Below, piece after piece: positions 1 through 64,000 of a DNA stretch of 64,000 nucleotides. The stretch lies in assembly GCA_022819945.1 (NCBI GenBank), contig JAJEGI010000108.1, positions 72,880 through 136,879 on the forward strand, given 5' to 3'. The stretch is from Candidatus Poribacteria bacterium (GTDB taxonomy: Bacteria > Poribacteria > WGA-4E > WGA-3G). A program made the position numbers and the translations under genes. The notes beneath the pieces were generated by a model. That model was not told the DNA's origin and ran no database searches. It was given only the letters and a program-made list of their open reading frames with translations. The number at the start of each line of letters is the position of its first letter. The first letter of the stretch is position 1.

Positions 1-40
1 AGGCGACCACGGACCCGTTGCCTATCGCAATGTTTTCTTA

Positions 41-81
41 ATAGGACTTACGGATTCCTCTTAAAGTCCCCTGATAAGGGG
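41..81. repeat. Intergenic repeat family B, copy 1 (ATAGGACTTACG...AAAGTCCCCTGATAAGGGG)
   Basis: About 41 nt nearly identical to 17744-17785. It contains a TCCCC/GGGG(A) mini-hairpin. A second palindrome, GAATGCC-ATGC-GGCATTC, follows at about 100-118. Confidence 0.6.
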
Positions 82-235
82 CGGTGAATGCCCATACGGG
101 GAATGCCATGCGGCATTCATACCGTTGATTCTTTAGAGGGTTTTGCTTGGGGTGTTTCTGGGGATTTCTTCAGATACACGGAAAGCAACATTATTAGTCA
201 TTTACCCTAACCGAACCGCAAGGAAAATTAAAAAA

Positions 236-1294
236 ATGGAAAAATTTAAACTTGGTGTTATCGGTGCAGGCGGCATCGTCTGCCGGATGCATCTCCCTGA
301 TCTCGTGCAAGGCACTGATTTTGAAGTCAGTGTTATCGGCGGTAGACGCGAACACCGTCTCAAACATCAATGTCAAGAGTTCGAGATACCCCGCTGGACA
401 CAGGACTACTACGCAATCATCGCCGATGATACGCTTGATGCGATCCTTGTCGGCACACCGCATCCTTTGCACGTTTCGTGGGGTGTCAAAGCGTTGGAAG
501 CAGGGAAGCACGTGCTCATGCAGAAACCGCTCTGCGGTGAGATGGATGAAGCAAATCAATTTGTGGCAGCAGCCGAAGCCAGCGGTAAAACGGTGATGTG
601 TCTCCCACATTTCAGTGCTGCTGTCTACAAAATCCGCCAATTAATTGCTGAAGAGGCAATCGGACGTGTTTCCGGGGCGAGAATGCGGAGCAGCCACGGC
701 GGACCTGAAATCTATTACGCAGAGATCCGCGATATCTTCGGTGAATCTGGCGACGATTTGTGGTTCTTCGATGCGAAACAGGCAAGCGTCGGCGCACTTT
801 TCGATATGGGTGTTTATGCTGTTTCCAGTCTCGTCGCAATGCTCGGCACCTTCAAACGCGTGACCGGTTTCGTTTCTACTTTCGATAAACCGACCGAATT
901 AGAGGACGTTGCGACGCTCGTGCTTGAGATGCAATCGGGCGGAATTGTCACTGCAGAGACGAGTTGGTGTGATCCCGCACGCACCGGTGAAGGGAGTGTA
1001 CACGGCACAGCAGGCAAGTTCACAATGCCCGGTAAAGATGGCGCAGCACTCAGTCAATTGACACCCACCTCTTACACGCGCGAACACGCGCCCGTTGATG
1101 TGAAAGCGATTGACTGTTCAGACGCTGCACCGAGTGGGATGCACGCGCATTTCGCCGAACATATTCGCAAAGGCACACAACCGCCACTCTCAAATGTCTA
1201 CACGGCGCGGCATGTTACTGAAATTCTACTCGCCGGACTTGAATCTTCTGCAAAGGGTAGCGCAATCGAACTGACCACAGCAGCGGACAAGTAG
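236..1294 (+). CDS. Gfo/Idh/MocA family oxidoreductase
   Basis: N-terminal Rossmann motif KLGVIGAGGI right after the ATG at 236. EKP-like MQKPL motif. The length is typical for the family. The upstream part of the tracked ORF (from 143) has no family-like sequence. Confidence 0.85.
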   Translation: MEKFKLGVIGAGGIVCRMHLPDLVQGTDFEVSVIGGRREHRLKHQCQEFEIPRWTQDYYAIIADDTLDAILVGTPHPLHVSWGVKALEAGKHVLMQKPLCGEMDEANQFVAAAEASGKTVMCLPHFSAAVYKIRQLIAEEAIGRVSGARMRSSHGGPEIYYAEIRDIFGESGDDLWFFDAKQASVGALFDMGVYAVSSLVAMLGTFKRVTGFVSTFDKPTELEDVATLVLEMQSGGIVTAETSWCDPARTGEGSVHGTAGKFTMPGKDGAALSQLTPTSYTREHAPVDVKAIDCSDAAPSGMHAHFAEHIRKGTQPPLSNVYTARHVTEILLAGLESSAKGSAIELTTAADK

Positions 1295-1308
1295 TTAACG
1301 TGAGTCGG

Positions 1309-2355
1309 TTATTCCTTCAGGAGCTTGTGTTTTTCTCTCCACCGTGGATACTCATCTGTGAGTAACCTATTGGCCCAGCTACCGTAGTACGCGTAGCCGT
1401 TGCGGCGTTCCTGTCCGAGCTCGGCGAACGAGTAGCGGACGACCGAGTCGCGATCGAGAAAGATCGGACGGTTGCTGTCAATCTCGTAGAAACGTCCCCA
1501 TATCGGTCCCGCGTCGGGATCCACCACGACCCGCTTATCGTCTTGCCCCGCTGCGTCAGTGAACTTCTCTAAACGAATGCCGTGGATTGCAGTACTCCTG
1601 AACCACTCAACAGCCCCCTCAACAGCGGCGATGATCGCAGGTGTGGGTGCTTCGACTGACATCAGGAAACGCACGACACCGACACTTTCAGCACCTGAGA
1701 TCGATGGCGGCTCGTATGAACGCGCCCACGCAGGCGCGAGCGTTTTTTCGTCATGCTGCGCACACCAAGCAGTGAGTTTACCATCTTGTTTGATCTGCGT
1801 GTGCAGGATGCAGTCGATACCTTTGGTTACAGCAGCCTTAGCCTGAGTGCGGTACGCTGCTTCCAAGAACCCATAGTCTGAAGATTCAGAGACATCTCGG
1901 AGAAGTTCGAGAATTCGCACCATAGCGTTGTCATTGAACGTGATGTGGCGATGATAGTTTTTGCTTAGCGGATAATACTGAGGCCACCCGCCATTCGGGT
2001 ATTGCGCTTCAAGAATATGGGCAAGACCTTTGAGAAATGCTTGTTCGTAGCGCGGCACGTTTGTCGCACGAAACGCACGCGCAAGAAACCGTAGTTCGCC
2101 AATAGTGGCACTGTTGTCAAACGTTCCGTGCAGATCGTCAACGTTGCCATCAAACGGTTCAGATGCTGTGTCTCGATTCTTCGGCCAACTGCCGTGCGGG
2201 GTCTGCCACGTGAGGACGTTGTCGGCAATGCGGCGACCCGCCTCGCTCCGGAACCATTCGGTGGGTTGCTTCGCATACTCGGAAGGAACACTGGCATCGG
2301 GAGATGATAGAAGCAAAAGGAACAAGATACAGATAACAGTGAGTTGTAACTTCAT
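1309..2355 (-). CDS. Pectate lyase, PL10 (PelA/Pel-15E-like), secreted
   Basis: Signal peptide (MKLQLTVICILFLLLLS). Motifs ADNVLTWQTPHGSWPKN, FDNSATIGELRFLA, AQYPNGGWPQYYP and HITFNDNAM match my recollection of the pec_lyase family. Confidence 0.8.
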   Translation of the reverse strand: MKLQLTVICILFLLLLSSPDASVPSEYAKQPTEWFRSEAGRRIADNVLTWQTPHGSWPKNRDTASEPFDGNVDDLHGTFDNSATIGELRFLARAFRATNVPRYEQAFLKGLAHILEAQYPNGGWPQYYPLSKNYHRHITFNDNAMVRILELLRDVSESSDYGFLEAAYRTQAKAAVTKGIDCILHTQIKQDGKLTAWCAQHDEKTLAPAWARSYEPPSISGAESVGVVRFLMSVEAPTPAIIAAVEGAVEWFRSTAIHGIRLEKFTDAAGQDDKRVVVDPDAGPIWGRFYEIDSNRPIFLDRDSVVRYSFAELGQERRNGYAYYGSWANRLLTDEYPRWREKHKLLKE

Positions 2356-2510
2356 AAAGGTCCCCTGTCCTTAGTGCCGTAGGGGTTAGATTACCTAATC
2401 CCTACGAGCGTGTTGTGTGGGCCCCTATAGTTACGTGCCCACGTCCTTTCGGGTCTTACATAAGTTGAACTATAGCAAACTGGATTAGGTCGGAAGGAAA
2501 AGAGGTGTGT

Positions 2511-2547
2511 TTCATGTAGGCGGCGTCAAAAAACCCGCCTACATGAA
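2511..2547. other. 13-bp perfect hairpin (TTCATGTAGGCGG / CCGCCTACATGAA), possible terminator of the gene at 2560-3006
   Basis: Inverted repeat read directly from the sequence. No clear U-run on either strand, so a terminator role is uncertain. Confidence 0.4.
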
Positions 2548-2559
2548 ATGTCTAAAGGT

Positions 2560-3006
2560 TTAATCTAAATTAGCGTGAAATTCATACCAGTCATCGAGAT
2601 TGTTGAGATTCACAGCGTCTAAGATAGAGCCGTCATCTTCAACACCGCTTGCACCGAGAATGCCGCCGCGGGTATCATCGTCGTGATTGTAGCCCGTAAT
2701 TGCGGCGTTCAGTTCATCGACTGCCGCTTGGTCAAAACTCCCATTTTCCGAAACCCACGCTTCAAACTGTGGATAGGTCGGCGAATTGTCGTTGATGTAT
2801 GCCAATGTAGCATCCTTATCCAGTCCGAGGCCATCCAACACCATCTGATCAAAGCCTGCACCGCATGCGGGATAGTCTTCATGGAGGACACCTTTGGCAT
2901 CCATTAGCACTTTCGACCAGAATCGTGGCAGATGCAACACGCCAAGCGGTCCTTTAACCCCGGAACTAATCGTTGGAATCATTGGTGTTTTCTTCCTTCC
3001 GAACAT
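2560..3006 (-). CDS. DUF5069-like protein
   Basis: The LPRFWSKV...G.L.EDYP....G.D..VLD.LGLDKD..L.Y pattern resembles the DUF5069 family as I remember it. Clean 148-aa ORF. Confidence 0.55.
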   Translation of the reverse strand: MFGRKKTPMIPTISSGVKGPLGVLHLPRFWSKVLMDAKGVLHEDYPACGAGFDQMVLDGLGLDKDATLAYINDNSPTYPQFEAWVSENGSFDQAAVDELNAAITGYNHDDDTRGGILGASGVEDDGSILDAVNLNNLDDWYEFHANLD

Positions 3007-3151
3007 TCTATTTTTCCTCCCTTACTTTAAACGTTAAGTAATAGGTCGGTATCATTAGATATAACAGGTGTTGTTGCCTGCTATGCGAAATTCTGACCTA
3101 TTATAGCAGCGCGTAGAAAAAAAGCAAGAAAAATTTAAGCACTGTTCCAAA

Positions 3152-3463
3152 TTATTTAACAGCATCCGGTTTAACCACTTTAAACTTGAGTTCACCGGGT
3201 TTAATATAGCCGAGCCGCTTTCTGGCGAGTCGTTCTTTTGTTAAGTCGTCATTTTTTAGCATTTCGACGCGTTTTTTAAGTCGGTCGCGCTCAATTTCTA
3301 ACGCCCGTATCTCGCCACGATAGGCTTCTTCAGCGAACTGCGCCCGTTGCCAGTCGTCATAACCTTTCATGAACTGCCTCACACTGACCGCGAGTAAACC
3401 GATCGCAATCAAGAATAGGATTGGGCGAAAAATACGCATAAGATGTACCCCTAAAAAAAGCAT
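3152..3463 (-). CDS. ftsB: Septum formation initiator (FtsB/DivIC family)
   Basis: Single N-terminal TM segment followed by a coiled coil (RALEIERDRLKKRVEMLKND) and LARKRLGYIKPGE. It lies immediately downstream of eno, the classic eno-ftsB arrangement. The start may be the internal Met at 3439. Confidence 0.75.
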   Translation of the reverse strand: MLFLGVHLMRIFRPILFLIAIGLLAVSVRQFMKGYDDWQRAQFAEEAYRGEIRALEIERDRLKKRVEMLKNDDLTKERLARKRLGYIKPGELKFKVVKPDAVK

Positions 3464-3505
3464 CTTGGAACGGCACAGAAACCGTTCCTATACGGATGAA
3501 AGCAC

Positions 3506-4852
<1,347 letters not shown>

Positions 4853-4891
4853 TTACGCAAAATCCTTTCGTTTCTTGCCGGATCGGGAAAC

Positions 4892-4964
4892 TGGAAGATT
4901 GGCACGGTGGAAGCGTGGAAGGGAGTTTTCCATCCTTCCCTGCCTTCCATCCTTCCAACCTTCA
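4892..4964. repeat. Intergenic repeat family A, copy 1 (purine-rich GGAAG arm / pyrimidine-rich CTTCC arm)
   Basis: CTGGAAGATTGGCACGGTGGAAG...CCATCCTTCC..CCTTCCATCCTTCCAACCTTC. The left arm is nearly identical to 26242-26263. Confidence 0.6.
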
Positions 4965-5023
4965 ACGTAGGCATTACGCGTAAGTCCTATTTTAGATGAG
5001 TTTTCCAAGTTTGCACTCAGGTC

Positions 5024-5716
5024 CTATTCCTCAATAACAAAATCCGCGAGTAGATACGCGGCTCCTAAAAAGACTAAACTATATCCAACAAGCAAACTCA
5101 ACCAAAATCCGTCCCCTAATCCACCCGTCACCAAAAGCGAAACGGTGCATCTCGCACCACCCATAATAACTGGAATAACAAGGGGTAGCAGAATGACGGA
5201 GAGTAAACTTTCACCACCGCCTGTACTTGTAGACATGCCTGCTAACAGCACACCAACGGCGCAAAAGCCAAGCGTCCCGATACTCAGCACGCCGAGCAGT
5301 TTCAGCAATATGCTCACCGTTACTACATCAAGCAAATCTAAGAATTGAAGCGTGATGGGCGTAACGACAATTTCCAATAAAAATAGAAAAATGACGTTGC
5401 TGACAACTTTGGATAGATAGAAATTGCTTACATCAACACCCGTAAGCCGAATACCGTGTAAAGCACCGTGTGAGTGTTCCACTGTAAATGAACGATTCAA
5501 AGTAATAATTCCCGCAAAAACAAACGCTGCCCAGAGGACACTGGCGGCTAATTTGCCGCGCTCTACCTTTTCTGGGAAAACCGGACCAAATGCAAAAGCA
5601 AAAATCAGGACAACTAACACGCTGAAAACGAAGATTAATACCAGCGTCTCTTTTGAACGAAATTGAAGTCCAAGGTCCTTGCGAATCAACGCGCCAATCT
5701 GACGGAGTGCCTTCAT
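5024..5716 (-). CDS. ccmB: Heme exporter permease CcmB
   Basis: 230-aa polytopic membrane protein directly downstream of the CcmA-like ATPase. Size and hydrophobicity pattern are typical of CcmB. Confidence 0.75.
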   Translation of the reverse strand: MKALRQIGALIRKDLGLQFRSKETLVLIFVFSVLVVLIFAFAFGPVFPEKVERGKLAASVLWAAFVFAGIITLNRSFTVEHSHGALHGIRLTGVDVSNFYLSKVVSNVIFLFLLEIVVTPITLQFLDLLDVVTVSILLKLLGVLSIGTLGFCAVGVLLAGMSTSTGGGESLLSVILLPLVIPVIMGGARCTVSLLVTGGLGDGFWLSLLVGYSLVFLGAAYLLADFVIEE

Positions 5717-5803
5717 GTTTGTCTCAATTCTTACCGGAATGCCCGTCGTTCACGCCTTTACAGCAGTCCATTTCGACGAAAAAAATAAAATGAACCCCAA
5801 TCG

Positions 5804-6505
5804 TTAAAAAACCGACCTCTCCTCGTACATCTGCAATAACGTCTCTGCTGCAATCTCGTCTTTCCGCGCAACCTCTTCCAATTCTCCATTTATCATAAAG
5901 AAAAACCGTGTACCTACAAGATACCCCAACTCTGTATTATGTGTCGTAACGACGATGCCTTTACCATCCTGTTGCTCTTGTCCGATACGCGCGATGACAA
6001 ACTGCCTCGCAGCAGCATCCAATCCAGAGAAGGGTTCGTCAAACAATAGCACTGAAGGATAATGAAGAAGGGCTCGGGCAATCATAACGCGCTGCGTCAT
6101 GCCACGTGAGAAGATGTGCAGAGGTTCGTGAGCAAAGCGCTGTAAGCCAACTTCAGCAAGAAGCGTTGTTGTGCGGCGTTCCAACTGCTCAACGCCGTAC
6201 ATTTGTCCAAAAAACCTGAGATTTTCATACGGACTGAATGCTGGGTAAGCGAGCATTTCATGGATAACAACACCCAGCGTGCTTCGTACATCTGAGGAAT
6301 CTTCTATAACATCCGTGCCTTCAATCTCAAGCTCGCCGGATGTCGGCTTCAGAAGGGTTGCAAGGATTTTGATGAGCGTCGTCTTACCGGCACCGTTAGG
6401 ACCGAAAATCGCAACCACTTCTCCAGGGTTAACCGAAAGCGTAGCATTTTTGACAATTGAGCGATTTCCGAAATCTTTAGTGAGTTGGGAAGCACGAAGA
6501 CGCAT
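5804..6505 (-). CDS. ccmA: ABC transporter ATP-binding protein (heme exporter CcmA-like)
   Basis: Walker A GPNGAGKTT, signature FSRGMTQR (degenerate LSGG) and Walker B LLFDEP. Paired with the CcmB-like permease. Confidence 0.8.
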   Translation of the reverse strand: MRLRASQLTKDFGNRSIVKNATLSVNPGEVVAIFGPNGAGKTTLIKILATLLKPTSGELEIEGTDVIEDSSDVRSTLGVVIHEMLAYPAFSPYENLRFFGQMYGVEQLERRTTTLLAEVGLQRFAHEPLHIFSRGMTQRVMIARALLHYPSVLLFDEPFSGLDAAARQFVIARIGQEQQDGKGIVVTTHNTELGYLVGTRFFFMINGELEEVARKDEIAAETLLQMYEERSVF

Positions 6506-6537
6506 AGTGTCAGCGATTTCCTAACCGATAACAAGAG

Positions 6538-6625
6538 GTGAAGGATGGAAGGATTTAAATGGAAGGGAGGAAGGATGGAAGAAGCATCTCCACGCAACCT
6601 TCCAGTCTTCCTGTCTTCCAGTTTT
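6538..6625. repeat. Intergenic repeat family A, copy 2
   Basis: GAAGGATGGAAGGA...GGAAGGGAGGAAGGATGGAAG...CCTTCCAGTCTTCCTGTCTTCCAGTTTTC. The right arm matches 26283-26303. Confidence 0.6.
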
Positions 6626-6641
6626 CATTCTTTTCTGAGGC

Positions 6642-7556
6642 TTACATCATTTTCTCGATAATTGCATCGCCTTGTTCTTTGCTGATGCCGAGCGGTTGAT
6701 GTGCTATAGGCCCGTTTTCTAAAACAGGTTCCATTTCATTCAGTGATTGACGACTCGTATCGTGGTAGAACAACCCAAGCTGCGTTTCATGACCTGTCTT
6801 GACGGCTTGTTCGAGTGCAGCGGCCCTGTCACTTGTGTCATGATCTTCAAGGTATTGGACCCGCTCCTTCCAGTAATCGAAAATTACTCGCGCCCCTCCC
6901 TTCCAGGTCACACAAGGACTGATAACATCAATGAATGCAAATCCTTTGTGTTGCATCCCGTTATACATCAATTCCGCGAGTTTTGGTCCGTCAGAACTAT
7001 ATGCTCTTGCGACATAAGTCGCACCCGCGACAATTGCCATTGCGACTGGATTCAGAGGTGTCTCTAAATTACCGAACGGTGTACTTTTCGTCTCTTCTCC
7101 GACTATAGTCGTCGGTGAGGCTTGTCCGACTGTCAACCCGTACGTCTCGTTATTCATGACGATGTAGAGGAGATCAATATTTTTTCGCATCGTATGAATA
7201 AAATGATTTCCACCGATGCCGTAACCATCACCATCACCACCCGTGACGACAACATTCAACTCGTGATTGGCAAATTTAGCACCCGTTGCAACCGCCAACG
7301 CACGACCGTGGAGCGTATGCATCCCATACGTTTTGACATAACCAGGAAGGTTAGAGGAACACCCAATTCCACTTACTGTCAGGTGATCATGATTGCCACG
7401 ACCGAGTTTCGCATAAGCACTTTGTAGCGCGTTCAACACACCGAAATCACCACAACCGGCACACCAATCTGGGGTAACATCACCTTTAAAATCTCGCGCT
7501 GTCGGCGCGCCTTGAACAGGTCTTTCTCGTCTTGCTCTTCTCGCCATCTGATCCAT
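6642..7556 (-). CDS. korB: 2-oxoacid:ferredoxin oxidoreductase, beta (TPP-binding) subunit
   Basis: WCAGCGDFGV and GGDGDGYGIGGNH TPP-binding motifs. Located directly downstream of the alpha subunit. Confidence 0.9.
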   Translation of the reverse strand: MDQMARRARRERPVQGAPTARDFKGDVTPDWCAGCGDFGVLNALQSAYAKLGRGNHDHLTVSGIGCSSNLPGYVKTYGMHTLHGRALAVATGAKFANHELNVVVTGGDGDGYGIGGNHFIHTMRKNIDLLYIVMNNETYGLTVGQASPTTIVGEETKSTPFGNLETPLNPVAMAIVAGATYVARAYSSDGPKLAELMYNGMQHKGFAFIDVISPCVTWKGGARVIFDYWKERVQYLEDHDTSDRAAALEQAVKTGHETQLGLFYHDTSRQSLNEMEPVLENGPIAHQPLGISKEQGDAIIEKMM

Positions 7557-7565
7557 CCTCCTTTG

Positions 7566-9350
7566 TTAGACAACAATCTCTTGATACGGGACATAAAGAT
7601 CCGTTTTACTGTTCAAAAGTTCACGCGCCCCATCAACCACGTGGTGCGGCATAAACGGTTCACCGTCGTATTTACGGATGTGACTGTCTGCCTTAAAGCC
7701 AGTCTCACTCCGTAAGAAACGGGCGAATTGACCCGTGTAGTTGCACTCAACGATAATCGAATACGCAGACTTCGCAAGCACTTCGTTGATCGCGTCCTCG
7801 TCCATCGGATAGAGCCACTTGAAGTGGATATGATTGGTGGCAATGCCAGCATCCGTCAACATTTGTGTTGCTTCACTAATCACACTATGCGTGGATCCCC
7901 AGCCAATCAACGTAACTTCCGCATCTTCGGGACCTTCAAAAGTCGGAGGTGGGAGAAGTTCAACGATGCCTTCCATTTTGCGTTGCCGTTTCTCCATAAT
8001 ATCACGCCGCTTGTGAGGATTCGTGAATTCATCACTAATCAGACCACCATCTTCATCGTGATCATCGGTAGCAACAACGTGCATGTGACCAGGCGTGCCG
8101 GGGATAGCACGGGGCGAAATCCCGCTGTCTGTGATTTGGTAACGCAGATATTCGTCTTCTGTCTGTCCTTGGTCGGTGATTAATTCGCCACGGTCGATTT
8201 CCGGCTGCCAGTTAATAGAATCCGGCACGAATGTCGTGTGACCTTCCGCCAACGACAAATCCGTGAGGACCATGCCGGGGCACTGAAACTTGTCAACGAG
8301 GTTAAAGAGTTCAGGTATCGTATTAAACCCGTCCATAATACTGGTAGGTGAAACAACAATTTTCGGAAAATCACCTTGGCTCGCACCGAGAACTTGCCAT
8401 AAATCGCCCTGTTCGGTTTTGGTAGGTAAACCTGTGGAGGGACCTCCGCGTTGAACATTAACAACAACAATTGGAATTTCCATCATGCCCGCACTGCCAA
8501 TCGCTTCCGACATGAGTGCGAAACCGCCACCCGATGTCGCACACATCGCACGACACCCCACATGTGCAGCACCAATGACCATGTTGACAACGCTGATTTC
8601 ATCTTCACATTGTCGGACGATAATACCGAGATCGCGAGCGTTCGGGGCCATCCAGTGGAGAATACCTGTTGATGGACTCATCGGATAGGCAGCATAAAAT
8701 TTAACACCGGCTGCCGCACCGCCCATTGCCATCAACATATTACCGCTACCGAACGCCAATGGCGGGTCCTGTTTCTCAAATTGGACATCAAACGGTGTAA
8801 AGTGTTCAGCGGCGTAATTATAACTTGCCTGAGCAGCAGCGACGTTCGCATCCACTATGGCTTGCCCCTTGCGTTTGAGGAACGCACGGATAATGATATC
8901 CTCAAGCATGCTTAAATCCACACCGACTAACTGCAAAGCAACACTGGATGCACAAACATTCAGCATTAACCTTTTTCTATCAGGATCGTTAGTCAATTCT
9001 TTATAGGAAATAGGGCACAACTGGATGTCATCACGTTCCGGTTCTTGTTTGACATCATCGCTGTTATAAATAAGTGCACCGCCGGGTGAGACGTGCGGCA
9101 AATGCTTCTCTACACTGTCCCGGTCTAAGGCAATAATCAAGTCAATTTTGTCGCCATGGTTGGCGATCGGTTCAGAACTGATTCGAATAGTCAGGAAGGA
9201 GTGACCGCCGCGGATGAGGGATTGATAGGCGGTGTAAGTAAAAACGTTCAGCCCATACCGGGCAAAGATTTGGCTGATACTTTTGCCTGCAGTTTCGATA
9301 CCCTGCCCGGGTGCCCCTCCTACGGCGATTGCAAAATCGTACTTTGCCAT
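7566..9350 (-). CDS. korA: 2-oxoacid:ferredoxin oxidoreductase, alpha subunit
   Basis: 594 aa. GGAPGQGIETAG N-terminus and a YPMSPST pyruvate-flavodoxin-oxidoreductase core motif. Confidence 0.9.
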   Translation of the reverse strand: MAKYDFAIAVGGAPGQGIETAGKSISQIFARYGLNVFTYTAYQSLIRGGHSFLTIRISSEPIANHGDKIDLIIALDRDSVEKHLPHVSPGGALIYNSDDVKQEPERDDIQLCPISYKELTNDPDRKRLMLNVCASSVALQLVGVDLSMLEDIIIRAFLKRKGQAIVDANVAAAQASYNYAAEHFTPFDVQFEKQDPPLAFGSGNMLMAMGGAAAGVKFYAAYPMSPSTGILHWMAPNARDLGIIVRQCEDEISVVNMVIGAAHVGCRAMCATSGGGFALMSEAIGSAGMMEIPIVVVNVQRGGPSTGLPTKTEQGDLWQVLGASQGDFPKIVVSPTSIMDGFNTIPELFNLVDKFQCPGMVLTDLSLAEGHTTFVPDSINWQPEIDRGELITDQGQTEDEYLRYQITDSGISPRAIPGTPGHMHVVATDDHDEDGGLISDEFTNPHKRRDIMEKRQRKMEGIVELLPPPTFEGPEDAEVTLIGWGSTHSVISEATQMLTDAGIATNHIHFKWLYPMDEDAINEVLAKSAYSIIVECNYTGQFARFLRSETGFKADSHIRKYDGEPFMPHHVVDGARELLNSKTDLYVPYQEIVV

Positions 9351-9540
9351 CTTGGCTCCCTTCTAATAGTTTTTTGTATTCCATGCTGATACCGCAAATA
9401 CGCCACAGTTGGGTTCAATACAATGAAGCGATACCAGATGGATGGACAAATAAGCAAATTGATTCGTTTATTAATTACATTGCGATATTTGCACCTTTTT
9501 TTTAATCTTCATGAACACATATAACATTCTACTTTTTTAA

Positions 9541-9569
9541 ATTATACTACATTTTGCTCATTTTTTCAA
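9541..9569 (-). promoter_or_regulatory. Sigma70-type promoter for korAB (TTGAAA-17 nt-TATAAT on the minus strand)
   Basis: Read directly from the sequence: the reverse complement of 9564-9569 is TTGAAA and of 9541-9546 is TATAAT, with a 17-nt spacer. This implies a leader of about 185 nt before korA. Confidence 0.5.
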
Positions 9570-9607
9570 GTTTTTTAAGTCTCAACAAATGCACTATATA
9601 GCAGATC

Positions 9608-9820
9608 TTATAATCCTGTGCCTCCTATCATGGTATGCCTGTTTAGACGACAAGTCGCCATCTCCCACTCCGCTATAATCAACTGTCGAGGCAATTTTCC
9701 ATCTTCCGAATGATACAGCCGCACATCAGAATCTTCTGAGATTTTTCCTCTTGCTGTGATCAACCCAAGAAGGTAGGCAACATCTGCATCAATATAGTCT
9801 ATATCTTCAATTAAGCTCAC
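9608..9820 (-). CDS. Hypothetical 70-aa protein, translationally coupled to the upstream methyltransferase
   Basis: The start overlaps the methyltransferase stop by 14 nt. Contains AYLLGLITARGKI, reminiscent of a LAGLIDADG-type motif. No family assignment is possible. Confidence 0.35.
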   Translation of the reverse strand: MSLIEDIDYIDADVAYLLGLITARGKISEDSDVRLYHSEDGKLPRQLIIAEWEMATCRLNRHTMIGGTGL

Positions 9821-10649
9821 CAGACAAACTCCCCTCCTTGGGTTTTTGAAAAATCAAGATAAATTCATGAACTTTATTGACTCGGAATACACTCGGATAT
9901 CCGAGGGGACGCAAGTTGTTGTACTCTTGCCCACGATTCCATATTATGAGGTCATCGAAAATAAAACCGATCTCCTGCATAAATTGGGAAATATCAATGT
10001 GGTAGGGGTAAAAACGGTTCTTTTTTCGTATATCCATGACAATGACACAACAATAACTTTTGGGTTTCATAGCATCGTAAACTTGCTCGAAAATTTTGTG
10101 AAGTTCTAACAAGAATTTCTCATAATTTTCAATCTTGCCTAAGTCTGCTAATGGGTCTCCATAATCCCGTTGTTCCTTGTTATCGGCAGTCCGTTTCTGT
10201 AGGAGAATATCCCAATAAGGCGGCGATGTCACTACCATATCTATACTGCTTGGTGAAACATATCGGTAAAGTTCTCGACTGTCGGCAGTATGGATTTGGA
10301 TCTCGGTTTGCCCCGCAAATGGTAACATCTGGTTTACACGTCTTTCAGCGATCTGTGCAAATTCTGGAGAAATCTCTAAACCAATAGCATCCTTACCCGA
10401 TTCTTTTGCGGCAAGCAGCGTGGATCCAACCCCCGCGAAAGGATCCAATATTAAAGAGGCATCAGGAGGTGTAAAACATGCAATAAGACGGTGTGCAAGC
10501 ACACTCGGGAACATAGCAGGATGTTTTAGTTCAGTCTCCTCCTTTGTTTTTCTAATATCACTCCATACAGAGACGGAATAGCGTAACCATGTTTTGCCAT
10601 CCAATTCATTTGCCTGTTTTCGAGAGTTTTTTTTCTCGTTTCTCATCAA
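9807..10649 (-). CDS. SAM-dependent N6-adenine/N4-cytosine-type methyltransferase
   Basis: HPAMFPSVLAHRLI plus motif I LDPFAGVGST, followed about 65 aa later by motif IV TSPPYW. The motif order is I then IV, i.e. permuted relative to the common DPPY-first N4/N6 methylases. Confidence 0.8.
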   Translation of the reverse strand: MMRNEKKNSRKQANELDGKTWLRYSVSVWSDIRKTKEETELKHPAMFPSVLAHRLIACFTPPDASLILDPFAGVGSTLLAAKESGKDAIGLEISPEFAQIAERRVNQMLPFAGQTEIQIHTADSRELYRYVSPSSIDMVVTSPPYWDILLQKRTADNKEQRDYGDPLADLGKIENYEKFLLELHKIFEQVYDAMKPKSYCCVIVMDIRKKNRFYPYHIDISQFMQEIGFIFDDLIIWNRGQEYNNLRPLGYPSVFRVNKVHEFILIFQKPKEGSLSGELN

Positions 10650-10658
10650 ACTGCTCCA

Positions 10659-11273
10659 TTATGCCTGGCTTAACGCTTCAAGTGCCTGTTTCGATTCCGG
10701 GGTTCCAATTTTTTCTAACGCAAAAGCCACATGATTTCGGACCTCTTCGGATTCATCAGCAAGTGCCTCAATAAGCGCAGGCACCGCCTCCGCTGCTGCA
10801 CCTTCCATTTTGGAAAATGTGTAGGCAGCATAAGACCGAACATCATCCGACGGATCGGTCAAAGCCTCAATAAGCACAGGTATCGCACGAATTGCCGCAC
10901 CACCCATCAGATTAAGCGCACGCGCTGCATATTCGCGGAACTCTTCATTGAGTTTGTCAGACAACGCTTCAACCAAAACCGGTACGGCTGGCTCACCTAT
11001 ACGGCTAAGCGCATCACCGATAGCGAGTGCATGGTACCGCTCAGCGATCGCCATCTCATCAATAAGCGCAGGTATTGCCGGTTCACCGATAGCAGCCAAG
11101 ACATCAGTGGCTTGTTCAACTACATCCCCAAGATTATTAGCGAGTGCCTCAATCAATTGGGGTATAGCCGGTTCGCCGATAGCAACTAACTCTTCTCTCG
11201 CAGCCTCACGGATATCGTCATCCAACTCTGACAAATCATAGATTAAATCGGCTACAATGTGTTCTGTCTCCAT
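10659..11273 (-). CDS. HEAT-repeat (PBS-lyase-like) protein
   Basis: Six or more repeats of the IGEPAIPxLIEAL...VR..AA.AL type. Confidence 0.8.
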   Translation of the reverse strand: METEHIVADLIYDLSELDDDIREAAREELVAIGEPAIPQLIEALANNLGDVVEQATDVLAAIGEPAIPALIDEMAIAERYHALAIGDALSRIGEPAVPVLVEALSDKLNEEFREYAARALNLMGGAAIRAIPVLIEALTDPSDDVRSYAAYTFSKMEGAAAEAVPALIEALADESEEVRNHVAFALEKIGTPESKQALEALSQA

Positions 11274-11669
11274 CTACTCGCCTTTCTTAACATACGCCAA
11301 CATTGTGATAAGACGGTCCGTCTGTTCGGGTCGCAAGTACTTATAAAACCATTCGGAAAACTCGCGCTCAGCTCTGGTAAGCTCCGCCGTCAGTTTCGGG
11401 ACAGTGGACTCTCCGATGCGTGCCAAGACCTCCGAAGCGTTATTCGCCATCTGTTCCATGTAAACCGGGAGAGCAGACCCTTCAATGTGGGTGTAAAACT
11501 CAGCACCATACCCAGATATATGCCAGCACTCTTGGGTAAGGACATCAATGAGCTGTGGAATCGCCGGTTTACCTATGGCAATTAATTCTGCCTTCGCGGT
11601 GTCCCGAATGTTTTCGTCTATATGCCCCAACATGACTATCAAATCAGCAATGTGGTGTTTGCTATGCAT
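11274..11669 (-). CDS. HEAT-repeat protein (short)
   Basis: IGKPAIPQLIDVL and IGESTVPKLTAEL repeats. The stop abuts the start of the next HEAT gene. Confidence 0.7.
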   Translation of the reverse strand: MHSKHHIADLIVMLGHIDENIRDTAKAELIAIGKPAIPQLIDVLTQECWHISGYGAEFYTHIEGSALPVYMEQMANNASEVLARIGESTVPKLTAELTRAEREFSEWFYKYLRPEQTDRLITMLAYVKKGE

Positions 11670-13035
11670 TGTTCCCCCTTTTTTGTTCTTCTAAGAGTGT
11701 GGTGAGACGCTCTGTTTGCTCTCGGCGCAAGCGTTTGTAGACGCGCTCCGAGATCTCTTGCTTCTCGTACTTATCATCAAGATGCGTAATAAATTCAAGC
11801 CTCGCAACGCGGACATGCTCACGGTCATCGGAATTCAGTTTACGGAGCCAACCCGCATCTGGCGGTGTTGAAGTGTCCTCAGTATCAGGTTCTGCGGCGT
11901 TTTTAGTTGCACGGAGTTTGAAGAGTGCTGCCACGAAAAATCCACCAGCTAATGCCGCAGCGACAGCGATAAGAATCAACTGTCCGAGATTAGATGTCTG
12001 TGTCGGTAAGGCACCGCGAGCAGCACGCATATTTACATTAAGGGCTAAGTCAATTGTTTCACCCGCCGCGAACGTCTTGTTCTCATTGCTTTCATATATT
12101 AGATATACGGTACCGTGGATTTGTTCGCGTTTCGGGGCACCGAAAAACTTGGCACGCGGCACAAAACCGATACCTTCTGGAACAAAGAAATAGAATCGCA
12201 TCGTGTTAACATTCAAACGCCGTGATAAATCTAATTTGTCCCTCTCAACATGAAAAATGTAATTGTAACCTAACTGCGATTCTCCGGGCGGTAATGGCGT
12301 TCTAAGGACAGCTTGATTGGTGTCAGGATTCATCGTGAGTGCCGCTGACAAATGCGGTTGAAACCCCTCAACACCGATTGGAAGTGTTAAATGCACCCCA
12401 ACTTTTTGCGAACCGTGTTCTGTTCTAAACGCGAGATGGCTCAGATTTTCAAGCCCAATTGCCTCGGCGACTGTGACAGCACCATCCGGTGCATGGTCTG
12501 GAGGTGGAGGCCCAATGATGAAAGTATGCGACTTGACAAGGATTTGCGCATTGTCATCCGTAAACGCTCCAACATCAAAGTTAATCTCAATATTCGGAAC
12601 CCAAGTTGACAGCACAAGATCCTTCTCAATGTAGTCAGTCCCATCATGGGTAGTAGAAACCGTATAATGGACACTCGGATCAAGCGGTAAATCCCCGAAA
12701 CGGTAATTTCCGTTTTCATCTGTTGTTGTTTCTTGTGTCTCAACGGCATCGGCCTTATGAATCGTGAGCGTTACAGGATGCGAAACAAGCGGTTTTTCGA
12801 GTTTCCTGTCAATAACTGTGCCGTGGATGTCGCCCTGCTCTGCGGTTTGGGCATGCAGCACAGAAAGCACACTGAAAAAAATTAGGGCAATCGCTAACAG
12901 ATTGCTCACACACCGGGCAGTGATAGAGTCAAATTGCGAGTTGCCCATCTTGGTAAGTGCGGTTTTCAGCCGCATGATATAAGATGCGTTCGTGTACATG
13001 TTATGTTCCGCGTTGTTGCTGTTTAAATCGTTCAA
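11662..13035 (-). CDS. Membrane protein with carboxypeptidase-regulatory-like beta-sandwich and a C-terminal TM plus charged helix
   Basis: IHGTVIDRKLEKPLVSHPVTLTI...NGNYRFGDL (CarboxypepD_reg-like). TM segment LILIAVAAALAGGFFVAALF. The start is uncertain (internal Met codons at 12999, 12975 and 12948). Confidence 0.6.
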   Translation of the reverse strand: MNDLNSNNAEHNMYTNASYIMRLKTALTKMGNSQFDSITARCVSNLLAIALIFFSVLSVLHAQTAEQGDIHGTVIDRKLEKPLVSHPVTLTIHKADAVETQETTTDENGNYRFGDLPLDPSVHYTVSTTHDGTDYIEKDLVLSTWVPNIEINFDVGAFTDDNAQILVKSHTFIIGPPPPDHAPDGAVTVAEAIGLENLSHLAFRTEHGSQKVGVHLTLPIGVEGFQPHLSAALTMNPDTNQAVLRTPLPPGESQLGYNYIFHVERDKLDLSRRLNVNTMRFYFFVPEGIGFVPRAKFFGAPKREQIHGTVYLIYESNENKTFAAGETIDLALNVNMRAARGALPTQTSNLGQLILIAVAAALAGGFFVAALFKLRATKNAAEPDTEDTSTPPDAGWLRKLNSDDREHVRVARLEFITHLDDKYEKQEISERVYKRLRREQTERLTTLLEEQKRGNNA

Positions 13036-13348
13036 TCTCTGCTTCTACATCCGACAAAGACTCATTTTCGAGTTGCATGATGACGCGCGCAGTCTCTTGT
13101 AAAAGTTCTTCGCGTAGTTCCTGATAATCGGCTTCTGAAAGTTTCCCTGTTTCATAATCTTCATCGAGATCCGCCAACGCTGCGTAGCTACTTTCACGTT
13201 CCTGAAAGAGGGTCCGTCGCCGTTCTTCAATGACTTCTTCGGACGTTACAGCATGCTGCCCACCCGTTTTTGAGAAAATCGGAAACCCCAGATAAGCAAG
13301 TAGCAGGATTCCAAAAATTACCATCCATAAAAGTAGAAGAAAAGACAT
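13001..13348 (-). CDS. CcmI-like N-terminal module (TM plus acidic helix)
   Basis: Start placed at MSFLLLLWM, preceded by AAGGGG. ALADLDEDYETGKLSEADYQELREELLQE resembles the N-terminal part of CcmI. Sits in the ccm operon. Confidence 0.5.
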   Translation of the reverse strand: MSFLLLLWMVIFGILLLAYLGFPIFSKTGGQHAVTSEEVIEERRRTLFQERESSYAALADLDEDYETGKLSEADYQELREELLQETARVIMQLENESLSDVEAEIERFKQQQRGT

Positions 13349-13409
13349 AAAAACCCCTTTTTGAAGTACAAGCATGAAAACCAATCCCGTTACGAAAAAA
13401 TTCCCGAGT

Positions 13410-13982
13410 CTAACTTTCGCGCTTATATCTTTCCAGCTCAGCCTCAACCTGCTGGACAGTCTCATCAGAAACCTGTGCTACCGAATTCTCATGCGTATCG
13501 GCAGCTGCCTCTGTCCGCTGCATCAATCTTCGGAGCACAACGAAAGCAAAACCGCCAATGACCACAAGTATGATAACCGGCATCGCGTAGGCAAGTAGGT
13601 TAATACCTTCTACAGGCATGACTGCATAATACTGCGGTCCGTATGTGTCAAGATAATCGGTGCGAATCTGCACAACTGTTTCGCCAGCGAGCAACCGATC
13701 GCGAAAATCGTTCTCGATATCCATTGCCGTGCCGCACGTACACACTTCAATTGTCTCTCTTACACACCCGCAGTAACAGTAGACCGTAGTGAGCAGTTCA
13801 TCCAAATCGGATTTAACTGTGGCATCTTTCATGTCTTTCGGTTCTGTAACCTGAGACTCCCCTGTCTGCGCGCACACCGTGACAGTAAAACCACATACGA
13901 CAAGAAGCGCGACAATCGAAACAAAATTAAGAAATAGAAATTCATTGGACGTTGTTATACGCTCAAGTCTTCCTGTTTTCAT
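13410..13982 (-). CDS. ccmH: CcmH/NrfF-like cytochrome c biogenesis protein with an atypical Cys motif
   Basis: Signal/TM segment, then VYCYCGCVRETIEVCTCGTAMDIE...G.T..QI...Y...YG...Y..MP plus a C-terminal TM segment. This matches the CcmH layout, but the usual LRCxxC is replaced by CYCGC...CTC. Confidence 0.6.
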   Translation of the reverse strand: MKTGRLERITTSNEFLFLNFVSIVALLVVCGFTVTVCAQTGESQVTEPKDMKDATVKSDLDELLTTVYCYCGCVRETIEVCTCGTAMDIENDFRDRLLAGETVVQIRTDYLDTYGPQYYAVMPVEGINLLAYAMPVIILVVIGGFAFVVLRRLMQRTEAAADTHENSVAQVSDETVQQVEAELERYKRES

Positions 13983-14000
13983 CGTCTTACGCCTCGCTTA

Positions 14001-16019
14001 TCATGAATCCTCGCTGCGTTCAGATTTCTCGGCTATCGCAACGATTCCGCCCAACACCATCACAGCAACACCGATCCAAACAATGCCAATCAGAGGGTTG
14101 TAATACACCTGAACGTTCACAACACCCCCTGTCTTGATATTTCGTGGAACGCTCGCAAGAGCGATATAGAGGTCATTCACACCCAAGTGCTGGATAGCTG
14201 ATTCCTTCGTAGGTTCCTCATCCGGCTTCGCCGCGTAGTAGGCGTGAAGCGCGGGTTCCATTGTCCCTATATGTTTCCCGTTCTTTTCTACATCGAAAAT
14301 AACACCGCTCCGGAGATAGTTCGAGTATTCTTTCTCAAACGCGTCTATCATTGTGAGTTTATACTTGCCTACTTCCATGGATCCCCCGAGGGTCACAGTT
14401 TGAGATTCAAGCAGAAAATAGCCCTTCGATCCCATAATGCCAATATAGAGGATAACGATGCCGATATGGATGATGTAACCACCATACCGTCTCTTGTTAC
14501 GCTGAATAAGAAGATTCAAGCCGTTGACGAAAGATGTCTCCTGTCGTTTCGCGCGGAGTTTCGCACCCCGATAAAATTCAGCAAAGATGGCAGCAAACAC
14601 AAAAACAGCAGCAAAACTACAGAGTACGGAGTACAGCGGAAAGGTATATCCTATGAGTGCAAGGAATCCCCATGTCAAAGCACCACCAATTAAACCGATA
14701 ACAAGCGGCATCAAAAACATGCGTCGGAAGTTGTTCGCAGTAATTTTCTTCCATGAAATGATCGGACCCGCCCCCGTCAAAAACAGAAGCAGCAACCCCG
14801 GAATGATAACAACTTTATTAAAAAAGGCTTCAGGAACAGAAGATTTTTCACCGTTAATCGCCTCGGAGATAACCGGCCACAACGTACCCCAGAGGATAAT
14901 TAGGGTTAACCCGACAAGAAGCCAGTTATTCAGAAGAAAGGCACTTTCACGAGAGAGAAGGGATTCTAAGCGATTCGCACTCTTAAGCCGGTTCCAACGA
15001 TAGATGATGAGTCCGATGACCCCGGCTGTTGAAGCAAAAATGAAACTCAGGAAATACCCACCAATACCTGATCCGCCGAAAGCATGCACCGATGTGATAA
15101 TTCCGCTACGCGTAATGAAAGTTCCTAAGAGTGTAAATTGGAAGGCAAGGGTAATCAGAAGGATATTCCAAAGTTTGAGCATATTCCGCTTCTCTTGGAT
15201 CATCACAGAGTGTAGATACGCGGTACCGAGAAGCCACGGCATAAAAGAGGCGTTTTCGACAGGATCCCATGCCCAATAACCGCCCCAACCGAGTTCTTGA
15301 TATGCCCAATTGCCACCGAGCGTGATACCGATTGTAAGGATAATCCATGAAAACAACATCCACCTGCGCGAACGGAGTATCCAACCGCTGCCGATTCTAC
15401 CAGACACAAGCGCGCCAACTGCGAATGCAAACGGTATCGTCAGGCTAATCCAACCGATATATAACGTCGGTGGATGGATCGCCATGAGCGGTGTCTGGAG
15501 AAGTGGGTTCATGCCTTGACCGTCGGCAGCGACCTGTCCCCCCGGAAACCGAGCGAGTGGATTGTAAATGCCGTCTATTAAACCTGTGACAAGGATGGTG
15601 AAGAAAAGCTGAACAATAGCGATCGGAATCAGGGAGTAGTCTGCTAAGGTATCCTGCGTCTGTTTGTTACGTTGATAGTTCTGCCAAACAACAATAGCAC
15701 CACCAACTGTAAGCAACCAGAGCCAGAACAAGAGCGAACCAGACATAGCACCCCAGAGTGCCGCGATTTTATAAAGTACGGGTTGTGCTGCGCTTGAGAC
15801 CTCAACTACGTATTTCATTGAGAAATCATCGGTCACAAAACCGTAGATTAATGCCCCAGTCGCAATACTGATAAGGATGAAGGTGGCAACGACAGCGTTT
15901 CTGCCGCTCTGGATAGCACGGGCATTTCGTATCCATAGACCGAAACTGAGAAAACCGATTGCCCATGAACATGAAAGCACAGAGAGGTATATAGCGGCTT
16001 GTCCGATTTCCGCAGTCAT
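14001..16019 (-). CDS. ccmF: Cytochrome c heme lyase CcmF
   Basis: 672-aa polytopic protein with the WGGYWAWDPVENASFMPWL tryptophan-rich (WWD) motif. Confidence 0.95.
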   Translation of the reverse strand: MTAEIGQAAIYLSVLSCSWAIGFLSFGLWIRNARAIQSGRNAVVATFILISIATGALIYGFVTDDFSMKYVVEVSSAAQPVLYKIAALWGAMSGSLLFWLWLLTVGGAIVVWQNYQRNKQTQDTLADYSLIPIAIVQLFFTILVTGLIDGIYNPLARFPGGQVAADGQGMNPLLQTPLMAIHPPTLYIGWISLTIPFAFAVGALVSGRIGSGWILRSRRWMLFSWIILTIGITLGGNWAYQELGWGGYWAWDPVENASFMPWLLGTAYLHSVMIQEKRNMLKLWNILLITLAFQFTLLGTFITRSGIITSVHAFGGSGIGGYFLSFIFASTAGVIGLIIYRWNRLKSANRLESLLSRESAFLLNNWLLVGLTLIILWGTLWPVISEAINGEKSSVPEAFFNKVVIIPGLLLLFLTGAGPIISWKKITANNFRRMFLMPLVIGLIGGALTWGFLALIGYTFPLYSVLCSFAAVFVFAAIFAEFYRGAKLRAKRQETSFVNGLNLLIQRNKRRYGGYIIHIGIVILYIGIMGSKGYFLLESQTVTLGGSMEVGKYKLTMIDAFEKEYSNYLRSGVIFDVEKNGKHIGTMEPALHAYYAAKPDEEPTKESAIQHLGVNDLYIALASVPRNIKTGGVVNVQVYYNPLIGIVWIGVAVMVLGGIVAIAEKSERSEDS

Positions 16020-16080
16020 GCGCTTCTGTGCCTCCTTAAAAAGGTCTGTTTGAACATACTGCTAAAACGTTGTGTATTCC

Positions 16081-16542
16081 TTATTCTGAGGTATATGAAG
16101 TTTCATCTGTAGGCACGGCACTTTCTGCCCCTTCGTATTTTGAGGCACACTTCGTCATGAGTTTAGTAGCAACAACGAGGTTCTGCGTGGCATCGTATTT
16201 ACCTTCAACGAAAACACTGCCGCCATCCTTAAAGTTATCCGGTTTAAGCCGATCTTCGTAAATCACATGAACTGTTGCCTCGGTCTCACGATCCCGGATA
16301 GCAAAGGTAAGTTTAAAATTAACAGCATCCCATTGCGCACTCTCCTCTGCGATGAGACCATCAACTTGGACCCGTTGATCGTGCGCTTCATCTCCGGCTG
16401 CCACAAGCAAAGCTGGCGTAAAATGTCGCATACTCGTGCTTCTCGTCATGGCTACCACCAAAAACGCCATACCGCCCAGCAAAATGGCACTCGCAGCCAC
16501 GATTTTTAGTCTGCTCTGTTTTTTCACCGGCACACCCTCCAT
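16081..16542 (-). CDS. ccmE: Heme chaperone CcmE, CXXXY variant
   Basis: TM anchor, OB-fold core (RVQVDGLI...FKLTF...DGGSVFVEGKY) and C-terminal KCASKY where canonical CcmE has HxxxY. Start placed at MEGVPVKKQSRLK. Confidence 0.85.
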   Translation of the reverse strand: MEGVPVKKQSRLKIVAASAILLGGMAFLVVAMTRSTSMRHFTPALLVAAGDEAHDQRVQVDGLIAEESAQWDAVNFKLTFAIRDRETEATVHVIYEDRLKPDNFKDGGSVFVEGKYDATQNLVVATKLMTKCASKYEGAESAVPTDETSYTSE

Positions 16543-16695
16543 TAATACGAACCCGTAGGTACAATTTTCGATCCATACCGACAAGATGAATTCTTCTATT
16601 TAAAATAATACTTGATTTTACATGCAAAATCAAGTTAAAATAGAATTAAATTAGAAAATCGTGTGGAATTTGAATAAAAAGCAGTCAGGAGAATG

Positions 16696-16794
16696 TTGTC
16701 AGTTATCAGTTATCAGTTGTCGGTAAGAAGTTATTGATTAAATTAAACCTCTCTTTACTGATGCCTGATAGCCAATAGCCGATAGCCAATAAAA
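16696..16794. repeat. Intergenic repeat family C, copy 1 (CAGTTATCAG repeats ... CCGATAGCCAATAAAA)
   Basis: GTTGTCAGTTATCAGTTATCAGTTGTCGG ... CTGATAGCCAATAGCCGATAGCCAATAAAATATG ends at the start codon of the next gene. Related to 20113-20215. Confidence 0.55.
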
Positions 16795-16795
16795 T

Positions 16796-17743
16796 ATGAA
16801 ACTGAATTGGCAGCACCACCCGTGGGCGGGTGTATTCCCGGCGACGCTCTGCCCCTTTCATGAAGATGAATCAATCGACGAAGCCGGATTGCGCCAGTAC
16901 ATGCAAGAACTCGCGGGTGTCCCTGGAATAAAAGGGGTTGTCTGTAATGGACACACCGGCGAAATTATGTCTCTCCGCCTTCATGAAAGACAACAAGTTA
17001 CCCGGATTACCGCTGAAGCCGTCGGAGACCAAGTTAAAGTCGTCTCAGGTGTCAGCGCGGAAGGGAGCCTACCGGCAATTGACGACGCGCTCGCAGCGAA
17101 AGAAGCTGGTGCGGATGCCATCCTATTAATGCCCGCGCATCACTGGTTGCGATTCGGAAGAACACCCGAAACCGCAGTCGGTTACTTTCAAGATGTCGCC
17201 GAAGGCGCGGATATACCGATCATCGTTCACCAATATCCCGCATGGACGAAGGCAGGGTACACCCTTGAAGAGATGCTGGAGATGGTGAAAATCCCACAGG
17301 TTATCTGCATCAAAATGGGGACCCGCGACCTGGCGCGCTGGCGATGGGATTACGAACAACTCAGAGAAGCCGCACCCGATGTGCCTATCTTGACTTGCCA
17401 TGACGAGTATCTACTGGCTTCACTGCTTGAAGGCAGCGACGGGGCACTCATCGGATTTGCTGGCTTTGTCCCAGAATTGATGGTGGATGTCGTCCACGCT
17501 GCGCTGAATGACGATCTCATCGGTGCCCGTAAGGCACGCAGTCAGGTAGACGCGCTGGCACGGATCGTCTATAACTTCGGGGAACCGAGCAGTGACGCAC
17601 ATCAGCGGATGAAATGCGCACGCTGGCTGATGGGCAGATTCCCATCAATGACCATGCGCCGCCCGCTCCGTCAATTATCCACAGCCGAAGTAGACAAAAT
17701 TCGAGAAAGACTCGAAGCGACCGGCTATCAGTGTGTTCACTAA
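16796..17743 (+). CDS. Dihydrodipicolinate synthase / N-acetylneuraminate lyase family protein
   Basis: DapA-family features (GV.PATLCPF..DESID...L, GHTGE, KMGTRD with the Schiff-base Lys context). 315 aa. Confidence 0.8.
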   Translation: MKLNWQHHPWAGVFPATLCPFHEDESIDEAGLRQYMQELAGVPGIKGVVCNGHTGEIMSLRLHERQQVTRITAEAVGDQVKVVSGVSAEGSLPAIDDALAAKEAGADAILLMPAHHWLRFGRTPETAVGYFQDVAEGADIPIIVHQYPAWTKAGYTLEEMLEMVKIPQVICIKMGTRDLARWRWDYEQLREAAPDVPILTCHDEYLLASLLEGSDGALIGFAGFVPELMVDVVHAALNDDLIGARKARSQVDALARIVYNFGEPSSDAHQRMKCARWLMGRFPSMTMRRPLRQLSTAEVDKIRERLEATGYQCVH

Positions 17744-17785
17744 ATAGGACTTACGCAGTTCTTCTCAAAGTCCCCTGATAAGGGG
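17744..17785. repeat. Intergenic repeat family B, copy 2
   Basis: ATAGGACTTACGCAGTTCTTCTCAAAGTCCCCTGATAAGGGGG, compare 41-81. Confidence 0.6.
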
Positions 17786-17869
17786 GATTTAGCGGGTTAA
17801 AGGTATAACGACCTTTTCTCAAAATATACCTTCAATTTACGTAAGCCTTGATAGCGTTGGAGGGACGAA

Positions 17870-19084
17870 ATGTCACGCCTAAAATACGCGTTAATCGGTC
17901 ATGGCAGACGCGGTGCCGCGCATCTGTCAACAGCAGCGACATTAAAGGATACCTTTGACATCGTTGCTGTATGCGACGCACACTCGGAATCGGCAGAGAC
18001 GGGTGCCGCGAAAGTCGGCACTAAAGCCTATACAGATGTCAGGAAAATGGTTGACGAAATCTCACCGGATGTCTGTGATGTCGTCGTGCCTGCACCACTG
18101 CATCACACCGTCTCCTGTTACCTCTCCCGGCGCGGCATCCCCCACAATGTCGAGACCGGACTCGCACCGACACTTGGTTTGATGGATATGATGATCGCCG
18201 ACGCTGCCGAAAATAGGGTAAAACTCCAGACATCAGAGAACTTTCCCTTTGTTCCGGTAGAACAGTTCGTCTGTAAACTCATTAAGGAAGGGGTCATCGG
18301 AAACGTTCATAAGTGCCATCGACTCTTCTCTACAACCGGCTACCATGGACTCGCTGCAATACGGTGTCGTATGGATGCCAACCCGAAAGCGGTCAGCAGT
18401 ATCGGACATACGATGCCTGTCACCCCTTACGTCGACCGGGCAAAACGAGATTTTAATCGCGAAAACCTTGAGTTTTACGCCATAGATTTCGATAACGGCG
18501 GACTCGGGATCGCCATGGTAGGCAATAAGAACGGATGCCTCGGACGGAATAAACTCGTCGGTTTTGAGACGTGTGGTGAGCGCGGCACGATTATCACCAA
18601 CGGAAACCAAGGTGCCACGGGTGGTGAAACAGTCAATGTCTGCACAGACGAGGATCTCACCCAAAACGCTGGAAGAGCACACACCTACGAATTTCAGCGA
18701 GAATATAGTGAAGACAAAACACTGCACCGTATCTTTGTAGAATTGCCTGCATCGTTAGGGGGTACGGTTGAATGGGTAAATCCTTATCGATATACGAATA
18801 TCTCAGAGACAGGTATCTCGTTGGCAACGATGCTTGATGGCATCGCTCGCGCGGTTCGAGAAGATACACAACCACTGTGGACAGGAGAAATGGGCAGAGC
18901 CGATCAGGAGATGGTAATCGCTGCACACCGTTCCATCCAGACAAATCGCCAACCGATCCAACTCCCACTCGAACCCGACCCTACAGAAGAGGACGCATTC
19001 GACCAAAATTTTGAAGCGCAATTTGGTGTTCATCCACGCGAAGACATCGAAAAAGCATTACAGGTTAATTTCAAAGCACGTTAA
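17870..19084 (+). CDS. Gfo/Idh/MocA family oxidoreductase
   Basis: YALIGHGRRG N-terminal Rossmann-like motif and family-typical length and organisation. Confidence 0.7.
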   Translation: MSRLKYALIGHGRRGAAHLSTAATLKDTFDIVAVCDAHSESAETGAAKVGTKAYTDVRKMVDEISPDVCDVVVPAPLHHTVSCYLSRRGIPHNVETGLAPTLGLMDMMIADAAENRVKLQTSENFPFVPVEQFVCKLIKEGVIGNVHKCHRLFSTTGYHGLAAIRCRMDANPKAVSSIGHTMPVTPYVDRAKRDFNRENLEFYAIDFDNGGLGIAMVGNKNGCLGRNKLVGFETCGERGTIITNGNQGATGGETVNVCTDEDLTQNAGRAHTYEFQREYSEDKTLHRIFVELPASLGGTVEWVNPYRYTNISETGISLATMLDGIARAVREDTQPLWTGEMGRADQEMVIAAHRSIQTNRQPIQLPLEPDPTEEDAFDQNFEAQFGVHPREDIEKALQVNFKAR

Positions 19085-19135
19085 TTTGAACCAATATCGC
19101 AACAATACTGTCCAAATTCTCATAAGAGAGGAAAA

Positions 19136-20107
19136 ATGAAAGAAGTTAAAATCGGATTTATCGGATGTGGTGGTAATGCCAATGGACACATGAACCAACT
19201 GTCAGGCATTGAAGGCGCAAGAATCGTCGCTGTATGCGATGTTCAAGCTGAACGCGCACAAAGTGCAGCCGAGAAGCATAATGCAGACCCGTATACTGCA
19301 CACCAAGACCTGCTTGAACGCGATGACCTGGATGCAGTCTATCTCAGTCTCCCCGTTTTTGTTCATGGTCAACCAGAACTCGACGTTATCGCGCGCGGCT
19401 TACCGTTTCTCGTTGAAAAGCCTGTCGCCATCAACATTGATATTGCGCGTGAAATCGAAGCGGCGGTAACAAAAGCAGGACTGATAACTTGTGTCGGTTA
19501 CCAACTCCGTTACCTCGGTTCGACGCGGATAACGCAGCAAATCTTGAACGGCAGAACAATTAACATGATTGTCGGTAAGTACTGGTGCAGCACCGGACAC
19601 GGGGACCCAAACGCATGGCTCCGCCAGATGAACAAATCCGGCGGTCAACTTGTCGAACAAGCAACACACACGGTTGACATGATGCGCTACATGGGCGGTG
19701 AAGTGGAGGCTGTCTATGCGATGCAAGCGAATCGGTTTCTCAAAGAAACAGATTGCCCTGATGCCAATAGCGTCTCACTCCAGTTTGCAAGTGGTGCCGT
19801 CGGCTCGTTGACTGCTACTTGGGCTTATGCAGGGGACTGGTCGAACGCTAATGTACTGGATTTATTGTATGAAGATGAATTTTTGAATTGGAATCCATCA
19901 AGAGTCTCAGTACATGAAGATGGCGAGTGGGTAGATAAAACAGAACCGGGACCGACAATTGATGAAGTCTTTGTGAAAGCAGTCCGTAGCGGCGATGCAT
20001 CTCCAATTTTAAGTCCCTACAGCGATGCCGTCAAAACACTTGAAATATCGCTTGCGGCAAATCTCTCCGCGCAAGAAAAGCGGTTGGTAGAAATATCTTC
20101 CCTATAA
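19136..20107 (+). CDS. Gfo/Idh/MocA family oxidoreductase
   Basis: KIGFIGCGGNANGH and VEKPVA motifs. Confidence 0.85.
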   Translation: MKEVKIGFIGCGGNANGHMNQLSGIEGARIVAVCDVQAERAQSAAEKHNADPYTAHQDLLERDDLDAVYLSLPVFVHGQPELDVIARGLPFLVEKPVAINIDIAREIEAAVTKAGLITCVGYQLRYLGSTRITQQILNGRTINMIVGKYWCSTGHGDPNAWLRQMNKSGGQLVEQATHTVDMMRYMGGEVEAVYAMQANRFLKETDCPDANSVSLQFASGAVGSLTATWAYAGDWSNANVLDLLYEDEFLNWNPSRVSVHEDGEWVDKTEPGPTIDEVFVKAVRSGDASPILSPYSDAVKTLEISLAANLSAQEKRLVEISSL

Positions 20108-20112
20108 TGTAA

Positions 20113-20215
20113 TAGTTATCAGTTTTCGGAGGAAAGGCTGTCAGCCATCAGCAAACGGCAATCAGAAGGAAAAACCGAAAGCCGACAACTAATGGTTTCC
20201 GATAGCCAATAAAAA
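20113..20215. repeat. Intergenic repeat family C, copy 2
   Basis: GTTATCAGTTTTCGG ... CCGAAAGCCGACAAC ... CCGATAGCCAATAAAAAATCATG, again ending at a start codon. Confidence 0.55.
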
Positions 20216-20218
20216 ATC

Positions 20219-21199
20219 ATGGCGAAAAAATACCGAGTAGCGATTGTCGGGTGCGGTGGTATATCTAATGCACACGGCAACGCGTGGCGCAACCTGCCAG
20301 AGATTGAGATTGTAGGCGCGTGCGACGAGAAATTTGAATCGCTTAAGCGTTTTGCTACCGAATATAATGTTCAGAGTACTTACAACGATCTCCGACAGAT
20401 GTTGGAGAAACAGGAGCCAGAAATTCTGGTAGTCGCCACGTGGCCCTCAAGCCATCTCAAAAATGTGCTGGAGGCGGTGCGGTGTAATGTCAAAGGCATT
20501 CTTGTTGAAAAACCGATCACTGTTAACACTACGCAATTGGAACAGATGATTCAAGTCACAGAGAACGCCAATATCTTATTGATGGAAGCGTTCATGTATC
20601 GGCACCACCCGCTGACACTCGCCGTAAAACAGAAGATTGAAGAAGGCGCAATCGGGGAAGTCCGCTACGCGCGCTCCACTTTCTCAACAGGACTCACAGA
20701 TCGACAAAACTGGCGATTGAGAGGCGACCTCGGTGGCGGTGCTGTCATGGATTTAGGCTGCTACTGCATCAACATCATCCGTTATCTCGTCGGACGAGAA
20801 CCACAGTCCGTCTGGGCGACAGGTAAATTTGAACCAATTAACAACGTCTGGGAAACATTGATCGGAACCTTAGACTTTGGCGACGGCATCACCGGGCAAT
20901 TAGATTGCAGTTTCGGTTGGACGTGGCGTGAATCTTATGAAGTCACTGGCACGGACGGCACGCTCTTTGTTCACAGCGCATGGGGCAATTCGGAAGGTGA
21001 AACTCACTTTACTATAAACGGTGAAACCTTTAGCGTTAGTGGCGTGAATCCCTACGCCGCTGAAATTTTGAATCTCTGTCAAGCTGTAGAAAGCGGCACG
21101 CCGACCCGATTACCTATATCGGACGCACTCGGAAATATGCGAACCATTGATGCATTACACGAATCCGCGCATACGGGAGAAAGGCGCAAAGTGGGCTAA
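20219..21199 (+). CDS. Gfo/Idh/MocA family oxidoreductase
   Basis: RVAIVGCGGISNAH and VEKPIT motifs. Confidence 0.85.
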   Translation: MAKKYRVAIVGCGGISNAHGNAWRNLPEIEIVGACDEKFESLKRFATEYNVQSTYNDLRQMLEKQEPEILVVATWPSSHLKNVLEAVRCNVKGILVEKPITVNTTQLEQMIQVTENANILLMEAFMYRHHPLTLAVKQKIEEGAIGEVRYARSTFSTGLTDRQNWRLRGDLGGGAVMDLGCYCINIIRYLVGREPQSVWATGKFEPINNVWETLIGTLDFGDGITGQLDCSFGWTWRESYEVTGTDGTLFVHSAWGNSEGETHFTINGETFSVSGVNPYAAEILNLCQAVESGTPTRLPISDALGNMRTIDALHESAHTGERRKVG

Positions 21200-21257
21200 A
21201 GTTTTCTTAATCGTTGCGGACAACCAACACAATATCCACACGAATGCAGGTAAAACT

Positions 21258-23675
21258 ATGTTTGAAAAAATAATGAAGTATCCCATTGATGTTTTTCGAG
21301 AAGGCGATTTTTCGTTTGGGGTACCGTTGCCAGGGCTTCTTATTGCCGTTCTGCTTGCCGCACTTGTTGCCGCTACGATTTGGGCATATCGGCGTACACA
21401 GGGACGTATTCAACGCGGGTTCCGCGGGTTCCTCATTTTTCTTCGGACAATCGTACTCTGTCTGCTTGCCTTTTGTCTACTCAAACCGTTCCTCACAATT
21501 TACCAAACCAATCCAGACGACTCCTATCTATTGGTAATGGTTGACCAATCCAAAAGCATGCAAATTACGGATTCTCCTGATTCAGAGACACGTTTGCAGC
21601 GCGTCAATCAGTTGCTCTTTGCGGAAGAGGAAGGTCTCCTTGAAAAACTGAACGCCAAATTCAAAGTACGACTTTTTGCGTTTGACACTACAGCAAAACG
21701 CATTTCCAGTCAGGCACTAACGCGGGCAGAAAGCGAAAACACCGACATCCCACAGGCGTTAAACGAAGCACTCGATGATTTGCAGGGAATCCCGCTCTCC
21801 GGTGCCGTTGTTTTAACAGATGGCGCGGATAGAAGCGGCACTGATATCACGAAATTCGCAATGCAAATTCGAGAACAGAAATTGCCTATCCACACCGTTG
21901 GAGTCGGTTCGGAAACAGGCAACCCAGACCTCGAAATCGTCAAATTGGACGTTCCCCGCACGGCAGAAGAAGATTTCCCTGTCGAAATATGGGCGACTGT
22001 AAAACGGAAAGGATTTAACGGTAAAAAGGTTAACCTCCAATTAAGAAACGACACACGGGTACTAAAAAGTGAGTCTGTTGACATGGATGAAGGCACTCCT
22101 TGGATACCGCAAATCCGTGGAACAGACGCAGCTCTTGATGTAAAAACAAAACGCGTGCTGCTGAAATTCACGCCTCGCCAAGCGGGGACCCAAAAATTTG
22201 AGGTACATACGGAGTTAGGAGAAACCGAAGCGGTGCCACAAAACAATACAAAAACGTTTTTGCTGAAGGTCGCCCCTACCAAACGTGTGAAAATCCTGTT
22301 TGCCGATGGCAAGCCGCGCGCTGAATTTGGGTTCATAAAACGGACGCTGAAAAAGGATCCAAATATCCAATTAACCGACCGGATCTTGACAAAACTCTCA
22401 GCTGATGGCAGCAGAAATTACCTCGGCACTCGCACCGCAACATCGCACGATTTTGATTTTTATCCAGATGATAAAGAGACGCTCTTCGATTTTGATGCTA
22501 TCATCTTAGGCAACGTGGATGCCTCCCAATTTACACCAGCGCAACTTGAAAATACACTTGAGTTTGTACGCACCCGCGGCGGTGGATTGCTTATATTAGG
22601 CGGTTCAAACTCCTTGGGTAACCACGAACTCGCTGGGGCCTATATCAACACGCCAATTGCGCAGTGCCTGCCAGTAGAATTGGAACTCGGACCCGCACCA
22701 ACACCAATAGCACCGAGGCGGCGCACTCGGTCCGTTACCGGTTCACAGTCCGCCCAAAATGAGTATAAATTGCAACTGACACCAGAGGGGAAGGTCGAAA
22801 ATTTGATGGCACTGGCTGACACACCTACCGAAAATTTGGAACGCTGGAAGATCTTACCCACGCTGAAAGGGTATAGTAAGGTGAAACGCGCGAAAGCAGG
22901 CGCACTGGTTTTGGCAGAACACCCAACCGATCGGAATGAATTCGGGAACCGGATCCTCATCGCAATCCATAATTATAACGCGGGACGCGTCATGGTATTT
23001 ACGCCACACACTTCCCGGCGATGGCAGATGATACCCTCCCACGAAAACGGTAATCAACGATTCTGGCATCAAGAGGACAGTCCGGAACGGTTCTGGCGAC
23101 AGGTTGCCAGATGGTTAACAACTGCACCGAAAGAACATATTCAGCTTGATATCGCGAAAACAGCTTACACGTTGAAAGAACCTGTTATAATTGAGGTTAC
23201 CGCCACAGACGAGCAATTCCAATTGACGAACAACGCAAGAGTCCGAGCCGTAGTCGTTGACGAAGCAGGAAAACGCAAAGAATTAAAACTTGAACAGGTC
23301 CTCGGTAAAGATGGACTCTACACGGCGCGTTTCATTCCAAATCGATTTGGCGAATACACCGTCACCGCAACCGGCACCCTTAACGGCGAAAACCTTGGCG
23401 AACAACAGACCCTTTTTGAGGTGAAAGCATCTTATGCCGAATTCAGTAACGCTGAACTTAACGCCGCCCTTCTTAAAACACTCGCTGAAGGGAGTGGTGG
23501 AAAGTACTATGCCATGGAAGAGGCAGCCCAACTCGTGAATCAGATCCCTCTCGTCGAAAGCGCGACATCAAAAATTACGGATGTTGACGTCTGGAATATT
23601 CCGCTCATTTTTGGAGCCGTGATCGCATTGCTTGGATTTGAATGGTTCCTAAGAAAACGGGGCGGCTTGGTATAA
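21258..23675 (+). CDS. BatA-like membrane protein with VWA-like and GATase1-like (DUF1355-type) domains
   Basis: Two N-terminal TM segments, LLVMVDQSKSM (VWA MIDAS-like), FDAIILGNVD...RGGGLLILGG and a C-terminal TM segment. Start placed at MFEKIMKYP (21258), which avoids overlap with the upstream gene. Confidence 0.6.
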   Translation: MFEKIMKYPIDVFREGDFSFGVPLPGLLIAVLLAALVAATIWAYRRTQGRIQRGFRGFLIFLRTIVLCLLAFCLLKPFLTIYQTNPDDSYLLVMVDQSKSMQITDSPDSETRLQRVNQLLFAEEEGLLEKLNAKFKVRLFAFDTTAKRISSQALTRAESENTDIPQALNEALDDLQGIPLSGAVVLTDGADRSGTDITKFAMQIREQKLPIHTVGVGSETGNPDLEIVKLDVPRTAEEDFPVEIWATVKRKGFNGKKVNLQLRNDTRVLKSESVDMDEGTPWIPQIRGTDAALDVKTKRVLLKFTPRQAGTQKFEVHTELGETEAVPQNNTKTFLLKVAPTKRVKILFADGKPRAEFGFIKRTLKKDPNIQLTDRILTKLSADGSRNYLGTRTATSHDFDFYPDDKETLFDFDAIILGNVDASQFTPAQLENTLEFVRTRGGGLLILGGSNSLGNHELAGAYINTPIAQCLPVELELGPAPTPIAPRRRTRSVTGSQSAQNEYKLQLTPEGKVENLMALADTPTENLERWKILPTLKGYSKVKRAKAGALVLAEHPTDRNEFGNRILIAIHNYNAGRVMVFTPHTSRRWQMIPSHENGNQRFWHQEDSPERFWRQVARWLTTAPKEHIQLDIAKTAYTLKEPVIIEVTATDEQFQLTNNARVRAVVVDEAGKRKELKLEQVLGKDGLYTARFIPNRFGEYTVTATGTLNGENLGEQQTLFEVKASYAEFSNAELNAALLKTLAEGSGGKYYAMEEAAQLVNQIPLVESATSKITDVDVWNIPLIFGAVIALLGFEWFLRKRGGLV

Positions 23676-23698
23676 GACATCAAAAAAGGAGTGAAGGC

Positions 23699-24187
23699 AT
23701 GACACAACAAGAACTTCACAAAATCACGCAGGGTATTCGCGCACCCGAACAAGTCTCCATGACATTGGCGGAATTTCTTGAGAACGATATAGACGGATAC
23801 GAATACGTTAAAGGAGAATTAGTGCCGATGTCGCCACCAACGAGAATACATAGCAAGGTTAATGTTAACGTTATCCGGCATTTGGACCGGTATGTACGTG
23901 AGAATCAGTTAGGGGAGGGCCATGTAGAAGCAACTTTTCAGGTCGGTGAACGTGCGCTGAAGCCAGATGTAGCGTTTGTTTCAACTTCCGGGCTTACTGG
24001 AGACGAAAACACAGGTTTCCCGATACCGCCCGATTTGGCGATTGAGGTGGTTTCACCGACAGACGTTCAGTGGTGTGTTGTAGACAAAGCGTTTGTCTAT
24101 CTGAACGCCGGAACCCGCCTTGTCTGGGTTCTGGATCCCCGCTCCAAAACGGTGACAGTTTATCGTTCCGATTTATCCGAAAACTAA
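23699..24187 (+). CDS. Uma2 (DUF820) family endonuclease
   Basis: YEYVKGELVPMSPP, KPDVAFVS and PDLAIEVVSPTD motifs. Start at MTQQEL, preceded by AAAGGAG. Confidence 0.85.
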   Translation: MTQQELHKITQGIRAPEQVSMTLAEFLENDIDGYEYVKGELVPMSPPTRIHSKVNVNVIRHLDRYVRENQLGEGHVEATFQVGERALKPDVAFVSTSGLTGDENTGFPIPPDLAIEVVSPTDVQWCVVDKAFVYLNAGTRLVWVLDPRSKTVTVYRSDLSEN

Positions 24188-24248
24188 ATGTTCTAACCGC
24201 TCTGAAAAATGTCTTGACAGGCGCGAATTTATCGGTTATCCTACCACT

Positions 24249-24497
24249 ATGCCACAAGATAAATTGCTCGCAAGAATGAAAAACAATCCACGCGGTGATT
24301 GGAAAATTTCTCACGTTGAAATACTTGCGAAGCGATACGGGTTTCAAATAAGCAGACCTGGACGTGGAGGAAGCCATGTGACTCTACGCCACGATTTAAC
24401 CGGAAATGTGACTATTCCGGCCCGCCGCCCAATTAAACCGGTGTATATTCGGCAACTTGTGCAGATAATTGAGTCCTTGGAGGAAGATGAATCGTGA
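24249..24497 (+). CDS. hicA: HicA-family toxin (YcfA-like mRNA interferase)
   Basis: About 80 aa, GGSHVTLRH motif. Overlaps the downstream HicB start (GTGA). Confidence 0.7.
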   Translation: MPQDKLLARMKNNPRGDWKISHVEILAKRYGFQISRPGRGGSHVTLRHDLTGNVTIPARRPIKPVYIRQLVQIIESLEEDES

Positions 24498-24835
24498 ATA
24501 AACTGAAGTATCCATTTTTGATAAGTGTGCTGTCTGTTGAGGACGACTATCTGACCAAATTCCCTTCGCTACCCCCATATCCATTCCTTATTAGCATATT
24601 GCCTGCAGAGGAAGGTGGTGGTTATTTAATCGAATTCCCAGATCTACCGGGATGTATGTCTGATGGAGAAACGATTGAAGAAACGATAGAAAATGGAAAA
24701 GATGCTGTTTTCTGCTGGATAGAAACAGCGAAAGCGTTTGGTGATGAAATCCCTCAACCCTGCACCACCAGCATTTTCAGTGGACGCTGGTTTCAACAGA
24801 TACCTAAACATATTCATACGCAACTTGCACAGTAG
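24494..24835 (+). CDS. hicB: HicB-family antitoxin, N-terminally duplicated and C-terminally truncated
   Basis: GGYLIEFPDLPGCMSDGETIEETIENGKDAV is a canonical HicB N-domain. The ORF ends at SGRWFQQIPKHIHTQLAQ, i.e. inside the expected RHH DNA-binding motif. Confidence 0.7.
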   Translation: MNKLKYPFLISVLSVEDDYLTKFPSLPPYPFLISILPAEEGGGYLIEFPDLPGCMSDGETIEETIENGKDAVFCWIETAKAFGDEIPQPCTTSIFSGRWFQQIPKHIHTQLAQ

Positions 24836-24855
24836 GCAGAGTAAAAAGGAGGATA

Positions 24856-26214
24856 ATGAACAATTCCTATAAAAACGTAATGTTCGTTATCGCTGACGAT
24901 TGGAGCCGGATCGCAAAGTGTTACGGAAACGATATCATCCGAACACCACACATCGATGCCTTCGCAGAACGTGGCGTCGTCTTTGATCACGCATTCTGAA
25001 CAAGTCCATCGTGTGCAGTAAGCCGCGCATGCATCCTTACCGGACAACACAGCCACACACACGGACAATACGGACATTGCCACGGAATCCACGGATTTCG
25101 CACACATGAATACATGCAATCCGTACCAAAGATTCTGAAGGCAAACGGATTCGCTACGGCGTGTATCGGAAAAAAACACGTCGAACCCAAGAGTGTTTAT
25201 CCATTCGATTTTGAACCGAGAGTCAATGCCCGGAGTCCGGTGGACATGGCAACAAAGGTCACACAATTTCTCGACGAGAATACAGATACGCCTTTTTATC
25301 TCCATATCGGCAGTACGCATCCACATCGAGCAGGCAAAGGATTCGGAAACGACCAGACGCCCGCAGGTATTCAACCCGGTTCCTATGCGCCGGATGAAAT
25401 CATTGTGCCGAATTTCCTGCCGGATGTCCCCGCTGTCCGTGAAGATCTCGCAGATTATTACGAAAGCGTCTCGCGATGGGATGCCGTCGTAGGCGCGGTT
25501 TTAGACGCACTTGACGCTTCTGGACGCGCAGACGAAACCCTCGTTTTTGTCACTACTGACCACGCGATGCCGTTCCCCGGCGCGAAGGCATCAAGCTTCG
25601 ATAGCGGACACCACTGCCCACTGCTGATTTCCAGTCCCACGCAACAAAAACACGGGTTCCATAATCAGGCACTCGTCAACTGGGTAGATTTCTGCCCAAC
25701 GATGTTGGATTGGTGTGGTGTTACGCACCCCGACGGAGATGACGCACTTCCGGGCAGGTCAATCCTATCCATCCTCGAAGACGACAGCGCACAACCGGGC
25801 AACGGTGAATGGGAGGAAACCTATTTCTCGCACTGCTTCCACGAAGTAACGAATTATTACCCGTATCGCGTCTTACGGGGCAGACGGTATAAATACGTCC
25901 GCAATCTGGCGTACCAACTGGAGACACCGCTCCCAAGCGACCTATTCCGATCAATCTCATGGACAGCCGTACGAGACGATAACGTCCAGCAACTCGGTGA
26001 ACGCCAGCGTACCGAGTTTCTACAACAGAGCCGTGAAGCATTGTTCGATATCCAGAACGACCCGGCGGAATCGCAGAACCTTATTGACGTACCGGAGTTA
26101 CAAGACACCGCCAATGAGATGCGCCAAAAAGTCATCGAATTCAGGCAGAGAACCAAGGATCCGTGGCTTGAGCAGTCCTTCCAAGAAGGCGAAACACAAC
26201 CATTTTTTGTGTAA
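24856..26214 (+). pseudogene. Sulfatase (N-sulfoglucosamine sulfohydrolase-like) interrupted by one in-frame TGA at 24997-24999
   Basis: AAAGGAGG SD and ATG at 24856. N-terminal VMFVIADDW, then HAF-TGA-TSPSCAVSRACILTG, in frame with the 366-aa tracked ORF (IGKKHV..VYPFDF, TTDHAMPFPGAKAS). There are no other stops between 24856 and 26214. Confidence 0.75.
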
Positions 26215-26241
26215 ATCTAACCAAGATAGAAGAAACCCAGA

Positions 26242-26306
26242 TGGAAGATTGGAATGGTGGAAGGATAGGTGCCCCTTCCCCAATCTTCCAGTCTTCCAGT
26301 TTTCCT
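26242..26306. repeat. Intergenic repeat family A, copy 3
   Basis: TGGAAGATTGGAATGGTGGAAGGATAGG...CCCCAATCTTCCAGTCTTCCAGTTTTCC. Confidence 0.6.
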
Positions 26307-26348
26307 ATCTTGGTAATCCTATAATCCTGTAAATCCTGATTCAGACAG

Positions 26349-27344
26349 ATGCAAAAAAACTACGACTTAGAAGCCATGAACGCTCGCATCCAAGCGGATA
26401 GCGGACTCGTCCAACAGATTCTTACAGAGACAGGAAAAGTTATCGTCGGGCAGAACGCGCTATTAGAAGGGCTAATCATCGGGTTGCTCTGCAACGGACA
26501 TATCCTACTTGAAGGCGTACCCGGACTCGCGAAGACAACCGCTGTCAGTGCACTTGCCCAGACCATCGATGCCTCTTTCAATCGCCTTCAGTTTACCCCT
26601 GACTTGCTCCCAGCAGACCTTATCGGCACACTAATTTACGACCAGCAGAAAGGCGAATTTTACACGAAAAAGGGACCGATTTTCGCCAACGTTATCCTCG
26701 CCGATGAGATAAACCGGGCACCCGCAAAAGTACAAAGCGCGCTCCTTGAAGCGATGCAAGAACGGCAGGTAACGATTGGCGGCACGACATATCCACTCGA
26801 TGATCCGTTTCTCGTTTTAGCGACCCAAAATCCGATTGAGCATGAAGGCACCTATCCACTCCCAGAGGCACAAGTAGATAGGTTTATGCTAAAGATTAAG
26901 GTCGACTATCCTTCGCATGCAGAGGAATTACAAATCCTTCGGCGGATGACAACCGAGGAAATCGCCACGATCCAATCGGTGATTTTTCCGAAAGACATTA
27001 TCCGGTTCCGAGAAGTCGTCCGAAACATCTATATGGCAGAGCAATTAGAGAATTATATTGTCGATTTGGTGTGTGCGACGCGCGCACCGGAAGCGTATCA
27101 GTTAGACGAACTCAGCACGCTCATTGAATACGGCGCATCCCCACGCGCGACCATCTTTCTCGCTTTCGCTGCAAGGGCAAGAGCGTTCCTTTCCGAGCGC
27201 GGCTATGTGACCCCAGAGGACATCCACGCCGTCGGCATGGATGTGCTAAGGCATCGGGTAATTATTAGCTACGAAGCGGAGGCAGACGGACGCGATGTCG
27301 AAAGCATTATAGAACAAGTGTTTGCAAAGCTTGAAGTGCCTTGA
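26349..27344 (+). CDS. MoxR-family AAA+ ATPase
   Basis: GHILLEGVPGLAKT (Walker A), ILADEINRAPAKVQSALLEAMQE (Walker B/sensor) and GTYPLPEAQVDRF. Confidence 0.95.
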   Translation: MQKNYDLEAMNARIQADSGLVQQILTETGKVIVGQNALLEGLIIGLLCNGHILLEGVPGLAKTTAVSALAQTIDASFNRLQFTPDLLPADLIGTLIYDQQKGEFYTKKGPIFANVILADEINRAPAKVQSALLEAMQERQVTIGGTTYPLDDPFLVLATQNPIEHEGTYPLPEAQVDRFMLKIKVDYPSHAEELQILRRMTTEEIATIQSVIFPKDIIRFREVVRNIYMAEQLENYIVDLVCATRAPEAYQLDELSTLIEYGASPRATIFLAFAARARAFLSERGYVTPEDIHAVGMDVLRHRVIISYEAEADGRDVESIIEQVFAKLEVP

Positions 27345-27348
27345 ACAA

Positions 27349-28587
27349 TTATTCCTGTGTCTGTCCAGCAACAGCAGATGCCCGCGCACCAACGCCGAGT
27401 ACCGCTAAAAATCCTTCCGAATCCGCATGATCAAAGTCACCGATAGCTTCCATCGACGCTGTCTCCTCAGAATAGAGCGAATGCGGTGCCCCACCCGCGG
27501 CGTAGAATGCTACATTCCCCTTGTAGAGGGCTACCGTGATAGTCCCACTCGCCAAGTCGGTTAGCGGCTGAATAGAAGACAACAACGCCTGCGTAGCAGC
27601 ATCAAACCAGTAACCTTGATAAATCTGTTCAGCGATCGTCGGTGCGACACTATCAAAGTGTCTGCGGGCACGTCTATCTAAAATCAGTTGGAGCAGATAC
27701 TCGTAACACTTCCCAAGCAATTCCATTCCAGGCGATTCATAAACGCCACGACTCTTAATCCCCACAAACCGATTTTCAACGGTGTGAATGCCGATACCGA
27801 TGCCGTTCCGTCCACCGATACGATTCGCCTCCGTCAGACTCTGAAGCGGTGTCACAGGACCACCGTCGACTTCAACAGGTGTTCCTCGCGCAAAAGTAAC
27901 GGTAAAGTGTTCGACATCATCAGGTGCGTCTTTCGGATGGACACCCATACCGGGATTGATAAACCCGGCAGGAGTCTTCAGCGATTCGAGCCGTCCGGCT
28001 TCATGTGTAAGTCCAAGAAGATTTGCGTCGGTTGAGTAGGGCTTCTCGTGTGTGGCAGTAATCGGCAAGTTGTGTGCTTGGCAGAAGTCTATCATCTCTT
28101 TCCTACCGCCAAACTTTTTGAGGAACGTCGGATCCCGCCACGGTGCGTACACAGAAAAGTGGGGGTTGAGCATATTCGTAGCGAGTTGGAACCGGACCTG
28201 ATCATTGCCTCTACCGGTTGCGCCGTGCGTTAAGATGGAAATACCGCGTTTCTCCATCTCCGGTAGGAGTGCCTTCACTGTGACGTGCCGAGCGATGCCT
28301 GTCGTATTCCAATAGCCGCCTTCATACATCGCTTGGCACTGGATAAGACGGATGCCGTCTTCGGCAAGCGCGTCTTTCGCATCTACAACGATAGCGTCTT
28401 CGGCACCACACGCCAACATCCGCTCCCGAATTTCGGAAACGTCCCGTTCATCGGGCTGGCCGAGATCCGCTGTAAAACAGACGACGTTGACCCCGTTATC
28501 GACTAACCACTTAGTGATGGTGCAACTATCCAAGCCACCCGAAACAGCGGCACCAATAGTTTTCCCTTTTAATGCATCAATATTCAA
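27349..28587 (-). CDS. argG: Argininosuccinate synthase
   Basis: AVSGGLDSC P-loop-like motif, GATGRGNDQVRF and IGIKSRGVYE. Confidence 0.95.
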   Translation of the reverse strand: MNIDALKGKTIGAAVSGGLDSCTITKWLVDNGVNVVCFTADLGQPDERDVSEIRERMLACGAEDAIVVDAKDALAEDGIRLIQCQAMYEGGYWNTTGIARHVTVKALLPEMEKRGISILTHGATGRGNDQVRFQLATNMLNPHFSVYAPWRDPTFLKKFGGRKEMIDFCQAHNLPITATHEKPYSTDANLLGLTHEAGRLESLKTPAGFINPGMGVHPKDAPDDVEHFTVTFARGTPVEVDGGPVTPLQSLTEANRIGGRNGIGIGIHTVENRFVGIKSRGVYESPGMELLGKCYEYLLQLILDRRARRHFDSVAPTIAEQIYQGYWFDAATQALLSSIQPLTDLASGTITVALYKGNVAFYAAGGAPHSLYSEETASMEAIGDFDHADSEGFLAVLGVGARASAVAGQTQE

Positions 28588-28684
28588 AAGCAGTCTCCAA
28601 AGTATTATGTTGAGTTATAGCGGAATTATACCACCTTTCGTCGCAGCTTGCAAACCAATATTGAGATGTTCAACAAAGATGTAC

Positions 28685-28721
28685 TTGACAATGCATCCGA
28701 TTATATTGCATAATAATGCAA
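28685..28721 (+). promoter_or_regulatory. Candidate promoter (TTGACA-18 nt-CATAAT) with overlapping palindrome TTGCAT-AATA-ATGCAA
   Basis: The hexamers and the 16-nt palindrome at 28706-28721 were read directly from the sequence. It lies about 180 nt upstream of the 1006-aa ORF, in the divergent argG intergenic region. Confidence 0.4.
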
Positions 28722-28901
28722 ACGGGACGACGGCACCTGCTCCATCCAGAGTAACAAACCTAAAAACAGAAAATAGCGAGACCTTTCTCACCAACTTTTC
28801 ATAAATGACGTTAAGTTCACAATTTCCAAACGACGCTCTCAAATTGTTTTTAAGGTTTCTAAAAACCGATAACGTCCACTCTCTATGGAGATTTTCTCTA
28901 T

Positions 28902-31900
28902 ATGCAATCCGTAAAGGACATTATCCAACAGTGCCATGACCAGCGACGAAGAGATCTGCAGCAGCGCGAGACGATTGTCTCACCCACATTGCACGGTGAG
29001 TACCCTTACCATTATATTGTTTATTGTGCGCGTCAGCACCCGTTGCTTTTACATGACCTCGAACAGGCAAATATTTCGTTTATGCCGATTGGACAGGCAC
29101 CCTTCGATCGGGGGCCAGCGTATTGTGGCGGCACGCGGCTCTTAAGACGACAAGGCACACTCAACTGGGAACCGAGACGATGGTTCTCGTCGTGGGGGAT
29201 TCAGGTCTATACAGGAACGCCATCCGCGCGTGACGGGGCGAACTGGCACGACATTGAGTTCACCTATCAGGCGATCCGAGACGCACCCGATGCCGTCGTT
29301 ACATGTGTAGACGCGCTCGTCAACGCTGTTATGAACCCACTCCTCACCTTACGCAAAGATGGAGGCTTGCGCTTTTCGTGTCGAGTCCCGGACTATCTTC
29401 ACTCAAACACAACGGATGCAAGGCAGTACGTTTATAAGTACCTACCCGATATAGACCACCGCGATCGTGAGATCTACGTTGAGATTGTTGGTGGTAAAGG
29501 CTACACGCGCTGGGACGCTCGCTACGAGATTCTTACAGGCAGTCTTTTAGCCCCGCCTATCATTTCTAAAGACGTGCTTTTCGCGTTTCTCGATGTTTTG
29601 CGAGAACTCCAGCATGAACCCGCTCCGGCATCGGAATTAGACCTAATAGATGAAGAACTTGTGGATACACAGGATTTCGACGATTTCGATGTCATAGAAT
29701 CGTTAGAAACAGAACAAGTTGTGAATGAAAGTCTCCTTGCAGTACGACGCGGGGAACTTTCTCCGATTGGAATCAAACGACCCAGACCGCTCCTTGAAAA
29801 AGTGAAACACACTGCTGTGGAAGATCAGAGGAACCTCTCTGAACGCGAAGCCCGTATTCTTGGGATTATCACGGGTTTAATGAGCACTGAAAAGAAACGT
29901 GAAATCGAAGCCACGTTTCTCAATACCGAACCTATATGGATCAACGCGAATACCGCACACGATGCTGAAAACGTAGAACAGTATTATGAAGAACTGGGTG
30001 TTTCAGTAGGACGTTGGAAACCGAGAAACTATCGCTGGGAACAGGCGGAGTGGATACCTATTGCTGAACGGATGAAGAATCCTTTCGCGCGGGGAAACGT
30101 CTGCGAAGATGCCAAGAGATGTGATGCCTTAGCGCAGAAAGGCGGTGATCCGAATAAAAGTATCTGCCCAAGTTGTCCGGTTTATAATGCGTGTCAGGCG
30201 CGCGGGTATCTTTCTCAATTTGAGACACTCAAGGAAAAGCAGGTCATTGTGTCCGATATTCCAAACCTCTTTCTCGATCAGCGGTACGCGGCACTGGTTG
30301 AGCGGTTGATTATGCCCGGTCGAATCTGTATTATAAACGATTCCGAATCCCAACTCACGAAACTCTTTTCAGAGCATCATCTGTCAACCGAAATTCTTGA
30401 AGGCTGGCTCATTAATTGGAGCAGTGCAGCCTTGGGTCAATTCGCGAAAACACTGCTGAACGCTATTCGGATCACAGACAGTCAACATGGCGATATTGCC
30501 AAGCGGGTTCGCACTGTTGTTCAGGCGTTTGAAAAGTTAGCAGATAGCATTGTTCAGCAGATGTCTCAGGTAAATTGTACAGATAAAGAGGGACACCAGA
30601 TTGCAATAGATACTGATAGTGCAATCCTGCTTGGGGCCTTGGACATATCGACCTCAGAAAACATAGAGAAACTTCCAAATGTGTATCGCGACTCGGAATG
30701 GACGTTATGGCATCAGCTGAAGACATTTTTTGCCTATTACACCCGCGATATGGATGCACCGATGTTTGTCGATGACGGGATTTTGCGGTTCTGGTTACCG
30801 CCAAGAATTCATCAAGAGATTCAGCACCTTGTATTCATATCACCAGCGTTCTCGGAAGATAGTTTTAAAAAAGTGTTTCCTGAAGAAACTGTTTCGGTGA
30901 GATGGGTTGAATCGCAGGAAACATCACTTTCAGGGAATAAGGTTTTTCAACTACGGAGCGCACCACATATCTCCTATGCAATCGCAAACTACGAGGTTAA
31001 GTGGGATGTGTTTAGCCTTTCTGAAATTGCAAGTCGCTTTTTTCGCGGTATCTATCAAGAAATGAAACAACACCCAGATCGCAATCATGTCGTTATCTCA
31101 AGCACAACCACGAGATTGATGTTGAAAAATGTTTTCGATAGGATTATCAGCTACCACGATCTTATCAAAGACGCACCAGCACATCCTGAGGACTTGCGAT
31201 CTACTTTTGAAGCCGCCGATCTTTACTACGACCGCATCAATGTTCTACAATCCATTTTTAAGGCTGCTGATGTTGTCTGGATCGTTGGTACGCCTTATTG
31301 GCCCCCAAAATTCATCTGGGAACAAGCGAAAATCCTGTTTGGAAATCAAGTGGAACCGCTAAATTATAACTTGACAATGAATCCCTATCAATTTGAAGAT
31401 GAACGGATACAGGCACTTTACGAACAGAATGCTATCGGGGCACTGACACAGATCGTCCGTATCGCTGGATTCAATGAATCATCAGGCAAAGTACTGGTTC
31501 TTAACACGGCTTTGCGGGTCCCCTCAGTCACCGATGCACCAGAGATAGAATTGTTTGATTGGGAAGACTTTGAGCTCGCTGGCGGATTGGATGAACTTTC
31601 AGAGACAATTCGGATACGTGAGGAATACGAGACAGAACAAGCGAACATGGACGCCTCGTGGAGCCGAAAACGCGTTGAATATTTGCTCGGTGTTTCTAAA
31701 GCACAAGCGAACCGTATCTTGATGAGGTTGAGGGGCGGTAAACTTGAGCGGATCCCATTTCATGTGCAGATTTTAGAGATGCTCTCGGATGGACAGAAAA
31801 CAACATCTGAAATTGTTGAAGCAATTGAGGGGAATCCGGGTGCCATTAAAAACGAACTCACCTATCTTGTAGAATCGGGTGAGATTGTGAGGATCCGGCG

Positions 31901-31922
31901 CGGGGTCTATGCACTCGCATAG
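28902..31922 (+). CDS. Large orphan protein: AEP primase-polymerase-like N-domain, C-x2-C-x5-C cluster, C-terminal winged helix
   Basis: Uninterrupted 1006-aa ORF. WGIQVYTG...WHDIEF / RKDGGLRFSCRVP / VEIVGGKGYTRWDARYEIL resemble AEP motifs I-III. CEDAKRC-x15-CPSCPVYNAC. The C-terminal ILEMLSDGQKTTSEIVEAIEGNPGAIKNELTYLVESGEIVRIRRGVYAL is wHTH-like. No Walker A motif was seen. Confidence 0.7.
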   Translation: MQSVKDIIQQCHDQRRRDLQQRETIVSPTLHGEYPYHYIVYCARQHPLLLHDLEQANISFMPIGQAPFDRGPAYCGGTRLLRRQGTLNWEPRRWFSSWGIQVYTGTPSARDGANWHDIEFTYQAIRDAPDAVVTCVDALVNAVMNPLLTLRKDGGLRFSCRVPDYLHSNTTDARQYVYKYLPDIDHRDREIYVEIVGGKGYTRWDARYEILTGSLLAPPIISKDVLFAFLDVLRELQHEPAPASELDLIDEELVDTQDFDDFDVIESLETEQVVNESLLAVRRGELSPIGIKRPRPLLEKVKHTAVEDQRNLSEREARILGIITGLMSTEKKREIEATFLNTEPIWINANTAHDAENVEQYYEELGVSVGRWKPRNYRWEQAEWIPIAERMKNPFARGNVCEDAKRCDALAQKGGDPNKSICPSCPVYNACQARGYLSQFETLKEKQVIVSDIPNLFLDQRYAALVERLIMPGRICIINDSESQLTKLFSEHHLSTEILEGWLINWSSAALGQFAKTLLNAIRITDSQHGDIAKRVRTVVQAFEKLADSIVQQMSQVNCTDKEGHQIAIDTDSAILLGALDISTSENIEKLPNVYRDSEWTLWHQLKTFFAYYTRDMDAPMFVDDGILRFWLPPRIHQEIQHLVFISPAFSEDSFKKVFPEETVSVRWVESQETSLSGNKVFQLRSAPHISYAIANYEVKWDVFSLSEIASRFFRGIYQEMKQHPDRNHVVISSTTTRLMLKNVFDRIISYHDLIKDAPAHPEDLRSTFEAADLYYDRINVLQSIFKAADVVWIVGTPYWPPKFIWEQAKILFGNQVEPLNYNLTMNPYQFEDERIQALYEQNAIGALTQIVRIAGFNESSGKVLVLNTALRVPSVTDAPEIELFDWEDFELAGGLDELSETIRIREEYETEQANMDASWSRKRVEYLLGVSKAQANRILMRLRGGKLERIPFHVQILEMLSDGQKTTSEIVEAIEGNPGAIKNELTYLVESGEIVRIRRGVYALA

Positions 31923-32020
31923 GCAGAATCTGCTTTTTACTTTTCACAGCACATTTTTCGCGCAAAAATTCATCAAAAATAACATTTTTTGCAATTTTTT
32001 TACAAAAATTGAATTTTTTC

Positions 32021-32049
32021 TTGCAAAATAGAATTATTTCATGTATAAT
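32021..32049 (+). promoter_or_regulatory. Sigma70-type promoter TTGCAA-17 nt-TATAAT
   Basis: Read directly from the sequence. The predicted start, about 32056, is 3 nt before the first hairpin module. Confidence 0.5.
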
Positions 32050-32058
32050 TTATTTAAC

Positions 32059-32172
32059 ATGACTGAAATCAATCAATTATTCACAAGCCATTATGATTTA
32101 AGTCATATAGAATTCAAAAACTGAAATCTATTCATATATCATACATCATGATTTCAGTTATACAGAATTCAA
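32059..32172 (+). repeat. Two tandem hairpin modules (ACTGAAATC arm - about 20-nt loop - GATTT(C/A)AGT arm - ATA(T/C)AGAATTCAA tail)
   Basis: Module 1: 32059-32071 pairs with 32094-32106 (13 bp, 1 mismatch). Module 2: 32119-32128 pairs with 32150-32159 (10 bp). Both are followed by ATAYAGAATTCAA. Confidence 0.65.
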
Positions 32173-32412
32173 GCGGAGATCTTGGCGAGCAGCAAAAAGG
32201 AAACTCCAGAAGCGCATCCTCTCTGTTGCTCGCTAACTCCTCTTTAAACCACCCCGGTGAATATGTTCTCACCTCCTACAGATTGGAATATTTGTTGAAC
32301 CCACACTACATTAAACTAAAGTTGGGACAATTTGTGTTGCGTTTTCAAGAAACCGTGTATTTCTCCACCATTTTCGCACAATCCCTTGCGACTCTAATGA
32401 TTCGGGAAACCT

Positions 32413-32441
32413 TTGACAAGCACTCTCAGCAATGTTATAAT
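32413..32441 (+). promoter_or_regulatory. Perfect extended sigma70 promoter TTGACA-17 nt-(TGT)TATAAT
   Basis: Read directly from the sequence. It faces the KTSC remnant and the DUF433/DUF5615 pair. Confidence 0.6.
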
Positions 32442-32550
32442 TGTGAACAAGAACATACCCGTGTTTGTATTTTTTCTTAGACGAGGTCCGGGGCCTCTGA
32501 CCTTCAAACCACCTATGAGATAACATATAAATTCACAGCGGAGGAAAAAC

Positions 32551-32640
32551 GTGAAACGTTATGGAAACCGTCACGGAAACTCAGGCATTGCTGCCTATGA
32601 AGAAGGCTCTGATTTCATCAGACTCCGGTTCACGATTTGA
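32551..32640 (+). pseudogene. KTSC-domain remnant (30 codons)
   Basis: GGAGG SD and GTG start. The product VKRYGNRHGNSGIAAYEEGSDFIRLRFTI resembles only the first half of a KTSC domain. Confidence 0.3.
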
Positions 32641-32665
32641 TTAACCCAAAAAGGAGATACAGGCA

Positions 32666-32878
32666 ATGGATAGAATAACTTTTAATTCAGAGCAGTGCGG
32701 TGGACGTCCGTGCATTCGAGGGATGCGGATTCGGGTAACAGATGTCTTAGATTTGCTGGCAGCTGGGCTCTCTTTTCAAGAAATTCTTGACGAAATGCCA
32801 CTGTTGGAATACGAAGACATTGTCGCTTGTCTCCAATTTGCCTCACAAAAAATTAACCATCCTGTAATTGCCGCATGA
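32666..32878 (+). CDS. DUF433 antitoxin-like protein
   Basis: CGGRPCIRGMRIRVTDVLDLLAAGLSFQEILDEMPLLEYEDIVACLQFA is the DUF433 signature. Its stop overlaps the next start (ATGA). Confidence 0.85.
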   Translation: MDRITFNSEQCGGRPCIRGMRIRVTDVLDLLAAGLSFQEILDEMPLLEYEDIVACLQFASQKINHPVIAA

Positions 32879-33216
32879 AGTTTTGGATTGATGTGCAACT
32901 TTCTCCGGCACTTGCCCCTTGGCTCAATGCAACTTTCGGAGTACAAGCTTTTTCACTTGAGTGGCTTGGCCTCCAACAGGCTAGCGATAAAAGAATCTTC
33001 TCCGCCGCTCGCGAGGCAAATGCAGTTGTCATAACTAAAGATCAAGACTTTGTTCACCTGTTAAATCAGCTAGGTCCCCCACCACAAGTCGTCTGGATAA
33101 CTTGTGGCAATACATCAAATGCGGAAATGCGTAAGATCCTCCAACAAAATTTCCCAGAAGTCTTTCTACTCTTACAATCCGGTCAACTACCCAAGTCTAA
33201 AGACTTGGGCTTGTGA
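32875..33216 (+). CDS. DUF5615 (PIN-like) toxin-like protein
   Basis: MKFWIDVQLSP...ASDKRIFSAAREANAVVITKDQDF...VVWITCGNTS is typical of DUF5615 partners of DUF433. The last 8 codons fall inside the hairpin at 33190-33212. Confidence 0.8.
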   Translation: MKFWIDVQLSPALAPWLNATFGVQAFSLEWLGLQQASDKRIFSAAREANAVVITKDQDFVHLLNQLGPPPQVVWITCGNTSNAEMRKILQQNFPEVFLLLQSGQLPKSKDLGL

Positions 33217-33383
33217 ACATCCGTAGCCACACGGGGACCCACAAGTTAAACAGTTTTCTACAGTCATATATCGCGGTATCTGTGTGTGGCAACACGAACA
33301 ATGTTTCGGATGCTCCCCAAGTCTGATTCACTTTGGATACTGTGATCTGGATGGGGCAATATATACCCGAAAGGGGTTTACGC
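33213..33383 (+). ncRNA. Candidate omega-RNA scaffold region upstream of isrB
   Basis: Positional inference only: IscB/IsrB guide RNAs are encoded immediately 5' of the ORF. Local stems are visible (CTTGTG...CACAAG at 33210-33245). No covariance model was run. Confidence 0.3.
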
Positions 33384-34415
33384 ATGTTAGTGGTAGTCGT
33401 AGACGAGAATCAACACCCTCTAATGCCTACAAAGCCTTCAAGGGCAAGGCGTTGGATACAATCCGGTAAAGCCACGCCTTTTTGGAAGAATGGTATCTTC
33501 TGCGTCCGCCTAAACGTTGACCCTTCAGATACCGAACTCCAAGAGATCGTCGTCGGTGTAGACCCCGGCAGTAAGAAAGAGGGCTTTACTGTGAAGTCGG
33601 CATCTCACACCTATCTCAACGTTCAGGCAGATGCCCACAACAAAGTCGGTAAGAAGGTTGAAAAGAGACGAGACCTTCGCAGAGGCAGACGTTCACGGAA
33701 GTGTCCGAATCGAAAGAACAGGACGAACCGTCTTGCGAATAAAGACCGTATCCCCGCAGGCACGCGCGCAAGGTGGGATTGGAAACTCCGTATTCTTGAT
33801 TGGTTGTCGAAACTCTATCCGATCACACACGTCTGTGTTGAAGATATTAAGGCACGGACGATAGAACGTGCGAAGCAGTGGAATCAGTCGTTTAGTCCAC
33901 TTGAAGTCGGTAAGCAATGGTTCTATGGTGAAATACAGAAGCGTTGGCACTTGCTAACCCTTCAAGGGTGGGAAACCCAAGAGATACGCGATAGATTAGG
34001 TCTCAAGAAGTCGTCAAAGAAACTATCAGAGACTTTTGACGCACATTGCGTAGATTCTTGGTGTTTAGCGTATCATAGTGTTGGCGGTGATAGCACACCT
34101 GAGAACACGGCTATATTCTGTATAGCCCCGATACGGATAAAACGCAGAGAACTGCACAGACAGCAAGAATCAAAAGGTCGGAAGCGTTCACGACAAGGCG
34201 GAACGGTATTAGGCAAAGGGTTGGTCAAAAACACATTGGTCCGACACATTAAATACGGACTTACCCGACTTGCTGGTGTTAATGCAAAAGGTTTGTTTTC
34301 CATATACAACTTAGAAGGCAACAAACGCTTAACAACAGGCGCAAAGCAGTCTGATTTCAGAGTGCTAACACGCCTTAACTTTAACTACAGGAGCGGGCAT
34401 TCCTCCCAAACTTAA
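33384..34415 (+). CDS. isrB: IsrB-like RuvC nuclease (IscB family lacking HNH)
   Basis: PLMP motif (ENQHPLMPTKPSRARRW), RuvC-I VGVDPGSKKEGF, Arg-rich bridge helix KRRDLRRGRRSRKCPNRKNR, RuvC-II HVCVEDIK and RuvC-III FDAHCVDSWCLA. Only about 65 aa with no HNH signature lie between RuvC-II and RuvC-III. Start at MLVVVVDE, preceded by GAAAGGGG. Confidence 0.8.
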   Translation: MLVVVVDENQHPLMPTKPSRARRWIQSGKATPFWKNGIFCVRLNVDPSDTELQEIVVGVDPGSKKEGFTVKSASHTYLNVQADAHNKVGKKVEKRRDLRRGRRSRKCPNRKNRTNRLANKDRIPAGTRARWDWKLRILDWLSKLYPITHVCVEDIKARTIERAKQWNQSFSPLEVGKQWFYGEIQKRWHLLTLQGWETQEIRDRLGLKKSSKKLSETFDAHCVDSWCLAYHSVGGDSTPENTAIFCIAPIRIKRRELHRQQESKGRKRSRQGGTVLGKGLVKNTLVRHIKYGLTRLAGVNAKGLFSIYNLEGNKRLTTGAKQSDFRVLTRLNFNYRSGHSSQT

Positions 34416-34478
34416 AAGTTTGGGCTTCCTGCCCGAAGATTAGGTGAATCTTTGATAGAAATTACTGCTACCTCGTAA

Positions 34479-34742
34479 ATCAAAGGACTAACCGGGCGAC
34501 AAGTTTGGTACCGTTTCAGTGATCGACAGATTCGCAATGAAAGACATTACTACACAACCCTGAACTATATCCATTACAATCCGACAAAACATAATTACGT
34601 GCAAAAACCAAAAGATTGGACCTGTTCAAGTCTACATTGGTATGAAAAGCACTTCGGGATTGAATGGCTGCGAGACCTTTGGCGAACACATCCTGTACGG
34701 GATTATGGAAAGGGATGGGATTGGCAAGGTTCAGGTTCGTAG
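34479..34742 (+). pseudogene. C-terminal remnant of an IS200/RAYT-type Y1 (HUH) transposase
   Basis: The open frame lacks a start codon: GRQVWYRFSDRQIRNERHYYTTLNYIHYNPTKHNYVQKPKDWTCSSLHWY. It contains the Y..YIH.NP tyrosine region, but the HUH half is absent. Confidence 0.65.
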
Positions 34743-34818
34743 TAAGGCGATAAACAGGCCTACTATAAGCGTAGAGTTACACCATTTCTGAATAACCGGT
34801 TCTCCTTAACGGAAAACT

Positions 34819-34898
34819 GGCTCGTAGTAGCGCAATTCATTGCGCTTCTTTGATTACGCCTCAAGAGCACCGGTTCGTAGTAGCGCAATTCATTGCGC
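34819..34898. repeat. Two REP-like copies GGYTCGTAGTAGCGCAATTCATTGCGC (34819-34845, 34872-34898)
   Basis: Direct repeats, each containing the palindrome GCGCAAT-TC-ATTGCGC. A partial third copy (GGTTCGTAGTAAGGCG) lies at 34734-34749, overlapping the transposase remnant stop. Confidence 0.75.
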
Positions 34899-35053
34899 CT
34901 CTTTTACATGCGAACCTACTTTTCAGATTTAGTATTATTTATGTCCCTCAATCACGTTACATTAAGGTCAGCAAACTTCACCACTCTACAAGATCAAAGA
35001 ATCGGAGATTAAACTTATAACCCCACTGCTAAACGACAGAAAGGAAAACAACA

Positions 35054-35542
35054 ATGAGACAGAAGAAAAAATCGTTAACGTGCTTCGCTTTTTTGGGATT
35101 CCTCTTATTCTGTGTAGTAACTGCGACAACTGCACAGACCCCTCAACAAATCGCCCAAAAAGCCTTCCGTTCTACGGTGCTGCTCGTCATGGAAGATGCC
35201 AACGGTCAACCACTTTCATTGGGTAGTGGATTTTTCGTCAAAGATGACCAGATTGCGACGAATCTCCATGTTGTAGAAGGTGCCGCAAGAGGCTATGCAA
35301 AATTGGTCGGCAAAGAGACAAAGTTCAATATTGAAGGCTACACCGCCATTGACGAGAAACGCGATCTGATAATCTTAAAGGTTGCAGCTTTTGGCACACA
35401 GGCTATTTCGCTTGGTAACAGCGATTTTGCACAAGTTGGAGAAACGGTTTACGCTGTCGGCAATCCACGCGGATTAGGGGTAAGCGGCGGGAAGTTCACA
35501 TGGGTATACGATTACTTAGGTTATAACCCAAGTTGCTACTAA
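35054..35542 (+). pseudogene. Truncated trypsin-like (S1C/Trypsin_2) serine protease
   Basis: Signal peptide, His region (IATNLHVVEG) and Asp region (DLIILKV). The ORF ends just after GNPRGL, before the GxSGG catalytic-serine motif, and no continuation is seen in other frames. Confidence 0.6.
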
Positions 35543-35583
35543 CAGATTTTGGAAGGTTCGATGAGGTCCTCAGTCCACTTTCC

Positions 35584-35650
35584 TCACCCCAGAGGGGTGA
35601 TATATCTATAGAAAACAGTGTATTTAACCTCTTGCACTCCAGCGGAGTGC
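35584..35650. repeat. Pair of similar 7-bp hairpins TCACCCC-AGA-GGGGTGA-TAT and GCACTCC-AGC-GGAGTGC-TAT
   Basis: Read directly at 35584-35600 and 35634-35650. They have the same geometry and the same 3' TAT(A/G)T tail. Confidence 0.5.
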
Positions 35651-35764
35651 TATGTGTATAAATAGGTGGCAACTTGCGTTAGGATAATGTAAATATGTGT
35701 CTTGTAAAATTACCAATAATCGTTTATTCTGAATTACCACATTAGTTTTACACTGTAAAAACCC

Positions 35765-35793
35765 TTGACATCCTTTCCAAAACTACATACAAT
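35765..35793 (+). promoter_or_regulatory. Sigma70-type promoter TTGACA-17 nt-TACAAT
   Basis: Read directly from the sequence, 39 nt upstream of the ATG at 35832. Confidence 0.5.
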
Positions 35794-35831
35794 AAAACCT
35801 CAATACAATATATCGTATACGGAGGTTTCTC

Positions 35832-36464
35832 ATGCCCACAATCGAAAAAGTTTTTGACGCCCCAGGTCCACAACCCAACGGAATGCAAGCCACCGAAGAC
35901 GGACTCTGGATTCTCGACCAGCAGACCAACGAAGTCCATCTCGTCTCTTACGACGGTGCTGTGAAAAAGACACTCGCTACCGGCTCCGACAGAGGCAGCG
36001 GTATTACGGACACAGGCGACACGCTCTGGCTTGCCTCCACCTACAGTTGCGAAATCCTATCAACCGACCCAGAAAGCGGTGAGACACTCGCATCTTTCGA
36101 GACACCCGGCGCAGGACAGACCGGGGCACACGGCTTGGAATGGCGAGACAATAAACTCTGGATAGCAGTACCACCCTCTGCCACCGTTTATCAGGTAGAT
36201 GTTGAAGACGACTTCAAGGTGATCCATACACTTCCCGCCCCCGGTGACCGACCTCACGGTATCGCATGGGTAGGCGACGACCTCTGGTGCGTTGAGACGA
36301 ATCATCGCGCAATCTTTCATCTTGATCCAGAAGATGGCAGCCATCTGAACAAAATTGAGATACCCGAACCGCACCCCGAACCCCACGGAATGACTTATTG
36401 GGACGGATATTTCTGGTATTGTGACGCACATACGACAGCAGTGTGCCGCGTCCCGTTATCCTAA
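35832..36464 (+). CDS. Beta-propeller repeat protein (glutamine-cyclotransferase/NHL-like)
   Basis: Repeated (D/G)xLW(I/L/C) blades (DGLWILD, DTLWLAS, NKLWIAV, DDLWCVE, GYFWYCD). The family assignment is tentative. Confidence 0.45.
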   Translation: MPTIEKVFDAPGPQPNGMQATEDGLWILDQQTNEVHLVSYDGAVKKTLATGSDRGSGITDTGDTLWLASTYSCEILSTDPESGETLASFETPGAGQTGAHGLEWRDNKLWIAVPPSATVYQVDVEDDFKVIHTLPAPGDRPHGIAWVGDDLWCVETNHRAIFHLDPEDGSHLNKIEIPEPHPEPHGMTYWDGYFWYCDAHTTAVCRVPLS

Positions 36465-37246
36465 TGGAAACCACCGGTAGACGCCTGAATATGGGCGCGA
36501 ACCCCGCCGCAATGAACATGGCGATTGATGAGGCTATCCTACTCGCGCAGAAGGAGCAGCCAAACCCGACGCTGCGCTTTTACGACTGGTCATCCCCAGC
36601 TTTCAGTTTCGGCTACTTCCAAGATATTGACGCTGAAGTTGACATAGAGGCGTGCCGATCAGACGGCATTGAACTCGTGAAACGGATGACAGGTGGTGGA
36701 ACCGTCGTACATGGGTGGGAATTGACCTATACATTAATTCTGCCACGCGGTGCCGGAGAAATGCGTATCTCTGACGCTTACGATGGCATTGGACAATCTC
36801 TCGTCAAGGCATTTCAGAAACTCAGCATCCCTGCGCAGTGCTACACCGCATGCTCCGATGCTACTCAAACTGCCCAGAACATCTGTCTGACGAATCCCGC
36901 TGAACACGATGTGATGGCTGACGACAAGAAACTGGCAGGTGTCTCCGTGAGGCGTAATCGAAACGGAATTATGTTTCAAGGTTATATCTCCTTAGATATG
37001 CCACCTCCTGCCATCCTCGCACGCGTTTCAAAAGATCCTGAGGTCCAAAAGATACTGCGCGAAAAATCGACCGCTATCAACGCAGATGGACGTTCCATAA
37101 CCCGAAACATGCTTATCCAAGCAATATCTGAAACATTTAATCTCGGAATTGCGTTTCATTCAAGTACATTCTCATCGGCAGAACTTGCACAGGCAGAAAC
37201 CTTGGTTGATACCAAGTATGCGACCGCAGCGTGGAACTTTGGATGA
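36464..37246 (+). CDS. Biotin/lipoate A/B protein ligase family protein (LplA/LipB-like)
   Basis: NMAIDEAIL, LRFYDWSSPAFSFGYFQ, KRMTGGGTVVHG and KKLAGVSVRR motifs. The ATG overlaps the preceding stop (TAATG). Confidence 0.75.
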   Translation: METTGRRLNMGANPAAMNMAIDEAILLAQKEQPNPTLRFYDWSSPAFSFGYFQDIDAEVDIEACRSDGIELVKRMTGGGTVVHGWELTYTLILPRGAGEMRISDAYDGIGQSLVKAFQKLSIPAQCYTACSDATQTAQNICLTNPAEHDVMADDKKLAGVSVRRNRNGIMFQGYISLDMPPPAILARVSKDPEVQKILREKSTAINADGRSITRNMLIQAISETFNLGIAFHSSTFSSAELAQAETLVDTKYATAAWNFG

Positions 37247-38349
37247 ATCACAACCCAAAACCCATCAATGCCATCCTTATTCCGCAAGGCGCGTTTATCA
37301 TGGGCACCGATATTGAACCCTTCTACGGAACCGCCTTAGCTAATTCGGAGCATGCCAAACTCGACGAAGCACCGATGCACGTCCGATTTTTGGAGGCATA
37401 TCTGATTGAACAGTATCCCGTAACAAACGCCGAATATGCAGCCTTCGTACACGCGACAAACCGTCCGCCACCAACACACTGGAAAAATGGCAACTTCGCG
37501 CCCGAAGATGCGAATTTACCGGTTGTCTATGTCAGTTGGCACGATAGCAACGCGTACGCACAATGGGCTGGCAAGCGGCTACCGACAGAGGCAGAGTGGG
37601 AGAAAGCGTGCCGCGGTCCCGACGGACGCATCTATCCATGGGGCAATATTTTTGTTCCTGATGAACCAGAATCCACACAAACCTCACAGATTCTGACGGC
37701 ATCTCTCACACCCGTCGGCACCCGTTCTGCCACAGCAAGTCCCTATGGAGTCGGTGAAGCTGCAGGGAATGTATGGGAATGGACTGCGGATTGGTATCAG
37801 CCATATCCCGATCCGAAACGTCCAAAACTTAAACAGACAACTGATGAAAAACAGAAAGCCTTGCGTGGCGGATCATGGTTAGAAGTGCGCGACGGCACGG
37901 CAGAACGCTATTTTCGGTGTGCCAATCGTTTACACGCGCCACCAGACTATAGTGCCGGAAATATCGGATTCCGCTGTGTCCGAGAAGCATCAACCCAACA
38001 AGCCGAGTCGCTTCATGTTCCCATAGAACCGCTCGTCGATTATATTAAAAAGAAGAAACTCGCAAATCTAAGGCTCCTTCAAAAACGAACACAAAAGAGC
38101 AGTCTCAGAGATGCACTGATTGCTGTCGTTCTCATCGGAGGAACAGTTTATAGTGTTATGGTAAACCCTGAACTGATATTAGGCGGCGCGATCGTCGGAA
38201 TTATCGGTGCCGGCTTTCTTTTTAGTGCAGGGGTGAATTTTTGGCGGAGATGGCGTGCCGTCAGGCGAGCAAAACAGGTCGAATCTGAAAACATCAATCT
38301 TCATAGCAAACACATTTTTCACATTGACGATAACTCAAATTCAGTGTAA
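37243..38349 (+). CDS. Formylglycine-generating-enzyme (SUMF1/FGE-sulfatase) family protein with C-terminal TM segments
   Basis: IPQGAFIMGT, YPVTNAEYAAFV, PVVYVSWHDSNAYAQWAGKRLPTEAEWEKACRG, GNVWEWTADWY, RGGSW and IGFRC. The ATG overlaps the preceding stop (ATGA). Confidence 0.85.
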   Translation: MNHNPKPINAILIPQGAFIMGTDIEPFYGTALANSEHAKLDEAPMHVRFLEAYLIEQYPVTNAEYAAFVHATNRPPPTHWKNGNFAPEDANLPVVYVSWHDSNAYAQWAGKRLPTEAEWEKACRGPDGRIYPWGNIFVPDEPESTQTSQILTASLTPVGTRSATASPYGVGEAAGNVWEWTADWYQPYPDPKRPKLKQTTDEKQKALRGGSWLEVRDGTAERYFRCANRLHAPPDYSAGNIGFRCVREASTQQAESLHVPIEPLVDYIKKKKLANLRLLQKRTQKSSLRDALIAVVLIGGTVYSVMVNPELILGGAIVGIIGAGFLFSAGVNFWRRWRAVRRAKQVESENINLHSKHIFHIDDNSNSV

Positions 38350-38386
38350 ACTTTTCGCAAACTGAAGCATCCTTTATAGGGAGAAA

Positions 38387-39238
38387 ATGATGAACTCGCT
38401 ATGTTTAGAACACTGTTTGACCGAAACAGAAAAACAGCAATTTGAAGAAAACGGCTTCCTGGTCGTTGAAGATGCCATCCCACAAGAGATGGTCGAAAAA
38501 TTGATTGTCGCTGTTGACCGAGTCGGGGCAGAACACCTCGGAAAAGATGAACTCCCACCCGACGCGAACTTCAATCTCCTCGACTTTGTTGGCAGAGATG
38601 AGAGTTTTATAGAGTTACTGGATTGGCACACAACGTTCCCGAAAGTGTGGGGGATTTTGGGATGGAACATCAAACTTTACCACTCACATCTGATTGTGCT
38701 GCCACCGCTGCCACCCGAAGAACACGATAAACAGAGACGACTCGGATGGCACCAGGATAGCGGACGACTTAACATCGAATTGGAAGGCAACCCGCGCCCG
38801 CGTGTATCACTGAAGGTCGCCTATTTTCTAACCGATACTTCGGTACCCGGACGCGGTAATTTCTCCGTACTACCGGGCAGCCAACTGTTCAACCAAGTAG
38901 AAATGCCAGAAGAGAGCACTGCTGACCCTGAGAACGCGACACCTGTGTTCGCGAAACCAGGAACCGCTGTCTTTTTTGATCGGAGATTGTGGCACGCTGC
39001 AGGACGGAACACCTCCGACACCACACGCAAGGTACTCTTCTACGGTTATAGCTACCGCTGGCTCCAACCCCGCGATAACATGACAGTAGAACACGTCATG
39101 GAACATTCCGATCCGATTCGACAGCAGATTTTGGGTAAAAGCACAGGCGGTATGGGATATACCTCCCCGGGTGAAAAAGATGTCCCACTCCGCACGTGGC
39201 TTCAGGAAAACCTCGGTTCCGAAGCGGTTGCACGCTAA
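38387..39238 (+). CDS. Phytanoyl-CoA dioxygenase (PhyH) family protein
   Basis: FEENGFLVVEDAI, LGWHQDS and the RLWHAAGRN Fe(II)/2OG-type motifs. Confidence 0.85.
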   Translation: MMNSLCLEHCLTETEKQQFEENGFLVVEDAIPQEMVEKLIVAVDRVGAEHLGKDELPPDANFNLLDFVGRDESFIELLDWHTTFPKVWGILGWNIKLYHSHLIVLPPLPPEEHDKQRRLGWHQDSGRLNIELEGNPRPRVSLKVAYFLTDTSVPGRGNFSVLPGSQLFNQVEMPEESTADPENATPVFAKPGTAVFFDRRLWHAAGRNTSDTTRKVLFYGYSYRWLQPRDNMTVEHVMEHSDPIRQQILGKSTGGMGYTSPGEKDVPLRTWLQENLGSEAVAR

Positions 39239-39306
39239 CATAGAAGCATAACGGACGGGCAACGCTGCCCGTCCTTACGTCTGGATTCAACGATACCGTT
39301 AGTAAA

Positions 39307-39350
39307 AAGAAGCACCTCTGAAAAAAAACTGAGAGGTTCTTCTTTTTTTT
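39307..39350 (+). terminator. Rho-independent terminator
   Basis: AAGAAGCACCTCT ... AGAGGTTCTTCTT stem followed by a T8 run. It is preceded by a second 9-bp GC-rich hairpin at 39253-39274. Confidence 0.75.
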
Positions 39351-39438
39351 GGCAATCTGAGAAGAAAAATTGTATACTTTTTATTAAACACATCACATAA
39401 ATTTTTGAACATACCCAGAACAGGAGTTGCCGACTTTT

Positions 39439-41661
39439 ATGAAAAGTTTGTTTTGCTTGCTGGCACTTCTTATAGTTCCCACAGTCGCCTTTTCGCAAAC
39501 AGGAACAATCGAAGGCACTGTCTATAATAATGACACGAAAGAACCGTTGGCAGGCGCAGAGGTCAAGATCATTCAAACCGATGAACGTCAAAAAACCGAT
39601 GAAAATGGGAAATTCGCGTTCAGTTCCGTTCCCGAAGGTACCTATACTTTAGTTACGACGATACCTGAAACCGAACTAATCCAACAAACCTCGGTTGTGG
39701 TTATTGCCGGAGAGAAACAAGAGACTGAAATCTATGTTGTAACAGAACAGTACCGGCTCGAAGGTGTGGAGGTAACCGGCAAACGCCTACCTAAAACCGT
39801 CAGCAAAAAAAGCATCCAAGCGGAAGAAATTACGCGCCTGCCCGGCACCGCTGGCGACGCGCTTCGCGCCCTACCCGCCATTCCCGGCATCGGTGTCGCA
39901 AACGATTTCAGCGGGGCACTCTATATCCGTGGCGGCTCCGATGAGGATAACCTCTATTACTTCGACCGCGTACCTGTCGGTTACCCTTACCACTTTGGTG
40001 GGATCGTCTCGTCGTTAAGTTCCGAAATTATTGACGATATCAGTGTCTACGCCGGTGGCTACGGTGCCGAGTACGGCGTAGATTCCCAAGCCGTAATTGA
40101 CATCTCGTCAAAAGACAACAGTCCAGTGGACTTGGGCGGAAAATTCAATATCAACGCTCTCTACTCGGAGGGACTATTTCAGGGGAAAATCGGCGAAAAA
40201 GGGTTCTGGTACGCCGCCGGACGTAGAAGTTACATCGACCTTTTCGTCAGCTCTCTCTCGTTTGAAACAGGGGCAATCACTGCTTTTCCTCGCTTTTGGG
40301 ATTACCAACTTAAAGCCGGCTACGATTTTAGTGAAAAACATCAACTCTTTTTTAATCTTTTCGCCTCTGGAGATCGGTTCGCTCTAAAATTGGATGGTGA
40401 TAACGTAGACCAAGATTTTAGAGGCAATACCAGTTTTGAAAGCGGTTTTGAGGGCGCAGGAATCCACCTTCGCTCCTTCTTGACAGAAAAGCTTACCTCC
40501 TTTTTATCCCTAACCCGTTCTGATTTTCTATTCAATATTAACCTCGGTTCAGCCCTTTCTCTCAATATTGACGCGCCCAGCTACACCCTCCGCGAAGATC
40601 TCACATACGAGTTAAATCCGAAGCATCGTTTAGAATCCGGGTTAATCCTCGGCATTGAACCGGGACAGGTTACCGGCACTTTCGCCCGCATACCTGATGA
40701 AGGTGAGGTCGACTATGACATCCGATTTGAGGAAAAAATCCTCTTAGATGAATACGTCCGTGGACAGCGTATCGAAGGTTATTTGCAAGACAGGTATACA
40801 CTCCTGCCATTTCTATCTGTTGTTTTTGGACTCCGTTTCGACTATTTCAATCGGACTGATGAACTCTCCATCCAACCGCGTGGCAGCCTGCTCGTGGAAC
40901 TCCCCAATAAATCTGAAATCCAATTTGCTTACGGGATTTACAACCAGGCACCACTACCAGCACTGCTCTCTCCTACTATCGGTAATCCGTCCTTAAAGTC
41001 AAGTCGCGCCAGCCATTATATTCTCGAGCTCAAACGCCAAGTTTCACAAGACACAGAAATCAAAATGGCAGCCTATTATAAAGACCTTGAAGGCATAGCG
41101 ACAAGTGATGAAGAAGCCGCTTACCTCAATCAAGGGGTCGGCTACGCACAAGGCACCGAAATTTTTCTCAGGCATCAGCGCGGTGATCGGTTTTTTGGCT
41201 GGATTTCCTACGCGTACGCACTCTCCAAACGCCGCGACCGCATCGGTGAACCCTATCGTTTCTATTCGTTTGACCAAACACACGTCGCAACTCTCGCCGC
41301 CAGCTACAACCTCACCCCTACATGGGAGTTCGGTGCGAAATGGCAATATCGCACAGGAAATCCATATACTCCTGTTGAAGATGCTAAAATTGAGTTCGAT
41401 CCAAGGAACGGGAGACCTATCTATATCCCTATTTATGCCGAAACAAATTCGGATCGATTACCGCCTTACCACAGATTGGACCTGCGCGTCAGTAAAATCT
41501 TCCAATTCAAAAAATGGAAACTCGGTATCTTTCTGGAACTCCTAAATACTTATAACCGAAAGAATTTGCTCGATTACAACTATAGCGACGATTATAAAAC
41601 GCGGGATGATATTAACCAACTGCCTATCCTTCCTTACTTGGGGATTACAGTGGAATTTTAA
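39439..41661 (+). CDS. TonB-dependent receptor (CarboxypepD_reg + plug + barrel)
   Basis: Signal peptide, GTIEGTVYNNDTKEPLAGAEVKI, plug motifs (LPGTAGDALRALPAIPGI, LYIRGGS..DNLYYFDRVP) and a C-terminal aromatic residue (TVEF). Confidence 0.85.
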   Translation: MKSLFCLLALLIVPTVAFSQTGTIEGTVYNNDTKEPLAGAEVKIIQTDERQKTDENGKFAFSSVPEGTYTLVTTIPETELIQQTSVVVIAGEKQETEIYVVTEQYRLEGVEVTGKRLPKTVSKKSIQAEEITRLPGTAGDALRALPAIPGIGVANDFSGALYIRGGSDEDNLYYFDRVPVGYPYHFGGIVSSLSSEIIDDISVYAGGYGAEYGVDSQAVIDISSKDNSPVDLGGKFNINALYSEGLFQGKIGEKGFWYAAGRRSYIDLFVSSLSFETGAITAFPRFWDYQLKAGYDFSEKHQLFFNLFASGDRFALKLDGDNVDQDFRGNTSFESGFEGAGIHLRSFLTEKLTSFLSLTRSDFLFNINLGSALSLNIDAPSYTLREDLTYELNPKHRLESGLILGIEPGQVTGTFARIPDEGEVDYDIRFEEKILLDEYVRGQRIEGYLQDRYTLLPFLSVVFGLRFDYFNRTDELSIQPRGSLLVELPNKSEIQFAYGIYNQAPLPALLSPTIGNPSLKSSRASHYILELKRQVSQDTEIKMAAYYKDLEGIATSDEEAAYLNQGVGYAQGTEIFLRHQRGDRFFGWISYAYALSKRRDRIGEPYRFYSFDQTHVATLAASYNLTPTWEFGAKWQYRTGNPYTPVEDAKIEFDPRNGRPIYIPIYAETNSDRLPPYHRLDLRVSKIFQFKKWKLGIFLELLNTYNRKNLLDYNYSDDYKTRDDINQLPILPYLGITVEF

Positions 41662-41715
41662 CCCAACCTTATCCCCTAATGTTTGCCTCGTTAAATCAAA
41701 TACTCAGGAGATAAA

Positions 41716-43833
41716 GTGTTGAAAAAGATATTGATCCTTTTAATTTGCCTGCTTCCGTTCAGTACCTTCGCGCAAACCGATGAGACTACCGAACCAAACA
41801 CGGTAAAGGATGAAGCCTCACGTCCCATTACTATGGACCCAGTAAGGGTTGAAGCAGAACGGATTGAAAGAAAACCGAGACACATTTTGAACGGCGCATT
41901 CATTAGGAGTGCCACCGGAAGCGCAGGAGATCCACTGCGCGTTTTAAATCACCTTCCAAGTATCGGTGTCCTCAACGATTTCGTCGGCGTCCTCTCTGTC
42001 CGAGGTGGAGGTCCTGAAGATAATCTCTACTACTTCGACCGACTGCCGTTAGGATACCCGTACCATCTCCACGGAATCGTCTCAACAGTCAACCCCGAAG
42101 TTATTGAAAATATCGACGTGTATCCGGGGGGATACGGCGCAGAATTCGGTTCCGATGCACAAGCTGTGATTGACATCCACTCCCGCACGAAGACCGATAC
42201 TCGGTTAGGTGGAACGGTCAACCTCAATTTCGTGTATTGGCAAGCCTTTCTTGAAGGGAATTTAGGTGAACGCGGATACTGGTACTCTTTTTGGCGACGA
42301 AGCAATATGGGCCCCCTTTTTGAATTGCTGCCAAGACTGTTCGCAATAGAGAGCGATTTGGTGACCGAGGTGCCAAGTTTCTGGAGTTATCAGGGAAAAG
42401 GGGTCTACCAACTAAGTCGTACGCATAGGTTGGTTGTCAATGCCATTGCAGCGGACGATGCCGGTGAATTGAACTTCACAGCAAATGAAGTGTCTGAAAG
42501 CGACTTGCGCGGTCCACTGAGTTCAGATAACCCTTTCGATTCACAAGGCATTCATCTCTATTCTGAGAAACAGGACACCTTCAAATCAATTGTATCACTC
42601 ACGCGTTCGTTTTCTCGCACAGTGCTTAAGTATGGTGACGGTTACTTTTATCGGGACGCACGAAGTATCTATGCACTACGCGGCGACCTTGAGTCCTGGG
42701 TAAAATATCCAGATACGCTCTTAGCATCTGGATTTGTCCTTTCAAGCCTCCCTACATCACTCATCAGTGTTGGTGCACGTCCGTTTGAAGAAGGCGATCC
42801 AGACTATGATTTCAGACTTAAACAAGATGGCGAAAAAATCCGTACCAGCGTATCCAAAAGCCTGCACCGTCTTGAAGGATACTTGCAAGCAACACAAGAC
42901 TTACCCTCGCCTCGCTATGCTGATTTTTATGCCACCATCGGGATGCGCGCAAACTACTTCAATCTGATAGACAATTTTTCTCTTCAGCCGCGCGGGCTCC
43001 TCGGTGTGACGCTTGGACCAGAGGACCCGAACACCGATCAGTCATCTTTTTTTCCAATAGACCTGCGTCTCATGTCTGGTAGTTACGTTCAAAATCCGCA
43101 GTTTTATCAAGTTGTGCTTGGGAAGGAGAATCCCGAAATCGCGCCGAGTCTCGCAAAACACTATGTTGTCGCACTGGAAAAAGTTTTAGAATCAAAGAAG
43201 AAACGCGTCCCCACACGGACAACGATTGAAATCGCTGGCTACTATAAAGACCTTCGAGACATGATTACTTACAATGAATCCGAAAGACGCTATCGCAACC
43301 AACGGATAGGACACGTGAAAGGAGTTGAGGTCTCATTGGATCATGAAATAGGCAAAGCGTTTCGGGGTTGGCTCTCTTATACCTACACTATCTCTAAACG
43401 CCAAGATTCTCCACGGGATGACGAGCGTTTTTATATGTATAATACGCCGCATGTCGCGACGATCGGTATGAGTTACCAAGCAGAATCGTGGGAATGCAGC
43501 GCGAACTGGCAATACAAGAGCGGTGTGTTATATTCGCCGTTAGTTGATCGGGAACCCTATACCAATCCCTTCACGAAAAACAAAACGTGGCTACCGATTT
43601 ACGGTGAAATGGCGCGCGAAGCAGCATATCATCGTTTGGACTTACGGTTTCACAAGTCATTCAAGTCCGTTTTTAACATTGACAAATGGAAATGGGGTTT
43701 TACTTTAGAAATCTGGAACGTTTATAACCACAGGAATATCCTTCAAGTCCGCTATGACGAGAATTATACAAAAGAGGTACGGATTGCCCAATTACCGATG
43801 ATCCCCTTCGTTGCAGTGACGGCGGAGTTTTGA
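41716..43833 (+). CDS. TonB-dependent receptor-like outer-membrane protein (paralogue of 39439-41661)
   Basis: Signal peptide, plug motifs (GSAGDPLRVLNHLPSIGV, LSVRGGGPEDNLYYFDRLP) and C-terminal VTAEF. GTG start preceded by AGGAG. Confidence 0.8.
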   Translation: MLKKILILLICLLPFSTFAQTDETTEPNTVKDEASRPITMDPVRVEAERIERKPRHILNGAFIRSATGSAGDPLRVLNHLPSIGVLNDFVGVLSVRGGGPEDNLYYFDRLPLGYPYHLHGIVSTVNPEVIENIDVYPGGYGAEFGSDAQAVIDIHSRTKTDTRLGGTVNLNFVYWQAFLEGNLGERGYWYSFWRRSNMGPLFELLPRLFAIESDLVTEVPSFWSYQGKGVYQLSRTHRLVVNAIAADDAGELNFTANEVSESDLRGPLSSDNPFDSQGIHLYSEKQDTFKSIVSLTRSFSRTVLKYGDGYFYRDARSIYALRGDLESWVKYPDTLLASGFVLSSLPTSLISVGARPFEEGDPDYDFRLKQDGEKIRTSVSKSLHRLEGYLQATQDLPSPRYADFYATIGMRANYFNLIDNFSLQPRGLLGVTLGPEDPNTDQSSFFPIDLRLMSGSYVQNPQFYQVVLGKENPEIAPSLAKHYVVALEKVLESKKKRVPTRTTIEIAGYYKDLRDMITYNESERRYRNQRIGHVKGVEVSLDHEIGKAFRGWLSYTYTISKRQDSPRDDERFYMYNTPHVATIGMSYQAESWECSANWQYKSGVLYSPLVDREPYTNPFTKNKTWLPIYGEMAREAAYHRLDLRFHKSFKSVFNIDKWKWGFTLEIWNVYNHRNILQVRYDENYTKEVRIAQLPMIPFVAVTAEF

Positions 43834-43925
43834 CAATCCGGTTCAACTCAAATTTATATACTCCAATTCGCCTCCCTTTTCGTCTTTAATAATAACCCAC
43901 TCTTCACCGAAAGGAGGCAACATTT

Positions 43926-46187
43926 TTGCACAAGTATCTATCTTCTTCACCCAAATTCCAAAAGATTACAATTTCCTTGATCGTCATTACACTGCTGTAC
44001 ACCGTTACCGCCAGTATACATGCTGAATCCGTCAATAACGAGATTAAAGCATATCGCACCTATGAAACCGTCGAGATTGATGGCGATTTAACGGAAGCGG
44101 ATTGGCAGCACGCCGAACCGATGGACCGGTTTATCCAAGTCGAGCCACATGAAGGTGAAAACATTACCGAAACAACGGAACTTCGGATCCTCTACGATGA
44201 TGAGAATATCTACTTCGGTTTCACCTGTTTCGACTCAGAGATGTCCAAACTTATCGCAAACGAAATGCGTAGGGATGCACGCGACTTACACGAAAACGAC
44301 AACGTTTTTGTGCTACTGGATACATACAACGACAAACGGAGTGGTTTTTTCTTTCGGATGAACCCCCTTGGCGCAATACAGGATAGAGCCATCACAAACA
44401 GTGGGGATTCAATGAATACCGATTGGGATGCCGTTGTCGCATGCAAGTCGAAAATTAACGATACTTACTGGACCGCGGAGCTGAGCATTCCGTTTAGTCA
44501 ACTCCGCTTTGAAAAAAACGATCCCATGACATGGGGCATTAATGCCGGACGTGGAATCGCTCGCCATCAAGAGGAAGGCGTATGGATGCCGGTTCCATCT
44601 TCTTACGGTGGTAGAGCAAAATACCGAACAGCACACGTCGGCAGCCTTGTCGGATTAGAAGGGATCACACCATCTCGGAACTTAGAAATCCTTCCGTATG
44701 TGCTGCCCGGAATTACGCAAGTCAGTGACGACGATGCAACATTCCAGACGACACGCGAATTTAAACTCGGTTTTGACGCAAAATACGGTATTACATCAAA
44801 CTTGACCGCAGATGTCACCTTTAACACCGACTTCGCACAAGTCGAAGCTGATGAGGAACAGGTAAATCTTACCCGATTTAGTCTCTTTTTTCCCGAAAAG
44901 CGCCCTTTCTTTTTAGAGGGTGCAGGACTCTTCGACTTCGGAATACCGCGAACCAGCTTCCGCCAACCGCCACCAATGCTCCTTTTCTACAGCCGACAGA
45001 TCGGACTCGCGGAAAAGAACGCAATCCCAATTATCTTTGGTGGAAAAACAAGTGGAAAGATCGGTTCTTACGGCGTAGGGTTTCTCAACGTCCTAACAGA
45101 TAAATTCTATGATGATACTGATCCAGATGATGATCCAATTGATATTCCGCGTACCAATTATTCTGTCATGCGAATTACAAAAGACATCGCTTCGGGTTCG
45201 CGTATCGGAATGATCGCTGTGAATAAAGACGAGATTGGGAGCTACAATCGGGCAGGGGGTTTCGATTTTGAATACCGTCCCAATGACAGTCTCGATGTAC
45301 GAGGCTTGTGGTCCCGAACGTTTGAACCCGATGCATCTGGACGGAATAACGCATGGTATATCGGTTCCAACTGGCGGCACAAACGTTTCCGCATAGAGGG
45401 GTCCTATACCGATATTGATGAGGATTTCAACCCTGCTGTTGGATATGTGAGACGTCCTGGCACCCGGCACTTTCGCGGTGAGACGCGTTGGGTACCAATG
45501 CCTCAAAAATTCGGGATTCGACAAATTTGGACCGGTCCAGAGGTGGACTATATCCTCAATCACAACAATGAATTGGAAGAATGGAACATCTCCTACACCA
45601 ATTGGTTTGAATTCAGTTCGGGAGACTCCATCTTTTTTAACGTTGGACGCAGCTTTGAGCGATTGGACGAAATTTTCCCTTTTCAGGAAGGTATAGATAT
45701 TCCTATAGGCGACTACTATTCCAACTCATTTGGCTTCCGTGCCTCCAGCAGTGATAGCCGTCCGATCAGTACAAGCATCGGGGGCGGCATTGAAGATTTC
45801 TTTGAAGGTCAAGTGCGTAGGGCATCCCTACAAACCACGCTTAAACCGAACGGACATATAAGCGTAAGCGCACAGTACCAACTTAACCAGATAGTAGACC
45901 TGGCAACAGCATATTTTACCGACGGACAACCGCGTTCCCTTTACGTCAACCTTTTCAGAGGTAGGGTGGACTACTCTTTTACTACAGGACTCTTCGCAAA
46001 ACTCTTCGCACAGTGGAACACGGAAACCGATGTGGTGTCTGCCAACTTTCTGATCAATTACATCTATCGCCCAGGAAGCGATTTCTATTTCGTTTTCAAT
46101 CAGACTTATGATACCGATGGGACCACAAAATCTGTCTTGCTGGATTCAACCGTCGTCGCGAAAATGACCTATTGGTGGAATCCGTAA
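43926..46187 (+). CDS. CBM9-like / DUF5916 outer-membrane-associated protein
   Basis: IDGDLTEADWQHAEPMDRFIQVEP...LRILYDDENIYFGF is CBM9-like. The long beta-rich C-terminal part ends with an aromatic motif (TYWWNP). The start codon is uncertain (TTG in the ORF track). Confidence 0.65.
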   Translation: MHKYLSSSPKFQKITISLIVITLLYTVTASIHAESVNNEIKAYRTYETVEIDGDLTEADWQHAEPMDRFIQVEPHEGENITETTELRILYDDENIYFGFTCFDSEMSKLIANEMRRDARDLHENDNVFVLLDTYNDKRSGFFFRMNPLGAIQDRAITNSGDSMNTDWDAVVACKSKINDTYWTAELSIPFSQLRFEKNDPMTWGINAGRGIARHQEEGVWMPVPSSYGGRAKYRTAHVGSLVGLEGITPSRNLEILPYVLPGITQVSDDDATFQTTREFKLGFDAKYGITSNLTADVTFNTDFAQVEADEEQVNLTRFSLFFPEKRPFFLEGAGLFDFGIPRTSFRQPPPMLLFYSRQIGLAEKNAIPIIFGGKTSGKIGSYGVGFLNVLTDKFYDDTDPDDDPIDIPRTNYSVMRITKDIASGSRIGMIAVNKDEIGSYNRAGGFDFEYRPNDSLDVRGLWSRTFEPDASGRNNAWYIGSNWRHKRFRIEGSYTDIDEDFNPAVGYVRRPGTRHFRGETRWVPMPQKFGIRQIWTGPEVDYILNHNNELEEWNISYTNWFEFSSGDSIFFNVGRSFERLDEIFPFQEGIDIPIGDYYSNSFGFRASSSDSRPISTSIGGGIEDFFEGQVRRASLQTTLKPNGHISVSAQYQLNQIVDLATAYFTDGQPRSLYVNLFRGRVDYSFTTGLFAKLFAQWNTETDVVSANFLINYIYRPGSDFYFVFNQTYDTDGTTKSVLLDSTVVAKMTYWWNP

Positions 46188-46252
46188 TGCCAAAAACAAA
46201 GTCACTTTCAATATGAGGCTATGTTGAGTAATCTCCGAACACACACTATAAT

Positions 46253-46293
46253 GGTTTTCCTACTACAAGCAGCCCGTTTGTAGTAGGAAAACC
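46253..46293 (+). terminator. 16-bp hairpin GGTTTTCCTACTACAA / TTGTAGTAGGAAAACC followed by TTT
   Basis: Perfect inverted repeat read directly from the sequence, 66 nt after the stop at 46187. Confidence 0.6.
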
Positions 46294-46413
46294 TTTCAGC
46301 GCCCGTCAATTTCCCAAGTCCAAGTTTTTCCAATTTTCATGAGATCATCTGCCGTATGTAGTTAACAACCAACTGCTAATAACCGAATGCCTCTGGATTT
46401 CGGGCTAAAAAAG

Positions 46414-46442
46414 TTGACACAGAAGTGAAAATATGTTATAAT
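46414..46442 (+). promoter_or_regulatory. Perfect extended sigma70 promoter TTGACA-17 nt-(TGT)TATAAT abutting the intron 5' end
   Basis: Read directly from the sequence. The -10 element ends 9 nt before GTGCG at 46452. Confidence 0.6.
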
Positions 46443-47256
46443 TAGGATATGGTGCGATTGGACAGGCACAAAATAACTGTGCATGAGCGCAAGCAATACA
46501 GCACTCGGTGAACCTAACACCGCATACTTTACCGTAACTGCGTTGATGGAAACGTCAAGGTGGGAAGCAACGGGACATGGAGACCAGCGAACACAAGGCA
46601 AAATTATTTTGGGAAAATCATAACCCAAATAACGTGCTAGCGAATTCCAGTAAGAACCGAAAAGTATAAGCGAAAGTTGAATATCCCAAAGCCCCGTTAA
46701 ATTAGATACGCGAGCCTTTGAGACGGCTATAATCGTCAAAAGCGTAGTATCATAAATAGTATACTCATGTTTTATACTATTAAATGATGTGCTTGTATTT
46801 CACATCATAAAAGTTTATTATTCACGGAATAAACTAATTAGGTTGATTGATACAAGGCTACGAAGTAGCACATCGGGGTAAAGGATAATACTAAATCGGT
46901 TTAGTTATCTTGTAGAGAGTCCAATAGAACCTAACCCGTCTTTTCTGTGAAAAGATGGCATGGTTGAGGAGATTGGAAAAAGTCAAGAATTTTTTCGGAC
47001 ATCTTAAAAAGGAATTTATCAGTACTGGGTTAACGTAGCAAGGTGGACGGTATTAACCGCCCACGCATCGCAAGGACGACTACAACCGTCCTCGCTCTCC
47101 CACGCTACTGGTGGACACCCCCAATACTAAGGCATTGTTGATGCTCATAAACAATTTAATAATGCCTTAGTATTCATAGAAAACCTGCAAAATTCTTTTC
47201 AAAGCCCAATCAGTGTCAATCCTTTAACAATTCTTTTCTCTGGAGAATTCTAAATC

Positions 47257-48999
47257 ATGAGTAATCAAAACTCAAGTAGAACAAGCACTCATAACACATT
47301 TACCGCATCCAATATAAGAAGATGCGAAAAATATGTTCTTGATATGCAGAAAAGACTTGACAAAGCGGTTGCCAATAATGACGTGAAAGCAATTCATAAT
47401 CTTTTTACTATCTTGGTTAAAAGGTCTTGGGCAGTGAAAGTTTTGGCAGTATGGAGAATAACATATCTCAACAACGGTAAATACACTGCTGGAATTGATG
47501 ATAAGAAAATTCCACATGCTACAAAACAACAACAGGACGAAATGAGATGGCGACTTCTACAAGAAATCAACATCAAATCAAATCCTGATGCTATCAGGCG
47601 TGTTTATATTCCGAAATCTAACGGCAAGAAACGACCGCTTGGCATACCCACCTTAAAAGACCGAATAAATCAAGAAATCCTTAGAATAGCACTTGATCCA
47701 ATAGTAGAATATCATTTTGACGATGACAGTTACGGTTTTAGACCAAAACGAAGTTGCCAAGATGCTATGAAAATGTTATTTATCTGCCTTTCAAGACAAG
47801 ACCGCAGACGCTACATAGTAGAAGGTGATATTAAAAGTTGTTTTGACAATATATCTCACAATCACATACTATGGACTTTACGGACTTGGAAAGTGCCGAT
47901 ATATGCCATACGCACTATTAAAAAGATGCTAAAAGCAAAGATATTTGATAAAGAAAAACTACACGAAAGCACACAAGGAACACCTCAAGGTGGAGTAATT
48001 TCACCGATGTTGTCTAATGTGGCGTTATCATCTTTTGACTACTACATCAGAAATCACACCGACCAAATAATGGTAAGATATGCTGATGATTTTGTGATTT
48101 TGTGTAAATCCAAATCACAGGCTAAGGAAGTTAAAAAGGACATATCTAAATATCTTAATAACACGATTGGCTTAACGCTATCAGAGGAAAAGACTCATAT
48201 CACTCATATCAAGAAAGGTTTTAATTTTCTAGGATTTACATTTAGAAAATATCCACAAACAGGGATACACAAACCTAAAGATATAAGTGATTATACCATG
48301 TTAGTTACACCTGATAAGGAAAGAACGAAAGACCGCATTTTGAAATTAAAAGATGTAATAAGCAAAGGCAAAGCCCTACCCCAAAACACGCTTATCACAC
48401 TTTTAAATCCGATACTTCGTGGCTGGAGTAATTACTATAGATACGTCAATAGTTCTAAAACATTTAGCAACATTGATTATTATTTATGGCGGAAACTTCT
48501 TAAATGGGGAAAACGGAGGCACAACAGAAAAGGCGGAAAGTGGGTTGTAGATAATTATTACACCAAAGACAACAAAGGGCTTATCTTTGGCAAAAGACCC
48601 AATCCTTTACTTATCAGGCTTACCGATACAACTTTATTAAGTTTTATCAAAGTAAGAAAAGGAAAAAGAGTCTATAGTAAAAGTGATTCTGATTATTGGA
48701 CAAAACGGGAATATGCGTTGGTTAATCAGAATTTATCAGAAATGAATAAACGACTACTTAAAAAGCAAAAGGGCAAATGCCCACATTGCAATAACCCTTT
48801 TGCTTTAGATGATAAATTACATACTCATCATATATTTCCAAAAGCACTCGGAGGCAACGATAGTTATAGCAACCTTCAACTACTGCATGCCGAATGCCAT
48901 CGTGAGTTACATTCCAAAAGGGGATATGGTGTTAGTTCGGCAACACACCCGACTGCCAATCGGGACTCGCAGGTTCGAGACCTGTTATCTCCAATTTGA
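47257..48999 (+). CDS. Group II intron reverse transcriptase/maturase with HNH endonuclease domain
   Basis: RT motifs (RRVYIPKSNGKKRPLGIPT, YGFRP, VRYADDFVI), X domain (LNPILRGWSNYYRY) and HNH (CPHCNN...HHIFPKALGG...LLHAECHRELH). The last 26 codons read through the tRNA-like sequence, so the native C-terminus is uncertain. Confidence 0.9.
   Translation: MSNQNSSRTSTHNTFTASNIRRCEKYVLDMQKRLDKAVANNDVKAIHNLFTILVKRSWAVKVLAVWRITYLNNGKYTAGIDDKKIPHATKQQQDEMRWRLLQEINIKSNPDAIRRVYIPKSNGKKRPLGIPTLKDRINQEILRIALDPIVEYHFDDDSYGFRPKRSCQDAMKMLFICLSRQDRRRYIVEGDIKSCFDNISHNHILWTLRTWKVPIYAIRTIKKMLKAKIFDKEKLHESTQGTPQGGVISPMLSNVALSSFDYYIRNHTDQIMVRYADDFVILCKSKSQAKEVKKDISKYLNNTIGLTLSEEKTHITHIKKGFNFLGFTFRKYPQTGIHKPKDISDYTMLVTPDKERTKDRILKLKDVISKGKALPQNTLITLLNPILRGWSNYYRYVNSSKTFSNIDYYLWRKLLKWGKRRHNRKGGKWVVDNYYTKDNKGLIFGKRPNPLLIRLTDTTLLSFIKVRKGKRVYSKSDSDYWTKREYALVNQNLSEMNKRLLKKQKGKCPHCNNPFALDDKLHTHHIFPKALGGNDSYSNLQLLHAECHRELHSKRGYGVSSATHPTANRDSQVRDLLSPI
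48920..48993 (+). tRNA. tRNA-like gene, anticodon GCC (Gly), embedded in the intron and overlapping the IEP 3' end
   Basis: Hand-folded cloverleaf. Acceptor GGGGATA/TATCTCC (G3:U70 wobble). D stem GTGT/ACAC with GG in the loop. Anticodon stem CCCGA/TCGGG with loop CTGCCAA. 4-nt variable loop. T stem GCAGG/CCTGT with loop TTCGAGA. Discriminator A. Position 14 is U rather than A, and CCA is not encoded. Confidence 0.6.
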
Positions 49000-49094
49000 A
49001 ATTTAATTCACGATAAACGTTTTGTCGATTGACTTTCAGTAAACCAAGCAGGCTCACAATTTTATCAATTGTTTGCTTACTATGAGGTGAAATA

Positions 49095-49502
49095 ATGAAA
49101 GATAAAATTGTATTCTTTATTTTAGGAATGCTTGTAATAACTGCAGTAATCATCACAGAAAGAGTGAATTCACCAGTTGCACAAGTAGATACACAAGTCT
49201 TTGAAAATGTATTAATTAGAGGTAAACTAATCATTGAGGACGGAGATAATAGAATTACTCTGGAAAACAAAGATGGTGCTTCTAATATAATAATTGATTC
49301 TAAAGGCTGCGGTATTGCACTGAGTGCTAAGGAAGATAATGCTACAGTTCTCGTTATAAACGATATACAAGACAAAGGGAAACTTGGCATTCCAAAAGGT
49401 ATAGCGTTGTATACTACGAGAGACCAAGCAACAAATGAAAAAGGCTCACTCATTTATATGCAAGATGATAAAGGTATGAAAATTTCAACCACTACAGATT
49501 AA
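49095..49502 (+). CDS. Hypothetical membrane-anchored 135-aa protein (intron cargo ORF)
   Basis: GAGGTGA SD 7 nt before the ATG. N-terminal TM segment (IVFFILGMLVITAVIIT) followed by a beta-rich D/G/N/K-rich domain. No recognisable family. Confidence 0.55.
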   Translation: MKDKIVFFILGMLVITAVIITERVNSPVAQVDTQVFENVLIRGKLIIEDGDNRITLENKDGASNIIIDSKGCGIALSAKEDNATVLVINDIQDKGKLGIPKGIALYTTRDQATNEKGSLIYMQDDKGMKISTTTD

Positions 49503-49520
49503 AATTTTCATTGGTTTTGC

Positions 49521-49549
49521 TTGAAATACTAATCAAAATGTGTTATAAT
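49521..49549 (+). promoter_or_regulatory. Sigma70-type promoter TTGAAA-17 nt-(TGT)TATAAT inside the intron, 44 nt before domain V
   Basis: Read directly from the sequence. Confidence 0.45.
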
Positions 49550-49592
49550 ACACAAAATCAAATGTAATAAAAGTCGTTATTGTTGACATGGA

Positions 49593-49667
49593 AAGCCGTG
49601 TGCGGTGAAAGTCGCACGCACGGTTTGGGGAGAGGGGCTAGAAGGCGACTTTTAGTCCCTACTCTAC
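49593..49667 (+). ncRNA. Group II intron domains V and VI
   Basis: Domain V is AAGCCGTGTGCGGT-GAAA-GTCGCACGCACGGTTT: an 8-bp lower stem with the AGC triad, a 2-nt CG bulge, a 6-bp upper stem and a GAAA loop. Domain VI is an 11-bp helix (49630-49640 paired with 49653-49664) with a single bulged A at 49661, 6 nt before the 3' end. Confidence 0.85.
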
Positions 49668-49859
49668 TTACGCTAAGATCGAGGGATTTTACTACATTTC
49701 GTGAGCCCTATTAAACATTTTGGCAGTACTTGACGTTAAAAATAAGTACTCGCGAATCGCAAATGGTTAATCATTTTTGCAACGCCAGTTTCGGTTAGGT
49801 CTCACATGATAGTCTTAAGACCGAAACGATCCCTCTTCTGTTTATAGGAGGAAAAGCGA

Positions 49860-50813
49860 ATGAATAGCAGAACTTCCGGCCTGCTCAGTCAAATGCGAGA
49901 ACGTCGAGCGGAACGAAAAAAACCGAAGCGTTTTGTCGCATTGAAGAAGGTTACGCTGGATTCCAGCCAGCAGCACCACATTTCCGAGGCACAAGCGAAT
50001 CTGCCGAAACACCCCATCACGCAAAAACATATTAAAAAGAGTTCCACCGCGTTTTCAGTCGCAATGTTGTTTCATATCCTCATCGCTATATTCATTGGAA
50101 CTTACGTTATCGTTGAGCGGATTGAGTATGAAGATGAAACATTTGATGTGAGTATGGTCGTAGAAGAGTCAAAAACGAAACGCCGACTCATACGTAGGAA
50201 GACAACGCAGTTTGACTCAAAAACGGAACGCCAACAACCCGTTTTCAAGCAACCCGTAAGGACAGATACTGCCCAATTGCCTTCAAAGGATGGGTTCACA
50301 ATCCCTCAAGGTCCAGAAACAGGGTTTGATCTTACAACGCCAGAAACGAGTACAGGGCCCGCGCTTATAAATGTTGACCGAAATTTTGTACAACCTACAA
50401 CGACAATCGAACCTGAAACCAAGGCACCAGGCTTTGAACTCGAGCGCGACGCACCAACACTGATAAATAAACTTGATACCCCTGATGCTAATGTAGGACC
50501 CGGGTTGGATAACATTAACTTTACGCCTGAGCCAGGCGTTGTTGAGCCCAAGTATAAAGTTAAAGTGAAGCCGAAGTATCCAGAAAGTGCTAAGAAAGCA
50601 GGGAAGGAAGGCACTGTTCTTTTGCAAGCAACCATTGACGAAAATGGTATTCCAAAAGACATTGTGGCATTGACTAACCTCGGATTTGGGTTTGAGGCAG
50701 CAGCAATTGAGGCGCTGAAAAAAGCGACTTTTCGTCCGGCGACGAAGGCTGGTAAACCTATCACCCTTAAAGAGGTTCAAATACCCTACGAGTTTAAACT
50801 TGAAGAGGACTAA
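49860..50813 (+). CDS. TonB-family energy transducer (paralogue 1)
   Basis: N-terminal TM segment (FSVAMLFHILIAIFIGTYVIV), Pro/Thr-rich linker and TonB C-terminal domain (KPKYPESAKKAGKEGTVLLQATIDENG...ATFRPATKAGKPI). Confidence 0.85.
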   Translation: MNSRTSGLLSQMRERRAERKKPKRFVALKKVTLDSSQQHHISEAQANLPKHPITQKHIKKSSTAFSVAMLFHILIAIFIGTYVIVERIEYEDETFDVSMVVEESKTKRRLIRRKTTQFDSKTERQQPVFKQPVRTDTAQLPSKDGFTIPQGPETGFDLTTPETSTGPALINVDRNFVQPTTTIEPETKAPGFELERDAPTLINKLDTPDANVGPGLDNINFTPEPGVVEPKYKVKVKPKYPESAKKAGKEGTVLLQATIDENGIPKDIVALTNLGFGFEAAAIEALKKATFRPATKAGKPITLKEVQIPYEFKLEED

Positions 50814-50860
50814 ACACACCGCTTGTTATCCTTCGTTCTTACTTATAGGAGAAAAAGCGA

Positions 50861-51808
50861 ATGAATAGCAGAACTTCCGGCTTGCTCAGTCAAATGCGAG
50901 AACGTCGCGCAGAACGAAAAAAACCGAAGCGTTTTGTCGCATTGAAGAAGGTTACGCTGGATCCCAGTCAGCAGAGCCATATTTCCGAGGCACAAGCGAA
51001 TCTGCCGAAACACCCCATCACGCAAAAACATATTAAAAAGAGTTCCACCGCGTTTTCAGTCGCAATGTTGTTTCATGTCCTCATCGCTATATTCATTACG
51101 ACCTACGTGATCGTCGACCGGATTGAACAGGAGGATGTGGTATTTGATGTGAGTATGATCGTAGAAGAGTCGAAAACGAAACGCCAACTCATACGTAGGA
51201 AGACAACGCAGTTTGACTCGAAAACGCAACAGCAGAAACCCGTTTTCAAGCAACCCGTAAGGACAGATACTGCCCAATTGCCTTCAAAGGATGGGTTCAC
51301 AATCCCTGAAGGTCCAGGAACAGCACTTGACCTTACAACGCCAGATGCCAATGAAGGCCCCTCACTCATAGATGTTAACCGGAATTTCGTACAACCCACG
51401 ACAACAATCGAACCTGAAACCAAGGCACCAGGCTTTGAACTCGAGCGCGACGCACCAACACTGATAAATAAACTCGATACCCCTGATGCCAAGGCAGCAC
51501 CCGGGTTGGATAACATTAACTTTACTCCCGAGCCTGGAGTCGTCCCACCGAAAATTATCCTCGCAGAAAAAAAGTATCCAGAGAGAGCGAAAAAGGCAGG
51601 AAAGGAAGGCGAGGTTATTTTGCAACTGACCATTGATGAAAAGGGTATTCCTAAAGACATTGTCCCCTTGACAAACATCGGATTTGGGCTTGAGGAGGCA
51701 GCGATCGAGTTGTTGAAGAAGAGCACTTTCCGACCTGCTACGAAGGGTGGAAAGCCGATAAGTCTTCTGATCGAAATACCTATTGACTTTAAACTTGAAG
51801 ATGAATAA
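50861..51808 (+). CDS. TonB-family energy transducer (paralogue 2, tandem duplicate)
   Basis: Collinear with 49860-50813, including the RBS region. Most positions are identical by eye. Confidence 0.85.
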   Translation: MNSRTSGLLSQMRERRAERKKPKRFVALKKVTLDPSQQSHISEAQANLPKHPITQKHIKKSSTAFSVAMLFHVLIAIFITTYVIVDRIEQEDVVFDVSMIVEESKTKRQLIRRKTTQFDSKTQQQKPVFKQPVRTDTAQLPSKDGFTIPEGPGTALDLTTPDANEGPSLIDVNRNFVQPTTTIEPETKAPGFELERDAPTLINKLDTPDAKAAPGLDNINFTPEPGVVPPKIILAEKKYPERAKKAGKEGEVILQLTIDEKGIPKDIVPLTNIGFGLEEAAIELLKKSTFRPATKGGKPISLLIEIPIDFKLEDE

Positions 51809-51864
51809 GTACACTGCTTACAAGCATTAACGGATATTGCCGCATCGGTTCCCTATACCAGAGT

Positions 51865-52650
51865 TCACCCAATTTGCAGCAATCCTTTGGCTGCGAAGTT
51901 GCGCACCAAACTGACAACGGATTGCCGAGCCGTATCAGCGATCTGCGTCTGTTCAAATGTCAATTCCGCAATTTCCGATTCGACAGCTTCCGCCTGCGAT
52001 GCCGACATATTTTCAAAGAATCGATCATGAACCGCAGACGGCGCATTGTGCAAGGCAAGAGCTAAGGTCGGTTTGTCTAATACTTGCAGGATAGTCTTGA
52101 TCGCTTCATCTCCCAAATTACTCAGGTCTTCAAAGGTAAACAACTTTTCAGAAACGCTATCCGCCACCTCTGGTCGTCTCTGACCCAACGCTTCCAACAG
52201 TTGGTTCTGATCTGCTATATCCATGTGGGATAACAATCGGGCAAGGTTCGCTGTACCCGCGCCTAAGAAAGTCGTCTTTTGCAGCGTCTCCTTAATCTTA
52301 GCAACCAGTTCGTCCCAGACTTGTGTTGCGCGTTCGGCATCAACGATCTCTGTTGTCGTCACCTTCTCAGCAATGCTTATCTGTTTATTAAAAGGCAGCA
52401 TCGCAAAAATTTCTCCCGTGTGCGAGGCGAGCGTACTTCCGGCGGATTCATCTTTCAACTGCCCACACATAACAAAAAATAGAGCAGCGTCGCTATCATC
52501 TATACCTTGGAATGCTGCTAAAACAACTTGTGGGTGTGTCTCATCAAGTAAAACCGTTAACGCTTGTAGCGCAGCCTCATCTAAAAATGGAGGCGTAGTC
52601 TGTGCGTCTGCATTAGAAACCGACACCTTGCACCCCTTTCTCGCCCGCAA
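51865..52650 (-). CDS. FliG C-terminal/MgtE_N-like domain protein
   Basis: FENMSASQAEAVESEI...IADTARQSVVSLVRNFAAKGLLQI resembles the FliG C-terminal (MS.RAA...EEEGEI) motif. The annotated start overlaps the purM 3' end by 38 nt, and a GTG at 52626 is an alternative. Confidence 0.55.
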   Translation of the reverse strand: MRARKGCKVSVSNADAQTTPPFLDEAALQALTVLLDETHPQVVLAAFQGIDDSDAALFFVMCGQLKDESAGSTLASHTGEIFAMLPFNKQISIAEKVTTTEIVDAERATQVWDELVAKIKETLQKTTFLGAGTANLARLLSHMDIADQNQLLEALGQRRPEVADSVSEKLFTFEDLSNLGDEAIKTILQVLDKPTLALALHNAPSAVHDRFFENMSASQAEAVESEIAELTFEQTQIADTARQSVVSLVRNFAAKGLLQIG

Positions 52651-53653
52651 CCACTTCGCCGATCAAGTAAGTCGATTCTCCAGCTGCCTTGAGCGACGCT
52701 AAGGCAGCATCAACGGCATCAGGCGCGAGTATCACTACCATCCCGATCCCCATATTAAAAACCCTGTACATCTCTGCTTCTTCAACATCACCCTTTTCTT
52801 GTAAAAATCGGAAAATCGGCGGTATCTCCCAGGTACCTTTCCGAATGTCGGCGACACATCCATCTGGTAGAATTCGCAGTACATTCGCAGGCAATCCGCC
52901 ACCCGTGATATGGGCAACCCCTTTAATCTCGCATACCTTGCGAAGTCCGAGAATAGATTTCACGTAACTTTTGTGGCACTCAAGCAAGGCTTCTCCGACT
53001 GTCGCAGAGAGTTCAGGCAAGTAAGTATCAACATCATAGCCACACTTGTTGAATACAATGCGGCGGACGAGTGAAAAACCGTTGGTATGCAAACCTGTTG
53101 AACCTAACCCAATAAGTTGATCACCGAGTGCTATCTTCTCTCCGGTAATTACGTTGGACTTCTCGACCGCGCCGACGATAGTCCCGACCAGATCGTATTC
53201 ACCCAACGTATAAATATCCGACAACTCCGCGATTTCACCCCCGATTAAGGTACAACCGATCTCTCGGCACCCCGCCGCGAGACCTGTCACAATACCTTCA
53301 ATCACCGCTGGCTCTACTTTGCTGATACCGATGTAATCTAAAAAGAAAAGCGGCTCTGCTCCCTGTACAACAATATCATTACCACAATGGGCGACAATAT
53401 CAAAGCCGACGGTGTCGTGTCGTCCTACTTTAAACGCGACCTTTAACTTTGTACCAACACTATCTGTACTGGAAACAAGCACCGGTTCCTGATACCCTTG
53501 AATCGCAAAAAGCCCTCCGAAACCTCCAACATCGCTGAGCACCTCAGGGCGGTAGGTGGTTTGGACAAGTTTTTTAAGCCGCGCTATCGCTTCGGACTCC
53601 GCTTCAAATGAGACCCCGGCATCAGCGTACGTCAACTGCTTTTTATCTGCCAT
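52613..53653 (-). CDS. purM: Phosphoribosylformylglycinamidine cyclo-ligase (AIR synthetase)
   Basis: YADAGVS, VSSTDSVGTKLK, DIVAHCGNDIVVQGAEPLFFLDY and AHITGGG motifs. Confidence 0.95.
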   Translation of the reverse strand: MADKKQLTYADAGVSFEAESEAIARLKKLVQTTYRPEVLSDVGGFGGLFAIQGYQEPVLVSSTDSVGTKLKVAFKVGRHDTVGFDIVAHCGNDIVVQGAEPLFFLDYIGISKVEPAVIEGIVTGLAAGCREIGCTLIGGEIAELSDIYTLGEYDLVGTIVGAVEKSNVITGEKIALGDQLIGLGSTGLHTNGFSLVRRIVFNKCGYDVDTYLPELSATVGEALLECHKSYVKSILGLRKVCEIKGVAHITGGGLPANVLRILPDGCVADIRKGTWEIPPIFRFLQEKGDVEEAEMYRVFNMGIGMVVILAPDAVDAALASLKAAGESTYLIGEVVAGEKGVQGVGF

Positions 53654-53978
53654 CTGATTTTTCTTGTTCCTTCAATAATTGTTTACGAAGAGGGGAGACA
53701 CTCTTCCTCGGCCTTAAAAGGCTGACAACTAACACGACACCACTAATACCCAAAGCAATGAGCACACCGATCTCTTGTGCATCTTCCGGTTTCATATTCG
53801 GCCGTAACTTCTCAATAAGTGCAGGAAGAATTCTGCTTAAAACCATGCCAAGGATGGCACAGACAAGCAGAGAGATAAGCGTATTTCGTCCTTGTGGTGT
53901 TCCTATTGGATTTGGTTTTTTCGACTTACCACTCTGTCTATACTGCATAAAAATTTTCCTCGTAGCCTCCGAACCCAC
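53643..53978 (-). CDS. Small two-TM membrane protein (hypothetical)
   Basis: Fills the purF-purM gap. Two clear hydrophobic segments. Its stop overlaps the purM start by 11 nt. Confidence 0.45.
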   Translation of the reverse strand: MGSEATRKIFMQYRQSGKSKKPNPIGTPQGRNTLISLLVCAILGMVLSRILPALIEKLRPNMKPEDAQEIGVLIALGISGVVLVVSLLRPRKSVSPLRKQLLKEQEKSDGR

Positions 53979-53992
53979 ACCCAGACATCGGT

Positions 53993-55426
53993 TTAATCTA
54001 CGATTAACGGAAGTTGTTCTGAATATTCCTCCACAAGCGGAATTGGATATTCCCCGTCAAAACAGGTGGTGCAAAAATCCTGCGGTGCCTTTACTGACTT
54101 TAGCAACCCTTCAATGCTCAAATAACCGAGACTGTCAGCGCGGATATACTTGCGTATCTCCTCAATCGTATGTGAACTGGCAATCAATTCAGTACGTGTC
54201 GGTGTGTCTACACCATAGAAGCAGGGGAACTTATTCGGCGGGGATGCAATTCGGAGATGTACAGCCGTCGCACCACCTTGACGCACAATTTTGATAAGTT
54301 TCCTACTATTCGTTCCTCGCATAATTGAATCATCTACGAGTACAACCCGTTTGCCACGCAGGACATCGCGCACAGGGTTCAATTTCACTTTTACCATCAG
54401 TTCACGGATATCCTGCGTCGGATTCATGAAAGAGCGGCCGACGAAAGTATTCCGAGACAGCCCTAAATCGAACGGAATACCTGACTCTTCAGCGTATCCG
54501 AGCGCAGCAATTGTTGCAGAATCAGGGACTGGAATAACAATATCCGCTTTGACGGGATGTTCACGCGCAAGTTGCCTGCCGAACTCACGGCGCGTATTGT
54601 TCACACTGTGTCCGAACATCATGCTATCCGGCCGCGCCAGATAGATATATTCAAAGATACATTGCGATAACTCCGACTGCCTCTTATGAGAACGCAACGA
54701 TTCCAAACCGCGATGCACAGAACGTGTAAAGACCAATTCCCCAGGTTCTACCTCACGTATCGGTTCCGCTTCAATCACATCAAACGCGCCCGTCTCGGAG
54801 GCTAACACATACGCGTCACCGAGCCTACCGATCCATAGCGGGCGGAATCCGTGTGCATCGCGGGCACCCATCAGCGTGGTCTTATCCATGCATACAAACG
54901 AATAAGCACCTTCAACACTCCGCAGCGCGTCTATGATTCTGTGTTCTAAAGCCTGCTTTCGCGAATGCGCTATTAGATGGAAAATGACTTCTGTGTCCAA
55001 ACTTGTACTGAAAATAGAACCGGCATTCTCCAAATGATTCCGAACTTGCACCGCATTGACGAGATTACCGTTGTGACCAAGCGCAAGTGGACCCTGCTTG
55101 TAGTTCCGGACCAAAGGTTGCGCGTTCTCAAGCGTACTCGCACCCGCTGTCGAATAGCGATTGTGTCCGATAGCGATATGCCCCTTCAGTTCCGCTAAAA
55201 CCTCAGCACTAAACACAGAGTGAACCAGCCCCATGCCGTGGTGATACGTTAGTCTCTCGCCATCTGAAGCGACAATGCCACTACTTTCTTGCCCCCGATG
55301 CTGAAGGGCACGTAACCCTAAATAGGTCAATTCTACTGCTCTTGGATGACCAAAGACACCAAAGACACCACACTCGTCCTTCGGTTTATCATCATATTGC
55401 ATTTTGATAGATGACACCTCCAGCAT
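53993..55426 (-). CDS. purF: Amidophosphoribosyltransferase
   Basis: N-terminal DECGVFGVFG (Ntn Cys), GHNRYST and VLVDDSIMRGTN PRPP motifs, plus a C-terminal Cys cluster (CTTCFDGEYP). Confidence 0.95.
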   Translation of the reverse strand: MLEVSSIKMQYDDKPKDECGVFGVFGHPRAVELTYLGLRALQHRGQESSGIVASDGERLTYHHGMGLVHSVFSAEVLAELKGHIAIGHNRYSTAGASTLENAQPLVRNYKQGPLALGHNGNLVNAVQVRNHLENAGSIFSTSLDTEVIFHLIAHSRKQALEHRIIDALRSVEGAYSFVCMDKTTLMGARDAHGFRPLWIGRLGDAYVLASETGAFDVIEAEPIREVEPGELVFTRSVHRGLESLRSHKRQSELSQCIFEYIYLARPDSMMFGHSVNNTRREFGRQLAREHPVKADIVIPVPDSATIAALGYAEESGIPFDLGLSRNTFVGRSFMNPTQDIRELMVKVKLNPVRDVLRGKRVVLVDDSIMRGTNSRKLIKIVRQGGATAVHLRIASPPNKFPCFYGVDTPTRTELIASSHTIEEIRKYIRADSLGYLSIEGLLKSVKAPQDFCTTCFDGEYPIPLVEEYSEQLPLIVD

Positions 55427-55473
55427 ACGCTTTTAAATTTTCGCAACTGCTCATCAAAAAGCCCTTCGTAAAT

Positions 55474-56016
55474 CTATGCTTGTTCCGCATTTACCTCGGT
55501 ATTCTCCACTGACGCTAACCTGTACCCCAATATCGCGCCGAGCGGAACAGCGAGGATATACCAAACTGTGACCGGCAAACCGAGAGACACCCATCCTCGC
55601 ATTGGCAACGAAACAACATACGCAAGTGTTTTAAGCACCGGGATAAGCAACGCCAAGATCAGATTCGGCTTACCAAATATCTCCCACGGAACGTTAAGCA
55701 AGGCAAGCAAGCCAACGACAGCAGGAGGCCCCAAAAAAGCACCGGAGCAGAGCGGTTTTAAGGGAATATCAACGCCAAATTTCTGACTCACAAAGCGCAT
55801 CCCTACGCCCGCTCCCATAATTACAACCCCGTACGTGACACCCAACGAGACCATGAGAAACAGACCTATCCAGAAGCCATGATTGACGCGATCCCCGATC
55901 AGCACCTGCCAAATTAAATTCTCAAATACAAACAGGCAAATCCAACCGCCTACAAACCCAATGATACCCCCTGTAGCAATCTGCCCAAGGGTTAATGTAA
56001 CACTATTTTTTTTCAT
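55474..56016 (-). CDS. Polytopic membrane protein (hypothetical)
   Basis: Five or six hydrophobic segments. Start placed at MKKNSV, preceded by GGGAAGG. Confidence 0.5.
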   Translation of the reverse strand: MKKNSVTLTLGQIATGGIIGFVGGWICLFVFENLIWQVLIGDRVNHGFWIGLFLMVSLGVTYGVVIMGAGVGMRFVSQKFGVDIPLKPLCSGAFLGPPAVVGLLALLNVPWEIFGKPNLILALLIPVLKTLAYVVSLPMRGWVSLGLPVTVWYILAVPLGAILGYRLASVENTEVNAEQA

Positions 56017-56212
56017 ACCTTCCCGACTCTCGCTTAAATTTAATTTTATTGTATCACGATGACACATTATTGTCAAAAAATAATGTTTAGTCCTTGAGAA
56101 TTGGTTGACACAATTTCAGTTTTCCATTAAACTGTTCCCACAAAGTGGAGTTCCTACGTCCAATTTCTTATTGTAAGCGGCGGATACAGTGCCGTTTCTA
56201 AAGGAGGCTCTC

Positions 56213-56860
56213 ATGTCAAAAATCCTTGTACTATCAGGTGAAAACCACCGTTTCAATGCCAGTGCCAGCGTTATCCACGATTTTCTTTCCAAAGATGCTG
56301 ATATTTCAGCCACGTTAACCGATGATAAAGAAATTTTAGCGTCATCTGAGTTGAATACTTATGATGCCTGTGTCTTTGGCACCGGCTTCACGCGCACGGA
56401 ACGCCGAGAGGACGGGGCTGTCGAGCGGGTGTCTGATTTAGCCTCTGCTGAAGAAGACGGCTTATTCCGATTCGTAAGCGAAGGTAAAGGGTTAGTCGGT
56501 ATTCACGGTACTGCGTGGTGGATTGGCGGTCGCGCCATGGACCTTATCGGTGGGGCATCCAATTGGCATCCACCCGGTTCAACCTTTACTGTCCACATTG
56601 AGGATGACGCGCATCCAACGACCCAAGGGGTTGAAGATTTCGATGTAGAAGATGAAATCTATATCTCCGCCCACGATCCACATATCCATATCTTGGCATC
56701 TGCCGAGTGGTTCGGCAAAGCACATCCCATGGCGTGGGTAAAGCCTTATGGTTCAGGACGCGTCTTTTACACCACTTTGGGCCACGGTCCGGGGACCTTT
56801 GAGCGCGAAGGGATGCAGAAATTCCTGACGCAAGGTGTGAAATGGGCAGCAGCATCGTAA
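56213..56860 (+). CDS. ThuA-domain (trehalose-utilisation-like) protein
   Basis: KILVLSGENHRF..., GKGLVGIHG and GRVFYTTLGH motifs. AAGGAGG SD before the ATG at 56213. Confidence 0.8.
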   Translation: MSKILVLSGENHRFNASASVIHDFLSKDADISATLTDDKEILASSELNTYDACVFGTGFTRTERREDGAVERVSDLASAEEDGLFRFVSEGKGLVGIHGTAWWIGGRAMDLIGGASNWHPPGSTFTVHIEDDAHPTTQGVEDFDVEDEIYISAHDPHIHILASAEWFGKAHPMAWVKPYGSGRVFYTTLGHGPGTFEREGMQKFLTQGVKWAAAS

Positions 56861-56909
56861 AATTTTGTCAGGCGAGGCACCTCTGTCTCGCCACTAACCC
56901 AAGTCCAAA

Positions 56910-57989
56910 ATGTACACGCTGAAAATCACAGACATAAAAACAGAAGTTATTCAAGTAAACCACCGCGGCAATTGGCTCTTCGTCAAGGTGTATGCTGACA
57001 ATGGCACAACCGGTGTCGGTGAGGCTTCCCACGGTAGAGACGATGATCAAGTGCAACATATCATCGACACCCTTAAACCCGTACTCGTCGGATGGAACCC
57101 GTTCCAATTAGAAGCATTTCGGCAACGATTCTATCGCGATACCGAAAGCCACACCTATCACACCGCACTCAGTGGCATTGAACAGGCAATGTGGGATCTG
57201 ATAGGTAAAACGTTAGACGCACCGAGTTATCAATTTTTAGGTGGTAAGTGTCGAGAAAACATCCGTCTCTATGCAAATATAAATCGGGCAACCGTGGATC
57301 GCAGCCCATCCGGGTTCGCTGACAATGCTGAGCGCGCTGTTACCGAAGGGTTTACTGCCATAAAATGCGCACCTTTCGACGATGTTTCCGTAGCGAATAT
57401 CTCGCGTGGCAGCCTGACACCCGCTATCTGCATCGGTATCGACCGTATCCGCACGATACGTGCCGCGATTGGTGGTGACATTGATCTAATGGTTGACTGC
57501 CACAGCCGTTTTAATCCCGGTATCATCACCCAAGTCGCAAAAGAGTTAGAGGATCTACATCTCTTCTGGATTGAGGATGCAGTATCGCTGCACAACCTGG
57601 ACGCTTTCGCACACATGAGCCGTTCCATCGGTATACCCATTGCAACCGGCGAACGCTTACGGACCCTTACAGATTTTGATAGGCTACTAACCGAAACACA
57701 CGTCGATTACATCTTGCCAGACGTTAAACACGTCGGCGGAATATCGGGACTAAAAAAAATTGCGACACTCGCCGCTTCACGAAACGTTATGGTCACACCG
57801 CACAATCCGAGCGGGCCCGTCGCAACCGCTGCGAGTGTACAATGCATGGCGAGTGTGCCTAATTTCGCAATCCTCGAATACGCATGGGGAGAAGTAGAGT
57901 GGCGTGCGTCTCTTATTGAACCACCAGAAAAAATCGTCAACGGGGCCATTAAAGTATCTGACCGAGCGGGGTTAGGTATCACACTATAG
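56910..57989 (+). CDS. Mandelate racemase/muconate-lactonizing (enolase superfamily) enzyme, galactonate-dehydratase-like
   Basis: N-terminal capping domain (NWLFVKVYADNGTTGVGEA), FTAIKCAPFD, MVDCHSRF, WIEDA and ATGERL metal-ligand pattern. Confidence 0.85.
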   Translation: MYTLKITDIKTEVIQVNHRGNWLFVKVYADNGTTGVGEASHGRDDDQVQHIIDTLKPVLVGWNPFQLEAFRQRFYRDTESHTYHTALSGIEQAMWDLIGKTLDAPSYQFLGGKCRENIRLYANINRATVDRSPSGFADNAERAVTEGFTAIKCAPFDDVSVANISRGSLTPAICIGIDRIRTIRAAIGGDIDLMVDCHSRFNPGIITQVAKELEDLHLFWIEDAVSLHNLDAFAHMSRSIGIPIATGERLRTLTDFDRLLTETHVDYILPDVKHVGGISGLKKIATLAASRNVMVTPHNPSGPVATAASVQCMASVPNFAILEYAWGEVEWRASLIEPPEKIVNGAIKVSDRAGLGITL

Positions 57990-58074
57990 TAGACCGGTTT
58001 TTGCTGGCGAGTTTCTAAAGTTGCCAACTCTGCTCACTATCCACAAAAACCATAACATATCAGGAGGGATTACG

Positions 58075-59274
58075 ATGATATTTCTCAACATTGGAAACCT
58101 AAAAATTACACCCAAATTTATCGCCATCTGTCTTTTTCTCAGTGTCGTTCTGCTTGCTGGATGCCTCGGAAACTTACAGACAACGACACCCCAGATGCAA
58201 ACAGAGACAGGCGAAGCCACCACATCAGATGCAGAAACGGAAGCACCTACAGCCCTCGCTGAACTTCAGCTTTCAACGCTTAAAACGAACTATGTCGCGA
58301 ATGAAGCCATTCCACTTCAACTTAACATTCAGAATGGAAAATTTGATCTTCTCGTGCCCTTTTTCAGCCTCGCAACGAGGGGCGCGTTTACGCAAATAAC
58401 TGTGACAGACGCGAACGGACAGACCGTTAAACCGAAGCATCTGATTACCCAAGAAAACCCACAGAAATATGTTAAAGGGAGCGATGGAAAATCGACCCGA
58501 TGCATTCAGGGATTTGAACTCAAAGCATCCGCAAATCAGGAACTGGCACTGAAAGATATTCAGAAATACTACCAGCTACAACCCGGAACATACACCGTGA
58601 CGCTTGCAATTGAATTGGAGGTCTACAAAGAATCTATAACCGAGGAACACCCTGAAATACGCGAACTCAGACAAGATATGGCGCGCCTCGAGAAAGACCC
58701 GAGCCTTCAAGGTGCCGCAAAACAGGATGCCCTCAGCTATTACCAAGAACAGATTAAGTTTATTCAGGAAAGACACAAGGACGAGGTGCAGAATATTTAT
58801 CTCCCAGTCAAATCGCTGCGTGGAAAGGCATCGCTTGTATCAAACAGTATTACCGTAACAGTGGAACCGGAAGCGGAGCCACCAACGGGGCAGATACCAA
58901 ATGAAACGCCATCAGCGAATAACGAATCTGATACTGCATCACCGGAAAAACCGTCCGATCTCAAAGACCTTGTTGCGCGGCGCGCGGATGAATGGGTTGC
59001 CCCCAAGTACAAAACTAAAGTGGACGCAAAATATCCGAAGAGTGCCAAAGCATCAGAAAAAGAGGGCAAGGTTACTTTACAGGTAACCATTGATGAAAAC
59101 GGCAGCCCGCAAGACATTGTAGCACTGACAAACCTCGGATTTGGACTTGAAGCGGCAGCGATTGAGGCGTTGAAGAAAAGCACTTTTCATCCTGCGATGA
59201 AGGGCGGTAAACCCATCAGCATCGAAGTTAAAATACCCTATATCTTCGCGATTACAAATGGCAATGCACCATAG
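58075..59274 (+). CDS. Lipoprotein with an N-terminal domain paralogous to 59288-60013 and a C-terminal TonB_C domain
   Basis: Lipobox LLAGC. C-terminal AKYPKSAKASEKEGKVTLQVTIDENGSPQDIVALTNLGFGLEAAAIEALKKSTFHPAMKGGKPI is nearly identical in pattern to the TonB paralogues at 49860 and 50861. Confidence 0.75.
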   Translation: MIFLNIGNLKITPKFIAICLFLSVVLLAGCLGNLQTTTPQMQTETGEATTSDAETEAPTALAELQLSTLKTNYVANEAIPLQLNIQNGKFDLLVPFFSLATRGAFTQITVTDANGQTVKPKHLITQENPQKYVKGSDGKSTRCIQGFELKASANQELALKDIQKYYQLQPGTYTVTLAIELEVYKESITEEHPEIRELRQDMARLEKDPSLQGAAKQDALSYYQEQIKFIQERHKDEVQNIYLPVKSLRGKASLVSNSITVTVEPEAEPPTGQIPNETPSANNESDTASPEKPSDLKDLVARRADEWVAPKYKTKVDAKYPKSAKASEKEGKVTLQVTIDENGSPQDIVALTNLGFGLEAAAIEALKKSTFHPAMKGGKPISIEVKIPYIFAITNGNAP

Positions 59275-59287
59275 AATCCAGACGCTT

Positions 59288-60013
59288 ATGAAAACGCTCA
59301 AGTGCCTTATGCTGCCTTACCTATTGCTAACCCTTAGCATGATAGGGTGCATCACGAGTTTGCAAACGCAATCCGCGCCAAGTGATGTAACAACAGCCAC
59401 TTCAGAGGTAATTTTCACCCTTTCAACACCTAAGTCAACCTATATATCCAAAGACGCCATACCACTTGAACTCAGCATTCAGAACGGGAAGTTTGACCTT
59501 CTTGTGCCTTATGCCAATGTCTCAACATCAGGCGCATTTGCGCAATTAAACGTTACAGATTCCGCTGGTAATGTTGTCAAACCTAAACGCTCATTTACCG
59601 CGCCGAATTCCGAAGAAATCTTTATCGAAAAAAATGGAAAATCTGTTCAATGTATCCAAGGATTGGAATTAAAAGCTGGGGCAACACAGGTCGTCTCCTT
59701 GGAAGACTTACAGAAATACTATCAGTTGGAGAAAGGTGATTACACAATCACGCTCGCAATAGCGTTACCCATTTACCGAGATTTTTTGAAAAAAACACAG
59801 CCAGAGATTAGAGAATTGGAAGAGGAGATCAAACGGATTCAGAAAGTGGCAGATGCCCACGTCTCCGCTGCGGATAAGCGTTCCGCAGTCAACGCCCTCC
59901 AGCAACAGATTGAATTCCTTGAGAAGAAACACACGGATAGCTATCTGCCCGTCAAATCGCTACTTGGCAAGGCACTGCTTACCTCTAACAGTATCACCCT
60001 AAGCATAGAGTGA
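59288..60013 (+). CDS. Lipoprotein, paralogue of the N-terminal domain of 58075-59274 (no TonB_C)
   Basis: Lipobox MIGC. Shared blocks include IPL.L.IQNGKFDLLVP, GQ/GN.VKPK, IQG.ELKA, LQKYYQL..G.YT.TLAI and YLPVKSL.GKA.L.SNSIT. Confidence 0.7.
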   Translation: MKTLKCLMLPYLLLTLSMIGCITSLQTQSAPSDVTTATSEVIFTLSTPKSTYISKDAIPLELSIQNGKFDLLVPYANVSTSGAFAQLNVTDSAGNVVKPKRSFTAPNSEEIFIEKNGKSVQCIQGLELKAGATQVVSLEDLQKYYQLEKGDYTITLAIALPIYRDFLKKTQPEIRELEEEIKRIQKVADAHVSAADKRSAVNALQQQIEFLEKKHTDSYLPVKSLLGKALLTSNSITLSIE

Positions 60014-60070
60014 TAGAGCGTCCGAGCACACTCTTATGTCGCCTATCGCGCGGTCCGTGGAGGAACTACG

Positions 60071-61063
60071 ATGAAAATTATGAAACCTTCCATCTTACTG
60101 ATTACCAATGCGGTGTTTGTGCTATCAAGCATTTTTCCTATCTGGGCACAAGCCCCAACACGCCCTAAAATTGTGTTCGCATCCACTCGGAACGGTAATC
60201 ACGGCAATGCTGAAATCTATGTAATGAATACTGACGGCAGTCAACAGATAAGATTGACCCACTACCCTGGAGACGATACCGATCCCGCTTGGTCCCCAAA
60301 TGGAAAACACATCGCTTTCGTCTCAGATCGGGAACACAAGGGACTTTACGACATCTATCTCATGGATCCCGACGGGAAAAATATCCGACGCGCGTTTAAC
60401 GACTTGGCGTATAGAACCGCGCCCGCGTGGTCGCCCGACGGAAAACACATCGCCTACCTTACGTATTCACCCGTGCCGGATTGGGCAGTGTACACCCAAC
60501 CAGTCGGTGGGGGTGAAGTAGAACGAATTGCCAAATCCGGAAGGGGGTGGAGCGGTTTTCCCGCGTGGTCACCCGACGGAACCGAAATCGCTTTCGTGAG
60601 TGGTAAATCGCCCGAATGGCATATTCGGATTATCAACCTAAAAACGCGTGAGGAAGATAGAATCCTTCCAAAGGTCCAAGGCGACAATATGCTCTATCCA
60701 GCTTGGTCCCCTGACGGAAAAAAACTTGCATTTTCGATATGGAGATGGAATGCAGAACCGGGTATCTATATCATCCAACGCAATGGTGAAGCATGTGAAG
60801 AGATTGTTAAAAACACATTCGGAACACTCGTATGGTCCCCTGACGGGAAAAAACTTCTTTATCCAAAAACGGTCAAAGATTCAGACCTATTGTTTAAAAT
60901 AGACCTTGACACCCGCACCGAAACGCTACTCGCTCGCATCGGTTCAAGCAAACATCGTAATGGAAATATAGGTTGGGACTGGTTTGATCCCAGCGCGCTG
61001 CCTGTTTTTCCACAACCTCAATTGCTTACCACAGTCTGGGGTAAAATGAAAACACAAGACTAA
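60071..61063 (+). CDS. TolB-like PD40 beta-propeller protein
   Basis: Signal peptide plus repeated P(A)WSPDGK.IAF blades. Confidence 0.85.
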   Translation: MKIMKPSILLITNAVFVLSSIFPIWAQAPTRPKIVFASTRNGNHGNAEIYVMNTDGSQQIRLTHYPGDDTDPAWSPNGKHIAFVSDREHKGLYDIYLMDPDGKNIRRAFNDLAYRTAPAWSPDGKHIAYLTYSPVPDWAVYTQPVGGGEVERIAKSGRGWSGFPAWSPDGTEIAFVSGKSPEWHIRIINLKTREEDRILPKVQGDNMLYPAWSPDGKKLAFSIWRWNAEPGIYIIQRNGEACEEIVKNTFGTLVWSPDGKKLLYPKTVKDSDLLFKIDLDTRTETLLARIGSSKHRNGNIGWDWFDPSALPVFPQPQLLTTVWGKMKTQD

Positions 61064-61084
61064 ATCTTAACACTGACGGAGTTT

Positions 61085-62071
61085 GTGATGAAACGCCTAT
61101 CCCTCTGCTTTTTGTGTTGGCTTACAGTTACCCTGTTTTGCCTCAGCATCTGTCCTACTTCAGCACAAGCACCAACGCGCGCCAAAATTGTGTTTACCTC
61201 CGCCCGGAACAGCAATGCTGAAATCTATATAATGAACGCTGATGGAAGCCAACAGATAAGATTAACCCACCACCCTGGGGAAGATTTCGATCCCGCATGG
61301 TCACCAACCGGTGAACGCATCGCCTTTGTCTCGGAACGAGACCATGAAGGGCTTTATGACATCTACCTCATGGATCCTAATGGAAAAAATATCCGACGAG
61401 CGTTCAATGACTTGGAATATAGAACCGCGCCCGCGTGGTCACCCGACGGAAAACACATCGCTTACCACACGCACTCGCCCGTGCCGGATTGGGCAGTGTA
61501 CGCCAAACCCCTCGGTGGCGGTAAGGCAGAACGGCTTGCTGAATCAGGAATGTATCCTGGCGGTTTCCCTGCTTGGTCCCCTGACGGAACCGAGGTCGCT
61601 TTCACCAGCAGTAAGCCAGCAGAATGGCGGATTCGGATTATCAATCTACAAACGCGTCAGCAAGAGACACTGCTTCCGAATATTCAAGGAAGGACCATGC
61701 GCTATCCCGCATGGTCCCCTGATGGGAAGAAACTCGCCTTTGCGCTATGGGAACCCGATCAGGAACCCGGTATCTACATTTTCGATCGCCATAGTGAGAA
61801 ACTTGATAAGATAGTTGAAAACGCATTCAAAGCACCAGTGTGGTCGCCGGATGGGAAATCACTGCTTTATGAAAAAATAGTCGCGGACCAAAGATTGTTG
61901 CTGAAAATAGACTTAGAGTCTCGTACTGAGACACCGCTCGCCCGATCAGGGCCCCTCAATAGTCATGGAAAGAATATAGGTTGGGATTGGTTTGATCCTA
62001 AAGCCTTGCCGGTTTCCGCCAAACCACAGCTGCTCACGACGGTCTGGGCAAAAGTTAAAATAACAAATTAA
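61085..62071 (+). CDS. TolB-like PD40 beta-propeller protein (tandem paralogue)
   Basis: Collinear with 60071-61063, with the same blade motifs. Confidence 0.85.
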   Translation: MMKRLSLCFLCWLTVTLFCLSICPTSAQAPTRAKIVFTSARNSNAEIYIMNADGSQQIRLTHHPGEDFDPAWSPTGERIAFVSERDHEGLYDIYLMDPNGKNIRRAFNDLEYRTAPAWSPDGKHIAYHTHSPVPDWAVYAKPLGGGKAERLAESGMYPGGFPAWSPDGTEVAFTSSKPAEWRIRIINLQTRQQETLLPNIQGRTMRYPAWSPDGKKLAFALWEPDQEPGIYIFDRHSEKLDKIVENAFKAPVWSPDGKSLLYEKIVADQRLLLKIDLESRTETPLARSGPLNSHGKNIGWDWFDPKALPVSAKPQLLTTVWAKVKITN

Positions 62072-62140
62072 ATGTACTTATGCAACGGATTTGAACAAAC
62101 CGTGTTCATCTAATCTGTCTCTGAAAAGTTGAAAATTTAC

Positions 62141-62169
62141 TTGCAAATCAGCACAAAATGATATATAAT
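62141..62169 (+). promoter_or_regulatory. Sigma70-type promoter TTGCAA-17 nt-TATAAT upstream of nuoA
   Basis: Read directly from the sequence, 67 nt before the nuoA ATG. Confidence 0.55.
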
Positions 62170-62235
62170 TTTAATGATGAAATCGTATATGCAAGAAAGT
62201 TTTCGCAACATCACGGTTCTCAAGGATAACCCAGA

Positions 62236-62646
62236 ATGCTTTTTAACTTCGCAAACGTTCTAATCTTCTTGATTGTTGGCTGTCTATTCGTCGTTCTAAA
62301 TCTCACCGTCTCTCGCCTCCTGCACACCAAGCTGTTCTCAGGCGAAAAGTATATTCCCTATGAATGCGGCGAAGACCCGATCGGTGACACGCGGATCAAG
62401 TTTAACACCCGCTTTTACGTCATCGCGCTCATTTTCCTGATTTTTGACGTCGAAGTTGTGTTCCTTTTTCCGTGGGCAGTTGTTTTTAGGGATTTCGGTC
62501 TCTTTGCGTTCTTGGAGATGCTCGTCTTCATCGTTATTCTTTTAGTCGGGTTTGCTTACGTCTGGGCAAAAGGCGACTTGGAATGGATCCGCTCTACGCA
62601 GCTTGAAGTACAATCCGTCCGAACGGAGGAAAATTATGATAATTGA
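62236..62646 (+). CDS. nuoA: NADH-quinone oxidoreductase subunit A
   Basis: Three TM segments, YECGE motif and [15 protein letters not shown]. Confidence 0.9.
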
Positions 62647-63244
62647 TGAAAAACTCGATAAAAACGTTATTGTCACTTCAGTCGATGCTGTCGCTAACTG
62701 GGCACGTTCCTCAGCACTCTGGCCCATGACGTTTGGGCTCGCCTGTTGCGCCATCGAATTTATGGCGACTGGCCTTTCTAACTACGACCTGGACCGATTC
62801 GGTGCAGGCGTGCCGCGTGCGACACCGCGTCAGGCCGACTTGATGGTTATCTCTGGGACGGTGACACTTAAAATGGCGACACGTATCCGGCGACTTTATG
62901 AACAGATGGCGGAACCGAAATACGTCATCTCAATGGGCAGCTGCGCCACCAGCGGCGGACCCTACTGGCAACACGGATACCACGTTCTCAAAGGCGTTGA
63001 TCGGATTATCCCTGTTGACGTTTACGTACCCGGATGTCCACCGCGACCGGAGGCTCTCATCGAAGGGCTGCTCAAACTACAAGAGAAAATTAAAACACAG
63101 ACCGTCGCCAAACGCGACCATGTCCCGTTCCTGAAAAGACTCTTTACCAAAACAGAATGGTACGAGATTGAAGGAACTGATGCTGTGCCTGAAACAGAGG
63201 ATCTACCTATAGAAGAAGGCGACAGTTCTGAAACCACTGCGTAA
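62636..63244 (+). CDS. nuoB: NADH-quinone oxidoreductase subunit B
   Basis: [22 protein letters not shown] and VPGCPPRPE FeS (N2) motifs. Start placed at MIIDEKL, preceded by GGAGGA. C-terminal acidic extension. Confidence 0.9.
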
Positions 63245-63294
63245 ATAAAATACCAACGCGTCCAACGGTGGAACTGATTCGTAATAACGAACAT

Positions 63295-63351
63295 TGTAGG
63301 ATCGGTTTGCAACCGCCAGTATTGTTTGTAAGATCGGTTTGTAAACGCGAC
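63295..63351. repeat. Intergenic repeat family D: TGTAGGATCGGTTTGCAACCGCC and TGTAAGATCGGTTTGTAAACGCGACC
   Basis: Two tandem related units between nuoB and nuoC. A third related unit lies at 63967-63992. Confidence 0.5.
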
Positions 63352-63368
63352 CATGGAGTAAGACTTAC

Positions 63369-63854
63369 GTGAAACCGGAAGAAATTTATGAAGCACTAAC
63401 CGCGCAGTTCGGAGAAGCCATCCTCGGCTTCGACAATGAACTCGCCGGTGACCCGAGCATTAGCGTTGCTCCCACAGCAATCGCTGACGTGTGCCAATAT
63501 CTCGCCGAAACCGACACGTTGGCGTTTGATTCTTTAATGTGTCTCAGTGGGGTGGATTTAAGTGCCAAGGATGAAGAATTTGCTATCGTCTACCATCTCT
63601 ATGCCATGCGGCATCGGTATAGTGTAGTTCTGAAAACGGCAGTCCCGAAAACCGACCCACACCTCCCAAGCGTTTCGCACATCTGGAAAACCGCAGATTG
63701 GCATGAACGTGAAGCTTATGACCTTTACGGAATTTTCTTTCAGGGACACACTGACCTCCGCCGCATTTTACTTCCCGATGATTGGGAGGGATACCCACTT
63801 CGCAAAGATTACAAGGAGCCTGAAACTTATCGCGGTATGCGCGTGCCATATTAG
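63369..63854 (+). CDS. nuoC: NADH-quinone oxidoreductase subunit C
   Basis: VYHLYAM, WKTADWHEREAYDLYGIFFQGHTDLRRILLPDDWEGYPLRKDY. GTG start. Confidence 0.9.
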   Translation: MKPEEIYEALTAQFGEAILGFDNELAGDPSISVAPTAIADVCQYLAETDTLAFDSLMCLSGVDLSAKDEEFAIVYHLYAMRHRYSVVLKTAVPKTDPHLPSVSHIWKTADWHEREAYDLYGIFFQGHTDLRRILLPDDWEGYPLRKDYKEPETYRGMRVPY

Positions 63855-63966
63855 GTACAGGAATATCGGATTTTTGCCTTATGTAGTGTCACCAAAAAAC
63901 GAAAACATTACACTTTTGACTTTTTTCTCCCAGCCGAGCATCGGAATGAAAACACCTCTAAACTTA

Positions 63967-63992
63967 GGTAGGACCTTGGTTTGTAGACCCAA
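63967..63992. repeat. Intergenic repeat family D, third unit (GGTAGGACCTTGGTTTGTAGACCCAA)
   Basis: Same GTAGGAYC..GGTTTG.A.ACC pattern as 63295-63351. Lies downstream of nuoC. Confidence 0.4.
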
Positions 63993-64000
63993 AAACTGAA

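What the first reader, a model, noticed from the sequence alone, without database searches (positions are those of the whole stretch)
48920..48993. tRNA-like gene inside the intron with mixed identity signals (GCC anticodon, G3:U70, A73)
A 74-nt cloverleaf can be folded by hand.
- 7-bp acceptor stem and 4-bp D stem.
- Perfect 5-bp anticodon stem with loop CUGCCAA.
- T arm with UUCGAGA and a G53-C61 pair.

It starts inside the last codons of the HNH domain, so the IEP reading frame runs through it to a stop 4 nt beyond. This suggests the tRNA segment replaced the native IEP terminus.

The anticodon reads glycine codons. The acceptor stem, though, has a G3:U70 wobble plus an A73 discriminator, which are the established alanine identity set. 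It has G2:C71 rather than the C2:G71 and U73 used by bacterial GlyRS. If expressed and charged, it could be an Ala-accepting, Gly-decoding tRNA.

Alternatively it is a decaying passenger tRNA or a tRNA-like structural element. Position 14 is U, not A.
Basis: partly seen in the sequence, partly recalled or inferred. Interest (0 to 1): 0.75.

Follow-up and report, generated by a model that had tools for sequence, protein, structure and literature searches.

The report
tRNA-shaped module inside a group II intron
The 74-base tRNA is real, and it belongs to a previously undescribed family of tRNA-shaped RNA modules that bracket the reverse-transcriptase gene in one clade of bacterial group II introns; they have been kept for their shape, not their anticodon, so they are probably RNA-processing or recognition signals rather than decoders.

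Summary
ARAGORN and Rfam (51.8 bits against a cut-off of 29) both call a tRNA at 48920-48993(+). It has anticodon GCC, G3:U70, A73 and U14. It starts one base after the last HNH codon of the intron-encoded protein (IEP), whose frame runs through it.

It is not a one-off. Related introns, probably from Poribacteria, carry a tRNA-shaped element at the same site:
- Type A is nearly identical to this one, but the anticodon is GCC, GUN or AUC.
- Type B has the same acceptor, D, anticodon-stem and T helices, but a 20-22-nt structured anticodon loop.

The cloverleaf covaries strongly: 98% of cells pair and 11-12 of 21 pairs show compensatory changes, against 0-3 in slid controls. Sister elements lie about 100-160 nt upstream of the IEP start in three introns. 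None of 80 more distant HNH/IEP loci has one.

G3:U70 is confined to type A. The canonical tRNA-Gly(GCC) next to related introns is quite different (C2:G71, G3:C70, U73, encoded CCA).

Best reading: a shape-selected tRNA-like module, probably recognised by RNase P, RNase Z or the CCA-adding enzyme, that punctuates the intron transcript at ORF boundaries. An Ala-charged, Gly-reading tRNA is not excluded for this copy, but comparison does not favour it.

The parts
48920..48993 (+). The tRNA (type-A tRNA-like element): 74 nt, anticodon GCC, G3:U70, A73, U14, no encoded CCA
   Evidence: ARAGORN; Rfam RF00005 51.8 bits; cloverleaf MFE; custom model R1 66.6 bits
47257..48999 (+). Intron-encoded protein ORF (RVT_N, RVT_1, GIIM, HNH); its last 26 codons are translated tRNA sequence
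   Evidence: ORF list; Pfam, with HNH ending at residue 554 = nt 48918; tails of relatives
48845..49015 (+). Tract 92-100% identical to introns that are otherwise about 69% identical (L004, L013). It covers the end of the HNH coding region, the tRNA and about 20 nt beyond, and acts as a recombination hinge
   Evidence: Sliding identity; base-by-base alignment
49095..49502 (+). ORF135, a conserved passenger gene of this intron clade (TM anchor plus all-beta domain, function unknown). The tRNA lies between it and the IEP
   Evidence: Homologues lie only inside related introns; no Pfam, NCBIfam or PDB match
46452..46456 (+). Presumed 5' end of the group II intron (GTGCG)
   Evidence: Direct reading and the conserved position in relatives; D1-D4 Rfam hit at 46504-46636 below gathering score
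49591..49667 (+). Group II intron domains V-VI (3' end of the intron at about 49667)
   Evidence: Rfam RF00029 69.8 bits
46414..46442 (+). TTGACA-N17-TATAAT promoter-like site ending 9 nt before the intron; the likely source of the transcript that contains the tRNA
   Evidence: Scan, 12 of 12 matches; same arrangement in all relatives

Best explanation
The sequence is a genuine tRNA-shaped RNA module carried in domain IV of a group II intron. It belongs to a lineage-specific family of such modules that sit at the two boundaries of the IEP reading frame: about 100-160 nt before its start codon, and exactly at its stop codon.

What selection has kept is the acceptor/T-arm minihelix, the D arm (the elbow) and the anticodon stem. 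The anticodon loop and any aminoacylation identity set have not been kept.

Shown here: the fold, its conservation by compensatory change, its position, and its restriction to this intron clade.

Inferred: the module works by shape. It would be recognised by enzymes that read tRNA shape (RNase P at its 5' end; RNase Z and the CCA-adding enzyme at its 3' end). The long intron-containing transcript would then be cut at ORF boundaries, separating the IEP message, the downstream ORF135 message and the ribozyme domains. This is what mitochondrial 'tRNA punctuation' and plant mitochondrial t-elements do.

Its origin is probably a cellular tRNA copied into the intron, for example by template switching of the intron RT. 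It has since been shuffled between introns by recombination around a conserved hinge.

The released type-A RNA would carry G3:U70/A73 and could be alanylated as a by-product.
For: 1. Same site, many introns. Type A occurs in the window, L012, L013/L014 and L004. Type B occurs in L007, L008/9/10, L015, L016 and L017.
2. Cloverleaf covariation. Across all 8 elements, 98.7% of cells pair (44-53% when partners are slid) and 12 of 21 pairs have compensatory changes (1-3 when slid). The five clearly homologous type-B elements alone give 98.1% and 11 of 21, against 0-3.
3. The anticodon loop is not conserved. It is GCC, AUC or GUN on one body, or a 20-22-nt insert. G3:U70 occurs only in type A.
4. 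Sister elements lie upstream of the IEP start in L005 (38.6 bits, with the same odd UG-GUGU...ACAC D arm as type A), L013 and L018. In L013 the IEP ORF is flanked on both sides.
5. All elements are in the sense orientation.
6. Specificity. None of 80 more distant HNH/IEP loci has a tRNA or an R1 hit at the HNH end. There is no other copy in the 64-kb window.
7. The type-A body is constrained. Between L004 and L013 it differs at 1 of 71 positions against a 10.4% background (P=0.004), while 2 of 3 anticodon bases differ.
8. Precedent for tRNA-like processing signals: Arabidopsis t-elements (PMC1920247). Group II RTs switch templates onto RNA 3' ends and copy tRNAs full-length (bioRxiv 10.1101/792986; 10.1101/474031).
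Against: - No expression or cleavage data exist.
- RNase P cleavage at G1 would remove the IEP stop codon, which lies inside or just after every element. This would leave a non-stop message, an awkward consequence if the aim is IEP expression.
- The element is dispensable. Close relatives (L003, L005, L011) lack it at this site but keep ORF135.
- A pure processing signal does not obviously need a conserved anticodon stem, or the conserved type-B insert.
- The extreme similarity of type A between introns with only 61% IEP identity is at least partly due to recombination of a 170-190-nt tract. It is therefore weaker evidence of selection than it first looks.
- The window's own genome could not be searched for its canonical tRNA genes.
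Confidence: 0.45

Rival explanations
1. It is a working decoder. It would be processed out of the intron transcript, CCA-tailed, charged with alanine by AlaRS through G3:U70/A73, and used on the ribosome to read GGC/GGU as Ala. Sister copies would read Asp codons (GUC, AUC). That would make it a retroelement-borne mistranslating tRNA with a shifting anticodon.
For: - Full canonical cloverleaf with a 7-nt anticodon loop, U33, A37 and T loop UUCGAGA.
- G3:U70, A73 and G2:C71 are the AlaRS set, and AlaRS ignores the anticodon (PMC11415595).
- The body is nearly invariant while the anticodon changes stepwise, GCC to GUN to AUC.
- Natural mistranslating tRNAs exist in bacteria (PMC10404621).
Against: - G3:U70 is absent in every type-B homologue at the same site, and their anticodon loops cannot decode.
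- U14 replaces the near-universal A14, and A15/C48 is a non-standard Levitt pair. The Rfam score is 10-20 bits below that of the host tRNAs.
- A34 (AUC) is unusual for a bacterial decoder.
- There is no encoded CCA.
- No benefit to the intron is evident.
- The element is dispensable in close relatives.
Confidence: 0.12
2. It is a neutral relic. A cellular tRNA was copied into the intron by RT template switching or recombination, and it is now simply carried along and decaying, with no function.
For: - Patchy distribution on the IEP tree.
- A clean tRNA-sized (77-nt) indel relative to L003.
- Several tRNA-like inserts at different places in one intron (L013).
- Group II RTs template-switch onto tRNAs (10.1101/792986, 10.1101/474031).
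- Non-canonical U14.
Against: - Compensatory substitutions keep all four helices in homologous type-B elements.
- The type-A body is less diverged than its flanks.
- The same two ORF-boundary sites are used repeatedly, always in the sense orientation.
Confidence: 0.18
3. It is a protein-binding or folding platform within the intron RNP. A tRNA mimic would recruit a host tRNA-binding protein (an aaRS, EF-Tu or a modification enzyme) or the IEP itself, to aid folding, splicing or stability. This would parallel the way mitochondrial tRNA synthetases assist group I introns. Alternatively it acts as an RT pause site and recombination hinge that promotes module shuffling.
For: - The whole L-shape, including the anticodon stem and elbow, is conserved. 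A co-change of D loop and T loop is seen in L015-17.
- Type B has a conserved extra hairpin that could be a binding site.
- Recombination breakpoints cluster around the element.
Against: - No candidate partner is known.
- The element is dispensable in close relatives.
- No covarying RNA partner was found for the anticodon loop.
Confidence: 0.15

Closest known systems
Plant mitochondrial t-elements and the mitochondrial 'tRNA punctuation' model (also mascRNA from MALAT1)
   Same: tRNA-shaped structures embedded in long transcripts at the borders of coding regions. They are valued for shape rather than decoding, and RNase P and RNase Z generate mRNA ends at them (PMC1920247).
   Different: Those are organellar or nuclear. 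Here the elements lie inside a bacterial mobile ribozyme (group II intron domain IV) and overlap the stop codon of the RT gene. Cleavage is not demonstrated here.
tRNA genes carried by mobile elements (phage and plasmid tRNAs) and natural mistranslating tRNAs (the bacterial tRNAProX family; human tRNA-Ala/Gly variants with G3:U70)
   Same: A tRNA gene rides on a selfish element. Acceptor identity and anticodon disagree, and AlaRS would be expected to accept a G3:U70 acceptor (PMC11415595, PMC10404621).
   Different: Those are free-standing genes with evidence of charging. This one is embedded in an ORF and an intron, its homologues lose the anticodon loop and G3:U70, and nothing is known about charging.
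3' tRNA-like structures of plant RNA viruses and of the Neurospora Mauriceville/Varkud retroplasmids
   Same: A tRNA mimic associated with a replicating element. The retroplasmid one works with an RT related to group II IEPs (own knowledge).
   Different: Those lie at the extreme 3' end, end in CCA and serve as replication or cDNA initiation sites. This element is internal, has no CCA and lies far from the intron's 3' end, where target-primed reverse transcription starts.
tmRNA tRNA-like domain
   Same: G3:U70 and A73, alanine charging, and no anticodon function.
   Different: No tag reading frame and no pseudoknots. ARAGORN finds no tmRNA. Only weak hits (14-16 bits) to RF00023 were seen, and those were on relatives.

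Membership tests
tRNA (Rfam RF00005) | Cloverleaf with 7/4/5/5-bp helices, scoring above the family threshold | tested here: met
   51.8 bits against gathering 29; ARAGORN call; MFE cloverleaf
tRNA (Rfam RF00005) | Near-universal tertiary nucleotides (U8, A14, R15:Y48, G18G19, U33, U54-U55-C56, A58) | tested here: inconclusive
   Most are present, but position 14 is U and 15/48 is A/C (direct reading). The score is 10-20 bits below that of neighbouring host tRNAs
tRNA (functional decoder) | Processed, CCA-tailed, aminoacylated and used on the ribosome | not testable with these tools
   CCA is not encoded; no RNA or proteome data are available
Bacterial tRNA-Gly | GlyRS identity set: U73, G1:C72, C2:G71, G3:C70, C35, C36 (established knowledge) | tested here: not met
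   C35 and C36 are present, but the element has A73, G2:C71 and G3.U70. The canonical tRNA-Gly(GCC) beside related introns does have the full set
tRNA-Ala | G3:U70 with A73 and G2:C71 in the acceptor stem | tested here: met
   Direct reading. Sufficiency of G3:U70 for AlaRS: PMC11415595
tRNA-Ala | Anticodon NGC | tested here: not met
   The anticodon is GCC. Sister copies have AUC and GUN
tRNA-like processing element (t-element type) | tRNA-like fold embedded in a longer transcript at a cistron border, conserved for shape rather than anticodon | tested here: met
   Position at the IEP stop and upstream of the IEP start; covariation; variable or expanded anticodon loops
tRNA-like processing element (t-element type) | Endonucleolytic cleavage by RNase P and/or RNase Z at its ends | not testable with these tools
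   Needs end-mapping or in vitro cleavage
Mobile group II intron (context) | 5' GUGYG, domains V-VI, and an IEP with RT, maturase (X) and HNH domains | tested here: met
   GTGCG at 46452; RF00029 69.8 bits; Pfam RVT_N, RVT_1, GIIM, HNH
3'-terminal viral or retroplasmid tRNA-like structure | Located at the 3' terminus of the replicating RNA and ending in CCA | tested here: not met
   Internal to domain IV, about 600 nt before domain V, and followed by AUU
tmRNA | tRNA-like domain plus tag-peptide reading frame | tested here: not met
   ARAGORN reports no tmRNA; there is no RF00023 hit in the window

The most novel reading that the evidence does not exclude
Type-A elements are real, AlaRS-chargeable tRNAs carried and spread by a retroelement. 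Their anticodon is being re-targeted (GCC to GUC to AUC) while the body is held constant. They would be mobile 'recoding' tRNAs that insert alanine at glycine or aspartate codons. A slightly less exotic version is that group II introns have recruited the host tRNA-processing machinery through tRNA punctuation, to excise their own RT mRNA from the ribozyme.
Probability: 0.12. Interest if true: 0.9.

Novelty: new variant of a known kind. Interest (0 to 1): 0.68.

Why it matters
Group II introns are the presumed ancestors of spliceosomal introns and non-LTR retroelements, and domain IV is usually thought to hold only the IEP gene. A conserved family of tRNA mimics bracketing that gene would be a new layer of host-intron interaction: tRNA-processing enzymes acting on a mobile ribozyme. 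It would also be a bacterial counterpart of organellar tRNA punctuation. In addition it gives natural evidence that tRNA-sized sequences enter retroelements, which fits RT template switching.

If the minority reading is right, it would be the first tRNA with an alanine identity set and non-alanine anticodons found riding on an intron.

Either way it is directly testable with end-mapping, RNase P/Z assays and AlaRS charging.

Tried and rejected
- Kissing-loop partner. I searched each intron for complements of the anticodon loop (UUGGCAG for GCC copies, UUGAUAG for the AUC copy). Hits were not at homologous positions and were absent in L013, so there is no covarying partner.
- Source isotype by similarity. 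Phage tRNAs match only about 80% over the 3' half (tRNA-Asn, tRNA-Ile), and E. coli gives no match. No assignment is possible.
- Function of neighbouring ORF135. There is no Pfam or NCBIfam family, the AF2 model is of moderate quality (pLDDT 62), and no PDB fold match has E<0.2.
- Protein search with the 49-aa HNH end plus tail, to collect more anticodon variants.
- The genome-contig scan with the IEP gave only one useful relative, L018. The JGI metagenome scan gave no close relatives but served as a control set.
- Taxon of the window via cluster names. No names are attached. 'Poribacteria' rests on the record title of L018 and the names given to P0006 and P0022.
- tmRNA reading: rejected.
- 'The covariation is only because different tRNAs were captured independently': addressed by repeating the test on type B alone.
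Full report
**1. The observation**

ARAGORN finds one tRNA in the 64-kb window, at exactly 48920-48993(+), with anticodon GCC. Rfam's tRNA model scores it 51.8 bits (gathering 29; E=3e-8 for the whole window) over the full model, and the minimum-energy fold is the cloverleaf.

- acceptor GGGGAUA/UAUCUCC with G3.U70, G2-C71 and discriminator A73;
- a 4-bp D stem, with U at position 14;
- anticodon stem CCCGA/UCGGG with loop CUGCCAA;
- T arm GCAGG-UUCGAGA-CCUGU;
- no encoded CCA.

The element lies in a group II intron. The 5' end is GTGCG at 46452, and domains V-VI are at 49591-49667 (RF00029, 69.8 bits). The IEP ORF is 47257-48999 and has RVT_N, RVT_1, GIIM and HNH domains.

The Pfam HNH match ends at residue 554 (nt 48918). 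The tRNA therefore begins one base into the next codon, and the last 26 IEP residues are translated tRNA. The stop codon begins 4 nt after A73.

**2. It is not a one-off**

The ORF downstream of the tRNA (ORF135, 49095-49502) has homologues at 35-64% identity, and every one lies directly after a group II IEP. This defined a clade of related introns. I fetched their DNA, plus further IEP relatives chosen by their C-terminal tails.

At the same position, 0-4 codons after the conserved ...ECHRE[IL]HSK motif, most of these introns carry a tRNA-shaped element.

Type A is a canonical 74-nt cloverleaf. It occurs in:
- the window;
- L012 (the same locus in another sample);
- L013/L014 (IEP only 61% identical to the window's; the tRNA differs at one D-loop base);
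- L004 (identical body, but anticodon AUC).

The anticodon happens to be an in-frame codon of the IEP tail, so protein tails report it. Within one 90%-identity IEP cluster the tails read ...HPT-A-NRD (GCC)...HPT-I-NRD (AUC) and ...HPT-V-NRD (GUN, most simply GUC).

Type B occurs in L007, L008/9/10, L015, L016 and L017. It has the same unusual D arm (UG-[UC]UGU...ACA[AG]) and the same helices. Its anticodon loop, however, is a 20-22-nt insert with an inner hairpin (loop G(U)UAGCA) and a 3' ...ACAU.

L003, L005 and L011 lack any element at this site. Relative to the window, L003 shows a clean 77-nt indel between near-identical flanks.

**3. The shape is under selection**

On the alignment of eight elements, 98.7% of cells form standard pairs, against 44-53% when partners are slid. 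Twelve of 21 pairs show compensatory double changes, against 1-3 in the slid controls.

Independent capture of different cellular tRNAs could fake such covariation. I therefore repeated the test on the five type-B elements alone. These are clearly homologous to one another, since they share the same odd insert, D arm and site. The result was 98.1% paired and 11 of 21 compensatory pairs, against 0-3. The cloverleaf, including the anticodon stem, has been maintained in place as these introns diverged.

For type A, L004 and L013 are 89.8% identical overall. The tRNA body differs at 1 of 71 positions (P=0.004 against the background rate), while 2 of the 3 anticodon bases differ.

G3:U70 is found only in type A. 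Type B has G3-C70 or A3-U70, and L007 has G4.U69.

**4. A second site, and specificity**

A covariance model built from the eight elements (R1) finds no other copy in the window. It does detect sister elements about 100-160 nt upstream of the IEP start codon in L005 (38.6 bits), L013 (34.1 bits) and L018 (21.8 bits). The L005 element has the same UG-GUGU...CGGUA-ACAC D arm as type A. In L013 the IEP ORF is therefore flanked by tRNA-like elements on both sides.

L013 also holds a 66.8-bit tRNA (anticodon GGC, U73, no G3:U70) in the 5' part of the intron. All elements are in the sense orientation.

As a control I used 80 more distant HNH/IEP loci from JGI metagenomes. None has a tRNA or an R1 hit next to the HNH end.

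**5. Mosaic history**

The window intron is about 69% identical to the L004 and L013 introns, but 92-98% identical over roughly 48845-49015, which covers the HNH end, the tRNA and about 20 nt beyond.

On an NJ tree of IEPs, types A and B and introns without an element are interleaved. Type A sits in two non-sister clades.

Window and L012 are 96-100% identical up to about 49050 and only 48-73% identical beyond it.

The element therefore lies in a recombination-prone hinge between an 'IEP module' and an 'ORF135 module'. Part of type A's striking conservation reflects tract exchange rather than selection alone.

**6. Comparison with host tRNAs**

In L005, L008 and L010 the intron ends about 40 nt upstream of a host tRNA-Gly(GCC)-Cys-Val cluster. 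That tRNA-Gly is the standard bacterial type: GCGGGAG..., C2:G71, G3:C70, U73, encoded CCA, 73 bits. It is unrelated to the intron-borne tRNA.

The window's own genome could not be searched. The taxon (Candidatus Poribacteria) is inferred from the record title of L018 and the names given to P0006 and P0022, and could not be confirmed for the window itself.

No similar tRNA exists in the phage or E. coli collections.

**7. How it most likely works**

Across the family the conserved parts are the acceptor/T minihelix, the D arm (elbow) and the anticodon stem. The variable parts are the anticodon loop and the identity nucleotides. That pattern fits recognition by factors that read tRNA shape: RNase P, RNase Z and the CCA-adding enzyme (established knowledge of their substrate requirements). 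It does not fit a decoding role.

With the placement at both borders of the IEP ORF, the best-supported model is a bacterial, intron-borne analogue of mitochondrial tRNA punctuation and plant t-elements (PMC1920247). Cleavage at the elements would separate the IEP message, the ORF135 message and the ribozyme domains. This step is inferred, not shown.

A plausible origin is the copying of a cellular tRNA into the intron by RT template switching. Group II RTs switch end-to-end onto RNA 3' ends and copy tRNAs full-length (bioRxiv 10.1101/792986; 10.1101/474031).

Difficulties for this model:
- RNase P cleavage would remove the IEP stop codon.
- The element is dispensable in close relatives.
- The conserved type-B insert is unexplained.

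**8. Rivals**

- *Ala-charged, Gly-reading decoder.* The chemistry is sound: G3:U70 suffices for AlaRS, which ignores the anticodon (PMC11415595). The stepwise anticodon change on a fixed body is intriguing. However, homologues lose both G3:U70 and a usable anticodon loop, U14 and A15/C48 are non-canonical, A34 is odd for a bacterial decoder, and no benefit is apparent. I give it about 0.12.
- *Neutral relic.* The compensatory changes argue against this.
- *Protein-binding platform or recombination hinge.* This remains possible.
- *Kissing-loop role for the anticodon loop.* Tested and not supported.

**9. Novelty**

Full-text searches found no report of tRNA-like elements or tRNA genes inside bacterial group II introns. 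The ingredients are known: tRNA-like processing signals, tRNAs on mobile elements, and tRNAs whose acceptor identity and anticodon disagree. I therefore rate this a new variant of a known kind. It is of considerable interest to intron and tRNA specialists, and it is directly testable.

Noticed in passing
window 49095-49502; L003-L017 equivalents: ORF135 (N-terminal membrane anchor plus all-beta domain) is a conserved passenger gene of this intron clade with no known family or fold match. Between the window and L012 the IEP is 98% identical but this ORF only 59%, with a sharp breakpoint near 49050. The cassette has been swapped by recombination.
   Followed up: partly
window 46414-46442 and 49521-49549; same positions in L004-L018: Every intron of the clade begins 9-13 nt after the -10 box of a strong TTGACA-N17-TATAAT-like promoter, so the 5' exon in the RNA would be only a few nucleotides long. 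Nearly all have a second TTG-N17-TATAAT motif ending 38-47 nt before domain V, possibly an outward-reading promoter for the downstream host genes.
   Followed up: partly
L005 6498-6857; L008 7377-7741; L010 5431-5790: In three relatives the intron ends about 40 nt upstream of a host tRNA-Gly(GCC)-Cys(GCA)-Val(GAC) cluster, that is, in the leader of a tRNA operon. Other copies sit in front of a Rieske/cytochrome b operon (L004, L013, L015) or the TonB pair (window, L012).
   Followed up: partly
L013 3304-3375: A high-scoring tRNA (Rfam 66.8 bits) lies inside the 5' part of the intron. It has anticodon GGC (Ala) but U73 and no G3:U70, the mirror image of the mismatch in the window's tRNA. It is absent from the close relative L004.
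   Followed up: partly
L005 3978-4054; L013 3826-3896; L018 2780-2851: tRNA-like elements lie about 100-160 nt upstream of the IEP start codon. The L013 one again has G3:U70 and A73, and the L005 one shares the odd D arm of the window's tRNA.
   Followed up: yes
L015 5838-5922; L016 6727-6813; L017 2995-3081: These type-B elements have T loop UGCAAAU (G at position 55) together with a D loop lacking the GG pair. This is a possible co-change of the 18/55 tertiary contact. From memory, GUGC replaces GTPsiC in the staphylococcal cell-wall tRNA-Gly species that are not used in translation.
   Followed up: no
L007 2327-2358; L016 6753-6784: The enlarged anticodon loop begins YU-UGC-G, and the UGC pairs with a downstream GCA in a small hairpin. 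This resembles the anticodon-intron helix of intron-containing pre-tRNAs, with an alanine anticodon.
   Followed up: no
proteins P0130/P0022 and P0131/P0009 (no DNA held): IEPs in the same 90% cluster as the type-A carriers end in quite different but recurrent tails ('SVGSLGK...STDL' and 'RQNA.SLDAR'). This suggests other modules, perhaps other tRNA-like ones, at the same insertion site.
   Followed up: no
window 49860-50813 and 50861-51808: Two tandem, closely similar TonB_C-domain genes lie immediately downstream of the intron.
   Followed up: no
window about 47125-47175; L005 about 4075-4125: A long near-perfect hairpin (ATACTAAGGCATT...AATGCCTTAGTAT) lies between the ribozyme domains and the IEP start. 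It is shared by the window and L005 but absent from L004, L013 and L018.
   Followed up: no
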